Source: an uncultured bacterium
Lineage (GTDB): Bacteria; Omnitrophota; Gorgyraeia; Ghiorseimicrobiales; Ghiorseimicrobiaceae
Assembly: GCA_913009335.1 (NCBI GenBank)
Contig: CAJVXN010000007.1
Coordinates: 1 to 59,855 of the forward strand
Length of the DNA: 59,855 nt
Direction of reading: 5' to 3'
Translations under genes and position numbers: made by a program
Shown here: positions 1 through 59,855 of the stretch, piece by piece
Position numbering within the stretch: position 1 is the stretch's first letter
Layout: every line of letters starts with the position of its first letter
The notes under the pieces: model-generated
Seen by the model: only the letters and a program-made list of their open reading frames with translations
Databases searched by the model: none
What the model was told of the DNA's origin: nothing

Positions 1-692
1 CTGTCAATATCCAACTGACATAGCTCAAATGCAAGTTCGATTCTCTGTTTTTCTGTTTCCCCTAGTCCAATTATACCACCGCAGCAAATTTGAATACCAC
101 ACTCCTTAATACGCCTGATTGTTCTAACCCTATCTTCATATGTATGTGTCGTACAAATATGCGCAAAATTACTCTTGGCGGTTTCTAAATTATGATTATA
201 CCTATCCAAACCTGATTTTTTTAACTTTAAAGCGGATTCCTTGCTCAAAATACCCAAAGAAGCATCTAATCGAAGGTTGGGGAATTTTTTTCTAATCTTT
301 ACTAAGGCGCTACATATCGAATCAAGCTCTACCTCATTAACCGAGCGTCCGCTTGTTACAATACAAAATCTGTTTGTCTTAAAACCTGCCGCCGCCTCCG
401 CTCTCTTGAACATCTCTTCTTCAGAAATAAGCGGATAGACATCGATATCCGTATTATGACGCGCTGACTGCGAGCAAAAAACACAATCCTCATTGCACTT
501 ACCAGAACGGGCATTTGTAATAGAGCACAGGCTGATTTTATCTTCTCGATAATGCTGCCTGATACGTGAGGCAGAAGTCAAAAGCTGCATAAAGTTATCC
601 TCGCCGACAGAATAGAGCATGTCGGCTTCTTTGAAGCTTAAAAGCCCGCCACTTAATACCTTATTCTCCAATTTAACAAATATATCTTCCAT
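1..692 (-). CDS. bioB: biotin synthase BioB (radical SAM); C-terminal part runs off the window edge
   Basis: My own translation from the ATG at 690-692 gives MEDIFVKLENKVLSGG...SGKCNEDCVFCSQSARH (CxxxCxxC), then YNHNLET and CCGGIIGLGET. It is absent from the ORF track because it is open at base 1. Confidence 0.85.
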   Translation of the reverse strand, partial: MEDIFVKLENKVLSGGLLSFKEADMLYSVGEDNFMQLLTSASRIRQHYREDKISLCSITNARSGKCNEDCVFCSQSARHNTDIDVYPLISEEEMFKRAEAAAGFKTNRFCIVTSGRSVNEVELDSICSALVKIRKKFPNLRLDASLGILSKESALKLKKSGLDRYNHNLETAKSNFAHICTTHTYEDRVRTIRRIKECGIQICCGGIIGLGETEKQRIELAFELCQLDID

Positions 693-726
693 TATTTTAA
701 TTCTCTCGTAAAATCTACAGATACAA

Positions 727-843
727 CATCAACAATAATCTTTTTTACGTGCTCACATCGCTTCGCATGCCTGAATTAGACCTGATGGTCCCCTTCGGGG
801 ACTGCTCGCATGGTTGCGCGCGTAAAAAGGACTATCATTGATG
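727..843. other. long imperfect inverted repeat (CATCAACAATAATCTTTTTTACG ... CGTAAAAAGGACTATCATTGATG) enclosing the hairpin GTCCCC-TTC-GGGGAC, in the bioB upstream region
   Basis: Complementarity read directly from the sequence. The inner hairpin is at 788-802. Confidence 0.4.
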
Positions 844-859
844 TAAAATAAATACCAAA

Positions 860-889
860 CGTAAACCACTATCTCTAACGGGGTTTACA
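860..889. promoter_or_regulatory. candidate BirA operator: cGTAAACC-N14-GGTTTACA
   Basis: An inverted repeat about 170 nt upstream of the bioB ATG matches my recollection of the BirA operator consensus TGT(A/T)AACC-N14-16-GGTT(A/T)ACA. Caveat: the left half and spacer are shared with a repeat-element arm seen at 51720-51736. Confidence 0.35.
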
Positions 890-1137
890 ATTAAAATAAA
901 AAAATATAGGTTCTTTCGTAAATTTTGTAAATGTTTAGTGATAGATAGCTAGTAAAATTTTCTTTTTATTCATCTTGATGCCCGTAAAAACTTGCCGCAT
1001 GCGTGAAACCGCCGAAACTTTATCTGCGTAAAAAAAGCATTAAATTCAGCAATAGTTTCAAGGGCTCATATGCGGATAAAAAGAACTAATTTTGCTAAGC
1101 ATCTATCACATTATTTACGAATGGTTCTAAATATATC

Positions 1138-1638
1138 CTACAACTTTAATCCTTTATGCTTTATATAATGCTTAACTAATCCGCCGTCAGCTAGAAGCTT
1201 GCGCAACACAGGCGCAATAGGCTTAATAGTTATCTGCTTAGAGCTATTCTGATTAGTAATCATACCTCTATTTAAATCTACACTAATAACATCACCCTCT
1301 TTAATATTGCGCGTATCAGCCTCAATCAAAGCCAGGCCAATATTAAACGCATTACGATAAAAAATCCTGGCAAAACTCTTTGCTACCACTGCCGTAATCC
1401 CTGCTGCCTTTATTGCCAGAAGCGCCTGCTCACGGGATGAACCACATCCGAAATTTTCCCCCGCTACGATAATAGATTTTCCGGGTTTTATTCTTTTAAA
1501 AAAATGAGGATCTAAATCCTCCATTACATGCTTAGCAAGCTCATTAATATCAGTAATCGCGAATTTATATCTACCGGAAATAATCAAGTCAGTATTTACA
1601 TCATTGCCTAATTTTAAAGCTGATCCTTTAATCTTCAC
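1138..1638 (-). CDS. leuD: 3-isopropylmalate dehydratase small subunit (LeuD/HacB family)
   Basis: From the GTG at 1636-1638 the protein reads [24 protein letters not shown], a typical LeuD N-terminus. The ORF-track start at 1689 adds 17 in-frame codons that are a translated repeat element. Confidence 0.85.
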
Positions 1639-1688
1639 CCCGTCCTTCCTTCCCAAGCTTATCCGCCCTTTAGGAAGGGCGGGGTTCA
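1634..1688 (-). mobile_element. short TGAA-flanked inverted-repeat element (47-nt body at 1638-1684)
   Basis: mRNA sense: TGAA|CCCCGCCCTTCCTAAAGGGCGGATAAGCTTGGGAAGGAAGGACGGGG|TGAA. The terminal arms CCCCGCCCTTCC and GGAAGGACGGGG are complementary. Confidence 0.6.
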
Positions 1689-1739
1689 TATTTTACTAAC
1701 GATTTTGGGGAAATTAATACCAAATGCAGGAAATCATAG

Positions 1740-2789
1740 TTAAAGATTTCTAAATTCCTGTACGTTTTTAGCCTTACTAATTGCTGTCTCATGAGTAATA
1801 ATTCCTTTAGTATATAGCTCCTTAAGGGATTTATCCATCGTCCGCATACCATACTGGCCACCTGTTTGAATAAGGGTAGGTATCTGCTCTACCTCCTGTT
1901 CGCGGATAAGATTCTTAATACCTGTTGTTCCAATCATAATCTCAGTTGAGAGTATCCTTCCCTCACCAGATGCGCATGGCAAGAGCAACTGGGAGACAAC
2001 TCCCTGCAAACAATCCGATAATTGAAGACGTATCTGTAATTGCTGATGAGGAGGAAATACATCAATAATTCTCTGCACCGTCTGTGGAGCATCCGGAGTA
2101 TGCAAAGTTGCTAAAACTAAATGACCGGTTTCCGCAGCGGTTAATGCGGTGGATATAGTCTCTAAATCCCGCATCTCCCCTACAACTATAACATCAGGGT
2201 CCTGTCTTAAGGCATGACGCAAAGCCTCGGAAAATGATTTCGTATCAGAGTATACTTCCCGTTGCTTAACAATACACTTCTTATTATAATGCAGGAATTC
2301 TATCGGATCCTCAATACAAACAATAATATCTTCCCGCTCGCTATTAATTAAATTTACCATTGCCGCTAAGGTTGTCGTTTTGCCTACCCCTGTCGGACCT
2401 GTCACTAAAACCAAACCGTTAGATTTTCTTGCTAGTTCCAATACTATATCGGGGAGCTGTAATTCATCTATAGACGGTATAAGTAAAGGAATCCTTCGAA
2501 ATGCTGCCTCAACCGTGCCTCTTTGGACATGTACGTTAACACGAAAACGGTCAAGCCCAGGCAAGGCCAGAGAAAGATCAAGTTCCAAATCTTTTTCAAA
2601 TGTTTCTTTTTGCGATTCACTAAGCATGCTATAAATTAATTTTTTTGTATCTTCTTTTGTAAGTTTAGCCAAATCAGTATGGACCAATCTGCCGTCAATA
2701 CGCAAGACTGGAGGAGAACTTTCTGTAATATGTAAATCAGAAGCCTTCTTATCAATAGTCAGCATAAGTAATTTTTTTAAATCTAACAT
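1740..2789 (-). CDS. pilT: type IV pilus retraction ATPase PilT
   Basis: 349 aa. N-terminus reads ...KKASDLHITESSPPVLRIDGRLV, with Walker A GPTGVGKTT and a PilT-family length. Confidence 0.9.
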   Translation of the reverse strand: MLDLKKLLMLTIDKKASDLHITESSPPVLRIDGRLVHTDLAKLTKEDTKKLIYSMLSESQKETFEKDLELDLSLALPGLDRFRVNVHVQRGTVEAAFRRIPLLIPSIDELQLPDIVLELARKSNGLVLVTGPTGVGKTTTLAAMVNLINSEREDIIVCIEDPIEFLHYNKKCIVKQREVYSDTKSFSEALRHALRQDPDVIVVGEMRDLETISTALTAAETGHLVLATLHTPDAPQTVQRIIDVFPPHQQLQIRLQLSDCLQGVVSQLLLPCASGEGRILSTEIMIGTTGIKNLIREQEVEQIPTLIQTGGQYGMRTMDKSLKELYTKGIITHETAISKAKNVQEFRNL

Positions 2790-2819
2790 TTGATACTCCT
2801 TATGTTTAATACTAAAACT

Positions 2820-4082
2820 CTATTTATTTATGAATCTACGAGGATCGATAATCTCGCCCTTAATGCCTGCAACAGCAACCGCAGCAGGAGAAGCCAGGTA
2901 AATGAAAGCATTCGGATTCCCCATACGTCCTTTAAAATTCCTATTTGCCGTAGATATCGCTACTTCCTTATCAGCAAGTATCCCCATATGCGTACCCACG
3001 CATGGTCCGCATCCCGGTGTTACCACTGCGACACCCGCTTTTATAAATATTTCGATCAATCCTAATTTTACTGCCTCAAGATAAATCTCACTTGATGCCG
3101 GAGCAATAATAAACTTTACCCCCCGGTTGACCTTTTTTCCTTTTAGTATGTTTGCGGCTATTTTTAAATCCTCTAATCTACCATTTGTGCAGGTACCTAT
3201 AAATGCCTCATCAATCTTAATACCTTTTGCTTCTCTTATTGGAACAACATTATCAACTGTATGGGGCTTTGCAATCTGCGGCGTAATTTTCGAAGCATTA
3301 TACTTCAGACGCTTGCAATATTTTGCATCGGAATCCGGCTTATAAATTCTTGGTTTTCGCTTAGTGTTCCTTTTCTTTATCCATGAAAGCACTTTTTTAT
3401 CCACAGGGAAAAATGCGCACTTAGCACCCATCTCTACTACCATATTACTTATTGTAAAGCGTCCGTCAAGAGTTAAATTATCAATCGTCGAACCTGAGAA
3501 TTCAACAGCCTTATATGTAGCACCATTAGCTCCTAAATCACCAATAATATAAAGTATCAGATCCTTGGCATAAACACCCTTGGCAAATTTTCCACTTATC
3601 TCTATCTTTATCGTTTCAGGCACGCGAAACCAATTTTTACCGCTTGCCAATGTTATCGCTAAATCCGTAGAGCCCACTCCGGTTGATGCAACTCCTATCG
3701 CTCCATAAGTACAAGTATGAGAATCTGCCCCGATAACTAAATCCCCGGGTAAAACATTACCACCGGCTGGAACGATTTCATGGCAGACTCCGCAACCAAT
3801 ATCATACAAGTTCAACTTGAATTCGTTGGCAAAATCGCGCATTTTCTTATGTATCCTTGAGACACCCATGCTAGGACTGGGAGAACTATGATCTATAACC
3901 ATGCAGAATTTATTAGCATTTGCTAACTTCTTAATTCCCATTTCCTTAATCCTATCAATAATAATAGACGATGTGCCGTCTTGACCGAAACAAAAGTCTA
4001 CGTCGCATACGGCAAAATCTCCAACAACTAGGTCCTTTCCGGAATGCGCACTTAAAATTTTCTCAATTATTGTTTTACCCAT
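2820..4082 (-). CDS. leuC: 3-isopropylmalate dehydratase large subunit (LeuC/HacA, 420-aa type)
   Basis: Aconitase-family motifs are present (DHSSPSP, GADSHTCTYGA, CTNGRLEDL, PGCGPCVG). Confidence 0.9.
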   Translation of the reverse strand: MGKTIIEKILSAHSGKDLVVGDFAVCDVDFCFGQDGTSSIIIDRIKEMGIKKLANANKFCMVIDHSSPSPSMGVSRIHKKMRDFANEFKLNLYDIGCGVCHEIVPAGGNVLPGDLVIGADSHTCTYGAIGVASTGVGSTDLAITLASGKNWFRVPETIKIEISGKFAKGVYAKDLILYIIGDLGANGATYKAVEFSGSTIDNLTLDGRFTISNMVVEMGAKCAFFPVDKKVLSWIKKRNTKRKPRIYKPDSDAKYCKRLKYNASKITPQIAKPHTVDNVVPIREAKGIKIDEAFIGTCTNGRLEDLKIAANILKGKKVNRGVKFIIAPASSEIYLEAVKLGLIEIFIKAGVAVVTPGCGPCVGTHMGILADKEVAISTANRNFKGRMGNPNAFIYLASPAAVAVAGIKGEIIDPRRFINK

Positions 4083-4105
4083 ATTTATTTTATGATAAGA
4101 TTTGA

Positions 4106-5266
4106 TTACTCTTTATTTAAAAAACTTTCCAACCGCCGCATGCCTTCCTCAATCCGTTCTCTGTTCGTCGCAAAGCTAAAACGCACATACCTATCATCAC
4201 CAAAAGCAACTCCCGGAATAGTCGCTACATGTTTTTCCTCTAAAAACTTCGTAGAAAATCTCAAAGAATCCATTCCAGAACTGCTAATATCACAAAAAAT
4301 ATAAAATGCGCCCTGGGGACGCACATATTCTAATTTCATCCTATCAAAATACCCCATCATAGCATTACGTCGAGCTTCAAACTCTTCTCGCATTTTCTCC
4401 AACACTTCTTTATCAGAGGTTAATGCCGAAAGAGCAGCCTTCTGAGAAATCGATGAGGGATTAGAAGTTGAATGATCCTGAATTTTTTTAATCGCAGCAA
4501 CAACGTCCTTATTCCCCGCTAAATAGCCTATACGCCACCCTGTCATCGAATAAGCTTTGGATACCCCGTTCACCACAAAGGTTAAATCATAAATCTTTTT
4601 ATTCAAGGAAGCAATAGATATATGCTGAGAGTTATCATAAATAAGTTTTTCGTATATTTCATCACTTATAACAAATAGATTATTTTTAACAACTATATCG
4701 GCAATATCTATAAGCTCTTGCTTGCTGTAAATATATCCTGCCGGATTAGAGGGAGAATTTAAGATAAGCAGCTTTGATTTCTTCGTAATGCTCGCTGCTA
4801 GTATTTCAGCACTTAACTTAAAAGAATCCTCTTTTTTAGTTTTTAATATAATGGGCGCGCCGTTTGCAAATTTAACCATCTCGACATAGCTAACCCAATA
4901 TGGCGAAGGAATAAGTACCTCATCCTCATCATCAACTAAAGCCTGCACTAAATTAAACAAGCAATGCTTTGCTCCGCTTGAGACAGCAATCTGCTCAGCA
5001 TCATACTGCAGTTTATTGTCCTTTAATAACTTATCCTGAATTGCTTTTTTAAGCTCGGGAATTCCTGTGGAAGGTGTATATTTGGTGAATCCGTCTTTTA
5101 TTGCCTTGATCGCGGATTCTTTTATTTGATTAGGTGTGTCAAAATCAGGTTCTCCGGCAGCAAAATTAACGATATCACTACCTTCCTGCCGCATTTTTTT
5201 TGCCTGGGCAGTAATAACTAGAGTAGAAGAAGCCTTTATTCCTTGAACGCGTTTTGCAAGATGCAT
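4106..5266 (-). CDS. class I/II PLP aminotransferase (aspartate aminotransferase-like)
   Basis: 386 aa. Contains NSPSNPAGY and the PLP-lysine context SKAYSMTGWRIGY. Confidence 0.85.
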   Translation of the reverse strand: MHLAKRVQGIKASSTLVITAQAKKMRQEGSDIVNFAAGEPDFDTPNQIKESAIKAIKDGFTKYTPSTGIPELKKAIQDKLLKDNKLQYDAEQIAVSSGAKHCLFNLVQALVDDEDEVLIPSPYWVSYVEMVKFANGAPIILKTKKEDSFKLSAEILAASITKKSKLLILNSPSNPAGYIYSKQELIDIADIVVKNNLFVISDEIYEKLIYDNSQHISIASLNKKIYDLTFVVNGVSKAYSMTGWRIGYLAGNKDVVAAIKKIQDHSTSNPSSISQKAALSALTSDKEVLEKMREEFEARRNAMMGYFDRMKLEYVRPQGAFYIFCDISSSGMDSLRFSTKFLEEKHVATIPGVAFGDDRYVRFSFATNRERIEEGMRRLESFLNKE

Positions 5267-5316
5267 AATTTTTAATAGAGAATAAAAAAAGCCGTAGGCA
5301 CCTGTTAATAATTACT

Positions 5317-5931
5317 CTACAAAGAATCTCTTTCTTTTTTGAAGAAGCGTCTTAGACCCCCGATGAATTTCTTAGACGGCTTTTTCTTATCTTGCACTTC
5401 TTTGCTTTCATCCTTTTTATTTTTTTCAGGAGTTGGCTTTGATTTTTCACTAACCTTAAGACTTTCATCCTTATCGGCGACGGAGATTTTTTTAGCCGGT
5501 GTCTCAATCTTGGTCTTTGTCTGGGCGACTTGCTTAATATTATCCTGTTTAGTGGTTTTTGATTTTGGCGTACCTATAACTTCAACAAGTTCTAAAAGAA
5601 CCATTTGAGCGTTATCCCCGCGTCTCTTAGAAGTAAGAATAATACGCGTATAACCGCCTGCCCTTGTTTTGAACTTTGGAGCCACCTCATTAAATAACCT
5701 GGAAATTAACTTATGATCAGGCAATATTTTATAAGCCCGCCTTTTAGCCGCAAGACTTCCTGCCTTACCTAGCGAAATGAGACGATCAATCAGACGCTTA
5801 GCATTTTTTGCCCGCTCTTTAGTCGTATTAATCCGGCCATTTAAAATTATGGATCTGGATATCGCCGCAAGCAATGCTTGTCTTTGTGATCTTGAACGTG
5901 ATAGTCTTGATTTCTTTTTTCTATGGCGCAT
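5317..5931 (-). CDS. rplQ: ribosomal protein L17 with a Lys/Glu-rich C-terminal extension of about 80 aa
   Basis: N-terminus is MRHRKKKSRLSRSRSQRQALL. The core ends near LELVE and is followed by a low-complexity K/E/T-rich tail. Confidence 0.9.
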   Translation of the reverse strand: MRHRKKKSRLSRSRSQRQALLAAISRSIILNGRINTTKERAKNAKRLIDRLISLGKAGSLAAKRRAYKILPDHKLISRLFNEVAPKFKTRAGGYTRIILTSKRRGDNAQMVLLELVEVIGTPKSKTTKQDNIKQVAQTKTKIETPAKKISVADKDESLKVSEKSKPTPEKNKKDESKEVQDKKKPSKKFIGGLRRFFKKERDSL

Positions 5932-5940
5932 TCTAAATCC

Positions 5941-6933
5941 TTATTTTAGGCTTTTTAGTCTTTTAAAATCTACATCCATGCCGAAAGTTAACCCCATGTC
6001 AGCAACCAGATCTCTTATTTCCGTAAGTGACTTTTTCCCAAAATTACGCAGGTTTAACAAATCGGTCTCACTCATATTAACCAATTCGGCAATACGCTTA
6101 ATATTAGCTTCCCTTAAACAATTCGAGCTTCTCACTGAAAGCTCTACCTCGGTAATAGGTAAGCCTAATTTCTCATATAAAGCCGTATCTTCGGAAGCAA
6201 GAGTCTCTTCTTCCTCTTCTTCTTCCGGTAACTGACCAAAATTAACAAATACGTCTAAATGCCGCTGCAATATGTTGGAAGCATAAAGAAGAGCATCTTT
6301 CGGGCTAATACTTCCGTTAGTCGTAATCTCAAGTATTAATTTATCATAATCAGTTCTCTGCCCAACACGTGTACTCTCAACATGAAAGTTAACATTATTA
6401 ACGGGTGTAAAAACCGAATCAATAAAAAGCACCCCTATTGACTGGCCTTCTTTTTTATTCGTCTCGCTGGTTACATACCCGCGACCACGAGAAACTTCCA
6501 TCTCAACGTTAAAATTTACATTTTGCGTAAGCGTTGCAATAAGGCAGTCAGGATTTATAATCTCGATTGTTTCATCCATTATTATATCCTTAGCTTTAAC
6601 CTCTCCTTTTTTACTAACCTTTATCATTACCTTCTTAGGAGTTTTAGCGTAAGAACGAATAATTAATTGTTTAATATTCAAGATTATATCCGTTACATCC
6701 TCTACTACGCCATCTATAGTTGAAAACTCATGGGATATACCGTCAAATTTAACGGATGTAACCGCACTTCCCTCAATAGAAGACAAGAGCACGCGTCTTA
6801 AAGAGTTTCCCAGAGTAACACCATATCCTCGCTCAAAAGGCTCCGCAATAAATTTACCATAAGTTGCGCTATAAGATGACTCCTCGCATTCTAGTCGTTT
6901 AGGCGTTTGAAAATCTCTCCATTTTATCCCCAT
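5941..6933 (-). CDS. rpoA: RNA polymerase alpha subunit
   Basis: Contains FIAEPFERGYGVTLGNSLRRVLLSS. I chose the ATG at 6931-6933 (MGIKW) behind a GGAG. The ORF-track TTG at 7002 is probably an over-extension. Confidence 0.9.
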   Translation of the reverse strand: MGIKWRDFQTPKRLECEESSYSATYGKFIAEPFERGYGVTLGNSLRRVLLSSIEGSAVTSVKFDGISHEFSTIDGVVEDVTDIILNIKQLIIRSYAKTPKKVMIKVSKKGEVKAKDIIMDETIEIINPDCLIATLTQNVNFNVEMEVSRGRGYVTSETNKKEGQSIGVLFIDSVFTPVNNVNFHVESTRVGQRTDYDKLILEITTNGSISPKDALLYASNILQRHLDVFVNFGQLPEEEEEEETLASEDTALYEKLGLPITEVELSVRSSNCLREANIKRIAELVNMSETDLLNLRNFGKKSLTEIRDLVADMGLTFGMDVDFKRLKSLK

Positions 6934-7021
6934 TTTCCCTGCTCCATTCATTTTAATTAATCGACTGAACCTTTGTATTTTTCCGATGTTTCGATTAACC
7001 AAGCACTAATTAACAAAATTA

Positions 7022-7651
7022 TTATTTAGAATACAACTCAACAATCAGCTGCTCTTGCACATCCAGCTCTAAGTCTTCCTTTTCCGGAAGTCTTACAACT
7101 TCCGCTTTAAGCTTATCATTATCAACTTTCAACCATGAAACCTTTCCCCATTCTTTAGTAACTTCCAAAACTTCCTTTATATTCTTAAATTTCTTCTCAC
7201 TAGTCTTTAATTCAATAATATCACCAGTTTTTATCAAATAAGAAGGAATATTCACGCGCCGGCTGTTTACGTAAACATGCCCATGACCAACAATCTGGCG
7301 CGCCTGTGCATGTGAAAGCGTAAAACCCGTCCTTAATAAAACATTATCCAATCTTCTCTCTAATATCTGAAGTAATATTTTACCTGTGACGCCCGTACTT
7401 TTTGCCGCTATCTTAAAGTAGCGCCTGAACTGCTTCTCAAGCACTCCATACATCCTTTTTACTTTCTGCTTTTCTCTAAGCTGTATGCCATAGTTGGATG
7501 TTTTAGTTCTTCTGCCTTTTCCGTGCTGTCCCGGAACATAACTTCTGCGCGTAAACGCACATTTATCCCCAATACAGCGAGATCCCTTTAGCAATAATTT
7601 TGTTCCTTCTCGACGGCATAATCGACAAGAAGCGTCAGTATACCTAGCCAT
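7022..7651 (-). CDS. rpsD: ribosomal protein S4
   Basis: N-terminus is MARYTDASCRLCRREG. The ATG at 7649-7651 follows a GGAGG. Confidence 0.93.
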   Translation of the reverse strand: MARYTDASCRLCRREGTKLLLKGSRCIGDKCAFTRRSYVPGQHGKGRRTKTSNYGIQLREKQKVKRMYGVLEKQFRRYFKIAAKSTGVTGKILLQILERRLDNVLLRTGFTLSHAQARQIVGHGHVYVNSRRVNIPSYLIKTGDIIELKTSEKKFKNIKEVLEVTKEWGKVSWLKVDNDKLKAEVVRLPEKEDLELDVQEQLIVELYSK

Positions 7652-7669
7652 CAAACCTCCATATTTTAT

Positions 7670-8077
7670 TTATACTCGTCTCTTCTTTGGCGGACGGCAA
7701 CCATTATGCGGGATAGGAGTCACATCTTTTATCAGCTTAATAACTAAACCTGCCGCCTGTAAAGCTCGTATTGCTGATTCCCTGCCGGACCCCGGCCCCT
7801 TAACGTAAACATCAATTTCTTTAAGCCCTATGGCCTTTGCCTTTTTTGCCGCGTCTGTTGCAGCAATCTGAGCCGCAAAAGGAGTAGATTTCTTTGAACC
7901 ACTAAAACCCACAACTCCCGGAGCTGACCAAGCTATCACACCACCCTGCTTATCAGTAATAGTAATTATTGTATTATTAAACGAAGCTTGTATGTGGGCA
8001 AGACCACTAGTACTAGTCAAAATTTTTTTCTTTTTCCTACCTACCTTTTTCTTGCGAGTTGCTTGCTGCTGAGCCAT
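7670..8077 (-). CDS. rpsK: ribosomal protein S11
   Basis: Contains [16 protein letters not shown] and [13 protein letters not shown]. Confidence 0.95.
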
Positions 8078-8105
8078 TTACTTTTCTCCTAACTTTATCT
8101 ATAAG

Positions 8106-8483
8106 TTAACCCGTCTTCGGTCTTACAGCACCTACATTACGGCGAGGACCTTTACGTGTACGCGCATTAGTCTTCGTACGTTGCCCACGAACAGGTAAGC
8201 TTCTTTTATGACGCAGGCCCCGATAAGAACCTATATCCATAAGTCGCTTTATATTCTGGGAAACATCCCGGCGTAGATCCCCCTCCACTTTATATTCTTT
8301 CTGCAATAAAGCCGTAATTTTTAAAACTTCCTCTTCGGTAACATTCTTTGCTCTTTTATTGGGCTCGATACCTGCGGTTTCAAGAATCCTGCTGGCCAAA
8401 GTTTGCCCTATACCATAAATATAGCAAAGCGATGCATCAATTCGTTTTTCCTTTGGTATATCAACACCTAAAATTCTAGGCAC
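8106..8483 (-). CDS. rpsM: ribosomal protein S13
   Basis: A GTG at 8481-8483, placed 6 nt after a GAGG, gives [14 protein letters not shown]. The longer ORF-track start is probably an over-extension. Confidence 0.9.
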
Positions 8484-8565
8484 TATCAACCTCACTTTCC
8501 TAAAAACCTGCGTGTCTAGCCAGGCCCTCATTTAACCAATCTTAAAAACCATTTCTCCTACATCA

Positions 8566-8679
8566 AAAATCAAACCTATCCTTGCCTCTGCTTATGTTTA
8601 AGATTTGAACAAATAACGTAAACTATGCGTTTGCGTCTGACAATTTTACAATGCATACATAACCTTTTTACTGAAGCCT
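8566..8679 (-). CDS. rpmJ: ribosomal protein L36 (Zn-binding form)
   Basis: My own translation is [37 protein letters not shown]. It is too short for the ORF track. Confidence 0.9.
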
Positions 8680-8688
8680 TTACTTTCA

Positions 8689-8904
8689 TTATTTACACCT
8701 GTATGTTATTCGTCCGCGGGTAAGATCATACGGAGATAACTCTAACTTTACTCTATCCCCCGGGAGAATTCTTATAAAATGCATTCTTATTTTTCCAGAA
8801 ACGTGAGCTACCACAACATGCTTATTATCTAACTCTACCTTAAACACTGCGTTAGGTAAAGATTCAAGTATTGTACCTTCAACCTCGATTAACTCTTCTT
8901 TCAT
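8689..8904 (-). CDS. infA: translation initiation factor IF-1
   Basis: 71 aa with an S1-like fold sequence: [19 protein letters not shown]...RITYR. Confidence 0.95.
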
Positions 8905-8933
8905 AGTTTATCTTATGTTATATTCCCTTAATT

Positions 8934-9683
8934 CTATATACGTGTTAATATCTCAGGGCCATCATCTAAAATCGCAACCGTATGCTCAAAATGCGCGGAT
9001 AACTGCCTGTCTTTTGTAAGCACCGTCCAACCATCACTTGCAATCTCAACCTGCCACGTTCCCGCATTTACCATTGGCTCAATTGCAAAAACCATTCCTT
9101 TTTTTAGTTTTATTCCAGAACCACGTTTACCAAAATTAGGAATTTCCGGTTCTTCATGCAGCTCTTTACCTATACCGTGTCCCGCAAAATCACGCACGAC
9201 TGAAAAACCCTTTGATTCAGCATACTGCTGTATAGCGTAAGATATATCCGAAAGATAATTTCCAACTCGTGCTTCTTTTATGCCTAAAGCAAGGGCTTTC
9301 TTGGTAGTATCCATCAGCTTTTTACGCTTGGGATCAATATTTCCGACACTAACAGTTATCGCTGCATCCGCAAAATAATCACTAAGCTTAACGCCGATAT
9401 CGATACTTACGATATCACCGTCTTCTACTATAATATTTTCCGAAGGGATACCGTGTACGACTTCTTCGTTTATTGAAATACAACTATTTGCCGGATATGA
9501 GCGATAACCCAAAAAAGCACATAACCCGCCTTGTTTTTCAACGCCCTCTTTAATTAAGTCGTCTAATTTCTTTGTGCTGATACCAACAACTACGCTACTT
9601 TCTATATCTCGAAAAACTCTTGCGACTATCCTGCCTGCCTGCCGCATTTCTTCAATATCGGCCTCTGATTTAAGTTGAATCAT
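8934..9683 (-). CDS. map: methionine aminopeptidase type I
   Basis: 249 aa. Metal-ligand contexts are present: DIVSIDIGV, GHGIG, FAIEPM, HFEHT. Confidence 0.93.
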   Translation of the reverse strand: MIQLKSEADIEEMRQAGRIVARVFRDIESSVVVGISTKKLDDLIKEGVEKQGGLCAFLGYRSYPANSCISINEEVVHGIPSENIIVEDGDIVSIDIGVKLSDYFADAAITVSVGNIDPKRKKLMDTTKKALALGIKEARVGNYLSDISYAIQQYAESKGFSVVRDFAGHGIGKELHEEPEIPNFGKRGSGIKLKKGMVFAIEPMVNAGTWQVEIASDGWTVLTKDRQLSAHFEHTVAILDDGPEILTRI

Positions 9684-9765
9684 CCTGTATAGTTTGGTAC
9701 AGCTAAGAAAATACGCTACCCCTTATACTCTGACGAGCATAAAAATAATTATCTCAATCTTTATA

Positions 9766-10407
9766 TTATAAAAGAACACTTTTTAATTTCTCAAATACTA
9801 CTGGCGCATCAAAATTTGCATCTATCTTTAAAAGCTTTTCTTGAGAAGAATAATAATCGACTAAACTCTCAGTCTTTTCAGTATATATCTTAAGCCTGTT
9901 TCGTATAGCCTCTTCCTGATCATCGGACCTGCGATAAAGCTCCCCGCCGCAAATATCACATATACCCTCTACCTTAGTAGGCATATTCTTAACATGGAAA
10001 TTTTCATGGCAGCTGCGGCATACTCGACGCCCTGAAAGCCTCTGAATGATTATCTCTTCACTTGCTTCCAAATATACAACATAATTTAAAATTATATTTT
10101 TTTTCTGCAGCATCTTATCTAAAATATCTGCCTGAGAATCATTTCGCGGAAAACCATCCAGAATAAATCCACGACTTACATCCGGCTTTGATAACCGCTC
10201 ATTGATTAACTCAATTACCAGCTTATCGGGAACCAAATCTCCTCTTTCAATAAATTCTTTTGCCTCAACTCCCAACTTTGTATTTTCTGATACAGCCTTT
10301 CTTAAAAGGTCTCCTGTTGAAATATGTATTAAGTTAAAATAACTTTTAAGTGACTTTGCCTGCGTTCCCTTGCCGGCACCTGGAGGACCCAACAAAACAA
10401 TCTGCAT
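9766..10407 (-). CDS. adk: adenylate kinase (Zn-lid type)
   Basis: P-loop GPPGAGKGT is present. The lid carries CRSC...CDIC. Confidence 0.95.
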   Translation of the reverse strand: MQIVLLGPPGAGKGTQAKSLKSYFNLIHISTGDLLRKAVSENTKLGVEAKEFIERGDLVPDKLVIELINERLSKPDVSRGFILDGFPRNDSQADILDKMLQKKNIILNYVVYLEASEEIIIQRLSGRRVCRSCHENFHVKNMPTKVEGICDICGGELYRRSDDQEEAIRNRLKIYTEKTESLVDYYSSQEKLLKIDANFDAPVVFEKLKSVLL

Positions 10408-11750
10408 TATCTTCTTCCCTTTATACGACCCGTCTTCATAAAACCATCGTAGTTATGCATTATTAAGTTAGACTCAATCTGCCGCATCGTATCAAGCATC
10501 ACTCCGACAATAATTAATATTCCGGTCCCGCCGAAAAATGATGCTACCAAATACGGGACTTTTAACCAGGCCATTATCAGATCAGGGAATATTGCGATAA
10601 ACGCAATAAACAACGCCCCCGCTAAAGTTATACGCGTCATTACATAGTCCAAAAAAGTGGCTGTAGGCGCTCCCGGCCTAATGCCCGGAATAAAACCCCC
10701 ATACTTTTTCATGTTTTCAGCTATATCTATAGGATTAAAAACTATTGCCGTATAAAAATAACAGAAAAATACTATTAAAAGCGCTAAAACTATCGTGTAG
10801 GTAACTCCGCCGCGCGTTAATCCACCCGCCAGTCGCTGAAAAGCCGGATTAGGAATAAAGGCTGCGATTGTTGCCGGAAAAAGAATTATAGAATTTGCGA
10901 AAATGATTGAAATTACGCCTGACTGATCAATCTTAAGAGGTAAATACGTACTCTGGCCTCCGTACATCTTTCTACCTACAACACGCCTGGCATATTGTAC
11001 GGGAATTTTACGCTGGGCCTGAGTAATGCCGGCTACGGCAAAAATAACTCCCACCAATAAAACAGCCATTATCAAAAGAGTAAAAGGTGAAAGTGTTCTA
11101 TTCTGCGGAGATAAAGGCGAAATCAAAACCCATAATTGATTTAATGCCGTAGGAATCCTGGAAATAATACCTGCTGTTATAATCAAAGAAATACCATTAC
11201 CAATGCCTCGTTCCTGAATCTGCTCCCCCAACCACATAATAAAGATCGTCCCCGATGTAAGAGTAACCATCGTAAGCAATCTAAATTTCCACCCCGGAAA
11301 CATTACTATCGGCTGGGCAAAACGTGTAGGATTTTCAAGCCACAACGCGATAAAATATGATTGTATTATCGCCAGAAAAACTGTTGCAATACGCGTATAC
11401 TGATTGATTTTCTGATGTCCTTCTCTTCCTTCTTTTGCTAATTTTTCAAGTGCCGGAATTACCGCGGTAAGCAATTGAAAAATAATCGAAGCTGATATAT
11501 ACGGCATTATCCCTAGAGCAAATACGGTCAATTTTGCCATTGCTCCGCCGGAAAACATATTCATTATGCCAAAGAGCGCGCCACCCTGAGTTTGCGCCAT
11601 TTGATTAAAAGTATCTGAAAGCGCCTGGCTATCTATACCGGGAGTAGGAATAAAACACCCTAATCTATAAACAACCAACAAACCAAGTGTTACGAGAATC
11701 TTTCGTTTTAAATCAGGTATTTTAAACGAATTCGCTAGACCTTTAAGCAT
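10407..11750 (-). CDS. secY: preprotein translocase subunit SecY
   Basis: 447-aa polytopic membrane protein in the canonical position between rplO and adk. Confidence 0.95.
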   Translation of the reverse strand: MLKGLANSFKIPDLKRKILVTLGLLVVYRLGCFIPTPGIDSQALSDTFNQMAQTQGGALFGIMNMFSGGAMAKLTVFALGIMPYISASIIFQLLTAVIPALEKLAKEGREGHQKINQYTRIATVFLAIIQSYFIALWLENPTRFAQPIVMFPGWKFRLLTMVTLTSGTIFIMWLGEQIQERGIGNGISLIITAGIISRIPTALNQLWVLISPLSPQNRTLSPFTLLIMAVLLVGVIFAVAGITQAQRKIPVQYARRVVGRKMYGGQSTYLPLKIDQSGVISIIFANSIILFPATIAAFIPNPAFQRLAGGLTRGGVTYTIVLALLIVFFCYFYTAIVFNPIDIAENMKKYGGFIPGIRPGAPTATFLDYVMTRITLAGALFIAFIAIFPDLIMAWLKVPYLVASFFGGTGILIIVGVMLDTMRQIESNLIMHNYDGFMKTGRIKGRR

Positions 11751-12181
11751 TCCGCCTTTCCACCGGCTTTTTCTATTAAAGCCTTTGCTGATTTCGAAAA
11801 CGCATGTGCCTGAACTACCAAAGGCTTACTTATTTCGCCTCCGGATAATATCTTGACAGGCTTATTCTTATCTTTTATAAAACCCTTAGTTTCTAAGACT
11901 TCCGGACCAATAAGGTCGTTCGATTTAATCTTTATTAAATCATCAATACTTACAATCTGGTATTCTTTTTTATTTCTAGAATTAAACCCTCGCTTGGGAA
12001 TTCTACGTATTAAAGGATTCTGACCTCCCTCAAACCCTAAAATAGTCCCTCTTCCGGCACGTTGCCCCTGCCCTTTATGGCCCCGGCAGGATGTTTTACC
12101 ATGCCCCGAAGATTCTCCTCTGCCGACTATTTTACGTTTCTTTCTGCTTCCATGCGGACGCACTAAATCGTTAAGTTTCAT
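11735..12181 (-). CDS. rplO: ribosomal protein L15
   Basis: N-terminus is MKLNDLVRPHGSRKKRKIVGRG with a Gly-rich continuation. Confidence 0.95.
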   Translation of the reverse strand: MKLNDLVRPHGSRKKRKIVGRGESSGHGKTSCRGHKGQGQRAGRGTILGFEGGQNPLIRRIPKRGFNSRNKKEYQIVSIDDLIKIKSNDLIGPEVLETKGFIKDKNKPVKILSGGEISKPLVVQAHAFSKSAKALIEKAGGKAECLKV

Positions 12182-12333
12182 TTATTTTGACTCTCCCTTA
12201 TCCTTTTAATGAAACCACAATTTACGCAACGTTAACGTTCGTAAATTGTATGGTCGAATTAACCCCGCCATCGGCGGGGTAAGTTCGGATAAGTAAGTTA
12301 TGAGCACTATCGCTCCATAACTTACGTCCTCAC
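12182..12333 (-). repeat. A-B-C hairpin cassette (copy 1) filling the rpsE-rplO junction
   Basis: Module A is at 12217-12249 (ACAATTTACG..CGTAAATTGT), B at 12262-12280 (ACCCCGCC-ATC-GGCGGGGT) and C at 12293-12325 (GTAAGTTATGAGC-N6-GCTCCATAACTTAC). Confidence 0.8.
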
Positions 12334-12846
12334 TCATTTTTCTTCAGTCTCTGATTCTAATGCCTTGCTATCTAGCTTTCTAGCTCTCCTGATTTTTACT
12401 TTACTTAAGCCATCCAAAGTAGCCTTTACGGTATTAAGCGGATTATTGGATTTCAAACACTTTGTTAATATATCTTTAATGCCTGCAGATTCACAAACTG
12501 CCCTTACTGATCCGGCGGCAATAACTCCAGTACCTTCACTAGCAGGTTTAAGTAATACTTTTGCTGCTCCAAAATGACCAATAATCTCATGAGGTATGGT
12601 TGTATCAAGCATGCTTATCTTAATCATAGAATTCTTAGCACGGGTTATGCCTTTTTTTATCGCAGATGGAACTTCGTTGGCCTTGCCTAATCCCGCGCCA
12701 ACCTTACCTTTTGTATCTCCCACTACAACCAAAGCTGTAAAACAAACTTTTCTTCCCCCCTTGGTAACCTTGGAGACACGCTTAATGCTTACGATTTTTT
12801 CTTCTAATTCACTAGACTGTTTTCTAAAAGTATTCGGGTTTGCCAT
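12334..12846 (-). CDS. rpsE: ribosomal protein S5
   Basis: Contains [24 protein letters not shown]. Confidence 0.95.
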
Positions 12847-12847
12847 A

Positions 12848-13207
12848 TTAAAATTCTAAACCTGCCTTTCTAGCACCTTCTGCCAGGGATTTAACTCTAC
12901 CGTGATAAAGATATCCGCCTCTATCAAAAACAACCTTACTGATACCTTTTTCTTTTGCCTTAACAGCAAGCGCCTCCCCTAATATTTGAGCTGATTTTTG
13001 GTTTCCGCCATAACCGCATGTTTTTTTTACATTTTTATCAAGCGTGGAAACAAAAACTAATGTCCTCTGCAATACATCGTCTATTATCTGCGCATATATA
13101 TTCTTTGGGCTACGAAACACACTCAACCGCGGACGTTGACTTGTCCCATAGATACGCTTCCTGATCCTAGAATGACGAATAGTTCGAATAGTTGTTCGCG
13201 TTTTCAT
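12848..13207 (-). CDS. rplR: ribosomal protein L18
   Basis: 119 aa. Contains [18 protein letters not shown] and [26 protein letters not shown]. Confidence 0.95.
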
Positions 13208-13752
13208 TATTTTGTCCCCGCAGCTTTACCTAATTTTCGCCTTACGTGCTCACCGACATACCTTATGCCCGCTCCCTTGTAAGGCTCAGGACGTTTTATC
13301 CTGCGAATCTCAGCTGCCGCCTGTCCAACCTTAGCCTTATCTAAACCCCTTATTATAACTCTATTCTGCTTTGGTATAACCTCAAGAGCCACATCATCAA
13401 TCGGTTCATATTTTACCGGATGACTAAAACCTAACTGCATAACCAAATTTTTACCTTCCATCTGCGCGCGATAACCTACGCCGATAATCTCCAATTCCTT
13501 TGTATACCCTTCGGTTACACCTTGTATCATATTTGCAAGCAGTGCTCTAATTAAACCGTGCAGTGATTTATCAATTTTTGTATCCGTATTACGCCCTACA
13601 ATAATATTCCCATCGCGTACATCTACGGTTATAGAAGACGGTATAGCCTGCACTAATTTCCCTTTAGGCCCGTCAATGACAGCCTGGCCATCTTTAATAG
13701 CTACTTTAACTTTATCTAAAACTGGAATGGGTTTTTTCCCGATTCTTGACAT
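13207..13752 (-). CDS. rplF: ribosomal protein L6
   Basis: N-terminus is [11 protein letters not shown], and PYKGAGIRY is present. Confidence 0.95.
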
Positions 13753-13880
13753 TTTAAATGAGCCCGCAACTTAACGATTATTAACATTTTCGTTAAGTTG
13801 TTCAGGCGAATTAATCCCGCTGAGTGTATCAAACTTATTAAACCCTCTTTACGAAGCGGGGAAAAACTTAAACTCCTTAA
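13753..13880 (-). repeat. divergent A(+B) hairpin cassette at the rpsH-rplF junction
   Basis: The A-like hairpin CAACTTAACGA..TCGTTAAGTTG is at 13767-13800, with distal arms TCCCGC...GCGGGG. In mRNA sense it ends GGGCTCATTTAAA directly before the rplF ATG. Confidence 0.6.
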
Positions 13881-14279
13881 TTACCAAACATGGCAAATGA
13901 TTTCTCCGCCAATTTTCGCCTCTCTTGCTTCCTGATCAGTAAGCATACCCCTAGAGGTAGAAACAATAGCTATGCCCTGCCCACGTAGAACTCTCGGTAA
14001 CTTAGTACTATTCACATAGACACGTCTCGATGGCTTAGAAATATACTTCAACCCAGTAATTGCCGGATCCATTGTCGAATCAAACTTAAGATATATTCTA
14101 AAATGCCTCGCCCCTTCTTCTTCCAGAGGCTTAAAATCCTCAATATAATTTTCTTTCTTAAGTATATCCAAAATCGACCCTATCATCTTAGAAGCAGGAA
14201 CATCCGCCTTGTTTTTTCCTGCACTATTGGCATTACGTATTATGGTCAAAGTATCTGAAATTAAATTATGGTGTTTCAT
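13881..14279 (-). CDS. rpsH: ribosomal protein S8
   Basis: From the ATG at 14277-14279 the protein reads MKHHNLISDTLTIIRNANSAG. Confidence 0.93.
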   Translation of the reverse strand: MKHHNLISDTLTIIRNANSAGKNKADVPASKMIGSILDILKKENYIEDFKPLEEEGARHFRIYLKFDSTMDPAITGLKYISKPSRRVYVNSTKLPRVLRGQGIAIVSTSRGMLTDQEAREAKIGGEIICHVW

Positions 14280-14354
14280 TAATCTTTCCTTTTTTGATTT
14301 TAACAAGCCTTTTTAAGAAATATATACAATACACAGGGTGACATCTCTATTTTC

Positions 14355-14540
14355 TTACCAGCTCGCTTTCTTAACACCCGGGATTTCTCCTCGCCAAGCC
14401 ATCTCCCTAAAACAAATCCTGCATAAATTAAACCTTCGTAAATATCCCCGAGCCCTTCCACATAAAGGACAGCGATTATATCTACGTGCGCTAAATTTTG
14501 CGGGTTTTTTACATCTTGCTATCTGCGATTTTTTAGCCAT
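14355..14540 (-). CDS. rpsN: ribosomal protein S14, short Zn-ribbon (type Z) form
   Basis: 61 aa with [23 protein letters not shown]. Confidence 0.95.
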
Positions 14541-14564
14541 ATTCTTTTAATAAATATTTTCCTA

Positions 14565-15131
14565 TTAATCCTGTTTTTCTGTTTTAAAAGGCATGCCCAG
14601 TAATCTAAGCAGGCTTTTTGCCTCTTTTTGAGTATTAGCCGTAGTTACAATAGTTATATCCATACCCTGAATACGTTGATTTTTATCATATTCTATTTCC
14701 GGAAAAATTATCTGCTCTTTTAACCCCATGCTGTAATTTCCGTTTTGATCAAACGAAGATTTCGACACACCGCGAAAATCCCTAATTCTCGGCAAAGTCA
14801 CATTAACCAGCCTATCGAAAAATTCATACATATTACGCTTTCTTAAAGTAACCTTGCAGCCTACAGGCTGGCCCTCTCGTATTTTAAAATTCGATATCGC
14901 CTTCTTTGCACGGCATACAACCGGATGCTGTCCGGTAATCAATCCCAGCTCGCTGACTGCCTGGTCCATAATTTTGATATCGTTTATTGCCTCACCCACG
15001 CCCATATTTATAACTATCTTAACAAGCTTAGGCACCTGCATAATATTCTTATAGCTAAATTCACTCATCATCGCAGGCTTCACCTGTGTTATATATTTTT
15101 CTTTAAGTCTATTTTGTGTTTTCGGATCCAT
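14565..15131 (-). CDS. rplE: ribosomal protein L5
   Basis: From the ATG at 15129-15131 the protein reads [13 protein letters not shown]. Position is conserved after rplX. Confidence 0.93.
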
Positions 15132-15133
15132 TT

Positions 15134-15502
15134 TTAAATTGCCTCTTTGCAACGTTTACAAATTCTCAATCTTGTTTTATTCTGCTTATGCATAATAGTA
15201 TCCTGGGCTTCATTATCAGCCTTAGGCTTAGATGTATCTTGCTGAATCAATACCCCTGTGCGTGTTGGCTTTGAACAACCCTTGCAATAAAGCGCTAAAT
15301 TTGAAATATGTATAAGAGCTTCAATCTCGATAATACCAGTTTTCTGATCTTCCCGTTTTTTACGTGTATGTTTTTTGACGCGGTTAATACCTTCGACTAA
15401 AACACGATAATTGGAGGTATCAACCTTTACCACCTTACCGGTTTTGCCTTTGTCTTTTCCGGACACCACGTATACTATATCGTCTTTTTTTATTCGTAAC
15501 AT
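15134..15502 (-). CDS. rplX: ribosomal protein L24 with a CxxC...CxxC C-terminal module
   Basis: N-terminus is [24 protein letters not shown] (KOW motif). The C-terminal part carries CKGC...CKRC. Confidence 0.93.
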
Positions 15503-15508
15503 TTTAAC

Positions 15509-15877
15509 TTAAACTACCTCTGGCGCAAGAGAAATGATCTTCATAAAGTCCCTATTCCGCAGCTCACGTGCTACAGGACCAAAAACTCTTGTACCTTTAG
15601 GATTATCCTGATTATCAATAATAACCGCAGCATTTCTATCAAAACGCAAAACCGAACCGTCATCTCTGCGTATCGGCGCTCTTGTTCTGACAATTACGGC
15701 CTTTACAACTTCACCTTTTTTAACGCTTGCCCCGGGCGAAGACTCTTTAACATTAACTACTATAATATCGCCTATGCGAGCCGAAAGCTTACTTTTACCG
15801 CCTATAACGTTAATATAAGAGATTTTTTTAGCACCCGTATTATCCGCAACATCTAAAATTGTTCTAAGCTGAATCAT
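15509..15877 (-). CDS. rplN: ribosomal protein L14
   Basis: N-terminus is [18 protein letters not shown]. Confidence 0.95.
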
Positions 15878-16125
15878 TTTATTACTTCCGCCAATCTCCA
15901 GCGCTTATCTTTAGAAAGAGGCCGGGTTTCAATAATCCTTACTTTATCACCAATCTTAGCAGTATTATTTTCATCATGTACCTTAAATTTATTATATCTT
16001 TTCATAACCTTGCCATAAGCCCTATGATGTGTAATCATCATGATTTTAACTACAATTGTCTTCTGCATTTTATCGCTTACGACAATCCCTTCTCTTTCTT
16101 TTCTCCCTACCTTTTTTATAGACAT
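15874..16125 (-). CDS. rpsQ: ribosomal protein S17
   Basis: 83 aa containing [14 protein letters not shown], in the conserved position. Confidence 0.95.
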
Positions 16126-16159
16126 TCTTTTTAAACCTTCCGTACGGTTAGATTATTTT

Positions 16160-16204
16160 TTAATGGCTTTGGCTATCGGATGCCAAACCATCGCCCTCTG
16201 GCTT
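16160..16204 (-). repeat. solo copy of the 44-nt repeat, overlapping the rpmC 3' end
   Basis: TTAATGGCTTTGGCTATCGGATGCCAAACCATCGCCCTCTGGCTT matches the units at 16446-16576. Confidence 0.85.
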
Positions 16205-16414
16205 ACTATTTTTTTCGCTTGTAGTTTTATTTTTATTTTGACTAACCAGAGTTTCTATTCTGGCAATATCTCTTTTAAACTTGGAAAATAAATGCGGCTT
16301 ATCCACTCTTCCGGCTTTACGCTGGTAATTCAATTTATGCAATTCCTCTTTAAAAGCGGTCTTCTTCTGAGCCAGTTCATCAGGACTTAAATTGTTAAAA
16401 TCATTTTTCTTCAT
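16160..16414 (-). CDS. rpmC: ribosomal protein L29 with a repeat-derived C-terminal extension
   Basis: The L29 core is LSPDELAQKKTAFKEELHKLNYQ...IARIETL. The last 14 codons (KPEGDGLASDSQSH) and the stop lie in a copy of the 44-nt repeat. Confidence 0.9.
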   Translation of the reverse strand: MKKNDFNNLSPDELAQKKTAFKEELHKLNYQRKAGRVDKPHLFSKFKRDIARIETLVSQNKNKTTSEKNSKPEGDGLASDSQSH

Positions 16415-16445
16415 ATTCGTTATTTTTTTCTTTTTCGCTAAATAT

Positions 16446-16576
16446 TACTGGCTTTGGCTATCGGTTGCCAAACCATCGCCCTCTGGCTTAATGGCTTTGG
16501 CTATTTGGAAGCCAAACCATCGCCCTCTGGCTTAATGGCTTTGGCTATTTGGAAGCCAAACCATCGCCCTCTGGCT
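16446..16576 (-). repeat. 3 tandem copies of a 43-44-nt repeat between rplP and rpmC
   Basis: Units are at 16446-16488, 16489-16532 and 16533-16576. Plus-strand unit: TAATGGCTTTGGCTATTTGGAAGCCAAACCATCGCCCTCTGGCT. Each can fold as ATGG-TTTGGC...GCCAAA-G-CCAT. Confidence 0.9.
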
Positions 16577-16994
16577 AATATGAGTGTAAGTGTTTAACAA
16601 GCTTAGTACGAACGGGCAATTTAAATGATGCGCGTCTGAAAGCCTCCTTAGCTGCTTCCTCAGGTATGCCGCCTAATTCAAATAAAACCTGACCCCGCCT
16701 AACAACTGCTACCCAATGATCCAAATCCCCTTTACCTTTTCCCATACGGGTTTCAGCAGGTTTTTTAGTTACTGATTTATGGGGAAAAATCCTAATCCAT
16801 AGTTTCCCACCTCGACGCAGCTGCTTGGCGACGACTATACGCACGGCCTCGATATGATTATTCCTAATCCAACCATTCTCTAGCGACTTTAAACCGAACT
16901 CACCGAAGTTAACCTTACTGCCGCGAATACCCAGGCCCCGGCGCTTTCCGCGCTGTAATTTTCTATACTTTACTCTCTTGGGCATTAATACCAT
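16575..16994 (-). CDS. rplP: ribosomal protein L16
   Basis: N-terminus is M(VLM)[16 protein letters not shown]. The stop TAG abuts the first repeat unit. Confidence 0.95.
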
Positions 16995-16997
16995 AAT

Positions 16998-17678
16998 CTA
17001 TCTCTTTGTTCTGCGCTGACTCTCATCAGAATCATCTACAAATTTACCGTCTAAAACATCACCTTTATAAATCCATGTCTTTATACCAATAAGACCATAA
17101 GTAGTAAGTGCTTCTGCGAAACCATAATCGATATTGGCTCTGAATGTTTGCAGAGGAATCTTACCTTCTTTGTATTTTTCAGATCTGGATATCTCAACGC
17201 CCCCCAACCTTCCTCCGCACTGAATTTTAATACCTTTGGCTCCTGCGGTCATTGCTTGCTCAATTGCACGTTTTACTGCTCGCCTATAAGCAACACGTTT
17301 CTCAAGCTGAAAAGCAATATTTTGAGCAACTATCTGAGCATCCATACTTGGAGATTTAACTTCTACAATATCAATTAAAAACTCCCTTTTAATTAACTTA
17401 CCCAGATAAACTTTTAATCTATCAATATCGGCTCCATGCCTTCCAATAATTACCCCCGGACGAGCCGTATAAATTCTTATACGTACAGTTCCAGTACTAA
17501 CCCGCTCAATTATAATTTTAGATATTGCAGCTTGGCGAAACTTAACTGTAATGTACTTGCGAATCCTCGCATCTTCCTCAATAAACTTAGCAAAATCTTG
17601 TTTAGAAGCAAACCAGCGACTATTCCAATTTTTTATAAAACCAAGTCTAAATGCTATCGGATGAATTTTTTGGCCCAA
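16998..17678 (-). CDS. rpsC: ribosomal protein S3
   Basis: N-terminus is MGQKIHPIAFRLG and includes a KH domain. Confidence 0.95.
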   Translation of the reverse strand: MGQKIHPIAFRLGFIKNWNSRWFASKQDFAKFIEEDARIRKYITVKFRQAAISKIIIERVSTGTVRIRIYTARPGVIIGRHGADIDRLKVYLGKLIKREFLIDIVEVKSPSMDAQIVAQNIAFQLEKRVAYRRAVKRAIEQAMTAGAKGIKIQCGGRLGGVEISRSEKYKEGKIPLQTFRANIDYGFAEALTTYGLIGIKTWIYKGDVLDGKFVDDSDESQRRTKR

Positions 17679-17691
17679 TGTCTTTCTCCTT

Positions 17692-18027
17692 CTATTTCCC
17701 TCTTAAATCTAACTCAATTTTTAAATGTGTTGTTCGCTTTAATATCGATGAGGCCCGCCCAAAAGCAGCTGCGCGAAATCTCTTCCATCGCACGCCCTCA
17801 TCTGCAGTAATGCGAGAAATATAAAGATTGTTCGACTCAACACCTTTTACTTTCGCATTAGCCACGGCAGAAAGCAGTGCCTTACGTACGTAATATTTCG
17901 GCCGCCTATCCACGTTATCAAGAGTTATCAATGCGCGAGATATATCTTTACCTCTAATCAAATTGATTACGTCCCTGACTTTTCGCGATGAGAGCCTTAA
18001 AAATTTACTTTCTGCTTTTGATATCAT
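17692..18027 (-). CDS. rplV: ribosomal protein L22
   Basis: 111 aa containing LRLSSRKVRDVINLIRGK. Confidence 0.95.
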   Translation of the reverse strand: MISKAESKFLRLSSRKVRDVINLIRGKDISRALITLDNVDRRPKYYVRKALLSAVANAKVKGVESNNLYISRITADEGVRWKRFRAAAFGRASSILKRTTHLKIELDLRGK

Positions 18028-18162
18028 ATTTATGAGACCTCAATTTACGCAACGTTAGCGTTCGTAAATTGTATGGTCGAATTAATCCGCCATTGCTTCA
18101 GTGGCGGATAAGTTCAGACAAGTAAGTTATGAGCGTTATCGCTCCATAACTTACGTCCTCAC
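18028..18162 (-). repeat. A-B-C hairpin cassette (copy) at the rpsS-rplV junction
   Basis: Module A is at 18041-18071, B at 18085-18109 (ATCCGCCA-N9-TGGCGGAT) and C at 18122-18154. Confidence 0.8.
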
Positions 18163-18450
18163 TTATGTTTTATCCACAGCTTTCTTAGCCTTTACTCCGC
18201 CGTGTTTTCTGAATGTCCGCGTTGGCGCAAATTCACCCAACTTATGCCCTACCATATTCTCAGTAATAAATACGGGAATATGATTTTTACCATTATGCAC
18301 TGCAAATGTAAGACCAACGAAATCCGGAATAATAGTTGACCTACGTGACCAAGTCTTAATTGGCTGCCTGGTGCCGGATCTACGTGTCCGCTCAACCTTC
18401 TTTAATAACTTCTCATCTATAAAAGGACCTTTTTTAATTGAACGTGGCAT
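18163..18450 (-). CDS. rpsS: ribosomal protein S19
   Basis: N-terminus is [18 protein letters not shown]. Confidence 0.95.
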
Positions 18451-18453
18451 GGC

Positions 18454-19287
18454 TTATTTTCTTCTCCTAACAATGTATTGATCTGAATATTTAACCTTTT
18501 TACGAGTTTTAAAACCTTTTGTCGGCTTACCCCAAGGCGTAACCGGATGCGGATTACCCTGTCCTGCTTTTCCTTCTCCACCGCCATGCGGATGATCCAC
18601 TGGATTCATAGCCACTCCTCTTACATGAGGCCTTCTACCCAACCATCGAGATTTACCGGCCTTTCCCATTACCTCAGCCTCATGGCTGATATTACCCACT
18701 TGACCAATCGTAGCATAACAAGCCATCTTTATAAGCCTGACTTCTCCGGAAGGAAGCCTGATATGGGCAGATTTACCTTCTTTGGCCATAATCTGAGCAG
18801 AAGTACCCGCACCTCTAACAATTTTTCCTCCCTGCCCAGGAAACAATTCGATATTATGAATAAGGGTTCCGGAAGGAATATTTTTAATTGGCATGGAATT
18901 ACCAGGTTTAATTTCAATTTCCGGATTATCTCCGCTTATAATTTTATCTCCTACCTTAAGACCTAAAGGCGCGATTATATAACGTTTTTCTTTATCCGGA
19001 TATTCTACAAGAGCAATTCTGCTTGAACGATTCGGGTCATACTCGATAGAAACAACGCTTGCTAAGGCATCTTTTCTATTACGTTTAAAATCAATAATAC
19101 GATACATACGTTTATGTCCGCCGCCTCGATATCTTGCAGTTGTGCGCCCATGACAATTTCTTCCACCTGACTTCTTCAAGGGACGCAAAAGAGATTCCTC
19201 AGGTTTATCCCTAGTAATATCATCAAACTTTGAACGCGTCATGTAACGTAAACTAGGAGTTGTGGGTTTATATCTTCTTATAGCCAT
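18454..19287 (-). CDS. rplB: ribosomal protein L2
   Basis: 277 aa containing [19 protein letters not shown] and [13 protein letters not shown]. Confidence 0.95.
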
Positions 19288-19288
19288 T

Positions 19289-19567
19289 TTATGTTGTATC
19301 GATTTTGTGACCTTCTTTTAAGCCAACAATTGCCTTTTTCCAATCTGAAGTATAGCCGGTTTTATGGCGAAGTCTTTTAGCTTTGCCTTTAACAATTTGT
19401 GTATTAACAAAATCTACTTCGACTTTATAAATTTCTGCAACAGCCTTTCTTATCTGAATCTTATTTGCACGATTATCAACCCAAAAAATATACCTACCAA
19501 AAGGCTCATCTAAGCTCGTACTCTTCTCAGTGTGAATTAACGTTTTTACTATATCGTAATTTTCCAT
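19289..19567 (-). CDS. rplW: ribosomal protein L23
   Basis: 92 aa in the conserved position between rplD and rplB. Confidence 0.93.
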
Positions 19568-19636
19568 TAGTATCTATTACTGCTAGCTCTTATTCTCTTA
19601 TATATATTCACAAAAGCATATATTATAACTTGTTTT

Positions 19637-20389
19637 TTACTTAATGTCAAGACTAGAAATACGTTTAATTACTTTTTGCAGCGCACTCTTACTAATCAAA
19701 ATTTTACGGTATCTCAGAACATCGTAAGCAGTAATATCCTGCGGCCTAAGAATACTAAAATTAGATATATTACGCATGCAACGCAACATATCGGGTGTCG
19801 CTTCAAATACCCCTAATGTAGGACGCGTCAACTTCCCCTTAACGGATATTTCCGGCAAGCCGGAAAATATCTTTACTGCCTCTTTTGTCTTTATCTCGTC
19901 AAGCTTTATTTCATCAAGTAAAATTAAATTACCTGAATTCAACTTTGCATTAAGACCCGAGCGTAAAGCAACAAGTCTTATTTTTTTAGGGATGGTATAG
20001 GAAAAATCGCGCGGTCTAGGACCAAACGTAACCCCACCGTGTCTCCATAACGGAGACCGCGAAGATCCTGCACGCGCCCGCCCGGTACCTTTTTGCTTAT
20101 AAGGTTTTTTTCCGCCACCGGAAACCTCGCCTTTTGTTTTAGTGGAAGCGCACCCCATACGGATATTTGCCTGATAGCAAATAACTGCCTGATGTAATAC
20201 TTTCTTATTTACTTTTCCGTCAAAAACTTTTTTATCTAAAACAATATTTTCTACGGCTTTTCCGTCACAGCTATAAACGGGTAATTTAAATTCTCCGGCT
20301 ACTGCCTTGTTTATTTTTTTTCCTGCGCGCTTAACAGGAGAAAGACTCTTTGAGTCTGATTTTTCTCTTTTAAGTATTGCTTCTGACAT
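19637..20389 (-). CDS. rplD: ribosomal protein L4 (N-terminal extension of about 35 aa)
   Basis: Contains GGGKKPYKQKGTGRARAGSSRSPLWRHGGVTFGP. At 250 aa it is longer than the usual roughly 200. Confidence 0.9.
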   Translation of the reverse strand: MSEAILKREKSDSKSLSPVKRAGKKINKAVAGEFKLPVYSCDGKAVENIVLDKKVFDGKVNKKVLHQAVICYQANIRMGCASTKTKGEVSGGGKKPYKQKGTGRARAGSSRSPLWRHGGVTFGPRPRDFSYTIPKKIRLVALRSGLNAKLNSGNLILLDEIKLDEIKTKEAVKIFSGLPEISVKGKLTRPTLGVFEATPDMLRCMRNISNFSILRPQDITAYDVLRYRKILISKSALQKVIKRISSLDIK

Positions 20390-20434
20390 ATCACTACCTC
20401 TAAATTAAACCTAAAAAATAATTAATCTTTAGTT

Positions 20435-21094
20435 TTACTTCTTAGCTTTCGCCTCAACATTCTTTTCTATATTAAGATTTGTACTTTTTTTCTTCTTCGC
20501 GGTCCGAACAGTCAAATAACTATTTTTATGTCCGGGGATAGCGCCTTTTACTGCCAGGATATTTTTTTTACCGTCAACATGCACCACTTTTAAATTTTGA
20601 GTAGTAACAGTCTCATGCCCCATATGCCCGGGCATATGAGTCCCCCTGAAAACACGCGAAGGATCAGAACTTGCGCCTATTGAGCCTACTCGACGATGAC
20701 TAGTATGACCATGTGTCTTTGGCTGTCCACTCCAATTCCAACGCTTCATACCCCCCTGAAAACCTTTACCGATTGAGATGCCGATAACATCCACAAAATC
20801 CCCTTCTTTGAATATATCGACTTTTAACTCCTGACCAATTTTATAATCCTTAGGGTTATCAACTTTGACCTCTTTAATAATAGCTTTCGGGGCAATGCCC
20901 AACTTTTTAAACATCCCCTGAATTGGACGTTTAAGACGTTTCTCTTCAACATCTACAGATCCAATTTGAATACTTTTTACTAAAGTTTTAAGCACAACAC
21001 AAGGAGAAACCTCTATTACACTTACAGGAATAAACTTACCCTCTTCTCCGAAAATTTGCGTCATTCCAATTTTTTTACCTAATAAACCAATCAT
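20435..21094 (-). CDS. rplC: ribosomal protein L3
   Basis: N-terminus is MIGLLGKKIGMTQIF. Confidence 0.95.
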   Translation of the reverse strand: MIGLLGKKIGMTQIFGEEGKFIPVSVIEVSPCVVLKTLVKSIQIGSVDVEEKRLKRPIQGMFKKLGIAPKAIIKEVKVDNPKDYKIGQELKVDIFKEGDFVDVIGISIGKGFQGGMKRWNWSGQPKTHGHTSHRRVGSIGASSDPSRVFRGTHMPGHMGHETVTTQNLKVVHVDGKKNILAVKGAIPGHKNSYLTVRTAKKKKSTNLNIEKNVEAKAKK

Positions 21095-21232
21095 ATTTTA
21101 ATGAGACCGCAATTTGCGAAATTTCAATTTTCGTAAATTGTATGGTCGTTTTAATCCGCCACTGAATCAATGGCGGATAAGTTCGGACACATAGGTTACG
21201 AACGCTTATCGCTCCGTAACTTATATCCTCAC
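21095..21232 (-). repeat. A-B-C hairpin cassette (copy) at the rpsJ-rplC junction
   Basis: Module A is at 21110-21140, B at 21154-21178 and C at about 21190-21224. It begins immediately after the rpsJ stop and ends CTCATTAAAAT before the rplC ATG. Confidence 0.8.
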
Positions 21233-21532
21233 TTATTTAATTTCCGCAGCTACCCCCGAAGGAAGATTTAATTTCCTCAGCGCATCAACGGTTTTTGCCG
21301 TTGGATCCACTAGCTCAAGAAGGCGTCTATGTGTAAATAAACCAAACTGCTCTCTAGCTCTTTTATCAATGACCGGAGACTTAAGAACCGTATATATCTC
21401 TTTCTTTGTCGGAAGAGGAATAGGACCTGAAACACGAGCCCCTGTTCTTTTGGCTGTCTCTACAATCTCCAGGATCGATTGATCCAGAAGCCTATGGTCA
21501 TAAGCTTTTAACTTAATACGTATCGTCTGCAT
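21233..21532 (-). CDS. rpsJ: ribosomal protein S10
   Basis: N-terminus is [19 protein letters not shown]. Confidence 0.95.
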
Positions 21533-21627
21533 TTTAATGAGACCGCAATTTACGCAACGTTAACGTTGCGTAAATTGTATGGTCGAATTAACCCCGCCAA
21601 AGGCGAGGTAAGTTCCTATCTAACAAA
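21533..21627 (-). repeat. A-B hairpin cassette (copy) at the tuf-rpsJ junction
   Basis: Module A is a perfect 14-bp stem, CAATTTACGCAACG-TTAA-CGTTGCGTAAATTG, at 21546-21577. Module B is at 21591-21609. Confidence 0.8.
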
Positions 21628-22830
21628 TTAAGCGATTACCTCAGACACTACACCTGCACCTACCGTATGTCCGCCTTCACGAATTGCAAAGCGTGATTCC
21701 TTTTCCATAGCAATAGGTATAATTAATTCAACCTCTAAAACCACATTGTCTCCGGGCATGACCATCTCAGTGCCCTCAGGTAATTTTACATTCCCTGTAA
21801 CATCAGTAGTTCTGAAGTAAAACTGCGGCCTGTATCCGGTAAAGAAAGGAGTATGTCTTCCACCCTCTTCTTTACTTAAGATGTAAACCTGGGCTTTAAA
21901 TTTGGTATGAGGCGTAATTGATCCGCTTGCTGCCATTACCATCCCACGTTCCATGCTTTCCTTTTCAATACCCCTTAAAAGTAAACCTACATTATCACCG
22001 GCCTGCCCCTCATCTAGTAATTTACGGAACATTTCAATTCCAGTAACAACAGTAGTGCTTACTTCTGGACGTAATCCCACAATATCAACTTCCTCATTAA
22101 GCTTCACTTTTCCTCTTTCGATTCTTCCCGTAGCTACCGTGCCACGTCCTTCAATAGAGAAAACGTCTTCTACTGCCATAAGAAACGGCTTATCCATGTC
22201 ACGTTTAGGTAAAGGAATAAAATCATCTATCGCTTTCATAAGATCGCTAATAGGCTTACACTTTGGGCAATCATCTTTTGCGCATCCACACTCCATTGCC
22301 TGAAGCGCGCTGCCTTTAATTATAGGAACATTATCTCCATCAAACTGATATTTTGAAAGAAGCTCTCTTGTTTCCATTTCTACCAAATCAATCAACTCCT
22401 TATCATCTACCTGGTCAACTTTATTTAAGAAAACAACGACTGCCGGAACATTGACCTGACGCGCAAGCAATATATGCTCTCTTGTCTGAGGCATCGGTCC
22501 GTCTGCAGCAGAAACAACCAGAATTCCACCATCCATCTGAGCTGCACCAGTAACCATATTTTTGATATAATCAGCATGACCCGGGCAATCAATATGAGCA
22601 TAATGCCTATTTTCCGTCTGATACTCTACATGCGCAATATTAATCGTCACTCCTCTTTCTTTTTCTTCCGGAGCATTATCAATAGAATCATAACTTCTTG
22701 TTTCTGCAAACCCTTTTTTACTTAATAACATAGTTATCGCGGAAGTTAAAGTTGTCTTACCGTGATCAACGTGTCCTATTGTTCCAATATTGACATGCGG
22801 CTTACTTCTTACGAATTTTTCTTTAGCCAT
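21628..22830 (-). CDS. tuf: elongation factor Tu
   Basis: From the ATG at 22828-22830 behind a GGAGG the protein reads [27 protein letters not shown]. Confidence 0.95.
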
Positions 22831-22853
22831 ATTTACCTCCTTGCTTTCTCTTA

Positions 22854-22884
22854 TTGGCAGCATGTTTTAAAAACATGCTGCCAA
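22854..22884 (-). other. perfect 15-bp inverted repeat in the fusA-tuf spacer
   Basis: TTGGCAGCATGTTTT-A-AAAACATGCTGCCAA. Confidence 0.7.
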
Positions 22885-22900
22885 CAAACTGTCATTATTA

Positions 22901-24985
22901 TTAAGACGTTGTTGCTGCTCCTTGATTTATTATTTTCTGAGATATATGTGAAGGCACCTCCGCATAATTCGAAGGCTCCATTGTATAGGATGCTCTACCC
23001 TGAGTAATTGACCTCAGGCCCGTAGCATAACCAAACATTTCCGCCAGCGGAACATTACCGCGTATTAACCGCACATTACCGCGTTTACCCACGGAAATAA
23101 TTTTTCCGCGCTTCGAAGTTAAATCACCAATTACCGTACCCATATATTCGTCCGGAACCACTATTTCAATATCCATTATCGGTTCAAGCAATACAGCCCC
23201 ACCAGTTCTTAAACCCTCGGATAAACCAATACCTGCCGCCATCTGAAATGACAATTCCGAAGAATCCACGTCATGATAAGAACCGTCAACAAGCGTTACC
23301 ACTAAATCAATTACGGGATAACCGGCCAATATTCCACTTTTAGCTGCGGCAAATAAACCCTTCTTAACTGCCGGGATAAACTCACGAGGAATAGCCCCTC
23401 CCCTAATCTTGTCTATAAATTCTATCTCTGACTTTGCCTCCTCAGCCGGTGCCATCTCAAAAACTACATGTCCATACTGACCTCTTCCGCCTGACTGCTG
23501 AACAAACTTACCTACAACACCGGTTATTTTCTTTGTAATTGTTTCTTTATAGGCAACCTGCGGACGACCGACATTCGCGTCAACATTAAATTCGCGGGAA
23601 ATTCTATCAATCAATACTTCCAGATGTAACTGCCCCATACCGGAAATAATATTTTCACCAGTCTCAGAATTATAACTAACCTTAAATGAAGGATCTTCAT
23701 CTTCAAGTTTTTTAAGAGCCAACGCAAGTTTTTCCTGATCAACCTTTGTCTTAGGTTCAATAGATTGAGATATAACCGGCTCGGGAAATTTCATCGGTTC
23801 GACGATAATTTCTGACTCTTTATCACAAAGGGTATCACCCGTCTTAGTATCTTTAAGTCCAACGATAGCCGCGATATCTCCCGTCGCAACCTCAGGAATA
23901 ATCTCTTGTTTATTGGCATGCATCTGCACAATTTTTGCCACTCTTTCTTTTGAGCGGCGCGTAGAATTATACGCATAAGTTCCAGAAGTAAGTTTCCCTG
24001 AATAAACACGTATATAATTGAGCCTTCCCACATACGGGTCGGTTGCAACTTTAAAACACAAAGCGCAAAACGGCGCATCATCAGAAACTTTTATTTCCTC
24101 GTATTCATCATTATCTTTCATCCCCTTAATTGAAGGAACATCAACAGGTGAAGGCAAATATTCACAAATCGAATCTAATAAAAGCTGTACACCCTTATTT
24201 TTAAAAGATGAACCACAAAGAACAGGGACAAAATGCCCCTTTATGACTGCTAAACGTATCGCTTTATAAATTTCATCTGCACTTATCGGCTGGTTATCTA
24301 AGAATTTCTCCATAATAGAATCATTTGCATCCGAAAGTTTCTCCAGCATCATTTCTCTATATTTCTCAACCTTCTCCTTATAATCATCAGGAATATCTTT
24401 AGTCTCGTAATCCTTACCCTCTTCATCCTTATAATAATAAAATTTCTCTTTAATAATATCGATAACCCCATCAAAACTATCTTCGACGCCATGTGGAATT
24501 TGCACAGGAGCTGCATTTGCACCCAAGCGTTCATGCATCTGCTTTAAAACACTATAAAAATCCGCCCCTGTTCTATCCATTTTATTTATATAAGCAATTC
24601 TAGGAACATTATATCTATCGGCCTGACGCCATACGGTCTCTGACTGAGGCTCAACTCCACCCACTCCGCAAAAAAGAACTACGGCACCATCTAAAATCTT
24701 TAATGATCTTTCCACCTCAACGGTAAAATCCACATGCCCCGGCGTATCAATGATATTTATACGGCAATCTCTCCAAAAACAAGTAGTTGCAGCCGATGTT
24801 ATGGTTATTCCTCTTTCCTGCTCCTGCTCCATCCAATCCATCGTAGCCGTACCTTCATGCACCTCCCCTAACTTATAGGTTTTTCCGGTATAAAAAAGTA
24901 CACGTTCTGTAGTTGTGGTCTTGCCCGCATCAATGTGGGCAATGATCCCGATATTCCTAATTTTATCTAACGGAGTTCTTTTCAT
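22901..24985 (-). CDS. fusA: elongation factor G
   Basis: 694 aa containing [20 protein letters not shown]. Confidence 0.95.
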
Positions 24986-24991
24986 TTTAAT

Positions 24992-25462
24992 TTACCAACG
25001 AAAATGCGCAAATGCCTTATTTGCTTCTGCCATTTTATGTGTATCATCTTTCTTTTTTATACATGATCCTTCGCCTTTATAGGCAGCGAATATCTCATCG
25101 GCTAGCTTTTCTACCATTGGCTTGCCTTTACGCGAAGTTGCAAAATCCTTTATCCAGCGAAGCGCTATGGACATTCCCTTATCATGGCTAATCTCTATAG
25201 GAACCTGATAAGTCGCACCCCCTACGCGCCGGGGTTTTACCTGTACCCTGGGCATGGCATTATCTAATGCTTTATAAAATACCTTCAAAGCATCTGGTTC
25301 ACCAGACTTATCCTTAACTTTATCCAACGCACCATAAAGAATGCTTTCAGCAATAGACTTCTTTCCTTTACGCATAAGGATATTGATAAACTTAGCCACT
25401 ACCTTACTATTAAATTTCGCATCAGGCATTATTTCTCTTTTCTTACTATTTCCTCTTCTCAT
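24992..25462 (-). CDS. rpsG: ribosomal protein S7
   Basis: From the ATG at 25460-25462 the protein reads MRRGNSKKREIMPDAKFNSKVV. Confidence 0.93.
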   Translation of the reverse strand: MRRGNSKKREIMPDAKFNSKVVAKFINILMRKGKKSIAESILYGALDKVKDKSGEPDALKVFYKALDNAMPRVQVKPRRVGGATYQVPIEISHDKGMSIALRWIKDFATSRKGKPMVEKLADEIFAAYKGEGSCIKKKDDTHKMAEANKAFAHFRW

Positions 25463-25568
25463 TTTTAATAAACTCCATAATCCCAAATTTTCGGGACCGT
25501 TAAGATTAATTCTTCACCTGCAAATTTTACAGGCAATCCCGAACCTTTCAGGATAATATTGATGTTGA

Positions 25569-25940
25569 TTACTTAGGTCTCTTCGCTCCGTACTTTGAAC
25601 GGCTACGTTTTCTATCGGCAACACCTGCCGTATCCAGAGTACCTCGGACAATATGATAACGCACACCTGGCAGATCTTTAACCCTACCGCCTCTTACCAA
25701 AACAATACCGTGCTCTTGCAAATTGTGTCCTTCGCCAGGAATATAAGCTGTTATCTCTATACCTGTTGTAAGTCTTACACGAGCAATTTTCCTAAGCGCC
25801 GAATTAGGCTTCTTAGGCGTCATTGTTCTAACCTGTACACACACTCCGCGTCTTTGCGGACACGCACGAAGCGCGGGTGATTTTGATTTTTTCTTCTGTA
25901 ATGTCCTACCTTTTCTAATTAATTGTAATATTGTCGGCAT
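25569..25940 (-). CDS. rpsL: ribosomal protein S12
   Basis: N-terminus is [12 protein letters not shown], and [10 protein letters not shown] is present. Confidence 0.95.
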
Positions 25941-25954
25941 ATTTTATTCCCTAT

Positions 25955-28900
25955 TTAGGCTGATTTCGTAACTTCTTCTTTTTTCTCAAGCTGTTTTTCT
26001 CTAATTAGTTCTATTACCTGATGCTTATTGAAACTCGTCCCTGCAGGAATCAAATGCCCTACAATGACATTTTCCTTAAGCCCGAATAATTCATCCTCTC
26101 TCCCTGCAGCAGCTGCCTCGGTAAGAATCTTCGTAGTCTCCTGAAAACTTGCCGCAGAAATAAAACTCTCTGTGCTAAGAGAAGCTTTAGTAATACCTAG
26201 CAATAACGGAGTAGCCGAAGCAGGTTTCCCTTTCTTCTTTCGTACTAGCTCATTTTCATTACGAAAATGCCATTTATCAACCTGCTGATTAGCTAAAAAC
26301 TTTGTATCTCCGGGATCTTCAATCTTTACCTTCTTAAGCATCTGCCTGATTATTACCTCAATATGTTTGTCGTTAATGCGTACTCCCTGTAAACGGTAAA
26401 TCTCTTGAACTTCATTTACCAAATATTCCTGCAATACCTTATCTCCGCAGACTCGTAATATATCTTGAGGAACTACAGGCCCATCGGTCAACTGCTGACC
26501 CGCGTCTACACGATCCCCTTTATACACATTAGGATGTTTTCCATGTGGTATACTGTATTCACGCTTCATACCCGTCGGACTTTTTATTATAATCGCGCGT
26601 TGTCCTTTTTTAGTTTCACCAAACTCTACGAAACCGTCAATTTCTGAAATTACCGCAGGATCCTTCGGACGTCTTGCCTCGAATAATTCTGCAACACGAG
26701 GTAGTCCTCCAGTAATATCCCTAGTCTTACCTACAAGACGAGGAATTTTTGCCAGTAACTCACCAGCCTTAACCTTATTCCCATCATCAACAAGAATATG
26801 CGCACCTGTAGGTATAGGATAGATACCGGATACCTCTCCTTTTTCATCGGTAATTAAAATATGAGGGTGATAATCCACGCGATGTTCTACAATTACCCTC
26901 TCCATTAACTTTGTTGTAGAATTTAACTCCTTACGCATCGTGATATTTTCTTTAATATCCTCAAACTTTACTGTTCCGGCAACTTCGGTTAATGTGGGAA
27001 CCATATACGGATCCCAACGAATAAATATCTTATCTTTTTCAGCCTGTTTTCCGTCAGCGACATATATAAACGCGCCCTGAGGAACAGGATAACGTTCAAA
27101 TTCGCGTCCTTCAGCATCATTAATACTTATCATACCGCTTCTATTTAAAACAACAAATTCCTTACCGCGATCGACTATCCTTAAATTATGATATTTAACA
27201 AAACCCTTATTTTTTGCCTTTAAATATGATTGTTCAACTACGCGACTAGCTGTTCCACCGATATGAAACGTCCTCATCGTTAACTGTGTACCCGGCTCAC
27301 CTATAGATTGAGCGGCAATAACACCTATTGCCTCCCCTAATTCAGCTAATCTTCCCGTAGCTAAATTGCGGCCATAGCATTTTGCGCACACCCCTCTGGC
27401 AGTTTCACAGGTTAAAACACTGCGGATACGAATTTTTTCAATTCCTAGGCGCGTGATCATATCTGCTTTTTGCCCGATGATTTCACTCCCCGCCTCAACA
27501 ACAGTTTCATCGGTAATAATATCGACAACATTATCAAGGGCAATCCTGCCCGTAATACGATCTTTAAGACTCACAACGACTTCATCACCTTCAATAATCG
27601 CAGCAAGGGTTATACCGTTTAATGTGCCGCAATCCACCTCAGTAATAATTACTTCCTGTGCTACGTCTACTAAACGCCGCGTTAAATACCCCGCATCAGC
27701 AGTCTTAAGTGCTGTATCAGCCAGACCTTTTCTTGCGCCATGCGTTGAAATAAAGTATTCTAAAACAGTAAGGCCCTCTCTAAAGTTTGCCGTTATCGGA
27801 CTCTCAATAATCTCACCTGATGGCTTTGCCATAAGACCACGCATACCGGCAAGCTGACGAATCTGTAGACGTGAACCACGAGCACCACTATCTGCCATCA
27901 TAAATATAGGATTAAAACTATCCATTTCATTAAACACTAAATCAGAAATTTTATCAGTAGCATGGGTCCAGATATCTATTACTTTATTGTAGCGCTCACG
28001 ATTAGTAATTACACCCTTGCGATATTGATCTTCGACTTTCGATACATCAACTTTTGCACTTGTTAATACTACACTTTTCTGTTGAGGTACTTTAAGATCA
28101 TCGATAGCTATAGATATCCCGGCAAGAGTAGCATGCTCAAATCCCAGGCGTTTTAAATCATCAAGAAGTTTTATCGTGCGATTATGCCCGAAGCGTTTAT
28201 AACAAATAGCAACAACCGTTCCGACTTTTCCCTTATCTAATCCCTCGTTTACAAACCCAAATCCATCGGGTAACTGGGTATTAAAAATCGCCCGTCCTAC
28301 AGTCGTCTCTATTATTCTTTTTTCCTCTATAAATTTATCTTCAGAGATATCGTAAACACTAAGGACTCTTAATTTAATCTTTGCCTGAAGATGCAACGCT
28401 TTATCATTATGGGCAATTATTGCCTCATTGGCATTGGCAAAAATTTTACCTTCACCTTTAGCCTGTGGTTTTTCCTTTGTAAGAAAAGCTATTCCTAAAA
28501 TAATGTCCTGCGTAGGGGTAACAATCGGACGACCGTCCGCGGGAGAAAATATATTATTCACAGAAAGCATTAAGATGCGGCTTTCTATCTGAGATTCCAG
28601 AGAAAGAGGCACATGCACTGCCATCTGATCCCCATCAAAATCCGCATTAAAGGCATTACATACCAAAGGATGAATCTTAATTGCCTTTCCTTCGATTAAA
28701 ACAGGAAAAAACGCCTGGATGCTCAATCGATGCAAAGTCGGAGCTCTGTTTAAAAGCACAGGATGATCGCGGATAACCTCATCCAAAATATCCCATACTT
28801 CAATCTTACCGCGATCAACCATCCGACGCGCACCTTTAATCGTATGAACAAAACCTTTTTCTCTAAGTTTTTTAATTATAAACGGCTCAAACAATTCCAA

Positions 28901-29992
28901 AGCCATTCTCTTAGGAAGCCCGCATTGATGAAGCGCAAGCTCAGGCCCGACTACAATTACAGAACGGCCGGAATAATCAACGCGCTTACCTAATAAATTT
29001 TGTCTAAACCTACCCTGCTTACCCTTCAACATATCAGAAAGCGACTTAAGCGGCCGATTATTTGCCCCGGGAACAGCGCGTCCATGTCTGCCATTATCCA
29101 ATAACGCATCAACTGCCTCCTGAAGCATTCGCTTCTCATTGCGAATAATAATACCAGGCGCATTTAATTCCATAAGCTTTTTAAGTCTGTTGTTTCTATT
29201 GATAACACGACGGTATAAATCATTCAAATCAGAAGTTGCAAATCTCCCGCCATCTAAAGGAACCAATGGACGTAAATCAGGAGGGATAACCGGTAATATT
29301 TCAAGGATCATATACTCCGGTTTATTCCCGGATGCTTTAAAATCTTCAATGATTTTTAAAGTCTTACTGAGCTTACGGGCAGTAGCACTCTCTCTATCAT
29401 TAGCAAGGCTTTTATGAATTCTCCGGGATAAAGCATTTAGATCTACTTCCTTTAATAAATCCTTTATTGCCTCGGCACCTATCTTTGCTTTAAATGTCGC
29501 ACCATACTTCTCCAGGCATTCTCTATATTTTTCTTCGGCTAAAAGCTCATTTTTCTTTAAAGGAGATTCTCCGGGATCAACAACAACATATTCTTCATAA
29601 TAGATAACTTTCTCAATCGCCCGCAAGGTCATATCTAGAAGCGCTGAAATTCTACTCGGGACCACCTTAAAAAACCAAATGTGTGTAACAGGCGTCGCAA
29701 GATCAATGTGTCCCATGCGCTCGCGCCTGACCTGAGACTTTGTTACCTCAACCGCGCAACGGTCACATACCGTATTTTTATGTTTAATCCCTTTGTATTT
29801 TCCACAATTACACTCCCAGTCACGAACCGGGCCGAATATTTTTTCACAGAACAATCCGTCTTTTTCAGGTTTAAGCGTCCTGTAATTTATTGTTTCTGCC
29901 TTCCTTACCTCTCCTCTGGACCAAGATTTTATCGTCTGAGGTGATGCTATTTTTATAGAGATACTCTTAAATAAACTGGCATCTTCACTCAT
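25955..29992 (-). CDS. rpoC: RNA polymerase beta' subunit
   Basis: 1345 aa with NADFDGDQM and a Zn finger CNCGKY..C..C. Confidence 0.95.
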
Positions 29993-32900
29993 TTAGCCTT
30001 CTCCGTTTTTATATCTAAACATAAACCCTGCAATTCTTTGATCAAAACATTAAATGATTCGGGAATCCCCGTATGCAGACGCTGTTCACCTTTTACTATA
30101 GCTTCATAAATATTTGTTCGCCCCTTAACATCATCGCTCTTTACCGTAAGCATCTCCTGCAAGGTAAAGGCGGCACCATATGCCTCAAGCGCCCATACTT
30201 CCATTTCTCCGAAACGCTGACCTCCGAATTGAGCTTTACCGCCTAAAGGCTGCTGCGTTACTAAAGAATAAGGGCCTATTGAACGCGCGTGTATTTTTTC
30301 ATCAACAAGATGAATTAATTTCATCATATAGATGTAGCCTACTGTAACATCCTGCTCAAAAGATTCACCGCTAAATCCGTCACGTAAAACAATCTTACCA
30401 CTCTTAGGAAAGTTTACCTTCTCGAGCATTTCTGTTATCTGGGATTCACTAGCACCATCGAATATTGGACTAGAAATCTTTATACCTAATACTTTTGCTG
30501 CCCAACCTAAATGTGTTTCTAATATCTGCCCTACGTTCATACGCGAAGGCACACCCAAAGGATTTAAGACTATCTCGACTGGTCTACCATCCGGTAAAAA
30601 CGGCAGATCTTCTTCAGGGATAATTCTAGCAACTACACCCTTATTTCCATGACGTCCGGCAAGCTTATCACCAGCGGCAAGTTTCCTCTTAGTTGCTATA
30701 TAAACTACTACTTTTTTCAACACTCCAGGAGAGAGCTCATCACCACGCTTTACTTTTTCAATCTCAGTCTCCTGCTCAGCTATCAATTCCTTAACTTGAC
30801 TATCGCATAAAAAAGCTATTTTTTTAGCAGTTTCATTAGAACTAAAATCCATCTTGAGGACTTTCTTTTTATCTACACCTAAAGCGCGAGCTATTTTATC
30901 TACCTTTTCTTCTTCTAAGTATTCTATTTCCTGATTATAAAATTTCTTTATCTGGCTCATTGCTTTAAGTTCTTTGGATTTATCCTCTTTTGATCTTCTA
31001 CCGCGCTCTTTACGGGCAAATACATGCACATCTACGACTACACCTTCTACGCCGGGCGGAACAGTTAAAGATGTATCCCGTACATCTCCTGCCTTTTCAC
31101 CAAATATCGCACGCAAGAGTCTTTCTTCAGGGGAAAGCTCTGTCTCTGTTTTTGGAGTAACTTTTCCTACAAGTATATCCTCCGGCTCTATTTCTGCGCC
31201 TAAACGAATAATACCGTTCTCATCTAAATTCGAAAGTGCTTCCTCTCCTACATTAGGAATATCCCGGGTTAACTCTTCATTACCCAAACGTGTCTCTCTG
31301 GCCTCAATATCAAATTCTTCAATATGAATAGAAGTAAATATATCCTCTTTAACGATCCTTTCGCTTATCAAAATCGCATCTTCAAAATTATAACCTCTCC
31401 AAGGCATAAACGCGCAAAGAAGATTTTTCCCTAAAGATAATTCTCCCTTATCTGTAGCCTGTCCGTCAGCAATAACCTCACCTTCCTCAACACGCTGCCC
31501 CAAAGACACAATAGGCTTCTGGTTAATGCAGGTATTTGCGTTTGAACGCATAAATTTCTTCAAAGTATACTTATTCTTACCAATCGTTATAGAATTAGCA
31601 TCAACTGCTGAAACCTTGCCGGCTTTATTTGCTATTACGACTGTACCGGAATCAACTGCAACCTTATGCTCAATTGACGTGCCAACTAAAGGAGCCTCGG
31701 AAATCATTAACGGAACAGCCTGTCTCTGCATGTTTGAACCCATAAGCGCACGGTTTGCATCATCATGCTCTAAAAATGGGATCAATGATGCAGCAACCGA
31801 TACAAGCTGCTTAGGTGATACATCCATATACTCTATTTTTTTAGGGTGCACTTTTGGAAAATCTCCCTTAAACCTACATGATACTTCTTTATCTACATAG
31901 TAACCACCGCTATCTAAAGTTGCATTAGCCTGAGCAATATACTTAGTTTCCTCTATGTCAGCTGTTAAATAATCTATTTTACGCGTAACCCGGCCATTTT
32001 CTACCTTACGATATGGAGTCTCAAGTAGCCCCAGATCATTTACGCGGGCAAAACAACTAAGCGATGCGATAAGTCCAATATTGGGACCTTCGGGGGTTTC
32101 AATAGGACAAATTCTGCCGTAATGCGAAGGATGTATATCGCGCACTTCAAAACCAGCCCTCTCCCGTGATAATCCCCCCGGACCAAGAGCGCTAAGCCTT
32201 CTCTTATGAGTCATCTCTGCTAAAGGATTTACCTGATCCATAAATTGTGACAACTGACTTCTGCCAAAAAAATCCTTGATCTGACTGGAAAGAAGCTTTG
32301 AGTTAATAAGATGATGCACCATTAAGTCATCGAAATTTGCTAAAACTAATAACCTCTCCCGAATCGAACGCTCCAGACGGCTTAAGCCTATCCTTACCTG
32401 GTTTTGAACTAACTCACCCACGGTTTTAACGCGACGATTACCTAAATGATCTATATCATCAATAACACCCTTCCCGTGCTTCAGAGTTATTAAATATTTG
32501 ATTACTGAAATTACTGTATCAGCATCTAATGTCCTTCTATCTAAAGAAACATCAAGATCTAACTTACGATTCAGGATAAATCTTCCCGCACGTTCCAAAT
32601 CATATCTTTTCGGATCAAAGAATAAACGATAAAAAAGATTTTCCGCGCTTTCAAGAGTAACAGGCTCAGTAGGACGCATTTTGCGGTAAAAATCTGTTAA
32701 TGCTTCTTCTTTATTTGTTGTGTAATCTTTTTTTAGGGTATTTTCGATTTCAGGATATTCCTGACCGAAACCTCTCATTATTTCTTCATCTGTAGTATAA
32801 CCCATGATACGCAATAACTGAGTTGCCGGAAAATTACGCTTACGATCAACATAAGCAAGGATACTCTCAGAAAGGTCGTATTTAAACTCCAACCATGTTC

Positions 32901-33393
32901 CGCGATAAGGAATTATTCTGCCATAAAATATTCTTTTTCCGGTAGGATGCATTTCCTCTTCAAAACAAACTCCGGGGGAACGCTGCAATTGACTAACGAT
33001 TACACGCTCATCGCCATTTATAACAAAAGTACCGGTTGGCGTCATTAATGGGATTTCCCCAAAATACACTTCCTGTTCTTTTGTCTCGGTAGGCGTTATT
33101 AATCTCAAATCAACTCTTAAAGACGAAGCATAACTCATGCCGCGCTTCTTGCATTCTAAGATATTGTACTTTGGCTTGCTAAGAATATAACTGATAAATT
33201 CTATACGTATTCTCTGATCATGACTTTCGATAGGGAACGCATCAGAAAACACTTCCTGTAATCCTATATCACGCCTTTCTTCCGAAGGGACATCTTCTTG
33301 AAGAAAAGTAACATAGGACAAACGTTGAATATCTAAAAGATCAGGAAGATCATATATTTCTTTAATATTGCCAAAATTTATACGTTTACCCAT
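29989..33393 (-). CDS. rpoB: RNA polymerase beta subunit
   Basis: 1134 aa with GNKGVV and NMQRQAVPL motifs. It shares a 4-nt ATGA overlap with rpoC. Confidence 0.95.
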
Positions 33394-33413
33394 AATTTCC
33401 CAGCGTTTAATAT

Positions 33414-33470
33414 TTAGCGCTAGATACTTTTCATCAATCCTATACCTAATAATAGCTTAGCGCTAGATAC
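33414..33470 (-). repeat. two 14-nt direct repeats TTAGCGCTAGATAC (33414-33427 and 33457-33470) in the rplL-rpoB spacer
   Basis: Exact repeat with a 43-nt period. Each copy contains the palindrome TAGCGCTA. Confidence 0.7.
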
Positions 33471-33487
33471 CTAAGTTATAACAATAA

Positions 33488-33922
33488 TTATTTTAATTCG
33501 ACTGTTGCACCTGCCGCTTCTAATTTCTTCTTTAGTTCTTCGGCTTCCGCTTTAGGTAAGTTTTCTTTAATGGGCTTAGGAGCAGCATCTACCAACTCTT
33601 TAGCCTCTTTCAAGCCCAAGCTAGTTGCGGATCTAACTTCTTTAATTACGGCTATCTTAGTGCCACCAGCCCCGGTCAAAACAACTGAAAAAGCAGTCTT
33701 TTCTTCTTCTGCTGCTCCAGCAGCTGCGGCCACCGGACCTACAGCCATAACCGGCATTGCGGCTGATACACCAAATTTGTCTTCTAAGGCTTTTACCAAA
33801 TCAGAAAGCTCTAATACGCTTAACTCTTCAACTGATTTAATAATTTTCTCCAACTTAGGATCAACCTTTACTTCTTTATCCTGAGCCACATCTTTCTCTT
33901 TTACTTCTGTTTTTGCTTCCAT
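33488..33922 (-). CDS. rplL: ribosomal protein L7/L12 (N-terminal extension of about 20 aa)
   Basis: Contains [20 protein letters not shown] and ends [14 protein letters not shown]. Confidence 0.93.
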
Positions 33923-33997
33923 TTTGTGTCCCTCCGTATTTGTACTTTTACTTCTATTAATTACCGATGTATATTAAAATAAAAAACAGTACACGCT

Positions 33998-34534
33998 TTA
34001 CTGTTTTTCTTTTTCTTTCTTCTCTTTTATGGCATTTAATACATATATAGGTTTTTTAACCAGAGCGCTTAAACCAAAGACTAAATTGGTAATCGGTGCC
34101 TTAATACACGAAACAAATTTTGCCCGAAGCTCTTCAACTGAAGGCATGCTAGCCAAATAGGCAAGTTCGTCCTGACCAACCATCTTCTGCTCTAAAATAC
34201 CTCCCTGAAATTCCAACGCTTTATGTTCCTTGATAAACGCGGAAATAATCTTACATATTGCAATCGGATCATCATAGCCAAAAACAAATGCTGTCTGTCC
34301 GCCCAACAAATCAACAAGACCCTTCATATCCACTTCTTTTAAGACGCGGTTTGCCAAAGAATTTTTAGCAATAAATAACTTGCCATTATTCTGAGATAAA
34401 TTATTTCTTAACTTGGTTAGCTCACTGGATTTAACCCCGGCATAACGCACTATAAACAGACTATTCGTATCCGCTAATCTCTTTTTAAACTCTTTTTCAA
34501 GCGTTGAACGGTAAATCCTACCTATTCTTTCCAT
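33998..34534 (-). CDS. rplJ: ribosomal protein L10
   Basis: 178 aa in the conserved position upstream of rplL. Confidence 0.93.
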   Translation of the reverse strand: MERIGRIYRSTLEKEFKKRLADTNSLFIVRYAGVKSSELTKLRNNLSQNNGKLFIAKNSLANRVLKEVDMKGLVDLLGGQTAFVFGYDDPIAICKIISAFIKEHKALEFQGGILEQKMVGQDELAYLASMPSVEELRAKFVSCIKAPITNLVFGLSALVKKPIYVLNAIKEKKEKEKQ

Positions 34535-34590
34535 AATATATACTCACTAAATATAAAATTATCCCCGTTTGATTCAATACCAATAGGGAT

Positions 34591-35271
34591 TTAAACGTTT
34601 ATTCTAACTCCCGGACCCATAGTAGTAGAAAGTGAAACGTTCTTTATGAATTTTCCTTTAACCGAAGATGGCTTAGCAGCTGTCAAGCTCTCCATAAACT
34701 TTGAAACATTCTCATAAATCTTTTGCTCATCAAATGAAACCCTTCCCACGGAACAATGAATACCAGATTGCTTGTCTACTCTAAATTCGACTTTTCCGGC
34801 TTTAATTTGCTTAACCGCTGCTGTAACATCATTAGTAACAGTGCCTGTTTTAGGAGAAGGCATGAGACCACGCGGGCCTAATACTTTACCCAGCTTACTT
34901 AGATCACGCATCATTTCAGGAGTTGCCACAGCTACATCAAAACCTAACCAGCCGCCGGAAACCTTATCCATCAAATCCTGCGCTCCCACAAAATCTGCAT
35001 CTGCTGCGCGCGCGGCTTTCTCTGCCTCTCCTTTAGCAAATACAGCAACGCGAACCTTTCGCCCTGTACCATGAGGCAAAATAACAGTGCCTCTGACCAT
35101 CTGGTCAGCTTTCTTAGGGTCAACGTTAAGAGATAAATCCAGATCTACTGATTGATCAAATTTTGGCTGAGGTATCTTCTTAAAAATACTAATCGCCTCT
35201 TTTAAATCATATGTCTTACTCTGATCTACTGACTCTAATCCCTGTTTAAAACGTTTGCTATATTTTTTCAT
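34591..35271 (-). CDS. rplA: ribosomal protein L1
   Basis: From the ATG at 35269-35271 the protein reads MKKYSKRFKQGLESVDQSKTYDLKEA. The ORF-track TTG at 35283 overlaps rplK. Confidence 0.92.
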   Translation of the reverse strand: MKKYSKRFKQGLESVDQSKTYDLKEAISIFKKIPQPKFDQSVDLDLSLNVDPKKADQMVRGTVILPHGTGRKVRVAVFAKGEAEKAARAADADFVGAQDLMDKVSGGWLGFDVAVATPEMMRDLSKLGKVLGPRGLMPSPKTGTVTNDVTAAVKQIKAGKVEFRVDKQSGIHCSVGRVSFDEQKIYENVSKFMESLTAAKPSSVKGKFIKNVSLSTTMGPGVRINV

Positions 35272-35272
35272 T

Positions 35273-35701
35273 TTACTTAACAACCTCTATACCCATACTA
35301 CGGGCAGTACCGGCTATAGTTTTTACAGCTTTCTCTATATCCAAAGTGTTTAAATCTTTTAATTTTAGCTGTGCTATTTCTTCAACCTGCTTACGAGTTA
35401 TCTGGGCAATCTTCTCTTTCCCGGCCTCACCCGATGCCTTAGCTAAATTGCAGGCTCTTTTTAAAAGAATAGATGATGGCGGGCTTTTAATTATGAAATC
35501 GAAACTTCTATCTTCATAAACACTAATAACTACAGGAAGAATTAAACCATCTCTATCCTTTGTCCTTTCGTTAAAATCCTTACAAAACTGCATAATATTT
35601 ACGCCATGCTGACCTAAAGCCGGCCCTACAGGCGGTGCTGGATTTGCTGCTCCAGCCGGCACATGCAATTTTATTTGAGTCTTTACTTTTTTCTTAGCCA
35701 T
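35273..35701 (-). CDS. rplK: ribosomal protein L11
   Basis: Contains [35 protein letters not shown]. Confidence 0.95.
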
Positions 35702-35702
35702 T

Positions 35703-36230
35703 TTATACCTTCTCTACTTGCCAATATTCTAATTCAACGGGCGTTGATCTCCCAAAGATGGAAACGGAAACCTTAATCTTTCCTTTCTCGGGATAAATCT
35801 CTTCGATTGTGCCATTAAAATTAACAAATGGTCCATCGGTTACCCGAACCTGCTCACCTTGATCAAAAACTGTTTTTGGGCTGGGCTTAACCTGTGTTTC
35901 TTCTGTACGTTTTAGGATGCTTTCTACTTCCGTATCAGGTAACGGCATCGGTTTCTTGCCGACTCCAATAAAACCAGTAACTCCGGGAGTACCCTTTATT
36001 ACAAGATAGGCCCGCTCTGTCAAATCCATTTCTACTAGGAGATATCCTGGAAAGAATTTTCGTTCTGAGATTCTCTTCTTTCCGCTTCTAATCTCCGCAA
36101 CCTGCTCGGTTGGTATAAGCAGCCTGGTTATTTCCTCATTTAATCCGGATGAAGATATTCTGCCCTCCAGGCTTATTTTCACCTTGTCTTCAGCTCCGGT
36201 TTGAGTATGTACTACATACCATTTTTTCAT
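35703..36230 (-). CDS. nusG: transcription antitermination factor NusG
   Basis: N-terminus is [17 protein letters not shown], with a C-terminal KOW motif. Confidence 0.95.
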
Positions 36231-36341
36231 ATCTTATTAAAGCTTTTCCTACCTAATGGAATATTATTTAGACACAATTTCGAAAAGGAAAAGATAATAT
36301 TAACTTCCTTTAGTACTAGAAAGGCCAATGAACAACTCTTG

Positions 36342-36614
36342 CTATTTAATTATCGTCAGCATGCGGCTTAAAGTTTCGGCAAAAACAAAATCAATTGCAC
36401 CGATAAACGTAGCTAACATCGCCGTGATGATTATTACCATCATAGTAGCAGCTAGAAGCTCCTTACGAGTTGACCATGAAACTTTTTTCAACTCAGCTCT
36501 CACCTCAAGGATAAATTTCTTTATCTTAGCAAAATGCTTGATGACAAGAACTAACAGAACTGCGCCAGCCGCACCTAAAAGTATTTGTTTTAAATTATCA
36601 CTTAACCATTCCAT
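36342..36614 (-). CDS. secE: preprotein translocase subunit SecE
   Basis: Contains EVRAELKKVSWSTRKEL followed by a TM helix, in the canonical position before nusG. Confidence 0.88.
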   Translation of the reverse strand: MEWLSDNLKQILLGAAGAVLLVLVIKHFAKIKKFILEVRAELKKVSWSTRKELLAATMMVIIITAMLATFIGAIDFVFAETLSRMLTIIK

Positions 36615-36626
36615 AATATCAAATTG

Positions 36627-36649
36627 GCAGGAGCGGCAGGAGTCGAACC
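36627..36649 (-). repeat. 23-nt perfect duplicate of the tRNA-Trp 3' end (T-loop plus acceptor 3' strand), followed by CCA
   Basis: GGTTCGACTCCTGCCGCTCCTGC is identical to 36804-36826. No matching 5' acceptor strand or intact T-stem lies upstream of it. Confidence 0.85.
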
Positions 36650-36804
36650 GTCGTAGCTATCGCTACTCCTCATAGGGGCTACTTGCCCCTCTGATGCTCT
36701 CCGCCTGCGGCGGGTCGCTATCACCCCGTAGCATAAAATTCCAGCTACTCATTGAGGGAAAAATATTTTCCCTCAAACTCCCTTTTGGTTCTCCCTTTTG
36801 GAAG

Positions 36805-36875
36805 CAGGAGCGGCAGGAGTCGAACCTGCAGTCACGGTTTTGGAGACCGTTGGTTTGCCCTTAACCGACGCTCCT
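36805..36875 (-). tRNA. tRNA-Trp (anticodon CCA), no encoded CCA tail
   Basis: Hand-folded as AGGAGCG-TC-GGTT-AAGGGCA-AACC-A-ACGGT-CTCCAAA-ACCGT-GACT-GCAGG-TTCGACT-CCTGC-CGCTCCT-G. All four stems pair and the discriminator is G. Confidence 0.9.
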
Positions 36876-36974
36876 TTTATCTTTGTGTGACTTTAGAGAG
36901 GACGTCGCTATCGCGAACTACAACAAAACCCTGCTTTCTTTTTAGACTCCCTGAATCTTTTTTAAAAGAACGCC

Positions 36975-37124
36975 TTATTTAATTTCCTTATGTACGATAT
37001 GTTTCCGGCAAAACTTACAGAATTTTTTTAGCTCTAATCTTTCCGTATGTTTTCTCTTATCTTTTGTAGTCGTATAATTTCGGCTTTCACAATCAGTACA
37101 TTCTAATGTTATAATTTCTCGCAT
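36975..37124 (-). CDS. rpmG: ribosomal protein L33 (Zn-binding form)
   Basis: [49 protein letters not shown]. The longer ORF-track version reads through tRNA-Thr. Confidence 0.9.
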
Positions 37125-37165
37125 TTTACTATATTTAAATTTACTTCTCGTTGCTCGTCGGAAAA

Positions 37166-37238
37166 AGCCCCCGATCGGAATTGAACCGATGACCCCGTCC
37201 TTACCAAGGACGTGCTCTGCCAACTGAGCTACGAGGGC
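37166..37238 (-). tRNA. tRNA-Thr (anticodon GGT)
   Basis: Hand-folded as GCCCTCG-TA-GCTC-AGTTGGCA-GAGC-A-CGTCC-TTGGTAA-GGACG-GGGTC-ATCGG-TTCAATT-CCGAT-CGGGGGC-T. Confidence 0.9.
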
Positions 37239-37256
37239 AGATTACACAAACTCCTT

Positions 37257-37284
37257 AGTATAGCGGAAAATTTTTTTTTGTCAA
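37257..37284 (-). promoter_or_regulatory. sigma70-like promoter upstream of tRNA-Thr: TTGACA-16 nt-TATACT
   Basis: The -35 is at 37279-37284 and the -10 at 37257-37262. The -10 ends about 19 nt before the tRNA 5' end. Confidence 0.6.
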
Positions 37285-37336
37285 GTATTTTTTTAATGAA
37301 AGGATAGTCCAGCTATTTGAAGGGATTAGACAAAAA

Positions 37337-38650
37337 CTACCTGTAGACAAGATTGTTAAAAAGACGTTCAATAGAACTATCGGAACAAATCTCTTTCAGT
37401 TCCACATCCAACAATATTCCCTCCTCTAATAGAACCTCAATAAACGCATCAACGAGATTCGGGTCAAGTTGAGTTGACTTTGCTTTGATTAATTCCTTAA
37501 CGGCATCTTTTATTGTAAAAGGTATTTTGCGATACGGCCGGGCATTAGTCATCGCATCAAAAGTATCCAACACCGAAGCAATCCTGGCCCCCACAGGAAT
37601 TTTATCCCCTTTTAATCCTTCAGGATAACCCGTGCCGTCATAGCGCTCCTGATGGTATCGTATAATCGCGGCAACCTCTTGGAGTCCGTCAATTTGCTCA
37701 AATATCTCTGCGCCGTCAACCGGATGCTTTTTTAAAATAACCCAGTCCTCATCGGTTAATCGGCCTTCTTTATACAAAATCTCCTTCGGGGTATACTGCT
37801 TACCAATATCATGTAAAAAAATTGACGAAAGAAACAACTCCCTAGGCATATCAGGAAGCACAACTCCTCTTTTATCCAACTTTTCTACCAATCGCGCTGC
37901 CATCTTAAACATTCTATCCATGTGAGGGCGAATAAAATCAGGGTCAAACTTTTCAATGCTAAGAGCCATTGCTTGAATAACACCAAAAAATATTTTTTGG
38001 ATATTTTTATATAACTGCGCATTCCTAATAGCCATAACCGCAGTTCGCGCAAGCGCCATAAAAAAATCCAGTTCGTCCTGATGGAATTTATTACGATTGG
38101 CTTTCCTCCCTAGGAATAAAACACCTAAAAGATTATCCTTCTGGAAATAACCCGGAACAAGCGCGTCAACATCATAATTTATCATCTCATCGCGTATCTT
38201 GATAATAGATAGCTTAAAATTTTTCTCTTTGGATCCTATCTCTTTTCTTTTTAATAAGTTATTTAAATCATCAAGGCGAATAACCCCGCTCTTATTAATA
38301 GAATAATTCTTGCGCGACTTAAAAAATTTTATTAACACATCATCGGCCTCTATGCGAATATACTCCCTGGGAATAACAGAACCTTTCCTGCCGCGAGAAG
38401 TACTTAAAACATAGAATTTTTTTGTTTCATCGTATAAAAGAATACCGGCATGGACAAGCTTTACTTTTTTTACAATCATGTAAACAATGAGCCGGATAAG
38501 CTTCTCGATATCTAAAATCTCGACCATACCTTCTGTGGCTAATTCTAATGAACGCTTATACTCACTAAAAGACAAGCTACCTTTCGAAGAACCTCTCGCG
38601 GGACGCCGCTTAGGAGCGCGCTTTCGGATTTTAGATTTCGCAGGACGCAT
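37337..38650 (-). CDS. GAF-like N-terminal domain plus HD-GYP domain protein (putative c-di-GMP phosphodiesterase)
   Basis: Contains HDIGK...HPVDGAEI...RYHQERYDGTGYPEGLKGDKIP...DTFDAMT. Confidence 0.85.
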   Translation of the reverse strand: MRPAKSKIRKRAPKRRPARGSSKGSLSFSEYKRSLELATEGMVEILDIEKLIRLIVYMIVKKVKLVHAGILLYDETKKFYVLSTSRGRKGSVIPREYIRIEADDVLIKFFKSRKNYSINKSGVIRLDDLNNLLKRKEIGSKEKNFKLSIIKIRDEMINYDVDALVPGYFQKDNLLGVLFLGRKANRNKFHQDELDFFMALARTAVMAIRNAQLYKNIQKIFFGVIQAMALSIEKFDPDFIRPHMDRMFKMAARLVEKLDKRGVVLPDMPRELFLSSIFLHDIGKQYTPKEILYKEGRLTDEDWVILKKHPVDGAEIFEQIDGLQEVAAIIRYHQERYDGTGYPEGLKGDKIPVGARIASVLDTFDAMTNARPYRKIPFTIKDAVKELIKAKSTQLDPNLVDAFIEVLLEEGILLDVELKEICSDSSIERLFNNLVYR

Positions 38651-39039
38651 TAATTATCCTCTAATTGCTTTATTTCATCAACAAAACTCATCACACGGCT
38701 ATCAAGCTCTTTTAAGAGAATAGGCTTAGTAAGATAGCAAGAAACACCCAGTGTCTTTAAATATTCTATCTGTTCTTTATTATCAATCGCGCTGACAATT
38801 ATAACGTAAGGTACGTCTCTTTTTTCCTTGATTCGCTTTAATGTTTCTATGCCGTTTATTCCCTTCATCATAATATCAAGAATAATAATATCCGGATCTT
38901 CTCTTTCAAAAACATCAAGTGCCTCCTCTCCGGAAAGAGCAAAAAATACATTCAAACCTTTTTTCTTAAAACGCTGCTCAATATAATTACAAACTATCTC
39001 TTCATCATCAACAACAAGCATCTTAATCTTCTTATGCAC
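38650..39039 (-). CDS. stand-alone response-regulator receiver (CheY-like)
   Basis: 129 aa with MLVVDDEEIV...IILDIMMKGINGIETLKRIK. Its stop overlaps the next start as TAATG. Confidence 0.88.
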   Translation of the reverse strand: MHKKIKMLVVDDEEIVCNYIEQRFKKKGLNVFFALSGEEALDVFEREDPDIIILDIMMKGINGIETLKRIKEKRDVPYVIIVSAIDNKEQIEYLKTLGVSCYLTKPILLKELDSRVMSFVDEIKQLEDN

Positions 39040-39072
39040 GATGCACCCTCCTAAAGGTTTAATGAAATACTT

Positions 39073-39459
39073 CTATTTATCCTTTAAGCCTTTATGCAAT
39101 TTTAGCACAGTATCTATTATATTCAAAAGTGAATCAAAATTCTCTTCTTTAGCAAAAAAACCCGACACGCCTAACTTTTGACAAGTATCTAACCTATCCT
39201 GCGTACCATAAGCAGTAATCATTATTACCGGCAGCTTCTCATTAATCTCTCTTATTTTACGCAGGGTCTCAACTCCATCCATAAGAGGCATGCTTATATC
39301 TAGAAAAACCATATCCGGCGGATTCTTCCTTACAGCCTCGAGGGCTTCGGCCCCATTACTTTTTGAGACTACGTTATAATTCTTTGCCTTTAACCAATAA
39401 CTCAACATATAATTGAAATCAATCTCATCATCAACAACCATAATCGTGACTTTAGACAT
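39073..39459 (-). CDS. stand-alone response-regulator receiver (CheY-like)
   Basis: 128 aa with IMVVDDEIDF...VFLDISMPLMDGVETLRKIRE. Confidence 0.88.
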   Translation of the reverse strand: MSKVTIMVVDDEIDFNYMLSYWLKAKNYNVVSKSNGAEALEAVRKNPPDMVFLDISMPLMDGVETLRKIREINEKLPVIMITAYGTQDRLDTCQKLGVSGFFAKEENFDSLLNIIDTVLKLHKGLKDK

Positions 39460-39556
39460 GCTTCCCTCCTGATAAAATAACAGTTAAAATTAAACCTTTA
39501 ACAGCTTAAAAATTATCCTCATAACTACCATACAACACAACATGTTACATTGTGAT

Positions 39557-39586
39557 ATTATATACCTTGTATACATAAAAAATCAA
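39557..39586 (-). promoter_or_regulatory. possible promoter for the receiver/HD-GYP operon: TTGATT-18 nt-TATAAT
   Basis: The -35 is at 39581-39586 and the -10 at 39557-39562, in the rsmA-receiver spacer. Confidence 0.4.
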
Positions 39587-39624
39587 GCTAAATTAATCTT
39601 GGGGTTTAACCTAATAGCTCAGGC

Positions 39625-40431
39625 TCAACCACCCTCTACAGAGTTAAGGCGATTTGAAATCATGGCTAAATCAGCTAATGAGAGATTTTCAATACGTAAA
39701 TTAGGATCCAATCCTAAGCCCCGAAGAAGAACACAAAACATTTCTTTTTCGTAAACTGCGCCTACAGCGTTTACGAACATCTTTCTGCGCTGATTAAACC
39801 CTAACCTAATCAGCTTAAAGAAAAGATCTTCATTATTTACCTTAACTTTAGGAAATTGCAATACCCTAAGAACTATAAACGCGCTATCGACTTTAGGCCG
39901 CGGCCAAAAAGAACCGGCCTTAATATTAAATATTTTTTTAGGTTCAGTATAATATTGCAGAAAACACGTTAACGAGCCATATTGAGAAGTAGACGGAGAA
40001 GCAACAATCCGCTCGGCAACTTCTTTCTGCACAGTCATAAAGATTGAATCAATTCTATCTTTAAAATTAAGCAAGTGTTGGATTATATCCGATGTAATAT
40101 AATACGGTATGTTTCCTACAACTTTTAACCTTTTCCCATTGGGAATTTTAGATATGTCAAATTTAAGAAAATCCTGATTTAGTATTTTAATATTTTCCTG
40201 GCCTTTAAATTTTCCCGTTAATACACTTGTCGCTCTTTTGTCGATTTCAAGCGCTAATACGTGACCGGCGCGCTTTGCGAGCAATGCTGTAAGGGTTCCC
40301 AATCCGGCGCCTATCTCCAGGATAAAATCTTTTTTTTCCGGCTTAATAAAAGACACCATCTTCTTTAGAATATTTTGATCAAAAAGAAAATTTTGGCCTA
40401 GTTTTTTACGTGGTAAAAAATCAGGAGACAT
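39625..40431 (-). CDS. rsmA: 16S rRNA (adenine1518/1519-N6)-dimethyltransferase
   Basis: Contains KKLGQNFLFDQNILKKM and EIGAGLGTLT. Confidence 0.92.
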   Translation of the reverse strand: MSPDFLPRKKLGQNFLFDQNILKKMVSFIKPEKKDFILEIGAGLGTLTALLAKRAGHVLALEIDKRATSVLTGKFKGQENIKILNQDFLKFDISKIPNGKRLKVVGNIPYYITSDIIQHLLNFKDRIDSIFMTVQKEVAERIVASPSTSQYGSLTCFLQYYTEPKKIFNIKAGSFWPRPKVDSAFIVLRVLQFPKVKVNNEDLFFKLIRLGFNQRRKMFVNAVGAVYEKEMFCVLLRGLGLDPNLRIENLSLADLAMISNRLNSVEGG

Positions 40432-41377
40432 TTTTTGCTAATTTTATAGCCGTATTTATTGCATAGCGCATACTTAAATAATTAGCCTTATTTTTACCGG
40501 CTATAGCATACGCTGTTCCATGCAAAGGAGATGTCCTGATAAACGGCAAACCCATAGTAATATTTACGCCATTAAATTTTGAGTCGATTTTTAAGGGTAT
40601 AAGGGCCTGGTCATGATACATTACGACAATTGCATCAGCGATTTTTGACTGGGACCTACTTAAAATTAAATCCGCGGGATAAGGACCGGAACAATCAATT
40701 AAAAACTTAAGCTTCTTTATTGCGGGAATTATTTTTTTCTTTTCTTCGTCTCCTATTAATCCTCCGTCGGAGGCATGAGGATTAAGACTACATATGGCAA
40801 TCTTGGGCCTCTTTATCAAATAGTAACTCTTTAGAAAACTAGCGGTAAGTCTTGCAACCTGGACTATATTATTTACAGTGATCTTATCTGCTACGTCTTT
40901 TAACGGCAAATGCCGCGTAACCAGGGCAAGTTTTAAGCTATCATTAATAAGCAGCATCCCAAAATTGCTAATACCGCATTTTGCAGCTAAATACTCTGTC
41001 TGCCCGCGAAAATCATTCATAGACTTAGCAATAGACTCTTTACCTACGGGCGCACTCACCAGTGCTTTTATTTGCTGCTGTCTAACCAAATCAAGCGCTA
41101 CATCAACATATTCCATGGCTGCGGCACCGTATTTTGAGCTTATTTTACCAAAACAAAAATTCCGCCTGTTGACATTATTCAAATCTATGAATTCGATTTT
41201 TGGACTATTACTAATATGGCTAAACCCCTGTATCTTTTGAAATACAAACTTATCTCCCACGACAATAAACCTGACCCCTTTGACTAATCCGGGCACTGAC
41301 AAAGAACGTACTATTATCTCTGCTCCTATCCCTGAGGGGTCTCCCATTGTTATAATAATTGTTTTAGATAAAGGCAT
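40421..41377 (-). CDS. pdxA: 4-hydroxythreonine-4-phosphate dehydrogenase
   Basis: Contains ITMGDPSGIGAEI and NPHASDGG, within the surA-pdxA-rsmA synteny. Confidence 0.9.
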   Translation of the reverse strand: MPLSKTIIITMGDPSGIGAEIIVRSLSVPGLVKGVRFIVVGDKFVFQKIQGFSHISNSPKIEFIDLNNVNRRNFCFGKISSKYGAAAMEYVDVALDLVRQQQIKALVSAPVGKESIAKSMNDFRGQTEYLAAKCGISNFGMLLINDSLKLALVTRHLPLKDVADKITVNNIVQVARLTASFLKSYYLIKRPKIAICSLNPHASDGGLIGDEEKKKIIPAIKKLKFLIDCSGPYPADLILSRSQSKIADAIVVMYHDQALIPLKIDSKFNGVNITMGLPFIRTSPLHGTAYAIAGKNKANYLSMRYAINTAIKLAKNVS

Positions 41378-41386
41378 AACGTTTAG

Positions 41387-42310
41387 TCAGCGTATGACAA
41401 TATACGCATCATCCATAAGCTTTGCTATCCATTCCTGAAAATGCTCTTCTGATTTCTGACGAATAATTAAATCCTTAATTACCGTCTCAACTTCTGATAA
41501 AAAAAGCTGAACTTGGGGATTCTTCTTGAGTAGCTTAAATATATAAAATCCATTTTCTGTCTTAACAACATCAGAAAAATCGCCTTCTTCCAAAGCAAAA
41601 ACAACATCCTCAATATCAGGTATTAATTCGCCCTTTGTAATTTTATCCAAACTTGCATCGGGCGAAAAACGCCCCTTAACAGCTTTAAAGTCTTCGCCGT
41701 TTTTTAAAGCTAAAAGCGCCTCTTTTGCCTGTAATTCTAACTCACATAATATCGAATTGATATCTACACTTTCAGCCTGCTTAAACTCTTCCAGATGAGC
41801 CTGATAGTATGCCGTAATATCAACCGGACTTACTACTATTTTTCTTCTCACATTGAGCCCAACCGCTGCCGATGACATCATCTGCTGTTCTATCCTTTTT
41901 TTAAAATCTGCCGGGGTGATACCCTGATTGGCCAATGCATCGCTAAATTCAACATCATCTTTAAAACCTTTCCTTATTTCGGATAATCTTTCCTCTACTG
42001 ATTCAGATGGCACCTTAATCTCTTGCTTTTTTGCCTCGGCTAAAATCAATTTATCCTCAATAAGGCGCTCTAATACAGTTCCCTGCATCCGCATTAATTC
42101 TTCTTCTTTACGTGCATCGGAGAATTCAGCAGGCATCTGTAAATAAAACGCGGCTAACAACTCCTCTACTTCACTCTGCGTAATAATTTCACTATTTACA
42201 ATAGCTATTATTTTATCTTGAGGCAGACCAATAGAGTCAATATCCTGCGCAAATAGAGAAACACGAGACGTAAATAAAAAAACTAATAGAAGCATATATC
42301 CATATTTCAT
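41387..42310 (-). CDS. surA: SurA-like periplasmic chaperone / parvulin PPIase
   Basis: Has a signal peptide MKYGYMLLLVFLFTSRVSLFAQ and a parvulin-like C-terminal domain. Synteny with pdxA and rsmA supports the call. Confidence 0.8.
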   Translation of the reverse strand: MKYGYMLLLVFLFTSRVSLFAQDIDSIGLPQDKIIAIVNSEIITQSEVEELLAAFYLQMPAEFSDARKEEELMRMQGTVLERLIEDKLILAEAKKQEIKVPSESVEERLSEIRKGFKDDVEFSDALANQGITPADFKKRIEQQMMSSAAVGLNVRRKIVVSPVDITAYYQAHLEEFKQAESVDINSILCELELQAKEALLALKNGEDFKAVKGRFSPDASLDKITKGELIPDIEDVVFALEEGDFSDVVKTENGFYIFKLLKKNPQVQLFLSEVETVIKDLIIRQKSEEHFQEWIAKLMDDAYIVIR

Positions 42311-42360
42311 TTTACCTATTCCCCCTTTTTAAGACCCTTCCTTTTAGGCCCTTCCCTAAA

Positions 42361-42413
42361 ATGTATTAGGAAGGCCTACCCTGCTGGGTAGATGTATTAG
42401 GAAAGCCTACCCT
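42361..42413 (-). repeat. 22-nt direct repeat ATGTATTAGGAA(G/A)GCCTACCCT x2 (31-nt period) covering the mfd stop codon
   Basis: Copies are at 42361-42382 and 42392-42413. The mfd stop at 42407-42409 lies inside the second copy. Confidence 0.75.
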
Positions 42414-44302
42414 TTAGGGCTAACTTTAAATTCGGAAACAATTTCTCGCAACAAACGACAATAAAGATCAAATCCGATTCTGTTCATATAGCCATGCTGC
42501 TCTGCCCCCAGTAGATTACCGGCGCCGCGTATCATAAGATCTTCAAAGGCAATCTTAAACCCAGCGCCTAATTCACTATAATTTGATATTGCATCCAGCC
42601 TTAAACGCGCCTCTTTATTAAACGAACCCTTCTTAGAGACCAAAAAGAAAGCGTATGCCTTTCTTGTAAATCTTCCCACTCTTCCCCGTAACTGATGAAG
42701 ATCGGATAAGCCGAAATTTTCCGCATTATTTACAATCAATGTATTAGCGTTAGGAACATCAATTCCGGACTCAATTATCATTGTACATACCAATATATCT
42801 ATTTTTCCGTCTAAAAACTCCAAAATCACTTTCTCTAACATCTTTGGAGACATCTGTCCGTGGGCAAACATAATCCTAGCGCCTTTAGGAGAAATTTTCC
42901 TGATTCCTTCTAGGACTTCCTCAATATCAAAAACCCGGTTATGCACAAAATAAACCTGACCTTTACGATTTAATTCATTAAAAATGGCCTGTTTCACCAA
43001 TGCCGTATCAAACGCGCAAACATGAGTTTCAACGGGAATACGATTTGCCGGAGGCGTATTAATTATAGACATATCCCGCGCGTGCATCAGACTCATATAT
43101 AAAGTACGAGGAATGGGAGTAGCTGTTAAAGTTAAAATATCAACAGTAAGACGCAAAGACTTAAGTTTTTCTTTAGCCCTTACGCCAAAACGCTGCTCTT
43201 CATCAATTATCAAAAGTCCCAAATCTTTAAAAATTAAATCATCGGATAAAAGCCTATGTGTGCCAATTACAATATCTACAGTACCCTTCTTAAGACCCTC
43301 GATAATATCTACCTGCTCCTTTTTGGTCCGAAAACGGGAAAGCATAGCTAAATTTATAGGAAAATCTTTTATACGCAATAATAAATTATGAAAATGCTGC
43401 TCCGCTAAAATTGTAGTAGGCACTAAAATCGCTACCTGCTTATTATCCACTACAGCTTTAAACGTAGCACGCATTGCTACTTCAGTCTTACCATACCCCA
43501 CATCACCACAAAGAAGTCTGTCCATAGGGTGTGCGCTCTCCATATTTTCCTTTACCTGCTGCATAGATTCTATCTGCCCGGGAGTTTCTTTATAAGGAAA
43601 TGTTTTCTCAAATTGAACCTGCCAATCGCTATCTTTGGAAAACTTAAAGCCAGGTAGCGTATCGCGCGCCGCCTGAATGCGCAAAAGATCAAAAGCCATT
43701 TTTTGTATCCCCTTCCTAACCTGATTCTTTATCTTTTGCCATTCTTTACCCCCCAACTTGTAAATGCGCGGCGGACGACGGGCAAAACCAATATACTTTT
43801 GTACAAGATGCATGAAATTCTGCGGAACATAAAGCTTATCCCCATCAGCGTATTGGATTATCATATGATCACTCATCTTACCACTAGACTCAAGCCTCTT
43901 AATACCCGTAAATTTACCCACTCCATACTGATTATGCACAACATAATCTCCGGGGGCTAAATCGATAAAATTCTCTATCGGTTCTTCTTCGCTAAAATGA
44001 CGAAATTTTAAATTTTTGGAGATTTTCTTAGGAAGAATTATTGCAATAGTATGCTCAAAAATTAGACGGCCGCTGACTTTATCGAAACTTTTAATAGAAC
44101 TTATTTTATTATTATCCAGCTCGATACGTATAGGATATTCAAAAGTAGAGGGAAAAATATCTATAATCCCCCCCCTTACTGCGTACTCTGCCTCTTGAGC
44201 TATTTTGCTATGTCTTTGATATCCAAATCCGGACAATGAGGCCAGGAGTTTATCCAGGTCAATACGTTCCTGTTTATAAAGCTTAATCGATCGAAAATTC
44301 AT
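42407..44302 (-). CDS. mfd: transcription-repair coupling factor Mfd, short form (about 630 aa)
   Basis: Contains AVRGGIIDIFP, the RNAP-interacting segment GDYVVHNQYGVGKF, and helicase motifs GDVGYGKTEV, DEEQRFGV and QLRGRVGR. It ends right after GFDLYCRLL. The ATG at 44300-44302 is preferred over the TTG at 44317. Confidence 0.85.
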   Translation of the reverse strand: MNFRSIKLYKQERIDLDKLLASLSGFGYQRHSKIAQEAEYAVRGGIIDIFPSTFEYPIRIELDNNKISSIKSFDKVSGRLIFEHTIAIILPKKISKNLKFRHFSEEEPIENFIDLAPGDYVVHNQYGVGKFTGIKRLESSGKMSDHMIIQYADGDKLYVPQNFMHLVQKYIGFARRPPRIYKLGGKEWQKIKNQVRKGIQKMAFDLLRIQAARDTLPGFKFSKDSDWQVQFEKTFPYKETPGQIESMQQVKENMESAHPMDRLLCGDVGYGKTEVAMRATFKAVVDNKQVAILVPTTILAEQHFHNLLLRIKDFPINLAMLSRFRTKKEQVDIIEGLKKGTVDIVIGTHRLLSDDLIFKDLGLLIIDEEQRFGVRAKEKLKSLRLTVDILTLTATPIPRTLYMSLMHARDMSIINTPPANRIPVETHVCAFDTALVKQAIFNELNRKGQVYFVHNRVFDIEEVLEGIRKISPKGARIMFAHGQMSPKMLEKVILEFLDGKIDILVCTMIIESGIDVPNANTLIVNNAENFGLSDLHQLRGRVGRFTRKAYAFFLVSKKGSFNKEARLRLDAISNYSELGAGFKIAFEDLMIRGAGNLLGAEQHGYMNRIGFDLYCRLLREIVSEFKVSPKG

Positions 44303-44332
44303 CCTTATAATCCCCAAGCTGGCTAAAACAGA

Positions 44333-44420
44333 TAAGACCCATCCTTAAATATGCCAGGATGGTCTATCCCTGTGGATTAGACTCATCCTTTAAAATATTA
44401 GGATAGGCTATCCCTATGGA
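44333..44420 (-). repeat. two tandem 44-nt units between secDF and mfd
   Basis: Units at 44333-44376 and 44377-44420 are roughly four-fifths identical by eye. Each holds a CATCCT...AGGATG hairpin. Confidence 0.75.
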
Positions 44421-44429
44421 TAAACCCGC

Positions 44430-46622
44430 CTATTTCGATCGCTTTCTTTGAAAAACAAGAATTAACGGGCTTGCGATGAAAATTGTAGAATAAATACCGG
44501 AAATAAATCCTATTAAGAGCGTATAGGCAAAATTATTTAGTATTTCACCTCCAAAGAAGAAAAGTGCTACAACGACAAAAAGAGTAAGCGCTGTCGTTAG
44601 AATCGTACGAGTCAATGTTTGATTTATAGCTAAATTTACCGCATCAAACAAGCTTACCTTGCGATTAACTCTCATTAATTCGCGTATACGATCATAGATA
44701 ATTATCGTATCATTTATGGAATAACCGGCAATAGTTAATAACGCGCTAACGATAAGTAAATCAATCACCCGTCCGCTAAAACTGAGAAAACCGATAGTTA
44801 TTAATATATCATGCAAGACTGCTATAATACCTGCTACAGCAAAATCAAAATGTTTAAATCTAAAACCAATATATACAAGAATACCGGCTAAAGAAAATAA
44901 TATCGCGCATATCGCCTTTTGCTTAAGCTGATTACCTACGGCAGGCCCAACCTGCTCTACTCTAAGAATATCGATTTTTTGGTCCGGAAAACTTTCCCTT
45001 AGCTTTTCTTCTACCATATAAGAAGTATCTTGAGCGATACGAATAAGTATAACTTTGGGGTCTTTTTTATCCTGTTGAATTATCGCATCCGCAAGTCCCA
45101 AACTTTTAAGGCTGCCTCGCACATCTTCAATCACAACAGGAGGCTCAAAGCTATATTCCTGAATCTGACCGCCGATAAAATCAATACCATACATCTTTTT
45201 ACCCTTATAAAAGAATAAACCCATTCCTAAAACTACCATTACTAAAGACAAGGTAAAAAATATCTTTCTTTTCCCGATAAAATCAAATTTTGTATCTTTT
45301 ATCAGCCGAAACATCGGTAGACGATGAATGGCTTTGGTCATAAGTAAAAATTCAAATATAGTCCTCGTTACTACAATTGCCGTGAACATGCTGGCAAGAA
45401 GACCAATAGATAAAGTTACGGCAAACCCTCTGATAGGACCCGTGCCGAACTGAAAAAGCAAAAATGCCGCGATAAGTGTTGTTATGTTCGAATCAAATAT
45501 TGCGCCAAAGGCTTTATTATATCCATTATTTATCGCAAGACGTAAAGGACGCCCTAGCCTTAACTCTTCCTTTATGCGCTCATTGATTAAAACATTGGCA
45601 TCAACTGCCATGCCCAAAGTAAGAACAACCCCGGCAATACCGGGCAGAGTAAGAGTAGCGCCCAGAAGGCTTAACCCCGCCGTTATAAGCAGAATATTAA
45701 GCGCTAGCGCAATATTTGCGATAATGCCGGCAAATAAATAATATCCTGCCATAAATATAAATACGCAAATCGCACCGGCGGCTGTAGCGTATATACCTTT
45801 TCTTATCGAATCCTGGCCCAGAATAGAACCTACCGTTCGTTCTTCTTCAATATATAACGGCGCAGGTAAGGCACCTGCCTTTAATTTTATGGCTAAATCC
45901 TTTGCCTCATCGGGAGTAAATCTTCCTGAGATTATGCCTTTACCCGAGGGGATATGCTCATTTATGCGGGGAGCAGAAAGCACCTTATCATCAAGCACAA
46001 TAGCTAAACGCCGTCCAACATTTTTACGAGTAAGCTCACTAAATATTTTCCCGCCCTCACTATTAAAAGCAATACCGATATAGGGCTCCCCGAAACTTGC
46101 CTGATCAAACTGAACATCCGCGGATACTAATGTATCTCCGGTTAATACGGCATCCTCTTCCAATAAAATAGGCTCATTTTTAGAAGCATCTTTATTTTGA
46201 ATATATCTTAACTCATACCCTTCGGGAACATTTCCCTCCAGGGCAGATTTAAAAAGCTGAGGGTCGTTATTTACCATCTTAAATTCTAAAAGAGCTGTCT
46301 CCCCGATAAGCTGTAAAGCACGCTGCCTATCAGTTAACCCTGGAAGCTGAATTACTATCTGATCATCCCCCTGCAGATGCATAGAGGGTTCAGCAACTCC
46401 GAATAAGTCGATACGATTCCTGATTACCTCTAACGCCCTTTCCGGGGCACCGGCTTTAGCGTCAGCAGGCAATTCGGAAGTATCCACCTTAAGAACGAGA
46501 TGCATTCCTCCTTTTAAATCAAGGCCTAAATTTATGCGTTTATCCAAAGGAAAAGAATACCATAAGCTCGTTGCAACAACTAAAACTATCAAGCCAATTT
46601 TCCAAAATAATTTTTTATACAT
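44430..46622 (-). CDS. secDF: fused protein-export membrane protein SecDF
   Basis: About 730 aa with two 6-TM blocks and a periplasmic domain. The ATG at 46620-46622 gives MYKKLFWK. Confidence 0.9.
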   Translation of the reverse strand: MYKKLFWKIGLIVLVVATSLWYSFPLDKRINLGLDLKGGMHLVLKVDTSELPADAKAGAPERALEVIRNRIDLFGVAEPSMHLQGDDQIVIQLPGLTDRQRALQLIGETALLEFKMVNNDPQLFKSALEGNVPEGYELRYIQNKDASKNEPILLEEDAVLTGDTLVSADVQFDQASFGEPYIGIAFNSEGGKIFSELTRKNVGRRLAIVLDDKVLSAPRINEHIPSGKGIISGRFTPDEAKDLAIKLKAGALPAPLYIEEERTVGSILGQDSIRKGIYATAAGAICVFIFMAGYYLFAGIIANIALALNILLITAGLSLLGATLTLPGIAGVVLTLGMAVDANVLINERIKEELRLGRPLRLAINNGYNKAFGAIFDSNITTLIAAFLLFQFGTGPIRGFAVTLSIGLLASMFTAIVVTRTIFEFLLMTKAIHRLPMFRLIKDTKFDFIGKRKIFFTLSLVMVVLGMGLFFYKGKKMYGIDFIGGQIQEYSFEPPVVIEDVRGSLKSLGLADAIIQQDKKDPKVILIRIAQDTSYMVEEKLRESFPDQKIDILRVEQVGPAVGNQLKQKAICAILFSLAGILVYIGFRFKHFDFAVAGIIAVLHDILITIGFLSFSGRVIDLLIVSALLTIAGYSINDTIIIYDRIRELMRVNRKVSLFDAVNLAINQTLTRTILTTALTLFVVVALFFFGGEILNNFAYTLLIGFISGIYSTIFIASPLILVFQRKRSK

Positions 46623-46654
46623 AATGTCCCTTCCGCGCAAAAGATAAAAACTTG

Positions 46655-46933
46655 CTATGATTTCTTTTTAACTCTCGCAACTGCTGTCTTATCAATCTCA
46701 ATTCTTAAATTATCGTCTATACGCACAATAAATGTTGCATCTTTAACATTTATAACTGTGCCATGTATCCCGCCAGCAGTTACTATTTCATCGTTCTTCT
46801 TCAAACTAGAAATAGCCTTCTTATGCTCCTTGGCCTTGTTTTTCTCCGGCCTTATAACCATAAAATACATAATTAAAAACACCAAAGCTAAAGGAACAAG
46901 AGGAGTCTGTAAAATAGATGGTCCTTGTGGCAT
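46655..46933 (-). CDS. yajC: preprotein translocase subunit YajC
   Basis: 92 aa with one TM helix followed by DEIVTAGGIHGTVINV. A clear AAGGAG SD precedes it. Confidence 0.9.
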   Translation of the reverse strand: MPQGPSILQTPLVPLALVFLIMYFMVIRPEKNKAKEHKKAISSLKKNDEIVTAGGIHGTVINVKDATFIVRIDDNLRIEIDKTAVARVKKKS

Positions 46934-46991
46934 AATTATTCTCCTTTTTTATAAATATTCTTTATACTACTATTCAATATCTCGCTTACGC

Positions 46992-47076
46992 ATCCGCCCC
47001 TGATTCAATGGCGTATAAACCTCGGGATAAATTCGAACAGATAAATTATGAGCGTTACCAATCATAACTTAAGTCT
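46992..47076 (-). repeat. B-C hairpin cassette (copy lacking module A) downstream of rpsP
   Basis: ATCCGCCCCTGATTCAATGGCGTAT is B-like. AAATTATGAGCGTTACCAATCATAACTT is C-like. Confidence 0.65.
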
Positions 47077-47319
47077 TTATTTATACTTTTTGTACAAGCT
47101 TTTTACCGTAGCGCTCATGCGCGCGCCCTTAGATATCCAATAGTCAATACGCTCTTTTTTAAGAGATACGACTTTAGGTTTACGCGCAGGGTCATAATAA
47201 CCCACCTCTTCAATAAAGCTGGAATCCCTGCTCTTAGTAGAATCCATAACCTTAATCCTGAAAAAATATCTTTTCTTTGTTGCCTTGCTTGGTCTTCCCA
47301 ATCTTATCACTACTGCCAT
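47077..47319 (-). CDS. rpsP: ribosomal protein S16
   Basis: N-terminus is MAVVIRLGRPSKATKKRYFFRI, and GYYDP is present. Confidence 0.95.
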   Translation of the reverse strand: MAVVIRLGRPSKATKKRYFFRIKVMDSTKSRDSSFIEEVGYYDPARKPKVVSLKKERIDYWISKGARMSATVKSLYKKYK

Positions 47320-47373
47320 GTTTCCTCCTTTTGCTAAAATCCTAGAATTCTTAAATTAAAACACCGATAAATC

Positions 47374-48924
47374 CTACCTATCAATTATATAACTTTCATA
47401 AGACCTAATCGCTTCCACCTGAGCCTTTGCCTTATTTACCGTCTCATAATATTCTTTTTCTGGATCCGAATCAGCTACAATACCAGCTCCAGCCTGAATA
47501 TAAGCGATCTTGTTCTTAATTACAATTGTCCTGATTGTAATACATGTATCTAAATTGCCGGAAAAACTAAAATAGCCTACGCATCCGGCATAGGGCCCGC
47601 GAGATAGACCCTCTAATTCGTCAATTATTTCCATCGCTCTTACTTTTGGCGCACCTGAAACTGTGCCTGCGGGAAAAGTTGAGGCCACTACATCAAAAAC
47701 ATTTTTTCTCTTGCTTAAATCACCCTTTACATTGCTAACGATGTGCATAACATGTGAGTATTTTTCAACATGTTTAAATTCATTTACCTTAACACTGCCA
47801 TAGTCACAAACCCTGCCTAAATCATTCCTGCCTAAATCAACAAGCATTAAGTGTTCGGCATTCTCTTTTTTATCTTTTAATAAATTAGCTGCCAAACTAG
47901 CATCCTCTTTTTTGTCTTTTCCCCTTCTGCGAGTTCCGGCTATAGGGCGCATTTGCACCAATCCATCTTCACACCTTACAAACATTTCCGGAGAAGACCC
48001 GACTAAGGACAAATCCTTAAAATTTAAATAAAACATATACGGTGAAGGATTAATAGAGCGAAGGCTACGGTAGATACCAAACGAACCATACTTAATAGGA
48101 TAATAAAACCGTTGGGACAAAACCACCTGTATTATATCGCCTTTTTTAATATATTCTTTCGCGCGGCGCACCATATCTTTAAACTTTTTCTTACTTATGT
48201 TAGATTTAATCCCAGAAAAAGAAGTTGAATGTTTTCCCCTCTTAGCCAATATTTTCGAAGAGGGTAAATTTCTCCTCAATTTAACCTCTACCTTCTCAAT
48301 TTTTCCAATAGCCTCACTATATATTCGTTTAAGCAATGCTTTATTTATTTTTTGCTTTTGTGTTATATGCGTATTTACTACAATCTTTACATTGTGCCTG
48401 CGATGATCAAAAATAATAAGATTCTCTGCTAGAATAAAATAACTATCCGCTAATTTTAAATCATCTTTTATTTTATCCTCTGCTAATTTAGGTTCGAAAA
48501 ATCTCACCATGCCATAACCAAGATACCCGATAAATCCCCCCGAAAACCGAGGCAGGCCATTTTGCTCTACAAAATGAAGACCTTGCATTATTTTTCTTAA
48601 TTCATCTAATGGACTTTTTGTTGTTAGAAAAGTCCTTACTGTCCTTTTCTTTTTTTTAAAACCGGCCCCTGTCTCATAGCTAGTAACTGTTATTTTATTT
48701 TTTTTACTGCTAAAAACAATTAGAGGCTCACTGCCTAAAAAAGAAAAGCGCGCAATTTTATCCTCACCTTCCACAGACTCAAGAAGATAAGAATAATCCC
48801 CGGTTTTAATTTTTAGATAGGCAGACACAGGCGTATCGGTATCCGCGAAAATCTCTTTATATACCGGGATAATATTACCTTTTTTTGCTAATCTTATAAA
48901 TTCCTTTTCACTGGGATGATACAT
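47374..48924 (-). CDS. trpE: anthranilate synthase component I
   Basis: 516 aa with DTDTPVSAY, LLESVEG, and the chorismate-binding C-terminus GAGIVADSDPEKEY. Confidence 0.85.
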   Translation of the reverse strand: MYHPSEKEFIRLAKKGNIIPVYKEIFADTDTPVSAYLKIKTGDYSYLLESVEGEDKIARFSFLGSEPLIVFSSKKNKITVTSYETGAGFKKKKRTVRTFLTTKSPLDELRKIMQGLHFVEQNGLPRFSGGFIGYLGYGMVRFFEPKLAEDKIKDDLKLADSYFILAENLIIFDHRRHNVKIVVNTHITQKQKINKALLKRIYSEAIGKIEKVEVKLRRNLPSSKILAKRGKHSTSFSGIKSNISKKKFKDMVRRAKEYIKKGDIIQVVLSQRFYYPIKYGSFGIYRSLRSINPSPYMFYLNFKDLSLVGSSPEMFVRCEDGLVQMRPIAGTRRRGKDKKEDASLAANLLKDKKENAEHLMLVDLGRNDLGRVCDYGSVKVNEFKHVEKYSHVMHIVSNVKGDLSKRKNVFDVVASTFPAGTVSGAPKVRAMEIIDELEGLSRGPYAGCVGYFSFSGNLDTCITIRTIVIKNKIAYIQAGAGIVADSDPEKEYYETVNKAKAQVEAIRSYESYIIDR

Positions 48925-49088
48925 AAATGAGCTTATAACTTACAGAGTGCCTTACCGCACGATGTAAGTTATTTATGCGAATTAACCCCGCCCCTTTTTA
49001 CTGCTAGGTGTATCTTCATAGTAGAAAGAGGCGGGGTAAGTTCAGATTTATGACTTACGTCGGCATAAAACCTCCGTAAGCCATGTCT
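48925..49088 (-). repeat. rearranged hairpin cassette (C-like, long B, C-like) at the hisI-trpE junction
   Basis: The hairpin ATAACTTACA..TGTAAGTTAT is at 48935-48972. ACCCCGCC...GGCGGGGT at 48985-49037 carries a 37-nt insert. ATGACTTACG..CGTAAGCCAT is at about 49049-49085. Confidence 0.7.
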
Positions 49089-49436
49089 TCAACTTATTCT
49101 CCTATAAAAACAACTCCTATTGCCGGTATGACAGGCAACTCCCACCTGTCTTACCTGTATCAGTAAAGCATCCATATCGCAATCATAATACATGGATTTT
49201 ACAAACTGGAAATGTCCGGATGTCTCTCCCTTAACCCAAAACTTCTTACGTGAGCGGGACCAAAAACATGTCTTGCTAGTTTTAATAGTCCGCTTAACAG
49301 ACGCCGCATTCATGTATGCGACCATAAGGATATCTTTCTTCTTATAATCCTGAATGATTGTTACAATTAATCCTTTATCATCAAACTTTAAATCCTTGAC
49401 TTTAAATTTTATTTCAAGCTTATTATTATTTTTCAC
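49089..49436 (-). CDS. hisI: phosphoribosyl-AMP cyclohydrolase
   Basis: 115 aa with GETSGHFQ and [12 protein letters not shown]. The GTG start at 49434-49436 is formed by the repeat-element end. Confidence 0.9.
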
Positions 49437-49488
49437 CCCGCTCTTCCTTTCTTCTGCTTATCCCTGCCCTTAGGAAGGGCTGGGTTCA
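49432..49488 (-). mobile_element. short TGAA-flanked inverted-repeat element (49-nt body at 49436-49484)
   Basis: mRNA sense: TGAA|CCCAGCCCTTCCTAAGGGCAGGGATAAGCAGAAGAAAGGAAGAGCGGGG|TGAA. The left TGA is the hisF stop. Confidence 0.6.
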
Positions 49489-50259
49489 TATCCTCACACT
49501 TACTCCTTTTTCCGAAAGATAATTCTTAACGCCGGCAATAGAAAGTTGACGATAATGAAATAAAGATGCCGCCAAAGCCGCGTCCGCGCAGCCCTTAGTT
49601 AATACATCATAAAAATCCGAAACACTTCCTGCGCCCCCTGAGGCAATCACGGGGATCTTAACGGCACCTGATACGGCCTTAGTTAATTCCAAGTCATAAC
49701 CATTCTTCGTACCATCAGCATCCATACTCGTAAGTAAAATCTCCCCTGCTCCCAACTTCTCTGCTTTTTTTATCCATTCAATAGCATCTAACTCTGTAGG
49801 GGTCCTTCCACCGTTTATATAAAGCTCCCAGCCAGGCGGTTTACCTTCCTGGGGTTCTCTTCGTTTAGCGTCAACCGCAATTACAATACACTGACTTCCG
49901 AAACGACGGGAAGTCGCTGATATTAAATCAGGATGCTTTATTGCGGCAGTATTCATAGAAACCTTATCCGCCCCCGCGTTAAGTAAATCCCGGATATCCT
50001 CAGTATTACAAACGCCTCCGCCTACGGTAAATGGCATAAAAATGCTCTCGGCAACTCTTTTAACTACATCTATCATTATTCCGCGCTTATCCGAACTTGC
50101 CGTAATATCTAAAAAAACCAGCTCATCGGCACCTTCACTATCATAATAAATCGCACTTTCGACAGGATCTCCGGCGTCCTTTAATTCTTTAAATTTGACA
50201 CCTTTAACAACGCGTCCGTCTTTTACATCCAAACAAGGGATTATTCTCTTAGTTAACAT
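49486..50259 (-). CDS. hisF: imidazole glycerol phosphate synthase cyclase subunit
   Basis: Begins [20 protein letters not shown] and is 257 aa. Confidence 0.95.
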
Positions 50260-50265
50260 TGCCTT

Positions 50266-51006
50266 TTATAAATTAATAACCTCTTTTAAACTGAATTTAT
50301 TTTCGTACAAGGCCTTTCCAATAATTACACCGTCTAGACCCATAACTTTCAGGCTTTTAAGCTGCTTTATATCATCTAATGAGGAAATACCACCTGCCAT
50401 AATCACAGACATCTTAACCCCTGAATCACGCATCTGACTCAAATAAGTTCCCAATTTAGATGTCTGGGGACCGGCCAAAGTACCGTCTCTTTCAATATCG
50501 GTATAGATTATCCTATTTATGCCTATTTTTGAAATAACCTTTACAAAGCTAAGCAAACTGCTTTGCTGGCCAGCATCTTCAATCCACCCTTTTAAAGCAA
50601 CAGTTCCTTTACCTGTTATATCTACGCTAACAATAATTTTATCATTATACTCCCTTACTATTTCTTCGAGTAAAGGCCTATCCTCAAAAGCTACAGTTCC
50701 TAAAACAACCCTTGCAGCCCCTAAATCTATTAGTTTTTTAATAGTCTCCTTATCTCTAATCCCTCCACCAACCTCAAATGGAATATTGATTGCCTGAGCA
50801 ATCTTATTAATACTTTCTAAATTCTTTAGCTCACCGGAATATGCCCCGTCTAAATCTACAACGTGTAAAAACTTGGCTCCTTCTTCTTGCCACCTACGAG
50901 CTGCATCTTCCGGCTTATCAGAATACTCAGTAACTTTATCAAAGTCACCTTTCCATAATCTAACTGCCTTACCATTTTTTATATCGACCGCGGGAATTAT
51001 TAACAT
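50266..51006 (-). CDS. hisA: ProFAR isomerase
   Basis: Begins MLIIPAVDIKNGKAVRL and is 246 aa. Confidence 0.93.
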   Translation of the reverse strand: MLIIPAVDIKNGKAVRLWKGDFDKVTEYSDKPEDAARRWQEEGAKFLHVVDLDGAYSGELKNLESINKIAQAINIPFEVGGGIRDKETIKKLIDLGAARVVLGTVAFEDRPLLEEIVREYNDKIIVSVDITGKGTVALKGWIEDAGQQSSLLSFVKVISKIGINRIIYTDIERDGTLAGPQTSKLGTYLSQMRDSGVKMSVIMAGGISSLDDIKQLKSLKVMGLDGVIIGKALYENKFSLKEVINL

Positions 51007-51007
51007 A

Positions 51008-51613
51008 TTAAAGTTTAATAAAATTCTCTAAGATTTTTAATCCTGTTTTCTGACTCTTCTCCGGATGAAACTGTATGCCGAAGATATTATCCTTTGAAAT
51101 TATTGATGCGAATTTAGCACCATAATCAGTTGTTGTAATAATTATACCTTTATCATCCGGGCAAACATAATAGGAATGACAGAAATACACATAGCTTTTA
51201 TCTTCTATTGCCTTCAATAAAGGATTATCTCCATTTTTCTCTATCTGGTTCCATCCAATATGAGGAACTTTTATTCCTTCATCTTTAAATCTCACTACCT
51301 GGCCGGGAATTAAGCCAAGCCCAGCCTCGCCCGGGGCCTCCTGACTACTATCAAGCAATAAATGCATACCTAAACAAATACCTAAAAAAAGCAGTCCTTG
51401 TTTAATTTTATCCTTTATAAGCTTATCTAAACTTCTTTTTTTTAGTTCAGTTGCGGCATCGCCGAATGCGCCTACTCCCGGTAAGATAATTTTATCCGCT
51501 GTATCAAAATCCTGAGCATTTACAATAATCCTGGTATCGGCACCAAAAGAATTACAGGCCTTTACAACACTACCCAAATTTCCCATTCCGTAGTCGATTA
51601 CAGCAATTTTCAC
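51008..51613 (-). CDS. hisH: imidazole glycerol phosphate synthase glutaminase subunit
   Basis: From the GTG at 51611-51613 the protein reads MKIAVIDYGMGNLGSV, the canonical HisH start. The alternative in-frame ATG at 51658 lies inside the repeat element. Confidence 0.88.
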   Translation of the reverse strand: MKIAVIDYGMGNLGSVVKACNSFGADTRIIVNAQDFDTADKIILPGVGAFGDAATELKKRSLDKLIKDKIKQGLLFLGICLGMHLLLDSSQEAPGEAGLGLIPGQVVRFKDEGIKVPHIGWNQIEKNGDNPLLKAIEDKSYVYFCHSYYVCPDDKGIIITTTDYGAKFASIISKDNIFGIQFHPEKSQKTGLKILENFIKL

Positions 51614-51738
51614 CCCGTTAGAGATTTGATCTCCTTTAGTTTTATGTAATGTACCCATAATTATAGAAACTATCCCGTTTATAAAGTCTCTGCCTTATTA
51701 GACGGTCACCTCTGGTGACCTATCTCTAACGGGGTTCA
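51609..51738 (-). mobile_element. long TGAA-flanked inverted-repeat element (122-nt body at 51613-51734)
   Basis: Perfect 13-bp terminal inverted repeat CCCCGTTAGAGAT / ATCTCTAACGGGG. An internal hairpin GGTCACC-TCT-GGTGACC is at 51704-51720. Confidence 0.6.
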
Positions 51739-51739
51739 T

Positions 51740-52357
51740 TTAATCAATTATACCTTTAGTAGAAGGAACACCTTTTCTGCGAGGTTCAATTGAACTTGCT
51801 TGGTCTAGCGCCAAACCCAAAGCTTTAAATACAGCCTCAAAAAGATGATGCGAATCTATTTCACCTTCTTTAGTTTGATATTCAATATACAGATTCACAC
51901 CAAGATGTTTTGCCAAGTTATCTAAAAATTCTTTTTTAAGCTCTGCCGAAGTTAGATCTAAATTGTCTTTTACTAATTTTCCCAAACCATCCGGATCATG
52001 CCAGACAAAAGAATGCCTTCCGCCCAAATCAACAGAAACCTTAGCCAGGACTTCATCCATAGGAACAGACGCAGTTCCGTATCTTCGTATCCCCGAATAA
52101 TCACCTAAAGCATCTTTAAACGAATCACCTAAAACAATAGCGATATCTTCTAAGATATGATGCGTTAAATCTCCTCCTGCCTCTAAAGTCAAATCAAAAA
52201 AGCCATGAAAAGCAAATAAAACAAGTAAGTGGTCCAAAGATTCAAAACCGGTTTTAATCTTAATATTTTTAAGTTCACCGCTTCCATCAATTACTAAATT
52301 ACCATTTATTTCTACTTCATTTGTTTTACGCTCTATTTTTGATTCTCTTTTTTTCAT
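51740..52357 (-). CDS. hisB: imidazoleglycerol-phosphate dehydratase
   Basis: 205 aa with DHLL, HHILEDIAI and HHLFEA motifs. Confidence 0.92.
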   Translation of the reverse strand: MKKRESKIERKTNEVEINGNLVIDGSGELKNIKIKTGFESLDHLLVLFAFHGFFDLTLEAGGDLTHHILEDIAIVLGDSFKDALGDYSGIRRYGTASVPMDEVLAKVSVDLGGRHSFVWHDPDGLGKLVKDNLDLTSAELKKEFLDNLAKHLGVNLYIEYQTKEGEIDSHHLFEAVFKALGLALDQASSIEPRRKGVPSTKGIID

Positions 52358-53589
52358 TTTTTCTCTCCTTCAAATCTCACCTTAACAGACTCGGCATGTT
52401 TTTTTAAGCTTTCAATTTCGGCTAACTTTTCTAAAGGCGTCCTAACTTTTTCAAGAGCCCTTCTGGAATATGAAATAATGTGGCTTGATTTCATAAAATC
52501 AGATAAAGATAACCCTGAGAAAAATCTAGCTGTTCCTGTTGTAGGAAGTACGTGAGACGGCCCCGCGACGTAATCGCCGGCTGCAACGGGTGTAAAATCG
52601 CCTAAAAATATTGCACCGGCATTTTCTATCTTCAAAAGGAACTTCTTAGGATTCTTAAGCATAATCTCTAAATGTTCCGGCGCAATGCGATTAGAAATTT
52701 CAGCTGCCTCATTTAAATTCTTAGCAAGAATAATATACCCTGAAGAAACTCTATTTTTTATCTCTTTCGCAAGATGCTTACTTGTCGTAATTAATATAGC
52801 CAGACCATTTAAGTGTTCTGCCTGCGCGGCTAAATCAGCGGCAACATATGCTACATTAGCATTATGACGGGCTACAACTACCAGCTCCGTAGGACCGGCA
52901 ACCATATCAATACCTACAAATCCAAACACCTGGCGCTTGGCTTCAGTTACATACCTATTACCCGGACCAACAATTTTATCAACCTTTGGTATTGTCTTAG
53001 TGCCGAAAGCTAATGCCGCAATAGCCTGAGCTCCTCCGATTTTATAAATCTCTTTGACTTTTAATAAATCCGCAACAACCAGTATATGAGGATTGATATT
53101 ACCGCTTGCGTCCGGAGGGCTTACCAGTACGATTTTCTCCACTCCTGCCAGCTTTGCCGGAAGAACACTCATATAAACAGAAGACACTAAAGGAGCGGTA
53201 CCCGCGGGAACATAAACTCCCACGCTTCCTAACGCGGTCAACTTCTCACCCAGAATAACTCCGTCTTCATCCTTTATCTTCCAGGATTTACGTATCTGTT
53301 TTTTATAAAATTTATTTACATTTTCAATCACCATCTTAAGGGTCGATATAAAATCAGGGCTAATATTCTGATAGGCACCGCTTATCTCCGCCTGAGTTAC
53401 ACGGATACCTTTGGAGGTAAGTTTTACCTTATCAAAGCGACGCGTATACTTTATTAACGCTTCATCTCCGGATAAACGCACATCGTCAACAATCTGACGC
53501 ACAACATTCTCAACACGTCCTTTTCGCTGTAAATAGCGAGAGCAAATCTTATCCAGTTCTTTTATGTTTGTTGAACGAATAATTTTCAT
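52354..53589 (-). CDS. hisD: histidinol dehydrogenase
   Basis: 411 aa with GPGNRYV and QAEH motifs. It has ATGA overlaps with both alaS and hisB. Confidence 0.93.
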   Translation of the reverse strand: MKIIRSTNIKELDKICSRYLQRKGRVENVVRQIVDDVRLSGDEALIKYTRRFDKVKLTSKGIRVTQAEISGAYQNISPDFISTLKMVIENVNKFYKKQIRKSWKIKDEDGVILGEKLTALGSVGVYVPAGTAPLVSSVYMSVLPAKLAGVEKIVLVSPPDASGNINPHILVVADLLKVKEIYKIGGAQAIAALAFGTKTIPKVDKIVGPGNRYVTEAKRQVFGFVGIDMVAGPTELVVVARHNANVAYVAADLAAQAEHLNGLAILITTSKHLAKEIKNRVSSGYIILAKNLNEAAEISNRIAPEHLEIMLKNPKKFLLKIENAGAIFLGDFTPVAAGDYVAGPSHVLPTTGTARFFSGLSLSDFMKSSHIISYSRRALEKVRTPLEKLAEIESLKKHAESVKVRFEGEKK

Positions 53590-56183
53590 AATAGCATACC
53601 CTCAATAATTCTCTCTATTTCTTTTGGATTTTTCAATAATCTCTCCCACTCTTCTTCCGTCTTCTCCCAATCTTTATTCTTCATGCCGCCCTGGATTAAA
53701 TCAGGCCTTCCTCCGCCTTTTAAGCCTAGCTTCTTTATAATCTTTTTTGCATCATACCCGCTGCCTTTAACATCTTTCGATAACCCAAGAATAAACAATC
53801 CATTCCCGGAAAAACTGCTAAAGAGAAAGGTGATAAAAGGACATGGAATCTTACTCTTTAATAAATCTAACGCTTTGCGCATATTCTGCATATCGCAAAC
53901 TTTAATATCAGCGATCAAAAGATTAATACCTTTAACAGCCTTAACTTTTTCAAGAATTGACGGGACATCTCTTTCAAACAACTTTAAATAATGATTAGAC
54001 AGATCTTTTTCTAATTTTTTAATATATTTAAATTTGGCTTCTATTTTCAGCAGGAGCTTATCCCGGGAAACTCCAAACTCATCTGCCAGCTTTGAAATTA
54101 CTATCTCATCTTCCTGGAGTTTTTTTTGGGCGAATTTTCCGGTTATTGCTTCAATCCTTCTAACTCCCGAAGCAATAGAACTTTCCGATACAATCTTAAA
54201 TAAACCAATCTGCTCCGTATTATCTAAATGCAAGCCTCCGCAAAGCTCTTTTGAATAATCACCCACCGATACCATTCTTACCGTATCCTGATACTTCTCG
54301 GAAAAAAACGCAAGGGCACCTTCTTTTTTTGCATCACTTAGCGAGAGTTCGCGCTTTATTACTTTATTGTTTAAATAAATATATTCATTAACTAATTCTT
54401 CCACGCGGTTAATCTCTTGCTCACTCATACGTTTAAAATGCGCGAAGTCAAATCTTAAGTATTCATCAGATACCAAAGAGCCTTGTTGCCTGATATGCTC
54501 ACCCAGTACGCGACGCAGCGCGGATTGCAAAAGATGTGTTGCCGTATGGTTTTTCGTAATATCTAACCGAACATCCTTATCAACTATAGCACGAACTTTA
54601 TCACCCTCTTTAAAATTACCCTTTGCTATTTTTACATAATGGATAATAGCATCGTTTATTTTTTTAGTATCATAAACCGCAGCACTCGCGGCATTAGACT
54701 CTATCCTGCCTCTATCGCCAATCTGACCGCCGGACTCAGCATAAAAAGGTGTTAAATCTAAGATTATCTTTGTTTCGTTTTTGTCCGCGATAACATCCAA
54801 GACTTTCGCATCTATTGCGTCAGTTTCATAACCCACGAATTCCGTCTTAAAATCTATATCCGCGCTTCTTGCCCCTCCAAATACATCAGCTACTATACTG
54901 CTTGCTTCTTTAGATTGAATACGCCTTTCCTGCATCAACTTAGCTACTGCCTGCTGATCAAACTTAATCCCTTTTTCTTTCAACAGCTCCAAAGGATATC
55001 CGTGTGTATCATAAAGCATAAATGCTTCTTGGGGCGAAAGTTTACTTTTGTCTCCTACAATCCGCTCACCTTCAGAAAGTGTCTGGGCAAATCTTTCCTC
55101 CTCAGCCTTAATAACCAAAGAAATATTCTCACGATGAGCTTCCATCTCCGGATAAACCTCTTTCATAACCTTAACAACAATAGGTACAATCTTATACATA
55201 AACGGTTTTTCACATCCTAAGCCCATTGCCTTAAAATAAGCCCGACGGATAAGTTTCCTAATAACATACCCTCTTTCCTCGTTTGAAGGCATAACGCCGT
55301 CCGAGATAGCGAATACTGCGGCACGGACATGATCGGCTATTGCATACAGCTGTCTCTCTATTTTTTTAGCTATAATACTCTGAGAAAGCCCTAAAGCGCT
55401 TTTTATTGATTCTATTATCGGCTCAAATATATCAATCTCAAAATTCGTCTTCTTCCCCTGAAGCACTGCCGCCATACGCTCAAGACCCATACCCGTATCA
55501 ATATTCTTCTGAGGCAAAGGCTCTAATTTATTCGGCCCAATACGGTTAAACTGTGTAAATACTAAATTCCAGACCTCAACAAATCTTCCACAGTCACAAG
55601 CAAGAGAACAATCAGGCTTTTTACAACCTTCGCTCTTACCCCAATCATAAAAAATCTCCGAGCATGGTCCGCAGGGCCCATTTGGCCCGTCAGCTATAGC
55701 ATTAGCCGGCCAGAAATTATCCTTATCACCAAACTTTACGATTTTTTCTTCAGGGATTTTTACTAAATCCCGCCATATTCTATAGGCCTCATCATCATCC
55801 TTGTAGACTGATACCCATAACTTTTCTGATGGCACCTCTAAAACTTCATGTATAAATTCCCAACCCCAAAGAATTGCTTCTTCTTTAAAATAATCCCCAA
55901 AAGAAAAATTGCCTAACATTTCAAAGAACGTATGATGACTGCTTGTCCTGCCTACATTATCAAGATCCCCGGTCCGTAAACACTTTTGACAACTAGCAGC
56001 GCGGCGAAAATCACCCACTTCACCTAAAAACTGTTTCTTAAACTGGCTCATCCCTGCCGAAGTAAATAAAACAGTTAGGTCATCCTGAGGAATGAGGGAA
56101 TCCGAAGATATAACTCTATGCCCTTTTGATTTGAAAAAATCGAGGAAATCACTCCTTAATTTATCAGTCGTCTTAATCTTCAC
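53586..56183 (-). CDS. alaS: alanyl-tRNA synthetase
   Basis: 865 aa containing LRSDFLDFFKSKGH. The GTG start at 56181-56183 is formed by the repeat-element end. Confidence 0.93.
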   Translation of the reverse strand: MKIKTTDKLRSDFLDFFKSKGHRVISSDSLIPQDDLTVLFTSAGMSQFKKQFLGEVGDFRRAASCQKCLRTGDLDNVGRTSSHHTFFEMLGNFSFGDYFKEEAILWGWEFIHEVLEVPSEKLWVSVYKDDDEAYRIWRDLVKIPEEKIVKFGDKDNFWPANAIADGPNGPCGPCSEIFYDWGKSEGCKKPDCSLACDCGRFVEVWNLVFTQFNRIGPNKLEPLPQKNIDTGMGLERMAAVLQGKKTNFEIDIFEPIIESIKSALGLSQSIIAKKIERQLYAIADHVRAAVFAISDGVMPSNEERGYVIRKLIRRAYFKAMGLGCEKPFMYKIVPIVVKVMKEVYPEMEAHRENISLVIKAEEERFAQTLSEGERIVGDKSKLSPQEAFMLYDTHGYPLELLKEKGIKFDQQAVAKLMQERRIQSKEASSIVADVFGGARSADIDFKTEFVGYETDAIDAKVLDVIADKNETKIILDLTPFYAESGGQIGDRGRIESNAASAAVYDTKKINDAIIHYVKIAKGNFKEGDKVRAIVDKDVRLDITKNHTATHLLQSALRRVLGEHIRQQGSLVSDEYLRFDFAHFKRMSEQEINRVEELVNEYIYLNNKVIKRELSLSDAKKEGALAFFSEKYQDTVRMVSVGDYSKELCGGLHLDNTEQIGLFKIVSESSIASGVRRIEAITGKFAQKKLQEDEIVISKLADEFGVSRDKLLLKIEAKFKYIKKLEKDLSNHYLKLFERDVPSILEKVKAVKGINLLIADIKVCDMQNMRKALDLLKSKIPCPFITFLFSSFSGNGLFILGLSKDVKGSGYDAKKIIKKLGLKGGGRPDLIQGGMKNKDWEKTEEEWERLLKNPKEIERIIEGMLL

Positions 56184-56287
56184 CCCGCTCTTCCTTCCTT
56201 CTATCTATCCCTGCCCTTAGGAAGGGCGGGGTTCACCCCGTCCTTCCTTCTCAAGTTTATCCCGTCCTCTAAGAAGGACTGGGTTTA
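56179..56287 (-). mobile_element. tandem dimer of short inverted-repeat elements (bodies at 56236-56283 and 56183-56231)
   Basis: mRNA sense: TAAA|CCCAGTCC...GGACGGGG|TGAA|CCCCGCCC...GAGCGGGG|TGAA. The leftmost TAA is the recX stop. Confidence 0.6.
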
Positions 56288-56770
56288 CAAACTATCTATG
56301 ACATCCGTTACAACATCAGGGCTAAAACCCCGGCGCAGAAGAAATCCTTCTATTCTTTGTTTTTCCTTACAATCAAATTTAGCTGATATTATCTTTTTAA
56401 ATTTACTCCTTACTAAATTTAATATTACATCATATTCTGAATAATTTTTGCTTACCTCGGAAAATACGGAATCTATTATTTTTCCATCAACACCCTTTTG
56501 CCTTAATTCAAACCTAAGTTTTCGAAAACCTAAAGGCTTTTTAATCCTTTGACTTACCCACCTGGCAGCAAAATTAAAATCATCCAGATAGCCGGATTTT
56601 TTCAATGAAATTATTACTTGATCTATTATAAGACTACTAAACTTGTTCTCTTTTAACTTAATAAGTAATTCTTCCTCTGAACGTAATCGGACTTTTAACA
56701 GGCGGGATACATAGCTTATTGCTTTGCGTAATCCTGGCATATCCGGTATACCTTTAGCGCAATCACTCAT
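56285..56770 (-). CDS. recX: RecA regulator RecX
   Basis: 161 aa with three-helix repeats (YLDDFNFAARWV, LRQKGV, LLRRGF). It sits between recA and alaS as in many bacteria. Confidence 0.8.
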   Translation of the reverse strand: MSDCAKGIPDMPGLRKAISYVSRLLKVRLRSEEELLIKLKENKFSSLIIDQVIISLKKSGYLDDFNFAARWVSQRIKKPLGFRKLRFELRQKGVDGKIIDSVFSEVSKNYSEYDVILNLVRSKFKKIISAKFDCKEKQRIEGFLLRRGFSPDVVTDVIDSL

Positions 56771-56777
56771 CTTAGAT

Positions 56778-58289
56778 TTATTTAGCCTTTATAACCAAAT
56801 AACCGCGCTTGGTACGGATAAGGGCGACTGCCTTAACACGTTTTATAGTACGCTGAAAATCATCCACATCGGTAATCTTATCTTTATTTATCGCCTCTAT
56901 AACATCCCCTGCCAACAAACCAGCATCATCTGCAAAACTATCCGGCTCTACATCAACAACAATTACTCCTTCATTACTCTCTAGGCCAAGTTGCTCCTGT
57001 AATTCTGAATCAATATTTTTAACGCTCAAACCTCTCCAGCTTTCTTCTGTCTTTTTTCTTTTTGTTAAAGAAATATCTTTCGCATCATCCGGACGCTCAC
57101 CGATTTTTACCGTAATAATCTTTTCTTTTTTATCACGCAAAATATTAAGTTTTACTTTTTTACCTACGTCCGCATCACCTACTACCTTTAGAAGTTTACG
57201 CAAAGAGACAATCTTCTTACCATCAAAGGTTAAGATTATATCACCGCTTTTAATACCCGCATTATCTGCAGGGCCATCCTTTATTGCTTCGTTTACCAAA
57301 ACTCCCGTTTTATCAAGTAGGCCAAAATATTCCGCCAACTCTTCATCTAAATCTTGCACACTAACTCCCAACCATCCATAAAGTATCTTTTTCCCTTCAA
57401 TGAGGCGATCAAGAATTCTTTTAGCGCTATTGCTGGGAATAGCAAAACCTATTCCTTGATATCCTCCGGAAGTGGAGAATATAGCTACGTTTATGCCAAC
57501 AACCTCACCACGAAGATTAACCAATGGCCCGCCGGAATTACCGGGATTTATTGCTGCATCAGTCTGAATTAGATCATTAAAATCTTTCCCTCGGCTTAAA
57601 CCTCTTCCTAAAGAACGATTAATAGCACTAACTACTCCAACGGTTACCGTAGGCTCTGAACTATACATAGCAAAACCAAAAGGATTTCCAATAGCTATTA
57701 CCCATTGACCAATTTTTATATTATCGGAATCTCCGAGTTTTGCCACGGGTAAATTATTGGCATCTATTTTTATTACAGCTAAATCCGCCCTGGCATCTTT
57801 CCCTTTTACCTCTCCCTTAAATTCTCTGCCATCCGGTAAAACCACCATTATTTTATCCGCATCAGCAATCACGTGCTCATTAGTTAAAATATACCCCTTT
57901 TCATCAATAATAACTCCGGAACCTAATGCCGGAGGCTGCTTAAACTCCCGTTGCGGCATCTCTCCAAAAAAATCGTCAAAAAATCTCCCAAAAAGATCAT
58001 TATCAGATGGTGCGCCAAATTGGAATCTTCTATACCCCGATAATGTTTTTTCTGCATGCTCAACAGTTATTGAAACTACCGCCGGGCCTACGTTTTCCGC
58101 CACATTGATAACGGCATTTTCGATGCTAAATGTATTGGCGCTTAATTGAGCCTCATCTACAGAGCCTTTTGAAGAAATAACAGCGCCTGCCTTAGAAAAC
58201 ACATCTAGCCTTGCGCAAAGAAAAATACCAGCTAAAACACCTAAACTAAAAACTCCTACCCATGCTACCCTATGTTTTAATCTACGCAT
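56778..58289 (-). CDS. HtrA/DegP-family serine protease with two PDZ domains
   Basis: 503 aa with an N-terminal TM/signal segment, the catalytic contexts TNEHV and GNSGGPLVN, and two PDZ-like segments. Confidence 0.9.
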   Translation of the reverse strand: MRRLKHRVAWVGVFSLGVLAGIFLCARLDVFSKAGAVISSKGSVDEAQLSANTFSIENAVINVAENVGPAVVSITVEHAEKTLSGYRRFQFGAPSDNDLFGRFFDDFFGEMPQREFKQPPALGSGVIIDEKGYILTNEHVIADADKIMVVLPDGREFKGEVKGKDARADLAVIKIDANNLPVAKLGDSDNIKIGQWVIAIGNPFGFAMYSSEPTVTVGVVSAINRSLGRGLSRGKDFNDLIQTDAAINPGNSGGPLVNLRGEVVGINVAIFSTSGGYQGIGFAIPSNSAKRILDRLIEGKKILYGWLGVSVQDLDEELAEYFGLLDKTGVLVNEAIKDGPADNAGIKSGDIILTFDGKKIVSLRKLLKVVGDADVGKKVKLNILRDKKEKIITVKIGERPDDAKDISLTKRKKTEESWRGLSVKNIDSELQEQLGLESNEGVIVVDVEPDSFADDAGLLAGDVIEAINKDKITDVDDFQRTIKRVKAVALIRTKRGYLVIKAK

Positions 58290-58376
58290 CTTAATCCAAC
58301 CTCCCCCTGATCAATCTACAATCACACAAGAAAATTCCTCAGCCCTAAAGGCTTCGTCATAACCTTTCTTGTCCAA

Positions 58377-58496
58377 AGGGGCTCAGCCCCTATGGCGCTC
58401 GCCTTCGGCTCTCTGTTACCCCTTGGAAGGGGTGCCTGCACCCCTTCCAAACCTACCCCAGCAGTACAGTAAAATATTTTATACTTTACTGTACTG
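58377..58496 (-). other. three strong hairpins downstream of recA
   Basis: The first, at 58462-58496, has a 12-bp stem CAGTACAGTAAA/TTTACTGTACTG. The second, at 58423-58450, has a 12-bp stem TTGGAAGGGGTG/CACCCCTTCCAA. The third, at 58377-58391, is AGGGGC-TCA-GCCCCT. None has a trailing U-tract. Confidence 0.6.
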
Positions 58497-58516
58497 AAAT
58501 AAATTAATTCGTAAAT

Positions 58517-59539
58517 CTAAATATCTGCCTCTTTGCGAATTCCCTGCTCAATCTCGCTGAGCATCTTTTCATGCTCTTTTAAATAGCGCCGCGCGACATC
58601 TCTACCCTGTCCTATTTTTTCCGACTTATATGAAAACCACGCGCCGGACTTAACAACAATATTCCTATCTACCGCTAAATTTAGAATATCACCCGCGCGA
58701 GAAATCCCCTCATCGTGCAAAAGATCAAACTGCGCCTCGCGAAAAGGGGCCGCGACCTTATTTTTAACTACCCGCACTCGTACCTTATTACCAATTACAC
58801 CATCGTTCTCTTTAATTACGCCGATGCGCCTTACATCAAGTCTGATGGAAGAATAAAACTTAAGCGCGTTACCTCCGGTGGTAGTCTCGGGATTTCCAAA
58901 GACCACCCCAATTTTCATACGTATCTGATTGATAAACACAACGCAGGTCTTAGACTTGCTTATTGCCGCGGTTAATTTACGCAATGCCTGCGACATAAGA
59001 CGCGCATGCAAACCCATGTGAGAATCACCCATCTCTCCTTCAATCTCCGCGCGAGGGGTAAGCGCTGCCACAGAATCAATAACAATTAAATCTACGGCAT
59101 TGGACCTGACTAAAGTTTCTGTAATCTCTAAAGCCTGCTCTCCCGTATCCGGTTGTGATATTAACAGATCCTCTAATTTAATCCCAATCTTTCTTGCGTA
59201 TGTAGCGTCAAACGCATGTTCGGCATCAATGAAAGCGGCCGTACCGCTTTGCTTTTGAACTTGAGCTATCGCACTTAAAGCAAGAGTTGTTTTACCTGAT
59301 GCTTCAGGCCCAAAAATTTCTACTACCCTTCCGCGCGGAAGCCCTCCAACACCCAGAGCTATATCTAAAGATAGAGCGCCCGTAGGGATAGCCGGAACCT
59401 TAACCATCATACTTTCATCCATCTTCATAATTGAGCCTCTGCCAAACTGCTTCTCAATCTGAGCCAGCGCAAGCTCTAAAGCCTTCTGACGATTAGAATC
59501 TACCTTAACTATCGTCTCTTTCTTTTTTTCTTTAATCAC
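58517..59539 (-). CDS. recA: recombinase RecA
   Basis: Contains [19 protein letters not shown]. The GTG start at 59537-59539 follows a GGAGG. Confidence 0.95.
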
Positions 59540-59684
59540 TATATCCTCCTGAAATGATCCCTGTGCATTATCGGGATAAATTGCCCCACTGCTTCGTTAT
59601 ACCTTTATAGAGCATAAAACGATAGAGACATTTTAAACTTCGAATCTATCTAACTCCATATCCAGCATATAATTTTAGAAATTT

Positions 59685-59713
59685 ATTATATTACATAACC
59701 CTTTAACTGTCAA
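59685..59713 (-). promoter_or_regulatory. consensus sigma70-type promoter for recA: TTGACA-17 nt-TATAAT
   Basis: The -35 is at 59708-59713 and the -10 at 59685-59690. The -35 lies inside the palindrome AACTGT-N3-ACAGTT at 59705-59719. Confidence 0.6.
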
Positions 59714-59732
59714 ACAGTTTAGTATTAGCGAA

Positions 59733-59799
59733 TTGACTCATATTAAATGTTACCGAAGCGATAGTAAAATTGAATCGTTGACTCATAATTCATGTTACC
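59733..59799 (+). repeat. 22-nt direct repeat TTGACTCATA(TTAA/ATTC)ATGTTACC x2 upstream of a plus-strand start
   Basis: Copies are at 59733-59754 and 59778-59799. The second can be read as TTGACT-17 nt-AAGAAT. Confidence 0.5.
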
Positions 59800-59829
59800 C
59801 AAGAATAAGAGCAATAAAGGGGGTAACTT

Positions 59830-59855
59830 ATGGGACCACGGTCAAAAAAAGAGTA
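59830..59855 (+). CDS. first 8 codons of an unidentified plus-strand gene (MGPRSKKE...), divergent from recA
   Basis: The ATG follows AAAGGGGG after a 7-nt spacer. Too little sequence is present to identify it. Confidence 0.3.

Follow-up and report, generated by a model that had tools for sequence, protein, structure and literature searches.

A short MITE-like element at gene starts in Omnitrophota appears to rebuild the start codons that it splits

Introduction

The usual view of transposable elements is that they disrupt genes and can persist only between them. The leuD gene of a 59,855-nucleotide stretch of Omnitrophota DNA (the whole stretch analysed, hereafter the window) raises the question of how a repeated element can lie on a start codon. 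[quoted passage not shown] It knew of no described family with this behaviour, and a full-text literature search likewise found no such element, the nearest being the REP2 repeats.

Results

Five elements occupy four gene junctions in the window

The window carries five elements at four junctions, namely leuD, hisI, hisH and a tandem pair before alaS. Four of these are copies of ~48 nt, and the fifth is a 122-nt relative (Table 1). The single TGAA-flanked architecture originally described for the four junctions holds for the right flank of all five elements, but for the left flank of only four. The exception is c4, whose left flank TAAA (56284-56287) includes the TAA stop of an upstream 161-aa gene (ORF 56285..56770). 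The two alaS elements have the TGAA at 56232-56235 in common, and the right TGAA of c5 lies at 56179-56182. The 122-nt relative has different inverted repeats but the same CCCCG/CGGGG ends and TGAA flanks (51735-51738 and 51609-51612), with the hisB stop (TAA) and an ATG on one side and hisH (GTG 51611-51613) on the other. These matches far exceed chance expectation: TGAACCCMG occurs four times in the window versus 0.38 expected, a count reached in none of 100 shuffles, and CGGGGTGAA occurs five times versus 0.18 expected.

Table 1. Coordinates of the elements and the associated start sites in the window (R1, covariance model).
Feature	Positions	Strand	Evidence or remarks
c1, 47-nt element body at leuD, CCCCGCCCTTCC...GGAAGGACGGGG	1638..1684	-	R1 51.1 bits, E=4.7e-11
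c1, left inverted repeat	1673-1684	-	sequence, folds
c1, local hairpin (internal complement)	1663-1682	-	sequence, folds
c1, SD-like purine tract GGAAGGAAGGA	1643-1653	-	
c1, right inverted repeat	1638-1649	-	
leuD original ATG (1687-1689) and left TGAA (1685-1688)	1685..1689	-	sequence
leuD regenerated GTG (1636-1638; element's last G plus TG of duplication) and right TGAA (1634-1637)	1634..1638	-	
leuD (3-isopropylmalate dehydratase small subunit), 166 aa from GTG	1138..1638	-	homologue alignment
c2, 49-nt element between hisF and hisI	49436..49484	-	R1 60.8 bits
c2 left TGAA (49485-49488), hisF stop TGA (49486-49488), original hisI ATG (49487-49489)	49485..49489	-	
hisI regenerated GTG (49434-49436) and right TGAA (49432-49435)	49432..49436	-	hisI CDS 49089-49436
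c3, 122-nt relative with a different body	51613..51734	-	perfect 13-bp inverted repeat CCCCGTTAGAGAT
c4, 48-nt element, first of tandem pair before alaS	56236..56283	-	R1 45 bits
c5, 49-nt element, second of tandem pair before alaS	56183..56231	-	R1 67.1 bits
alaS start GTG	56181-56183	-	CDS 53586-56183; N-terminus VKIKTTDKLRSDFLDFFKSKG

At leuD, the body, both TGAA flanks and the GTG are located on the minus strand as first described, including the 4 nt that separate the end of the purine tract (1653-1643) from the GTG. The assembly GCA_011051015.1 carries the leuD junction of the window. Unoccupied look-alike starts are also present, at hisD (53589) and hisB (52357). Two features were absent from the initial annotation. 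First, the left repeat at hisI and alaS forms the stop codon of the upstream gene. At hisI, the site before insertion was an ATGA stop/start overlap at which the hisF ORF (49486..50259) ends. Second, the reading frame from the ATG at 1689 crosses the element into leuD without a stop (51 nt), which creates an ORF of 183 aa.

Empty sites in close relatives indicate insertion

Deletion of the leuD body plus one TGAA gives ATGAAGATTAAAGGA, which was predicted to be a normal LeuD start. Consistent with this prediction, a 90%-identical orthologue begins MKIKG and its DNA reads ...ATGAAGATCAAAGG, with no insert. The empty leuD sites in the related loci L001 and L002 read ATGAAGAT(C/T)A. All of the 120 LeuD homologues listed align from the restored start and cover the last 84-91% of the 183-aa ORF, and nearly all of them are 165-169 aa long. 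The hisI site is empty in a 92%-identical orthologue (L065, ...GTGAGGATATGAAAAAAAAT) and in L066, and is filled in the same-species contigs L064 and L068. The hisH site is empty (ATGAAAATTGCTGTA) in an 82%-identical orthologue (L063). Thus, uninterrupted ATGAA is found in close relatives at all three of these junctions. A further presence/absence difference was observed between two contigs that are ~95% identical: at the same site, L034 has an additional element that L005 lacks, and this copy entered the old ATGAG beside an existing element.

Orthologous copies are conserved across diverged genomes, as they would be if a leader or regulatory RNA had simply been inherited at each junction. We assign this explanation a negligible probability, because the 48-nt sequence is found in front of dozens of unrelated genes and also in tandem, and because the precise empty sites at three window junctions and the difference between L034 and L005 refute it. 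Furthermore, Rfam searches of the whole window at the gathering score, and around the elements at E<=10 or E<=1, returned only tRNAs and noise.

The family has terminal inverted repeats and a target-site duplication that varies with the site

Family copies were collected by two pattern scans with the flanks left unspecified, which yielded 56 non-redundant regex-defined copies and later 62, from Omnitrophota MAGs and metagenomes. The patterns fixed the left arm and the internal hairpin, and the sample therefore favours intact copies. As anticipated from the window, the 4-nt direct repeat and the location at gene starts recur throughout this set. Nearly all copies read NTGAA|CCCCG...CGGGG|TGAA in a single orientation and lie on the first codon of conserved genes. 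They are 46-58 nt long with no coding capacity, and a consensus of 54 copies has 12 nearly invariant terminal pairs, with the repeats CCCCGCCCTTCC / GGAAGRGCGGGG. The left repeat has decayed in some copies and the right repeat stays intact. All genome matches are to Omnitrophota MAGs except for one, which is binned as Planctomycetales, and no match was found in 72,556 plasmids or in viral contigs.

The left 4-mer is TGAA in 47 of 56 copies and the right 4-mer in 53 of 56. The flanking repeat covaries with the site, being TGAG/TGAG in three loci (L050, where the site is leuD, and L034 and L005) and TGGA/TGGA in one (L061), and relatives show TTTA/TTTA and TAAA/TAAA. These data bear on whether the right TGAA might instead belong to the element, with no true duplication, as would be the case for a single-strand IS200/IS605- or REP/RAYT-type element inserted 3' of TGAA. 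Such an element would fit the left-end hairpin beside a fixed tetranucleotide, the strictly one-way orientation, and the five cases (c4, L009, L029, L043 and L044) in which the left flank differs and the right is TGAA. However, every right flank other than TGAA equals its left flank, true terminal inverted repeats are present, and the divergent left flanks can be attributed to decay after the new stop comes into use. We therefore rejected this explanation, which we regard as very unlikely.

The combination of terminal inverted repeats, a fixed-length duplication that varies with the site, short noncoding multicopy bodies and precise empty sites supports the identification of the element as a non-autonomous, MITE-like DNA insertion of ~48 bp with 12-bp terminal inverted repeats and a 4-bp target duplication, as the initial annotation had proposed. 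Across the window and 405 kb of related loci, neither an autonomous element or transposase bearing these ends nor a candidate IS1380-like (DDD/DDE) transposase was found. When pairs of CCCCG ends separated by at most 4 kb were screened for a parent element, with the requirement that inverted repeats and duplications match, the sole results were genes lying between two individual small copies.

Several matches were set aside during this census. L023, L024, L030, L037 and L045 are hairpin-only and terminator-like, L033 is an array of GC-rich, REP-like repeats flanked by TCAA, and L056:2434 is a chance match within a gene. Separately, one copy in L009 represents a subfamily with different inverted repeats that keeps the local hairpin through matching sequence changes. 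Subfamilies that have the canonical ends and likewise duplicate 4 bp also occur away from starts, either in frame inside ORFs (L003:7028-7074 and L036:708-733), inside another repeat (L036:1309) or at a gene 3' end (L036:360).

A GTG start codon is regenerated at the right edge

The last G of the element and the TG of the duplication together regenerate a GTG, in agreement with the original description of leuD, and every non-tandem copy has a long ORF after it. On visual inspection, the N-termini resemble those of PheT, L36, L29, TrpA, NusG, QueC/E, Rpe, NadD, RadA, L9 and EF-Ts; LeuD, HisH and HisI are the gene identities assigned by homology search. In two copies (L022 and L035), the terminal G of the element has mutated to A and yields an ATG. 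These sequence comparisons support the conclusion that the regenerated GTG is a working start. An SD-like AAGGARG motif lies 6-9 nt before the GTG within the right inverted repeat, so the well-spaced purine tract noted at leuD extends across the family, and this tract probably serves as the SD for the regenerated start. No promoter-like site was found inside the element. A coding leader peptide (MNPALPKG...) was considered and rejected, given lengths of 46-58 nt with no modulo-3 bias and stops at inconsistent positions.

The old upstream ATG might still be used, either for a read-through N-terminal extension or as the point from which a ribosome hops or shunts over the folded stem and lands on the matching GUGAA, in the manner of T4 gene 60 and yeast mitochondrial byps. 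About 88% of copies retain the original start codon, which is in frame without a stop at leuD and in six other copies. The gap of ~50 nt, the 5' hairpin, the SD-like tract before the landing site and the UGAA on both sides would also suit such an event. Nevertheless, we consider this explanation highly improbable. The values of (body + 4) mod 3 are split 22/19/15 among 56 copies and therefore indicate no reading-frame constraint, and most of the uORFs that begin at old ATGs end in the element or are out of frame. In addition, the right codon has twice been improved to ATG, several old copies no longer have the left ATG, and the left TGA is the upstream gene's stop in 59% of copies, which by itself explains the conservation of the left repeat.

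Copies are concentrated at stop/start junctions

Among 49 evaluable copies, 29 (59%) have the left TGA/TAA as their upstream stop. The stop lies 0-10 nt upstream of the element in 11 copies and falls inside it in five, and in four of those five it is the TAA of the element's loop. As a result, 45 of the 49 (92%) occupy tight same-strand junctions, in which the upstream ORF ends within 10 nt of the element or inside it. A background set of 61 unoccupied NTGAA starts in the same DNA, for which the gene calls are crude, contains 13 overlaps and 30 tight junctions (49%). Both differences are significant (Fisher, p = 3.5e-5 for overlaps and p = 1.2e-6 for tight junctions). Four copies are without a nearby upstream ORF, including the free-standing leuD copy. 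These findings refine the original description of an ATG stranded on the left of the element, which is correct for leuD but does not represent the family, where the left copy is mostly the upstream gene's TGA stop (29 of 49).

The initial annotation also proposed that ATGAA starts are targeted. Copies do indeed sit at starts, but what is preferred is the sequence TGAA, which accounts for 95% of duplications, and not start codons irrespective of their sequence. We considered whether the insertion machinery itself selects starts or stop/start overlaps, through an extended motif or DNA or RNA features, without selective filtering. This would agree with the location of about 60 of 60 canonical copies at starts, and with occupancy in the window, where 5 of 14 NTGAA starts are filled versus none of about 27 other non-coding TGAA sites. 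It would also accommodate apparently independent insertions in the same genes (leuD and possibly trpA) and the recent extra copy in L034. However, only about 22% of genes start with NTGAA compared with the 95% of duplications that are TGAA, and therefore a sequence rather than start function appears to be recognised. Flanks outside NTGAA have no conserved bases, and the subfamilies with the same ends noted above are located elsewhere. On balance, we view such targeting as unlikely.

The distribution in one orientation and only at starts instead probably reflects a TGAA preference combined with selection. The genomes are compact (about 91% coding). In the window, non-start intergenic TGAA sites outnumber NTGAA starts by ~2:1, and selection alone must account for the finding that none of about 60 copies lies at such a site.

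Predicted RNA folds suggest a link to upstream translation

The two alternative folds originally proposed for the leuD transcript, a local hairpin and a terminal pairing that hides the purine tract, are both predicted for the family. In silico, the minimum-energy fold is the terminal stem, with a mean of -24.4 kcal/mol (range -18 to -33) versus -17.6 for the best SD-free fold, and a local hairpin of about -17.6 kcal/mol is predicted in nearly all copies. The terminal stem is ~7 kcal/mol more stable on average, and therefore the default state is predicted to be one in which the SD is hidden. The SD has a computed probability of about 0.25 of being unpaired. When the 9 nt after the stop are blocked, the computed probability that the region from the SD to the GUG is unpaired rises from 0.23 to 0.58. 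In the 29 copies with a left-repeat stop, the stem begins 1 nt downstream of it. Overall, a stable predicted structure covers the SD and start, and the upstream ORF ends at its foot or within it in 45 of 49 copies. Covariation was rejected as evidence for an RNA structure, because the search patterns fixed the left arm and because inverted-repeat symmetry at the DNA level predicts the same pairs.

Our working model, which we consider probable, unites these observations. Insertion at TGAA (rarely TGAG or TGGA) duplicates 4 bp, and copies last almost only where the TG is that of a start codon, mostly at ATGA junctions. The left TGA still terminates the upstream gene, the terminal G of the element and the right TG form a GTG for the downstream gene, and the right inverted repeat would be read as an SD (AAGGARG) 6-9 nt upstream of it. 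In the mRNA, the inverted repeats would pair into a stem (about -24 kcal/mol) in which the SD and the first base of the GTG are buried. A ribosome ending the upstream gene could melt the left arm and expose the SD, after which the left arm's internal complement would hold the open state. Translational coupling would thereby be kept across a gap of about 48 nt. At leuD, a short uORF from the old ATG could do the melting. Insertions within genes would disrupt them and not be retained, reverse-oriented copies would lock the SD in a tight local hairpin, and copies without upstream translation would silence the gene.

The coupling step in this model would be mediated by RNA structure, and RNA-unfolding coupling is known to operate over +52 nt in E. 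coli rpmI-rplT (PMC12548453). A structure directly after an upstream stop can also reduce coupling (reviewed in PMC12548453). The initial annotation had likened the two folds to a translational switch or thermometer. We think that unmasking by upstream translation is likelier than a thermometer: a predicted stem of -18 to -33 kcal/mol is, in our judgement, very stable for a thermometer, and no Rfam match to a thermometer family was found even at E<=10. Several observations count against the coupling model. The inverted repeats would be expected to pair just as well if their symmetry served transposase binding, and the stem may lack an RNA function; four copies have no upstream ORF nearby; and the 122-nt hisH copy has no well-spaced SD.

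An alternative is that the same mobile element is functionally inert. The 5' hairpin would form first during transcription and leave the SD free, and starts and tight junctions would merely be a niche protected from deletion, with no coupling. The local hairpin predicted in nearly all copies, and kept with matching changes in the L009 subfamily copy, agrees with this explanation, as do the compact genomes, the persistence of old copies across species and the four free-standing copies. However, the greater predicted stability of the terminal stem argues against it. Also, the enrichment at upstream-ORF junctions (92% versus 49%) is not predicted, because free-standing starts would be equally protected from deletion. 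Finally, in several orthologous occupied pairs the variable middle of the element is more alike (identity 0.83-0.95) than in random pairs (0.68), even though third-codon positions have diverged further (0.53-0.73). We consider an inert element to be a serious but distinctly less probable explanation than gated coupling.

A different form of coupling is conceivable in which the element is a mobile coupling device. The stem would loop out the 48-nt insert and place UGA beside GUG, restoring the arrangement of the former AUGA overlap, re-initiation would occur across the hairpin or by melting it, and the element would have spread through a phylum by keeping the stoichiometric coupling of operon genes or making it tunable. 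This looped-out arrangement would be a bacterial analogue of ribosome shunting, and a stronger variant would have the machinery actively recognise stop/start overlaps. To this proposal, including its stronger variant, we assign a low probability.

Discussion

The family appears adapted to very compact genomes, since it occupies the 4-bp TGA-A stop/start site at which the duplication rebuilds both signals, and it seems to supply its own ribosome-binding site. Its distribution poses a testable question about how target choice and selection contribute to site-exclusive transposon patterns. There are also consequences for annotation. Five of 67 window genes are affected, and the true start is changed in many Omnitrophota housekeeping genes. 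Gene callers disagree at element sites (216 vs 201 aa for hisH and 166 vs 183 aa for leuD): one leuD product (P0001) begins at the regenerated GTG, and the hisH start has been called at an internal ATG at 51658 (P0121). If the stem truly gates the SD on upstream translation, the element would constitute a natural, portable coupling cassette that bears on the evolution of operon stoichiometry and could be useful as a part for synthetic biology.

The proposed gating resembles coupling at rpmI-rplT (+52 nt) and between the MS2 coat and lysis genes (PMC12548453), where the SD and start of the downstream gene are likewise buried in a structure that has one arm at the upstream ORF's end, and a spacing of ~50 nt lets terminating and initiating ribosomes coexist. 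Those structures are fixed and gene-specific, whereas the Omnitrophota element would be a portable, transposed cassette. Programmed bypassing (T4 gene 60 and Magnusiomyces byps, the latter mobile) also involves an insert of ~50 nt whose two edges match, with a stem-loop on the 5' side and an SD-like tract that precedes the landing site. However, bypassing takes place inside an ORF during elongation, whereas the left edge here is a start and/or an upstream stop and no ORF continuity is required. Bypass is not needed to explain our data, because ordinary initiation at the GTG does so.

As a DNA element, the family resembles piggyBac/IS1380 transposons in its CCCCG/CGGGG ends and 4-bp duplication, since those transposons have CCC... 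termini and an A/T-rich 4-bp duplication (PMC10813416); the likeness extends to the ends and the duplication length, and the Omnitrophota target is TGAA, not TTAA. Rickettsia palindromic elements, like other repeats that enter genes in frame, are also palindromic mobile repeats tolerated against coding sequence, and the in-frame relatives at L003:7028-7074 and L036:708-733 are comparable. In contrast, members of the canonical ~48-nt subfamily do not contribute to the encoded protein, as their length has no modulo-3 constraint, and they lie at the gene boundary rather than inside the gene.

Further parallels are found among bacterial MITEs and start-fused repeats. Neisseria Correia/NEMIS elements are also short, noncoding, multicopy and polymorphic, with inverted repeats and a fixed-length duplication, and they form hairpins when transcribed and can carry expression signals. 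Unlike the Omnitrophota element, known MITEs are mostly intergenic and supply promoters, IHF sites or RNase sites; the element described here lies on the start codon, its TGAA duplication keeps both the stop and the start, and its inverted repeat would double as an SD. Neisseria REP2 and Borrelia IR repeats carry a ribosome-binding site and start codon fused to many ORFs and have internal stem-loops (Delihas 2011, PMC3184786), and the Omnitrophota element likewise appears to bring a ribosome-binding site and part of the start codon. REP2 differs in having a promoter and its own ATG, with no terminal inverted repeats or target duplication, whereas the Omnitrophota element has both of the latter, contributes only the first base of the start codon and has no promoter-like site.

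Elements in the window

The minus strand at leuD reads ...gttagtaaaatATGAA / CCCCGCCCTTCCTAAAGGGCGGATAAGCTTGGGAAGGAAGGACGGGG / TGAAGATTAAAGGA..., and the body, the old ATG and the regenerated GTG lie exactly where the initial annotation had placed them in proposing a MITE that splits this start codon (copy c1). The four junctions of one architecture described there are also evident, and they hold five elements (c1 to c5) marked by flank-plus-end motifs. TGAACCCMG occurs 4 times (0.38 expected) and CGGGGTGAA 5 times (0.18 expected), counts that no shuffle reached. A covariance model built later detected no other canonical copy within the window, where all genes lie on the minus strand. The best protein matches are to Candidatus Omnitrophota.

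The start of leuD is ambiguous: an ATG in the same frame lies 17 codons farther upstream, across the element, and would give 183 aa instead of 166 aa. For hisH, the start chosen by gene callers is an ATG within the 122-nt element (P0121, 216 aa; orthologues ~201 aa). Antisense to c1, a terminator-like site is scored at the local hairpin and the TTCATATTT that follows it; this site could keep antisense transcription from entering pilT, or it may mean nothing.

Coordinates of elements, relatives and other repeats (window positions unless a related locus, prefix L, is named)
Feature	Coordinates	Strand	Description
c1, leuD	body 1684-1638; old ATG 1689-1687; GTG 1638-1636	minus	read from sequence; free-standing, 50 nt after pilT
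c2	49436-49484		between hisF and hisI, splitting their overlap
c3, hisH	51613-51734		relative at a start; 122 nt, different body, CCCCG/CGGGG ends and TGAA flanks as in the others; hisB TAA directly precedes
c4	56236-56283		first of tandem pair before alaS; upstream gene's stop kept as TAA
c5	56183-56231		second of tandem pair before alaS
leuD ORF	1138-1689		ambiguous start
hisH ORF	51008-51658		as called
Terminator-like site	1662-1683	plus	antisense to c1
Tandem arrays	L046:762-916; L059:5207-5326; L034:2817-2917		two or three elements
Relative	L003:7028-7074		in frame within PabB/TrpE-like protein; 47 nt plus TTTA duplication, adds 17 aa
Relative	L036:708-733		in frame within cysteine-rich protein; 26 nt plus TAAA duplication, adds 10 aa
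Relative	L036:1309-1334		inside another repeat
Relative	L036:360-417		in 3' end of a gene
Relative	L009:453-523		at a start
Second repeat family	12203-12352; 13753-13880; 18026-18181; 21095-21251; 21532-21620	minus	~110-150 nt, three hairpins
Second repeat family, partial	near 46990-47090 and 48925-49075; L036 ~1220-1420		
44-nt tandem repeats	16467-16598		two copies identical; degenerate copies 16182-16225, 16555-16598
Different MITE	L063:1430-1620		~190 nt
Tandem hairpins	L033:2940-2986		each TCAA-flanked

Evidence for insertion

In all 120 listed LeuD homologues the alignment begins at the codon matching the GTG; these homologues leave the beginning of the 183-aa ORF uncovered, spanning its final 84-91%, and almost all have lengths of 165-169 aa. 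Precise empty sites, sought in relatives as an uninterrupted ATGAA, exist at leuD, hisH and hisI. The leuD site is uninterrupted in a 90%-identical orthologue (L001, ...ttaatATGAAGATCAAAGG) and in a 72% orthologue (L002, ...aaaATGAAGATTACAGG), the hisH site is empty in an 82% orthologue (L063, ATGAAAATTGCTGTA), and the hisI site is empty in a 92% orthologue with nearly identical flanks (L065, ...GTGAGGATATGAAAAAAAAT) and in L066. In contigs of the same species from other samples (L062, L064, L068), the elements are present and unchanged.

The proposed 4-bp repeat is a true target-site duplication, because right flanks other than TGAA match their own left flanks (TGAG/TGAG in L050, TGGA/TGGA in L061), as also in L034, which reads ATGAG/element/TGAG/element/TGAG. 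Only one of these two elements is held by L005, which is ~95% identical, and thus at least one insertion is recent.

Target sequence and junction context

Genomes were scanned with a both-ends pattern and metagenomes with a left-hairpin-only pattern, with flanking bases unspecified in both. These scans yielded 56 copies after duplicate removal (62 with the covariance model; consensus CCCCGCCCTTCCTAAAGGGCnGGGGTATAnAnnnGAAAGGAAGAGCGGGG), and none in the plasmids and viral contigs scanned. Of the source genomes with names, all are Omnitrophota MAGs but one, which is binned as Planctomycetales. Among the 56 copies, the left 5-mer is ATGAA in 36, GTGAA in 8 (4 within tandem arrays), TTGAA in 2, ATGAG in 2 and ATGGA in 1, with one truncated at the end of its contig (TGAA) and 6 degraded; the right 4-mer is TGAA in 53, TGAG in 1 and TGGA in 1, plus one copy with degraded ends, for which the boundary call is one base early. 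Since TGAA makes up 95% of duplications, versus an NTGAA share of ~22% among crudely called gene starts of this DNA, the element recognises this sequence and not start codons as such.

Members of the tandem arrays share single TGAA/TGAG repeats, and some are variant bodies without the internal hairpin (e.g. CCCCGCCCTTCCTAAGAAATGTGCATTAAGCAGTATTAGGAAGAGCTGGG); the arrays suggest repeated insertion next to existing ends. Hairpins in the GC-rich, probably unrelated locus L033, CCCCGCCCTT(CTT)AAGGGCGGGG, were set aside as a REP-like array caught by the hairpin pattern.

A point missed by the initial annotation is the stop/start overlap context. The upstream same-strand ORF was mapped at 49 evaluable non-tandem copies. 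Its stop is the left repeat's TGA (once TAA) in 29, such that an ATGA overlap is split, and lies 0-10 nt upstream of the old start in 11. The ORF runs into the element in 5, and 4 copies, including c1, have no upstream ORF within 30 nt. Four of the run-in ORFs (L003, L029, L043, L044) stop at the element's own loop TAA, with the left repeat degraded in three, and the fifth (L026) stops at a TGA on the boundary of the element. Compared with the 61 NTGAA starts of this DNA that carry no element (13 overlaps, 30 tight junctions), occupied sites are enriched for overlaps (Fisher p = 3.5e-5) and for tight junctions (p = 1.2e-6).

Regenerated start codon and RNA fold

The element does supply a replacement start codon: a long ORF runs from the regenerated GTG in all copies not internal to tandem arrays, and in L022 and L035 the last G of the element is A, converting GTG to ATG. 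N-termini after the GTG, judged by eye, look like those of PheT, L36, L29, TrpA (three loci), NusG, QueC, QueE, Rpe, NadD, RadA, RpiB, L9, EF-Ts, LeuD (three loci) and AlaS; homology searches underlie the LeuD, HisH and HisI identities only, the others being assigned by eye. Because (body length + 4) mod 3 is distributed 22/19/15 and uORFs from the old ATG stop at inconsistent positions, the element is not regularly translated as protein. As for the SD also attributed to the element, the candidate is an AAGGARG tract, invariant in the alignment, 6-9 nt upstream of the GTG within the right inverted repeat.

Both of the mutually exclusive folds noted initially were recovered, and they are not equal in stability. 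In each copy the fold of lowest energy is the one in which the two inverted repeats pair with each other, hiding the SD and the G of GUG, with the stem foot 1 nt after the left UGA. This terminal stem averages -24.4 kcal/mol over 56 copies, versus -17.6 for the best SD-free fold, which is the 5' local hairpin. The predicted probability that the SD is unpaired at equilibrium is ~0.25; blocking the 9 nt that would be covered by a terminating ribosome raises that for the SD-to-GUG segment from 0.23 to 0.58. In the L009 copy, from a subfamily with other inverted repeats (CCCCGCACCTTC), the internal complement matches its own left arm, and so the three-part design is not peculiar to one sequence.

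Alongside the insertion, regenerated start and context statistics observed here, we infer coupling and a selective filter. The element proposed is MITE-like, prefers TGAA and makes a 4-bp duplication. At an ATGA junction this duplication would remake both signals, with the stop on the left and the start (G plus TG) on the right; the right inverted repeat would provide the SD. The stem would mask this SD until a ribosome finishing the upstream gene, or at free-standing sites such as leuD one translating from the old ATG, opens the left arm. Reverse orientation would lock the SD in a tight local hairpin; this trap and the need for upstream translation would account for the single orientation and the junction enrichment.

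Age of copies, relatives and other repeats

Diverged genomes share occupied sites at several orthologous junctions. Where the identity of third codon positions in a pair is only 53-73%, the element's variable middle is 83-95% identical, compared with 68 +/- 10% for random pairs; these shared copies are old and conserved. The window leuD copy is no more like those of L015 and L050 than random pairs are and is absent from the 90%-identical relative, and therefore it is probably an independent, fairly recent insertion.

Other-bodied elements with CCCCG ends and 4-bp duplications also occupy non-start contexts. If one enzyme moves all these relatives, insertion is not confined to starts, and the exclusivity of the canonical subfamily would come from its cargo plus selection.

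The second repeat family has hairpins GTAAGTTATG...CATAACTTAC, CCCCGCC...GGCGGGG followed by TTAATTCG, and CAATTTACG...CGTAAATTG, and its end, ...GGTCTCATTAAA(AT)ATG, falls right on the start codons of genes within the ribosomal-protein operon. Nested in the third hairpin of the L036 copy is a mini element (CCCAG...CTGGG) of 26 nt, which has a TGAA duplication. The 44-nt tandem repeats (GCCAAACCATCGCCCTCTGGCTTAATGGCTTTGGCTATTTGGAA) are intergenic, upstream of a gene starting at 16414. The different MITE in L063 (inverted repeats CCCaaATTTTgCATTAGAAA, 5-bp duplication ATTAA) occupies the interval from the hisB stop to the hisH ATG in this relative, which lacks the 122-nt element at its hisH start; downstream of hisH there is a similarly long spacer. 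Genomes with these loci seem rich in junction-dwelling MITEs.

Comparison with known systems

The MITE criteria applied all agreed with such an element, except that no parent IS and no transposase turned up in the 405 kb of DNA examined. Its CCC ends and the duplication of 4 bp are reminiscent of piggyBac/IS1380, which is a lead only. An IS200/IS605- or REP-type element is ruled out by the covarying flanks and terminal inverted repeats, and an RPE-type coding insertion is ruled out for the canonical element; the in-frame relatives in L003 and L036 do resemble Rickettsia palindromic elements. Rfam holds no match, and literature searches turned up no MITE described at start codons or stop/start overlaps. 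Between stop and start the gap is ~48 nt, similar to the +52 nt at E. coli rpmI-rplT, where coupling through the unfolding of RNA has been documented (PMC12548453). The nearest described repeat carrying an RBS and start codon is Neisseria REP2, which is without inverted repeats or duplication (PMC3184786). Unlike the element, REP2 has a promoter.

Follow-up and report, generated by a model that had tools for sequence, protein, structure and literature searches.

The spacer between rpsE and rplO is occupied by three predicted hairpins, which in mRNA sense follow each other in the order C-B-A. It lies in a stretch of DNA of 59,855 nucleotides (59.9 kb; the window, i.e. the whole stretch analysed) with a GC content of approximately 39%, in which all long open reading frames (ORFs) are on the minus strand. 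By its L3 protein the organism belongs to Candidatus Omnitrophota, and the nearest relatives with usable contigs, again by L3 identity, are L001 (86%) and L002 (70%). Read from the rpsE stop codon, the spacer consists of UGA, GUGAGGAC, hairpin C, GAACUUA and hairpin B (ACCCCGCC-GAUG-GGCGGGGU), followed by UAAUUC, GACC, hairpin A, GGUU, UCAUUAA, a tail of 27 nt with a Shine-Dalgarno (SD)-like sequence and the AUG of rplO.

Seven related cassettes in the window

Hairpin modules of the same kind are present at seven junctions, rpsE/rplO, rpsH/rplF, rpsS/rplV, rpsJ/rplC, tuf/rpsJ, rpsP/yajC and hisI/trpE (Table 1). The flanking genes were identified by Pfam as S5/L15, S8/L6, S19/L22, S16/YajC and HisI/TrpE, and L3, S10 and EF-Tu were assigned from homology and from the gene order in relatives. 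The cassettes are short, non-coding and multi-copy, each covering approximately 76-173 nt, with seven of them in 60 kb. Dinucleotide shuffles gave an expectation of 0 pattern matches in the window for A, for C and for the two combined. A covariance model (R1), built from 102 A-type units of other genomes and run with the filters off, matched A six times, always on the minus strand, and C five times, always on the plus strand, with no further matches in the 59.9 kb window. The repetition of modules at seven junctions, claimed in an earlier note made from the sequence, is thus confirmed by matches that occur only there and by the shuffles, and the view that a modular, repeated cassette has colonised operon junctions is supported.

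Table 1. Coordinates and composition of the cassettes. Junction spans are those of the repeat-bearing junctions; positions refer to the delimited elements and their parts.
Feature	Junction span	Position	Strand	Content	R1 match
rpsE/rplO cassette (focal copy)	12182-12333	12206..12336	-	C-B-A in mRNA sense, three hairpins; includes the rpsE stop TGA 12334-12336	
Focal unit C		12279..12336	+	59-nt palindromic unit, inverted; UAAGU/ACUUA-type closing helix adjoins the stop	50.4 bits, E 2e-8
Focal stem B		12262..12280	-	slot of the GIY-YIG gene in full-length relatives	
Focal unit A		12206..12263	-	direct orientation; UUAAU UC GACC .. GGUU UC AUUAA	67.8 bits, E 3e-12
Focal tail		12182..12205	-	from cassette to rplO ATG; SD-like GGGAGAG, outside the repeat	
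rpsH/rplF copy	13753-13880	13755..13861	-	long B 13816-13861, A 13755-13815; without C	51.9 bits
rpsS/rplV copy	18028-18162	18029..18165	-	C 18108-18165, B 18085-18109, A 18029-18086	57.8 and 53.1 bits
rpsJ/rplC copy	21095-21232	21098..21235	-	C 21177-21235, B 21154-21178, A 21098-21155	44 and 50.8 bits
tuf/rpsJ copy	21533-21627	21534..21609	-	B 21591-21609, A 21534-21592	65.6 bits
rpsP/yajC copy	46934-47076	46992..47083	-	C 47027-47083, B 46992-47014; without A	34.8 bits
hisI/trpE copy	48925-49088	48924..49096	-	C 49036-49096, long B 48985-49037, A 48924-48986	54.7 and 33.3 bits

The ordered combinations of modules described earlier are found at all seven junctions, with the qualification that C is missing at rpsH/rplF and at tuf/rpsJ, where it is reduced to the C-B linker GGAACUUACC, and that A is missing at rpsP/yajC, where yajC retains its own SD. 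The 32-nt consensus proposed for A is exact only at tuf/rpsJ, and the focal copy carries a 1-nt deletion. Three copies open with GTGAGGA(C/T)(G/A)TAAG right behind the stop codon, as stated in the earlier note, and five close with CTCAT, 3-6 A/T bases and ATG without an SD; the ATG is found 4 nt past TCATT at rpsH/rplF and 1 nt past it at hisI/trpE, and the focal copy is not among the five. All seven cassettes have the same, mRNA-sense orientation. Because all genes of the window are on one strand, orientation relative to transcription and relative to replication cannot be separated from the window alone; by the data from other genomes the polarity is real (see below).

One palindromic unit in two orientations

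The treatment of A and C as separate modules was not borne out. R1 matches both strands, and since it detects C on the opposite strand (33-53 bits) A and C represent one imperfect palindrome of approximately 59 nt in opposite orientations, and a cassette is composed of an inverted unit, a central stem B and a direct unit. TTAAT/ATTAA closes the A type, the outer end of which is CTCATTAA; in the C type closure is by TAAGT/ACTTA and the outer end is CTCACTTA, and this difference is consistent.

RNAfold predicts three local hairpins with minimum free energies (MFE) between -27 and -66 kcal/mol, the plus strand being about equal; for the focal spacer including its flanking codons the MFE is -57.3 kcal/mol. 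In the predicted fold C is closed by UAAGU, which includes the stop codon, together with ACUUA, and A is closed by UUAAU with AUUAA and by GACC with GGUC. End-to-end pairing of GUGAGGAC with GGUCUCAU, which had been suggested to place the stop of the upstream gene beside the start of the downstream one, is absent from this fold, in which each end pairs locally. The ends are complementary because they constitute the terminal inverted repeat of an element made of two inverted units, and such repeats are present: R1 matches both ends on opposite strands, and 31 inverted pairs were found at other loci. We also considered a split SD, with GAGGA at the 5' end of the cassette placed near the ATG by folding, and dropped it; this motif is a piece of the conserved terminal repeat, and the predicted fold has it paired.

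Among the 102 copies, 97.7% of the cells in the main helix are paired and 9 of the 19 pairs are changed on both sides, one pair being CG in 35, GC in 31, AU in 22 and UA in 8 copies. The covariation score is 0.343 compared to 0.117 for shuffles, and it collapses if the partners are slid by one to three columns. G·U pairs amount to approximately 2-3% and are balanced between the strands (45 vs 37 of approximately 1,750 pairs), and the folding energies make the antisense strand marginally more stable on average. Near-pure Watson-Crick stems and strand-equal G·U numbers argue that the palindrome is maintained as DNA and not as a structure of the sense RNA only; G·U counts and folding energies, being symmetric or slightly antisense-favouring, do not speak for a constraint at the RNA level only. 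The unpaired linkers GGRTTAATTC, GAACTTAYCC and TCATTAA are conserved throughout the phylum, which points to recognition by a conserved protein. Searches against Rfam, both at the gathering threshold and with E up to 5, returned two tRNAs and noise only, i.e. the unit does not correspond to a described RNA family, and predictions of promoters and terminators showed no excess over shuffles and no match within the cassettes.

Insertion and placement at stop-to-start junctions

Identity among the units of the window is 91-95%, compared to 59-73% between them and the unit at the same junction in L001, L002 or L057. Moreover, the occupancy of orthologous junctions varies among the window, L001, L002 and L174. 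The rpsE/rplO junction is filled in the window and empty in L002 and L174 (TAA-A-ATG in both), and at rpsS/rplV, also filled in the window, the genes overlap in L002 and L174. At rpsH/rplF the unit is present in the window and in L002, and the junction is empty in L174; the rpsG/fusA junction is empty in the window and filled in L002 and L174. In the latter two genomes tuf/rpsJ, rpsJ/rplC and rplW/rplB hold a different repeat. No unit was found in more distant S10/spc operons, and a metagenome scan with L22 gave nothing above 60% identity, the operons recovered being without the unit; it thus yielded no nucleotide-level empty sites for the window's own junctions. The tight spacing at rpsE/rplO and rpsS/rplV in L002 and L174 agrees with the earlier statement that S10 and spc genes are normally closely packed, and the comparison with relatives that the note had proposed did reveal empty orthologous junctions. 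Because these junctions are empty in relatives, the cassettes are insertions and represent a mobile family.

Another set of filled and empty sites is provided by L153, where an ORF-bearing element of 386 nt separates an EF-G-like gene from a DUF933/YchF-C gene, and an ORF-less cassette of approximately 245 nt lies between the latter gene and purH. In L171-L173, with DUF933 proteins 87, 81 and 77% identical, these two junctions are spacers of 0-5 nt and 17 nt, respectively, and carry no unit. At the second junction L173 reads AAATAA^TTAATGGAGG.. and L153 reads AAATAA[GTGAAGCC...GGCCTCA]TTTGAGGAGG..., and this alignment puts the insertion precisely behind the stop codon and ahead of the SD. No target-site duplication is evident in the two empty/filled pairs, the divergence of which prevents the exact boundaries from being placed. 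Duplications of TAA, TA or AAAAT, or none with a TAA^TTA target, were all considered, and with such diverged flanks none was established; a TAA^TTA(A)-like target site would fit, as far as flanks of this divergence can tell.

To determine the distribution we scanned one genome per species with a pattern comprising the B-A linker and the A unit, which gave at least 116 stretches. Among the matches listed about 100 are true hairpin units, almost all in Omnitrophota, and the hosts are annotated as Omnitrophota/Omnitrophica, as named Omnitrophota genera or as metagenome-assembled genomes auto-labelled Planctomycetia/Planctomycetales; the non-Omnitrophota pattern matches among those listed fail the hairpin test. 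A viral control gave 10 chance pattern matches in 2.9 million viral contigs and 0 model hits. Units and linkers also occur as mosaics, with many half cassettes, a tandem B-A array in L018 and a solo unit at rpsG/fusA of L174.

We then took together 106 A-type units regardless of context. In 30 of these an ATG follows within 12 nt of TCATT without an SD (typically TCATTAA(A)ATG), in 29 an SD and then the start come next (often TCATTAAGGAGG), and 16 adjoin the tail of a convergent gene, the stop codon of which overlaps the terminal TTAA. Some A-type units adjoin tRNA genes. Polarity was counted by end type and codon context in the 31 inverted-pair composites: A-type ends are found in 20 start, 1 stop and 4 neutral contexts, and C-type ends in 12 stop, 3 start and 6 neutral contexts. 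Whenever a C end is in a stop context, the TAA at the very end of the unit is itself the stop codon, and A ends lie 0-4 nt before the ATG or directly before the SD. Nine composites have C at the stop and A at the start, and 0 show the reverse. Position is consequently strongly non-random with respect to gene ends, and random placement, which the earlier note had set against its own reading, is not what we observe. Because the element is sense-oriented between a stop and the next start region it is very probably co-transcribed with the operon. A DNA transposon would not usually show so strict a sense orientation, which could reflect selection, replication coupling or a function at the RNA level.

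That five starts leave no room for an SD, as noted earlier, is true and at the same time unexceptional: about half of the genes in the window are without an SD, many of them share a ..TAAAATG start context, and the empty junctions of relatives are likewise SD-less, e.g. TAAAATG. Insertion keeps the sequence right before the ATG and shifts the upstream stop 95-150 nt away. Translation of rplC, rpsJ, rplV and rplF may then start by SD-less initiation of their own next to a stable hairpin, or by some kind of re-initiation over the folded insert. Preservation of translational coupling may be a property by which the element limits its harm, and it is not needed to explain the sequence.

Association with a small GIY-YIG nuclease gene

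Inverted pairs with an interior of approximately 260 nt each enclose an ORF of 76-80 codons (MYYVY.LK..YYG.T..L..R..EH) encoding a GIY-YIG catalytic domain (PF01541, 34-41 bits compared to a gathering cut-off of 22.6). The full-length form of the element, with this UPF0213/Slx1-type gene, is found in other Omnitrophota genomes and not in the window, where no GIY-YIG ORF is present. In all six independent Omnitrophota cases (L028, L100, L103, L107, L147 and L153) the gene lies inside stem B between inverted units, and all six genes point from C to A, toward the A-type end and the start of the next gene. The element is thus polar relative to transcription, in the direction set by the nuclease gene itself. 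The gene-bearing stems read CCCAGCACTAATTTT..AAAATTAGTGCTGGG or CCCCACACCCAGCA..TGCTGGGTGTGGGG. Neither the link to GIY-YIG nor the phylum-wide distribution was part of the earlier reading.

A protein search gave 221 small relatives from Omnitrophota, Patescibacteria, Bacteroidetes and unassigned metagenome contigs. In the family alignment Y2, Y3, Y16, G18, H30, R54 and E55 are invariant, and among solved structures the closest are BH0048 and EF2693, both UPF0213 proteins, and SLX1, a structure-specific nuclease. The protein is a catalytic domain alone (76-80 aa), without a DNA-binding domain, and we know of no transposase chemistry for a GIY-YIG domain of this size.

Outside Omnitrophota the gene is always accompanied by a bracketing stem and is without A/C units, from which it follows that the stem belongs to the gene module. 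In a 2.99-Mb genome (L158/L159) gene and stem are located inside both 23S rRNA genes (Rfam LSU, 2,547 bits), at what we read from the flanking sequence as a helix-45-like position, a classic site of intervening sequences. The ORF-less cassettes of L153 and L028 carry the B stems of the gene module, CCCAGCAC(T)NATTT, with short loops, and in the B loops of ORF-less copies no ORF remnants are detectable. Since the stem accompanies the gene everywhere, the simplest reading, drawn from these shared stems, is that ORF-less B hairpins derive by deletion from full elements that have lost the gene. The association of the nuclease with the cassettes is correlative.

A survey of rRNA insertions in CPR bacteria has described GIY-YIG ORFs in non-intron inserts that look unlike classical homing (Tsurumaki et al. 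2024; PMC11270868). This was the only related paper we found; we found no published description of the Omnitrophota element, and the phylum-wide element is apparently undescribed in the literature.

Comparison with known systems and rival explanations

In being non-coding, approximately 100-160 bp long and present in many copies with terminal inverted repeats, the cassettes are similar to bacterial MITEs (miniature inverted-repeat transposable elements) such as Correia/NEMIS of Neisseria, RUP, ERIC/IRU and Nezha. With these they also share A/T-rich sites beside genes, (here very probable) co-transcription and stable hairpins, and Correia RNA is cut by RNase III. Unlike in MITEs the "terminal repeat" is a 59-nt palindrome in itself, there is a separate central stem, copies in operons all face in the sense direction, a GIY-YIG nuclease and not a DDE transposase is the coding partner, and no target duplication is evident in the diverged flanks. 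IS200/IS605 and their PATE derivatives resemble the cassette in having subterminal hairpins, an orientation bias, short non-coding derivatives and, as far as the diverged flanks tell, no clear target duplication. The closing helices of the cassette pair flank-proximal with internal bases, which may be loosely comparable to guide/target pairing; the cassette ends, in contrast, are true inverted copies and not same-strand hairpins, and neither an HUH Y1 transposase nor TnpB was noticed.

Free-standing GIY-YIG homing endonuclease genes such as the seg genes of phage T4 are likewise inserted in sense between conserved co-transcribed genes, have no obvious promoter of their own and vary in presence or absence among relatives. 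The protein of the present element differs in consisting of the catalytic domain only, and the element in having many unrelated target junctions instead of one site, conserved structured ends and abundant ORF-less copies. A homing endonuclease gene would be expected to have one long specific target site and a DNA-binding domain, and many unrelated junctions and a bare catalytic domain are what we find. The intervening sequences of 23S rRNA and the CPR rRNA inserts show the same arrangement of a small GIY-YIG gene in a long inverted repeat (as in L158/L159) and an insert that folds out of the host RNA; the window copies differ from these in residing in mRNA operon junctions, in lacking the gene and in having the additional A/C units, none of which turned up around GIY-YIG and stem modules from outside Omnitrophota.

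We consider that the rpsE/rplO spacer is an ORF-less, non-autonomous, MITE-like copy of an Omnitrophota-wide, nuclease-encoding mobile element, with a probability of roughly 0.7. An unlikely alternative is that the A/C units are palindromes of the REP/BIME/REPIN kind, moved by another enzyme (e.g. RAYT) or by recombination, and that the GIY-YIG gene with its stem is a homing-endonuclease-like passenger which landed between units. The units are indeed similar to REP/BIME/REPIN and to the pneumococcal BOX elements (boxA-B-C), being extragenic, very probably transcribed palindromes of alternating orientation with defined linkers that build modular mosaics and tandem arrays and are homogenised within a genome; the linker mosaics, the tandem B-A arrays of L018, the solo unit at rpsG/fusA of L174 and the half cassettes are all BIME-like. 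The gene module exists without units in other phyla, such that units and module are separable, and the ORF-less B loops hold no ORF remnant. Against this, the Omnitrophota genes occupy the same slot in the same orientation between inverted units in six of six cases, and the stem of ORF-less cassettes is that of the gene module itself. The units measure 59 nt instead of 20-40 nt, their linkers are conserved phylum-wide and their placement from stop to start is precise. They start with TTAAT or TAAGT and are without the GTAG or CGTC tag that marks the two large REP superfamilies (PMC3733652). Nor did any RAYT or other transposase come to notice in passing across approximately 1.2 Mb of loci.

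Less probable still is a host-selected RNA device, the fold of which would bring the upstream stop to the downstream start and keep translational coupling, or would set mRNA processing or stability. Across many genomes the stop codon is part of the closing helix of C and the ATG is 0-4 nt beyond that of A, the orientation in operons is strictly sense, the essential rplC, rpsJ, rplV and rplF begin right behind a cassette without an SD, and each hairpin joins its own two ends so that the folded insert is spatially short. However, relatives lack the cassette at the same junctions, and the unit also adjoins the tails of convergent genes as well as tRNA genes, and it occurs in tandem arrays and ahead of ordinary SDs. 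The almost purely Watson-Crick stems without strand bias in G·U are a better fit to a DNA palindrome, the end-to-end helix is absent from the predicted fold, and SD-less starts are common in this genome anyway. A location within the S10 and spc operons is all that speaks for ribosomal-protein autoregulatory leaders mimicking the binding sites of L4, S8 and similar proteins. This is effectively refuted by the sequence identity across loci: the same sequence is found at hisI/trpE, at rpsP/yajC and in non-ribosomal operons of about 100 genomes (among the matches listed), it has no Rfam match even at E up to 5, and the spacers are missing at orthologous junctions of relatives. The earlier note had set protein-specific leaders against its own reading, and the occurrence of the cassettes at unrelated genes and their absence from relatives' junctions speak against such leaders.

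For the nuclease-encoding mobile element we envisage that the nuclease, probably structure-specific, would make the DNA break that starts copying, and that ORF-less cassettes, which retain the ends and stem B, would be moved by nuclease acting in trans or by gene conversion. As each module would fold on itself, insertion would add three closed hairpins and leave the A/U-rich context of the start codon unchanged; tolerance even in the S10 and spc operons would follow from this self-folding and from the kept start context. In the RNA the long stems would likely be substrates for RNase III, as are rRNA intervening sequences, one of which bears the same gene and stem. More tentatively, and with less confidence than we place in the mobile origin of the spacer, the data may represent an undescribed class of prokaryotic mobile element: its sole protein would be a structure-specific GIY-YIG nuclease of 76-80 aa, its targets stop-to-start junctions of operons (TAA^TTA(A)-like) and, in other phyla, the tips of rRNA helices, and it would insert in sense only, fold out as closed hairpins (an "intron without splicing") and leave behind spreading, ORF-less three-hairpin cassettes, even in S10/spc.

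The unit can be used as a diagnostic marker for Omnitrophota contigs, and it likely causes assembly breaks and start-codon miscalls in Omnitrophota genomes. Few gene arrays of bacteria are as tightly packed and as conserved as the operons for ribosomal proteins, and here inserts of approximately 95-150 nt are tolerated directly before essential genes. The placement from stop to start constitutes a natural experiment on SD-independent initiation, or re-initiation, beside very stable RNA structure. A hairpin repeat found throughout a phylum is tied to a minimal GIY-YIG nuclease and to the GIY-YIG inserts, so far unexplained, that are known from the rRNA genes of uncultured bacteria. Should the nuclease indeed mobilise the element, it would be, to our knowledge, the smallest self-contained nuclease element, and it would provide a new enzymatic route to transposition-like spread.

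Solo, tandem and tRNA-adjacent units

The 56-nt spacer between the rpsG stop (TAA) and the fusA ATG in L174, a locus of a relative, is wholly taken up by one unit, which is a solo-unit form of the element. In another genome (locus L018) three B-A units follow one another with a period of 82 nt, resembling a BIME-like array, and among the matches listed there are units directly adjoining tRNA genes, some on the 5' side and some on the 3' side. Good unit matches (58 and 76 bits) were also found in contigs labelled Polaribacter and Neomarinimicrobiota, and these could reflect horizontal transfer or mis-binning.

Positions of repeats, units and signals in the window and in loci of other genomes
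Feature	Locus	Positions	Remark
Single unit, rpsG/fusA spacer	L174	6067-6127	24.8 bits
Tandem B-A units	L018	6663-6887	
Units abutting tRNA genes	L051	about 5950-6610	
	L083	2921-2979	
	L109	4219-4275	
Unit, Polaribacter-labelled contig	L118	6674-6734	
Unit, Neomarinimicrobiota-labelled contig	L032	569-626	
TGAA-flanked palindromes	window	1634-1691, 49426-49491, 56173-56290	
44-nt tandem repeat	window	16467-16598	3 copies
44-nt tandem repeat, additional copy	window	16182-16225	weak
Sigma-70 consensus match	window	19622-19650	minus strand
fusA/tuf spacer	window	22827-22900	
GIY-YIG gene in 23S rRNA	L158, L159	1501-1758	
GGTTTCT junction repeat	L002	9492-9596, 9897-10000, 11686-11791	
GGTTTCT junction repeat	L174	9479-9585, 9886-10000, 11653-11718	

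Other repeats and signals in the window

The elements referred to as TGAA-flanked in the earlier note constitute a second repeat family, long palindromes (TGAACCCCGCCCTTCC..GGAAGGACGGGGTGAA) whose end lies in each case at or within a GTG/ATG start; at 56.2 kb two copies stand side by side. The 160-nt rplP/rpmC gap is filled by three tandem copies of a 44-nt unit, and these also overlap the rplP 3' end. Within the S10 operon, the end of rplD carries a perfect sigma-70 consensus (TTGACA, 17 nt, TATAAT) pointing to rplW. The fusA/tuf spacer has a conserved hairpin, UUGGCAGCAUG..CAUGCUGCCAA, and from comparison with the relative's locus L001 it looks as if a strong SD follows, ahead of the probable true tuf ATG; the tuf start given by the longest ORF (411 aa) is probably a miscall.

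Insertions in 23S rRNA genes and at ribosomal junctions

In a genome of 2.99 Mb, each of the two 23S rRNA genes is interrupted by the small GIY-YIG gene together with its CCCAGCACTTATTT inverted repeat, at what the flanking sequence suggests is a helix-45-like intervening-sequence site. In the relatives' loci L002 and L174, the tuf/rpsJ, rpsJ/rplC and rplW/rplB junctions hold a different repeat, AGTAACCAGAAACCAG..CTGGTTACTG..GGTTTCT, followed by an SD, and a third kind, GGATTAAGGATTAAGGGTTACGGGTTA.., is present at rpsJ/rplC of L001. Such junctions are hot spots shared by several families of elements.

Follow-up and report, generated by a model that had tools for sequence, protein, structure and literature searches.

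Bacterial MITEs such as the Neisseria Correia/NEMIS elements, the pneumococcal RUP and ERIC/IRU are short, non-coding, multi-copy sequences that carry terminal inverted repeats, are flanked by a short target-site duplication and have empty sites in relatives. They can be co-transcribed with their neighbours and alter their expression signals. MIRUs, the mycobacterial interspersed repetitive units that Supply et al. reportedly described in 1997, are said to be tandem minisatellite units; they lie between the cistrons of operons and contain a small ORF that overlaps the flanking stop and start and likely preserves coupling, and we know of no description of terminal inverted repeats, a target duplication or an associated nuclease gene for them. 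Rickettsia palindromic elements (RPEs) insert in frame inside ORFs and are not known to target start codons or to rebuild translation signals. Ssn nucleases, which cut single-stranded DNA next to a hairpin, are encoded by small single-domain GIY-YIG genes; the hairpin repeat (SRM/NTS) flanks the gene and has many further copies elsewhere in the genome (PMC11893778), and a role in natural transformation, not transposition, has been proposed for them (Chenal et al. 2025, PMC11893778).

Within the window analysed here, a stretch of 59,855 nucleotides from the genome of an uncultured Omnitrophota bacterium, positions 49432-49488 very probably represent a copy of a non-autonomous, start-codon-targeting, MITE-like Omnitrophota element bounded by a TGAA duplication. 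Like a MITE, it has a short, gene-less, multi-copy body, inverted repeats, a target duplication and an empty site in relatives, and it would be transcribed together with its neighbours and could alter their expression signals. Unlike the bacterial MITEs listed above, it is far smaller, with a body of 49 nt; its target is a start codon (NTGAA), with the Shine-Dalgarno (SD) sequence and the start rebuilt and the polarity to the target fixed; and its full-length relative encodes only a GIY-YIG nuclease of about 96 aa and no DDE transposase. With MIRUs it shares the intercistronic position in an operon and the small ORF, here of 18 codons, which overlaps hisF as ATGA and hisI as GTGA. It differs from them in being a single unit rather than a tandem one, with inverted arms and a TGAA duplication, in another phylum, and we assume the sequences to be unrelated. 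A search of the accessible literature returned no description of this start-codon-targeting element family.

Read on the minus strand, as are all features of the window below, the junction runs hisF…AGG ATA TGAA, the 49-nt body, and TGAA AAA AAT…hisI. The hisF gene (49486-50259; imidazole glycerol phosphate synthase cyclase subunit, 257 aa, PF00977) ends in AGG ATA TGA, with its stop codon at 49486-49488 inside the left TGAA (target copy 1, 49485-49488, defined by sequence and by the empty sites in relatives), and its C-terminus ...VRI* lines up with the ...IRI* or ...VRI* of relatives. A49489 and the left TGAA together form a stranded ancestral hisI ATG at 49487-49489. The body, CCCAGCCCTTCCTAAGGGCAGGGATAAGCAGAAGAAAGGAAGAGCGGGG (49436-49484, delimited by sequence and copy searches), has one exact match within the window against 0 expected. 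Its ends are two 12-nt terminal inverted repeats, the 5' arm CCCAGCCCTTCC (arm 1, 49473-49484) and the 3' arm GGAAGAGCGGGG (arm 3, 49436-49447), in which 10 of 12 bases are complementary in this copy. An inner arm read from the sequence, GGGCAGGG (arm 2, 49462-49469), offers an alternative partner for arm 1, and in long variants of the element the 3' arm is repeated here in full. The hisI GTG (49434-49436) takes its first base from the terminal G of the 3' arm and its TG from the right TGAA (target copy 2, 49432-49435, defined by sequence and flank comparison); ORF analysis and independent gene callers agree on this start. It opens hisI (49089-49436; phosphoribosyl-AMP cyclohydrolase, 115 aa, PF01502), the product of which is 65-77% identical to its closest relatives. 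Between the stranded ATG and the rebuilt GTG runs the 18-codon relay ORF (49433-49489), in which arm 1 encodes N-P-A-L-P. Three records assembled independently of one another (ERZ1742235, ERZ909566 and DRR093003) have the same filled junction to the letter, which is therefore not an assembly artefact. The preliminary description of this locus was thus correct to the single base in placing a TGAA, a 49-nt body and a second TGAA between the two genes, in assigning preservation of the hisF stop to the left TGAA and the GTG of the 115-codon hisI ORF to G49436 plus the right TGAA, and in noting that the stranded ATG lies 53 nt from this GTG and out of frame with it.

Removing the body and one TGAA in silico yields AGGATATGAAAAATAATAAT, and in genomes of the same family the insert-free site reads AGGATATGAAAA or AGGATATGAAAT, with the ATGA stop/start overlap that had been expected. 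In G001 and G002, both from this family, the junction is ...AGGATATGAAAA/T..., where the TGA of hisF and the ATG of hisI overlap, and the ATGA overlap is also found in G004 (AGGTTATGAATA) and G006 (AGACCATGAAAG); the ancestral state that had been predicted from the filled site is therefore present in these four genomes. The empty site of the sister genera is identical over 11-12 bases. Among the 19 relatives that have hisF upstream of hisI, eight show the -4 (ATGA) overlap, and in no case do element arms lie near hisI. The exact joined-flank pattern expected of a same-species empty allele was absent from metagenome_contigs. The insertion history at hisF/hisI is well supported: the element entered an ancestral junction AGGATATGAAAA, which combined the TGA of hisF with the ATG of hisI in one overlap; the left TGAA retained the hisF stop, the terminal G of the element and the right TGAA formed a new hisI start, GTG AAA, and the purine-rich 3' arm provided the SD sequence GAAAGGA 8 nt before it.

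These junctions also bear on whether the insert could be a host cis-regulatory RNA (an intercistronic leader, thermosensor or attenuator) conserved for regulation and not mobile. Such an RNA would suit the position in the mRNA immediately 5' of start codons, a predicted fold that conceals the SD, and the presence of three arms with possible alternative pairing. The preliminary description had named, as the finding that would speak against insertion, a conserved regulatory RNA at orthologous sites with no ATGA-overlap state; what the relatives have instead is no insert at hisI in 19 of 19, eight of them with the bare overlap. Because empty sites exist, this explanation is largely refuted, and we give it next to no credence. 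Its flanks, moreover, would have to be explained as a duplicated target with matching variants. Scanning 48800-50000 at E values up to 10 gave no Rfam match overlapping the element and only chance-level matches elsewhere, and RNAalifold on 23 copies returned a conserved stem with no compensatory pairs, a result uninformative for RNA function.

The 23 copies are those found in the 1.88-Mb genome by nhmmer (E<1e-6), four of them inside the window; a scan with the arms only recovered the identical 23 and none besides. Their mean column identity is 82% and their consensus arms are CCCCGCCCTTCC and GGAAGGGCGGGG. Besides the hisI copy, the copy search places in the window a copy at the leuD start (1634-1688, minus strand; body 1638-1684) and a tandem pair in the recX-alaS interval (56179-56287, minus strand; bodies 56236-56283 and 56183-56231). 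Nearest to the hisI copy, at 89% identity across 63 nt, is the member of this pair on the alaS side (family D11). At the leuD copy and at C10:18549 the spacings are 51 and 54 nt and would add an in-frame N-terminal peptide. These two copies recall the RPEs in that a small palindromic mobile repeat survives in translated regions; the element differs from RPEs in targeting start codons and rebuilding translation signals.

A start codon ends 21 of the 23 copies (GTG in 20, ATG in one degenerate copy), and the ORFs in frame with these starts, of 115-865 aa, have typical N-termini, for example those of PurD, AroE, AroB, AlaRS and LeuD. Of the remaining two copies, one lies upstream in a tandem pair and the other is a composite that likewise ends in GTG followed by a 117-aa ORF. 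NTGAA occurs at 428 called starts in this genome versus 2,091 sites in non-coding DNA, which gives a binomial P of ~1e-14 for 21 or more of the 23 copies lying at starts; the association of the copies with start codons is not simple survivorship. Upstream of the stranded start, the only additional target feature was a modest enrichment in G, as in an ordinary SD region. Where the flanks vary they vary together, as TGGAT/TGGAT and TGAG/TGAG in this genome and TAAA/TAAA, seen three times, in other Omnitrophota. Since variant flanks are identical on both sides, the repeated TGAA represents a genuine duplication of the target.

This last point separates the element from hairpins of the REP/REPIN or IS200/IS605 type, which would be moved as single strands by a Y1 (HUH) enzyme and inserted 3' of TGAA, the right TGAA then being the element's own. 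The genome does encode five proteins with a Y1_Tnp domain, the element is a hairpin, and the polarity of its interior relative to the non-palindromic TGAA is constant in 22 of 22 copies, as strand-specific insertion predicts. However, REP/REPIN-RAYT systems have a Y1 gene flanked by the repeats, and none of the five Y1_Tnp genes here has arms within 1.5 kb. IS200/IS605 elements make no target duplication and have a fixed end, and the matching TGAG, TGGAT and TAAA flanks fit a duplication better than such an end. REP elements, in addition, typically lie downstream of genes and not on start codons, and the only gene ever seen inside the present termini encodes a GIY-YIG nuclease. We therefore consider movement by a Y1 enzyme very unlikely and retain the reading of a target-duplicating, MITE-like element.

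The family also occurs elsewhere in the phylum. The R1 model matches 61 of 201 genomes of the class, and of 171 copies from other Omnitrophota, 138 have ATGAA and 28 have GTGAA as the 5' pentamer and 148 have TGAA as the 3' flank. A long ORF continues in the frame of the GTG in 134 of the 171, with 4 and 9 in the remaining two frames, and known genes start at nine of ten spot-checked loci. The downstream genes (his, leu, alaS, purD, aroB, aroE, LPS heptosyltransferase, rpmC) belong to no common pathway, which is a further argument against a regulatory RNA. Compensatory arm variants between genomes (CCCCTCC/GGAGGGG, CCCTTTC/GAAAGGG and GTAC/GTGC) might be claimed for such an RNA, yet they are also expected for transposon ends.

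Other Omnitrophota have elements that share these termini but measure 283-303 nt and contain the gene of a GIY-YIG nuclease of 94-101 aa (E 3e-13 against Pfam PF01541), which also counts against the regulatory-RNA explanation. Its ORF runs from the host ATG or GTG (MNPALPK...) to ...KGRAG-TGA inside GGGGTGAA; the TGA overlaps the rebuilt GTG, and long host ORFs then follow. The element occurs in seven of seven genomes with close homologues of the nuclease versus 30% of all genomes. These full-length elements offer a candidate autonomous partner, with the GIY-YIG protein as putative transposase, in other Omnitrophota and none in the family of the present genome: no element that combines these termini with the nuclease gene is present in this 92.6%-complete assembly or in its family, pairs of arms separated by 130-4000 nt in this genome belong only to neighbouring short copies, and tblastn with the 96-aa nuclease finds in this genome only paralogues of 36-50% identity without these termini. 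We infer that the nuclease would be the enzyme that moves the element. To our knowledge GIY-YIG nucleases are hydrolytic, and we know of no strand-transfer chemistry among them.

Modelled by AlphaFold from an alignment of 3 sequences, the nuclease has a pLDDT of 62, which is low confidence, and a fold search with the model returned weak matches to UPF0213 (1zg2, 1ywl), Slx1 and UvrC-N, consistent with GIY-YIG; model and search serve here as a consistency check only. The Ssn layout of a gene plus its repeat is found in the full-length elements of other Omnitrophota and not in this genome. By these modelled matches the Omnitrophota protein appears nearest to UPF0213 and Slx1, unlike Ssn, which is CDD family cd10448, and the NTS repeats are not described as inserting at start codons or duplicating a target (PMC11893778).

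The short family probably arose by internal deletion from the nuclease elements of about 283-303 nt, the parent nuclease being translated, on this account, from a hijacked host start codon, with its TGA overlapping the rebuilt GTG. The 18-codon ORF of the hisI copy is a remnant of the nuclease frame, of which it keeps the N-terminal and the C-terminal end. This correspondence could also be read to mean that a full-length nuclease element inserted at hisF/hisI and then decayed in place by internal deletion, the more so as full-length elements sit at the same kind of site. But the interior of the hisI copy, TAAGGGCAGGGATA...GAAGGAAGAGCGGGG, is common to the alaS copy (~89-90% identity), its layout is common to six other copies with 53-nt spacing, and C15:15200-15247 and C23:18216-18263 have identical 48-nt bodies. 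The shared interior and layout indicate that deletion preceded copying, and decay in place is extremely unlikely; the hisI copy is better regarded as one that arrived already short.

How hisI is translated across the insert can be considered from the same letters. No other canonical start lies between the in-frame stop 7 codons 5' of the GTG and the conserved LKFDxxGLI block, and the next in-frame ATG is codon 37, within the HisI conserved core; as judged from the reading frame, the GTG at 49434-49436 is the only usable hisI start. The preliminary description had hisI depend on this element-borne GTG and on the tract AAGGAAGAG (49441-49449), which 4 nt separate from it. The tract is supported, since the SD sequence GAAAGGA (49445-49451), 8 nt from the GTG, is complementary over its 7 nt to the 3' end of the 16S rRNA in this genome, ...CACCUCCUUUC (GGAUCACCUCCUUUC). 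The dependence itself stands in so far as the SD is real and the start has no competitor, while initiation at the GTG would be the expected, sequence-based consequence.

In free mRNA the two arms would pair and conceal the SD. The predicted hairpin of the hisI copy has a free energy of -17.9 kcal/mol, a stability only modestly above that of shuffled sequence (z = -1.95). The predicted probability of an unpaired SD is 0.19 in free mRNA and increases to 0.79 with a ribosome footprint on the hisF stop. Gaps of about 20 nt nearly abolish termination-reinitiation (PMC10666635), and the 49-nt gap here would therefore need a relay ORF or SD-driven initiation. The relay ORF, which like its origin in a nuclease gene had escaped the preliminary description, opens at the stranded ATG and closes at GTGA, so the ancestral ATGA coupling may be relayed through these 18 codons instead of being lost. 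We envision a scenario in which a ribosome ending at the hisF TGA, or one re-starting at the stranded ATG and passing through the relay ORF, melts the hairpin and then passes to the GTG, either from the hisF stop or from the relay TGA within GTGA; with the hairpin melted in this way, hisI would remain coupled to hisF. An uninterrupted relay ORF ending in GTGA occurs in 34 of 144 copies phylum-wide and in 2 of 23 here, and half stop inside the element. So few copies keep it that the relay cannot be essential for the family. The arrangement resembles the synthetic bicistronic design (BCD) cassettes reportedly introduced by Mutalik et al. in 2013, which are said to use a leader ORF containing the SD of the downstream gene. 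There too the leader stop overlaps the downstream start, so that translating ribosomes unfold local structure; unlike the element, these cassettes are engineered and not mobile, and the analogy is functional only.

A bolder proposal, which we hold tentatively and which may well go too far, is that the family is the trace left by a class of prokaryotic transposable element not described before, with start-site targeting and ribosome relay. The sole protein of this class would be the GIY-YIG nuclease of about 96 aa, which would have no start codon of its own and would owe its expression solely to a host NTGAA start on which the element has landed with fixed polarity. Start sites would be actively targeted, possibly for their likeness to the element's own SD-spacer-GTGAA end, and the element would pay for its insertion by handing ribosomes to the rebuilt start. 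On this proposal the hisF/hisI copy would be a natural 'bicistronic insulator' that turned one ATGA coupling into two. The nuclease, in turn, could be a minimal transposition or homing enzyme with a defined 5-nt target, and such a tiny protein could interest tool developers.

The hisF/hisI copy is an especially clean case, with a matching empty site in sister genera and with the ATGA and GTGA overlaps both intact. The site is a natural experiment on translational coupling, in which an ATGA overlap would have been swapped for a relay ORF. The insertion left both hisF and hisI intact, the element bringing its own ribosome-binding site and GTG. If our reading is right, some GTG starts and odd spacers of about 50 nt in Omnitrophota genomes would be explained, and annotators would be warned that such spacers are insertions and not leaders. 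It would also mean that a mobile element can occupy the most tightly constrained position of a compact genome, the start codons of essential genes in tight operons, and that it survives there through a portable ribosome-binding site and start codon.

At the histidine junction, the minus-strand hisF gene (49486-50259) ends ...AGG ATA TGA and is followed by an A, the element body CCCAGCCCTTCCTAAGGGCAGGGATAAGCAGAAGAAAGGAAGAGCGGGG (49436-49484, minus strand) and TGAA AAA AAT AAT, with the 115-codon hisI ORF opening on the same strand at GTG 49434-49436. The preliminary description, which held that an insertion had split a hisF/hisI ATGA overlap, proved correct in all its coordinates: the TGAA copies occupy 49485-49488 and 49432-49435, the stranded ATG, which is the ancestral hisI start, lies at 49487-49489, out of frame with the GTG and 53 nt away, and the AAGGAAGAG tract sits 4 nt ahead of that GTG. 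The window contains a single occurrence of the 49-nt body, with 0 expected by chance. The filled junction is identical across three independently assembled public records, and independent gene callers place the hisI start at the same GTG. The studied genome is metagenome-assembled (1.88 Mb, 38% G+C, 92.6% complete).

HisI homologues were located in 40 relatives from the same class, and 19 of their hisF/hisI junctions were read. None of these 19 contains the element arms, and eight have the ATGA overlap. Two relatives from the same family, G001 (...AGGATATGAAAAG...) and G002 (...AGGATATGAAATC...), overlap the hisF TGA with the hisI ATG; the junctions of G004 and G006 read AGGTTATGAATAAA and AGACCATGAAAG. 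The overlapping state that had been predicted for relatives is therefore present, in these four genomes among others, and the conserved regulatory RNA that had been named as the finding that would count against insertion is absent from the orthologous site in the relatives' junctions. The reconstructed pre-insertion sequence AGGATATGAAAA matches G001 at 12 of 12 bases. Where flanks in the studied genome differ from TGAA they depart on both sides, as in ATGGAT...GTGGAT (C15:32274) and ATGAG...GTGAG (C43:10750), and TAAA/TAAA flanks occur three times among other genomes. The TGAA repeat is a duplicated target.

The hisI insertion was seen in this lineage only, the relatives compared being of the same class and other genera; a search for an empty allele within the same species found none. 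G001, Candidatus Omnitrophica bacterium CG11_big_fil_rev_8_21_14_0_20_42_13, carries an element at its leuD start (L094, PCWA01000109.1), and this locus and the empty hisF/hisI site (L002, G001:C82) appear to belong to one contig. The presence of the leuD-start element in this sister genus too suggests an older or recurrent insertion. The hisI locus of G004 (L005, 1455-1490) carries the heptamer ATGCGGA four times in the 5' coding frame (...AAATGCGGAATGCGGAATGCGGAATGCGGAATT...), a slippage-prone tract.

Four copies of the element lie within the window, at leuD, at hisI and as a tandem pair between recX and alaS, and 23 were found in the 1.88-Mb assembly (nhmmer, E<1e-6); a scan with the two 12-nt arms alone recovered the same 23. 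In mRNA sense the consensus runs from (A)TGAA through CCCCGCCCTTCC TAAAGGGCGGGATAAGCTTGG GAAGGAAGGRCGGGG to a second TGAA. A start codon stands at the end of 21 of the 23 copies (GTG in 20, ATG in one degenerate copy) and opens an in-frame ORF of 115-865 aa whose first residues resemble true N-termini, for example PurD VKVLVIGSGGREHAL, AroE VKIYGLIGYPVKHSLS, AlaRS VKIKTTDKLRSDFLDFFKSKGH and likewise LeuD. Two copies depart from this pattern: the upstream one of the tandem pair, and a composite of 149 nt, which also ends in GTG with a 117-aa ORF. The 5' edge is ATGAA in 16 copies, and in six of these the TGA of the pentamer is the stop codon of the upstream gene.

The tandem pair (56179-56289) has one TGAA common to both copies, and the upstream copy has TAAA rather than TGAA at its 5' edge, its TAA being the recX stop. 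In the leuD copy (1634-1690) the stranded ATG is in frame with the GTG, 51 nt apart, so LeuD could carry an element-encoded N-terminal extension of 17 residues. The copy at C10:18549 is arranged in the same way with a spacing of 54 nt.

The rebuilt GTG is probably the sole usable hisI start. An in-frame stop lies seven codons 5' of it, the conserved LKFDxxGLIPxIIQDY block starts 12 residues in and has no ATG, GTG or TTG ahead of it, and the next in-frame ATG is codon 37, within the conserved HisI core. The 16S rRNA 3' end is ...GGAUCACCUCCUUUC, and seven of its bases pair with GAAAGGA (49445-49451), a predicted Shine-Dalgarno (SD) sequence 8 nt from the GTG. In published reporter assays (PMC10666635), termination-reinitiation is almost abolished at gaps of about 20 nt, so with a gap of 49 nt the direct coupling of the ancestral state should be broken. 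The arms are computed to pair in free mRNA (-17.9 kcal/mol, z = -1.95), and the computed probability that the SD is unpaired rises from 0.19 in free mRNA to 0.79 when the footprint of a ribosome at the hisF stop is masked. We envision that the hairpin would hide the SD in free mRNA and that a ribosome terminating on hisF would melt it, allowing SD-driven initiation to restore coupling. A second route would be a relay, in which ribosomes re-start at the stranded ATG, still in ATGA overlap with hisF, translate 18 codons through the hairpin and terminate at the TGA within GTGA. Intact relays are found in just 2 of 23 copies in the studied genome and 34 of 144 elsewhere, where another 23 form in-frame fusions and 72 have a stop inside the element; the relay thus cannot be a family-wide requirement.

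Elements of 283-303 nt at other Omnitrophota loci have the same termini and TGAA flanks and contain one ORF of 94-101 aa (for example MNPALPKEWYYVYLL...WIYIGCTNDLKNRLKEH...ELIYFEGY...REKNLK...KGRAG and stop). This ORF opens at the host ATG or GTG, and its TGA lies within GGGGTGAA, overlapping the rebuilt GTG of a long host ORF. It matches the Pfam GIY-YIG domain (E 3e-13) and is a predicted nuclease, nearest by sequence to the UPF0213 proteins 1zg2 and 1ywl; a low-confidence model (pLDDT 62) gave weak matches to 1zg2/1ywl, Slx1 and UvrC-N. Homologues spanning both termini, at 57-100% identity, occur in 7 of 201 sampled genomes, each of which has the short element too. Given the shared termini and the nuclease ORF of the full-length elements, the relay peptide of the hisI copy is the nuclease frame's N-terminal end joined to its C-terminal end.

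The element that mobilised the hisI copy is absent from the assembly. Six small GIY-YIG paralogues are encoded in the studied genome, at 36-50% identity, and all lack the element termini; its five Y1-transposase-like genes show no association with the element arms, and its family contains no close nuclease homologue among the 201 sampled genomes. Elsewhere in this genome (label G000), C3:13704-13960 holds an 86-88-aa GIY-YIG ORF within near-perfect inverted repeats of about 15 bp, CCCCGTTAGAGATAA...TATCTCTAACGGGG; its termini start CCCCG and finish CGGGG, as in the studied element, and the ORF shares 45-50% identity with the full-length elements' nuclease. At C16:19783-20133 a small GIY-YIG ORF lies between matching tRNA-like strings (CCCCATCGTCTAGTATGG... 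and GACACCGGTTCAAAT), which looks like a nuclease gene inserted into a tRNA gene or duplicating part of it.

Between the stop of hisI and the start of trpE (48925-49088) lies a different hairpin element, so hisI has mobile hairpins on both flanks. The arms of this second element, each of 43 nt (48960-49002 and 49020-49062), show 77% complementarity, with the core ACCCCGCC/GGCGGGGT, and 48964-48992 belongs to repeat family D2, found also at 12241, 13793, 18064, 21133 and 21570. At 16467-16598 (and 16182-16225) the 44-nt unit GCCAAACCATCGCCCTCTGGCTTAATGGCTTTGGCTATTTGGAA runs head to tail, two identical and one diverged (family D4). A second repeat family (families D1-D7 and D10), whose larger units measure about 110-150 nt and include several hairpins, is present at 12203-12352, 18026-18181, 21095-21251 and 21532-21615.

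Of 201 genomes sampled within the class, 61 are matched by a covariance model of the 23 copies. Conserved at their termini and flanks, the elements differ in the interior, which spans about 28 to 128 nt. Between subfamilies the arms change in a compensatory way (CCCCTCC/GGAGGGG, CCCTTTC/GAAAGGG, GTAC/GTGC), as expected for transposon ends and hairpins alike. Of 171 oriented copies, drawn from 146 loci in other genomes, 138 carry ATGAA and 28 carry GTGAA as the 5' pentamer, and 148 have TGAA as the 3' flank. Read in the GTG frame, 134 of the 171 stay open for at least 60 codons, compared with 4 and 9 in the two alternative frames; exceptions are mostly tandem copies or cases in which an inner arm was chosen by the scan. 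Of 10 loci spot-checked in other families, 9 start recognisable genes, among them L29, AroB, QueF, PurN, an LptF/G-type permease and ArgF.

Structurally the element is a MITE, being short and multicopy, with inverted ends, target duplication and empty sites. What sets it apart from known MITEs is its start-codon target, its rebuilding of both SD and start, its fixed polarity and the kind of its putative autonomous partner. In function it resembles MIRUs, intercistronic ORFs that overlap their neighbours' stop and start, and engineered bicistronic-design cassettes. The full-length elements recall Ssn/SRM (PMC11893778), in which a tiny GIY-YIG gene is flanked by multi-copy hairpins, although the Omnitrophota protein looks closer to UPF0213/Slx1 than to Ssn. 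No description of this element was found in the searchable literature.

By a crude gene call, NTGAA sites number 428 at called starts, 2,091 in non-coding sequence and 11,658 within genes. If insertion were random and only intragenic copies were lost, about 17% of survivors would lie at starts; at least 21 of 23 do (binomial P ~1e-14). In 22 of 22 copies the interior faces the same way with respect to the non-palindromic TGAA; as the arms form near-perfect inverted repeats, an insertion in the opposite orientation would likewise yield ...GGAAGGGCGGGG followed by TGAA. Sequence 5' of the stranded start shows only a modest enrichment of G, as in an ordinary SD region. The excess at start positions and the fixed polarity argue for directional, start-directed insertion or for strong selection.
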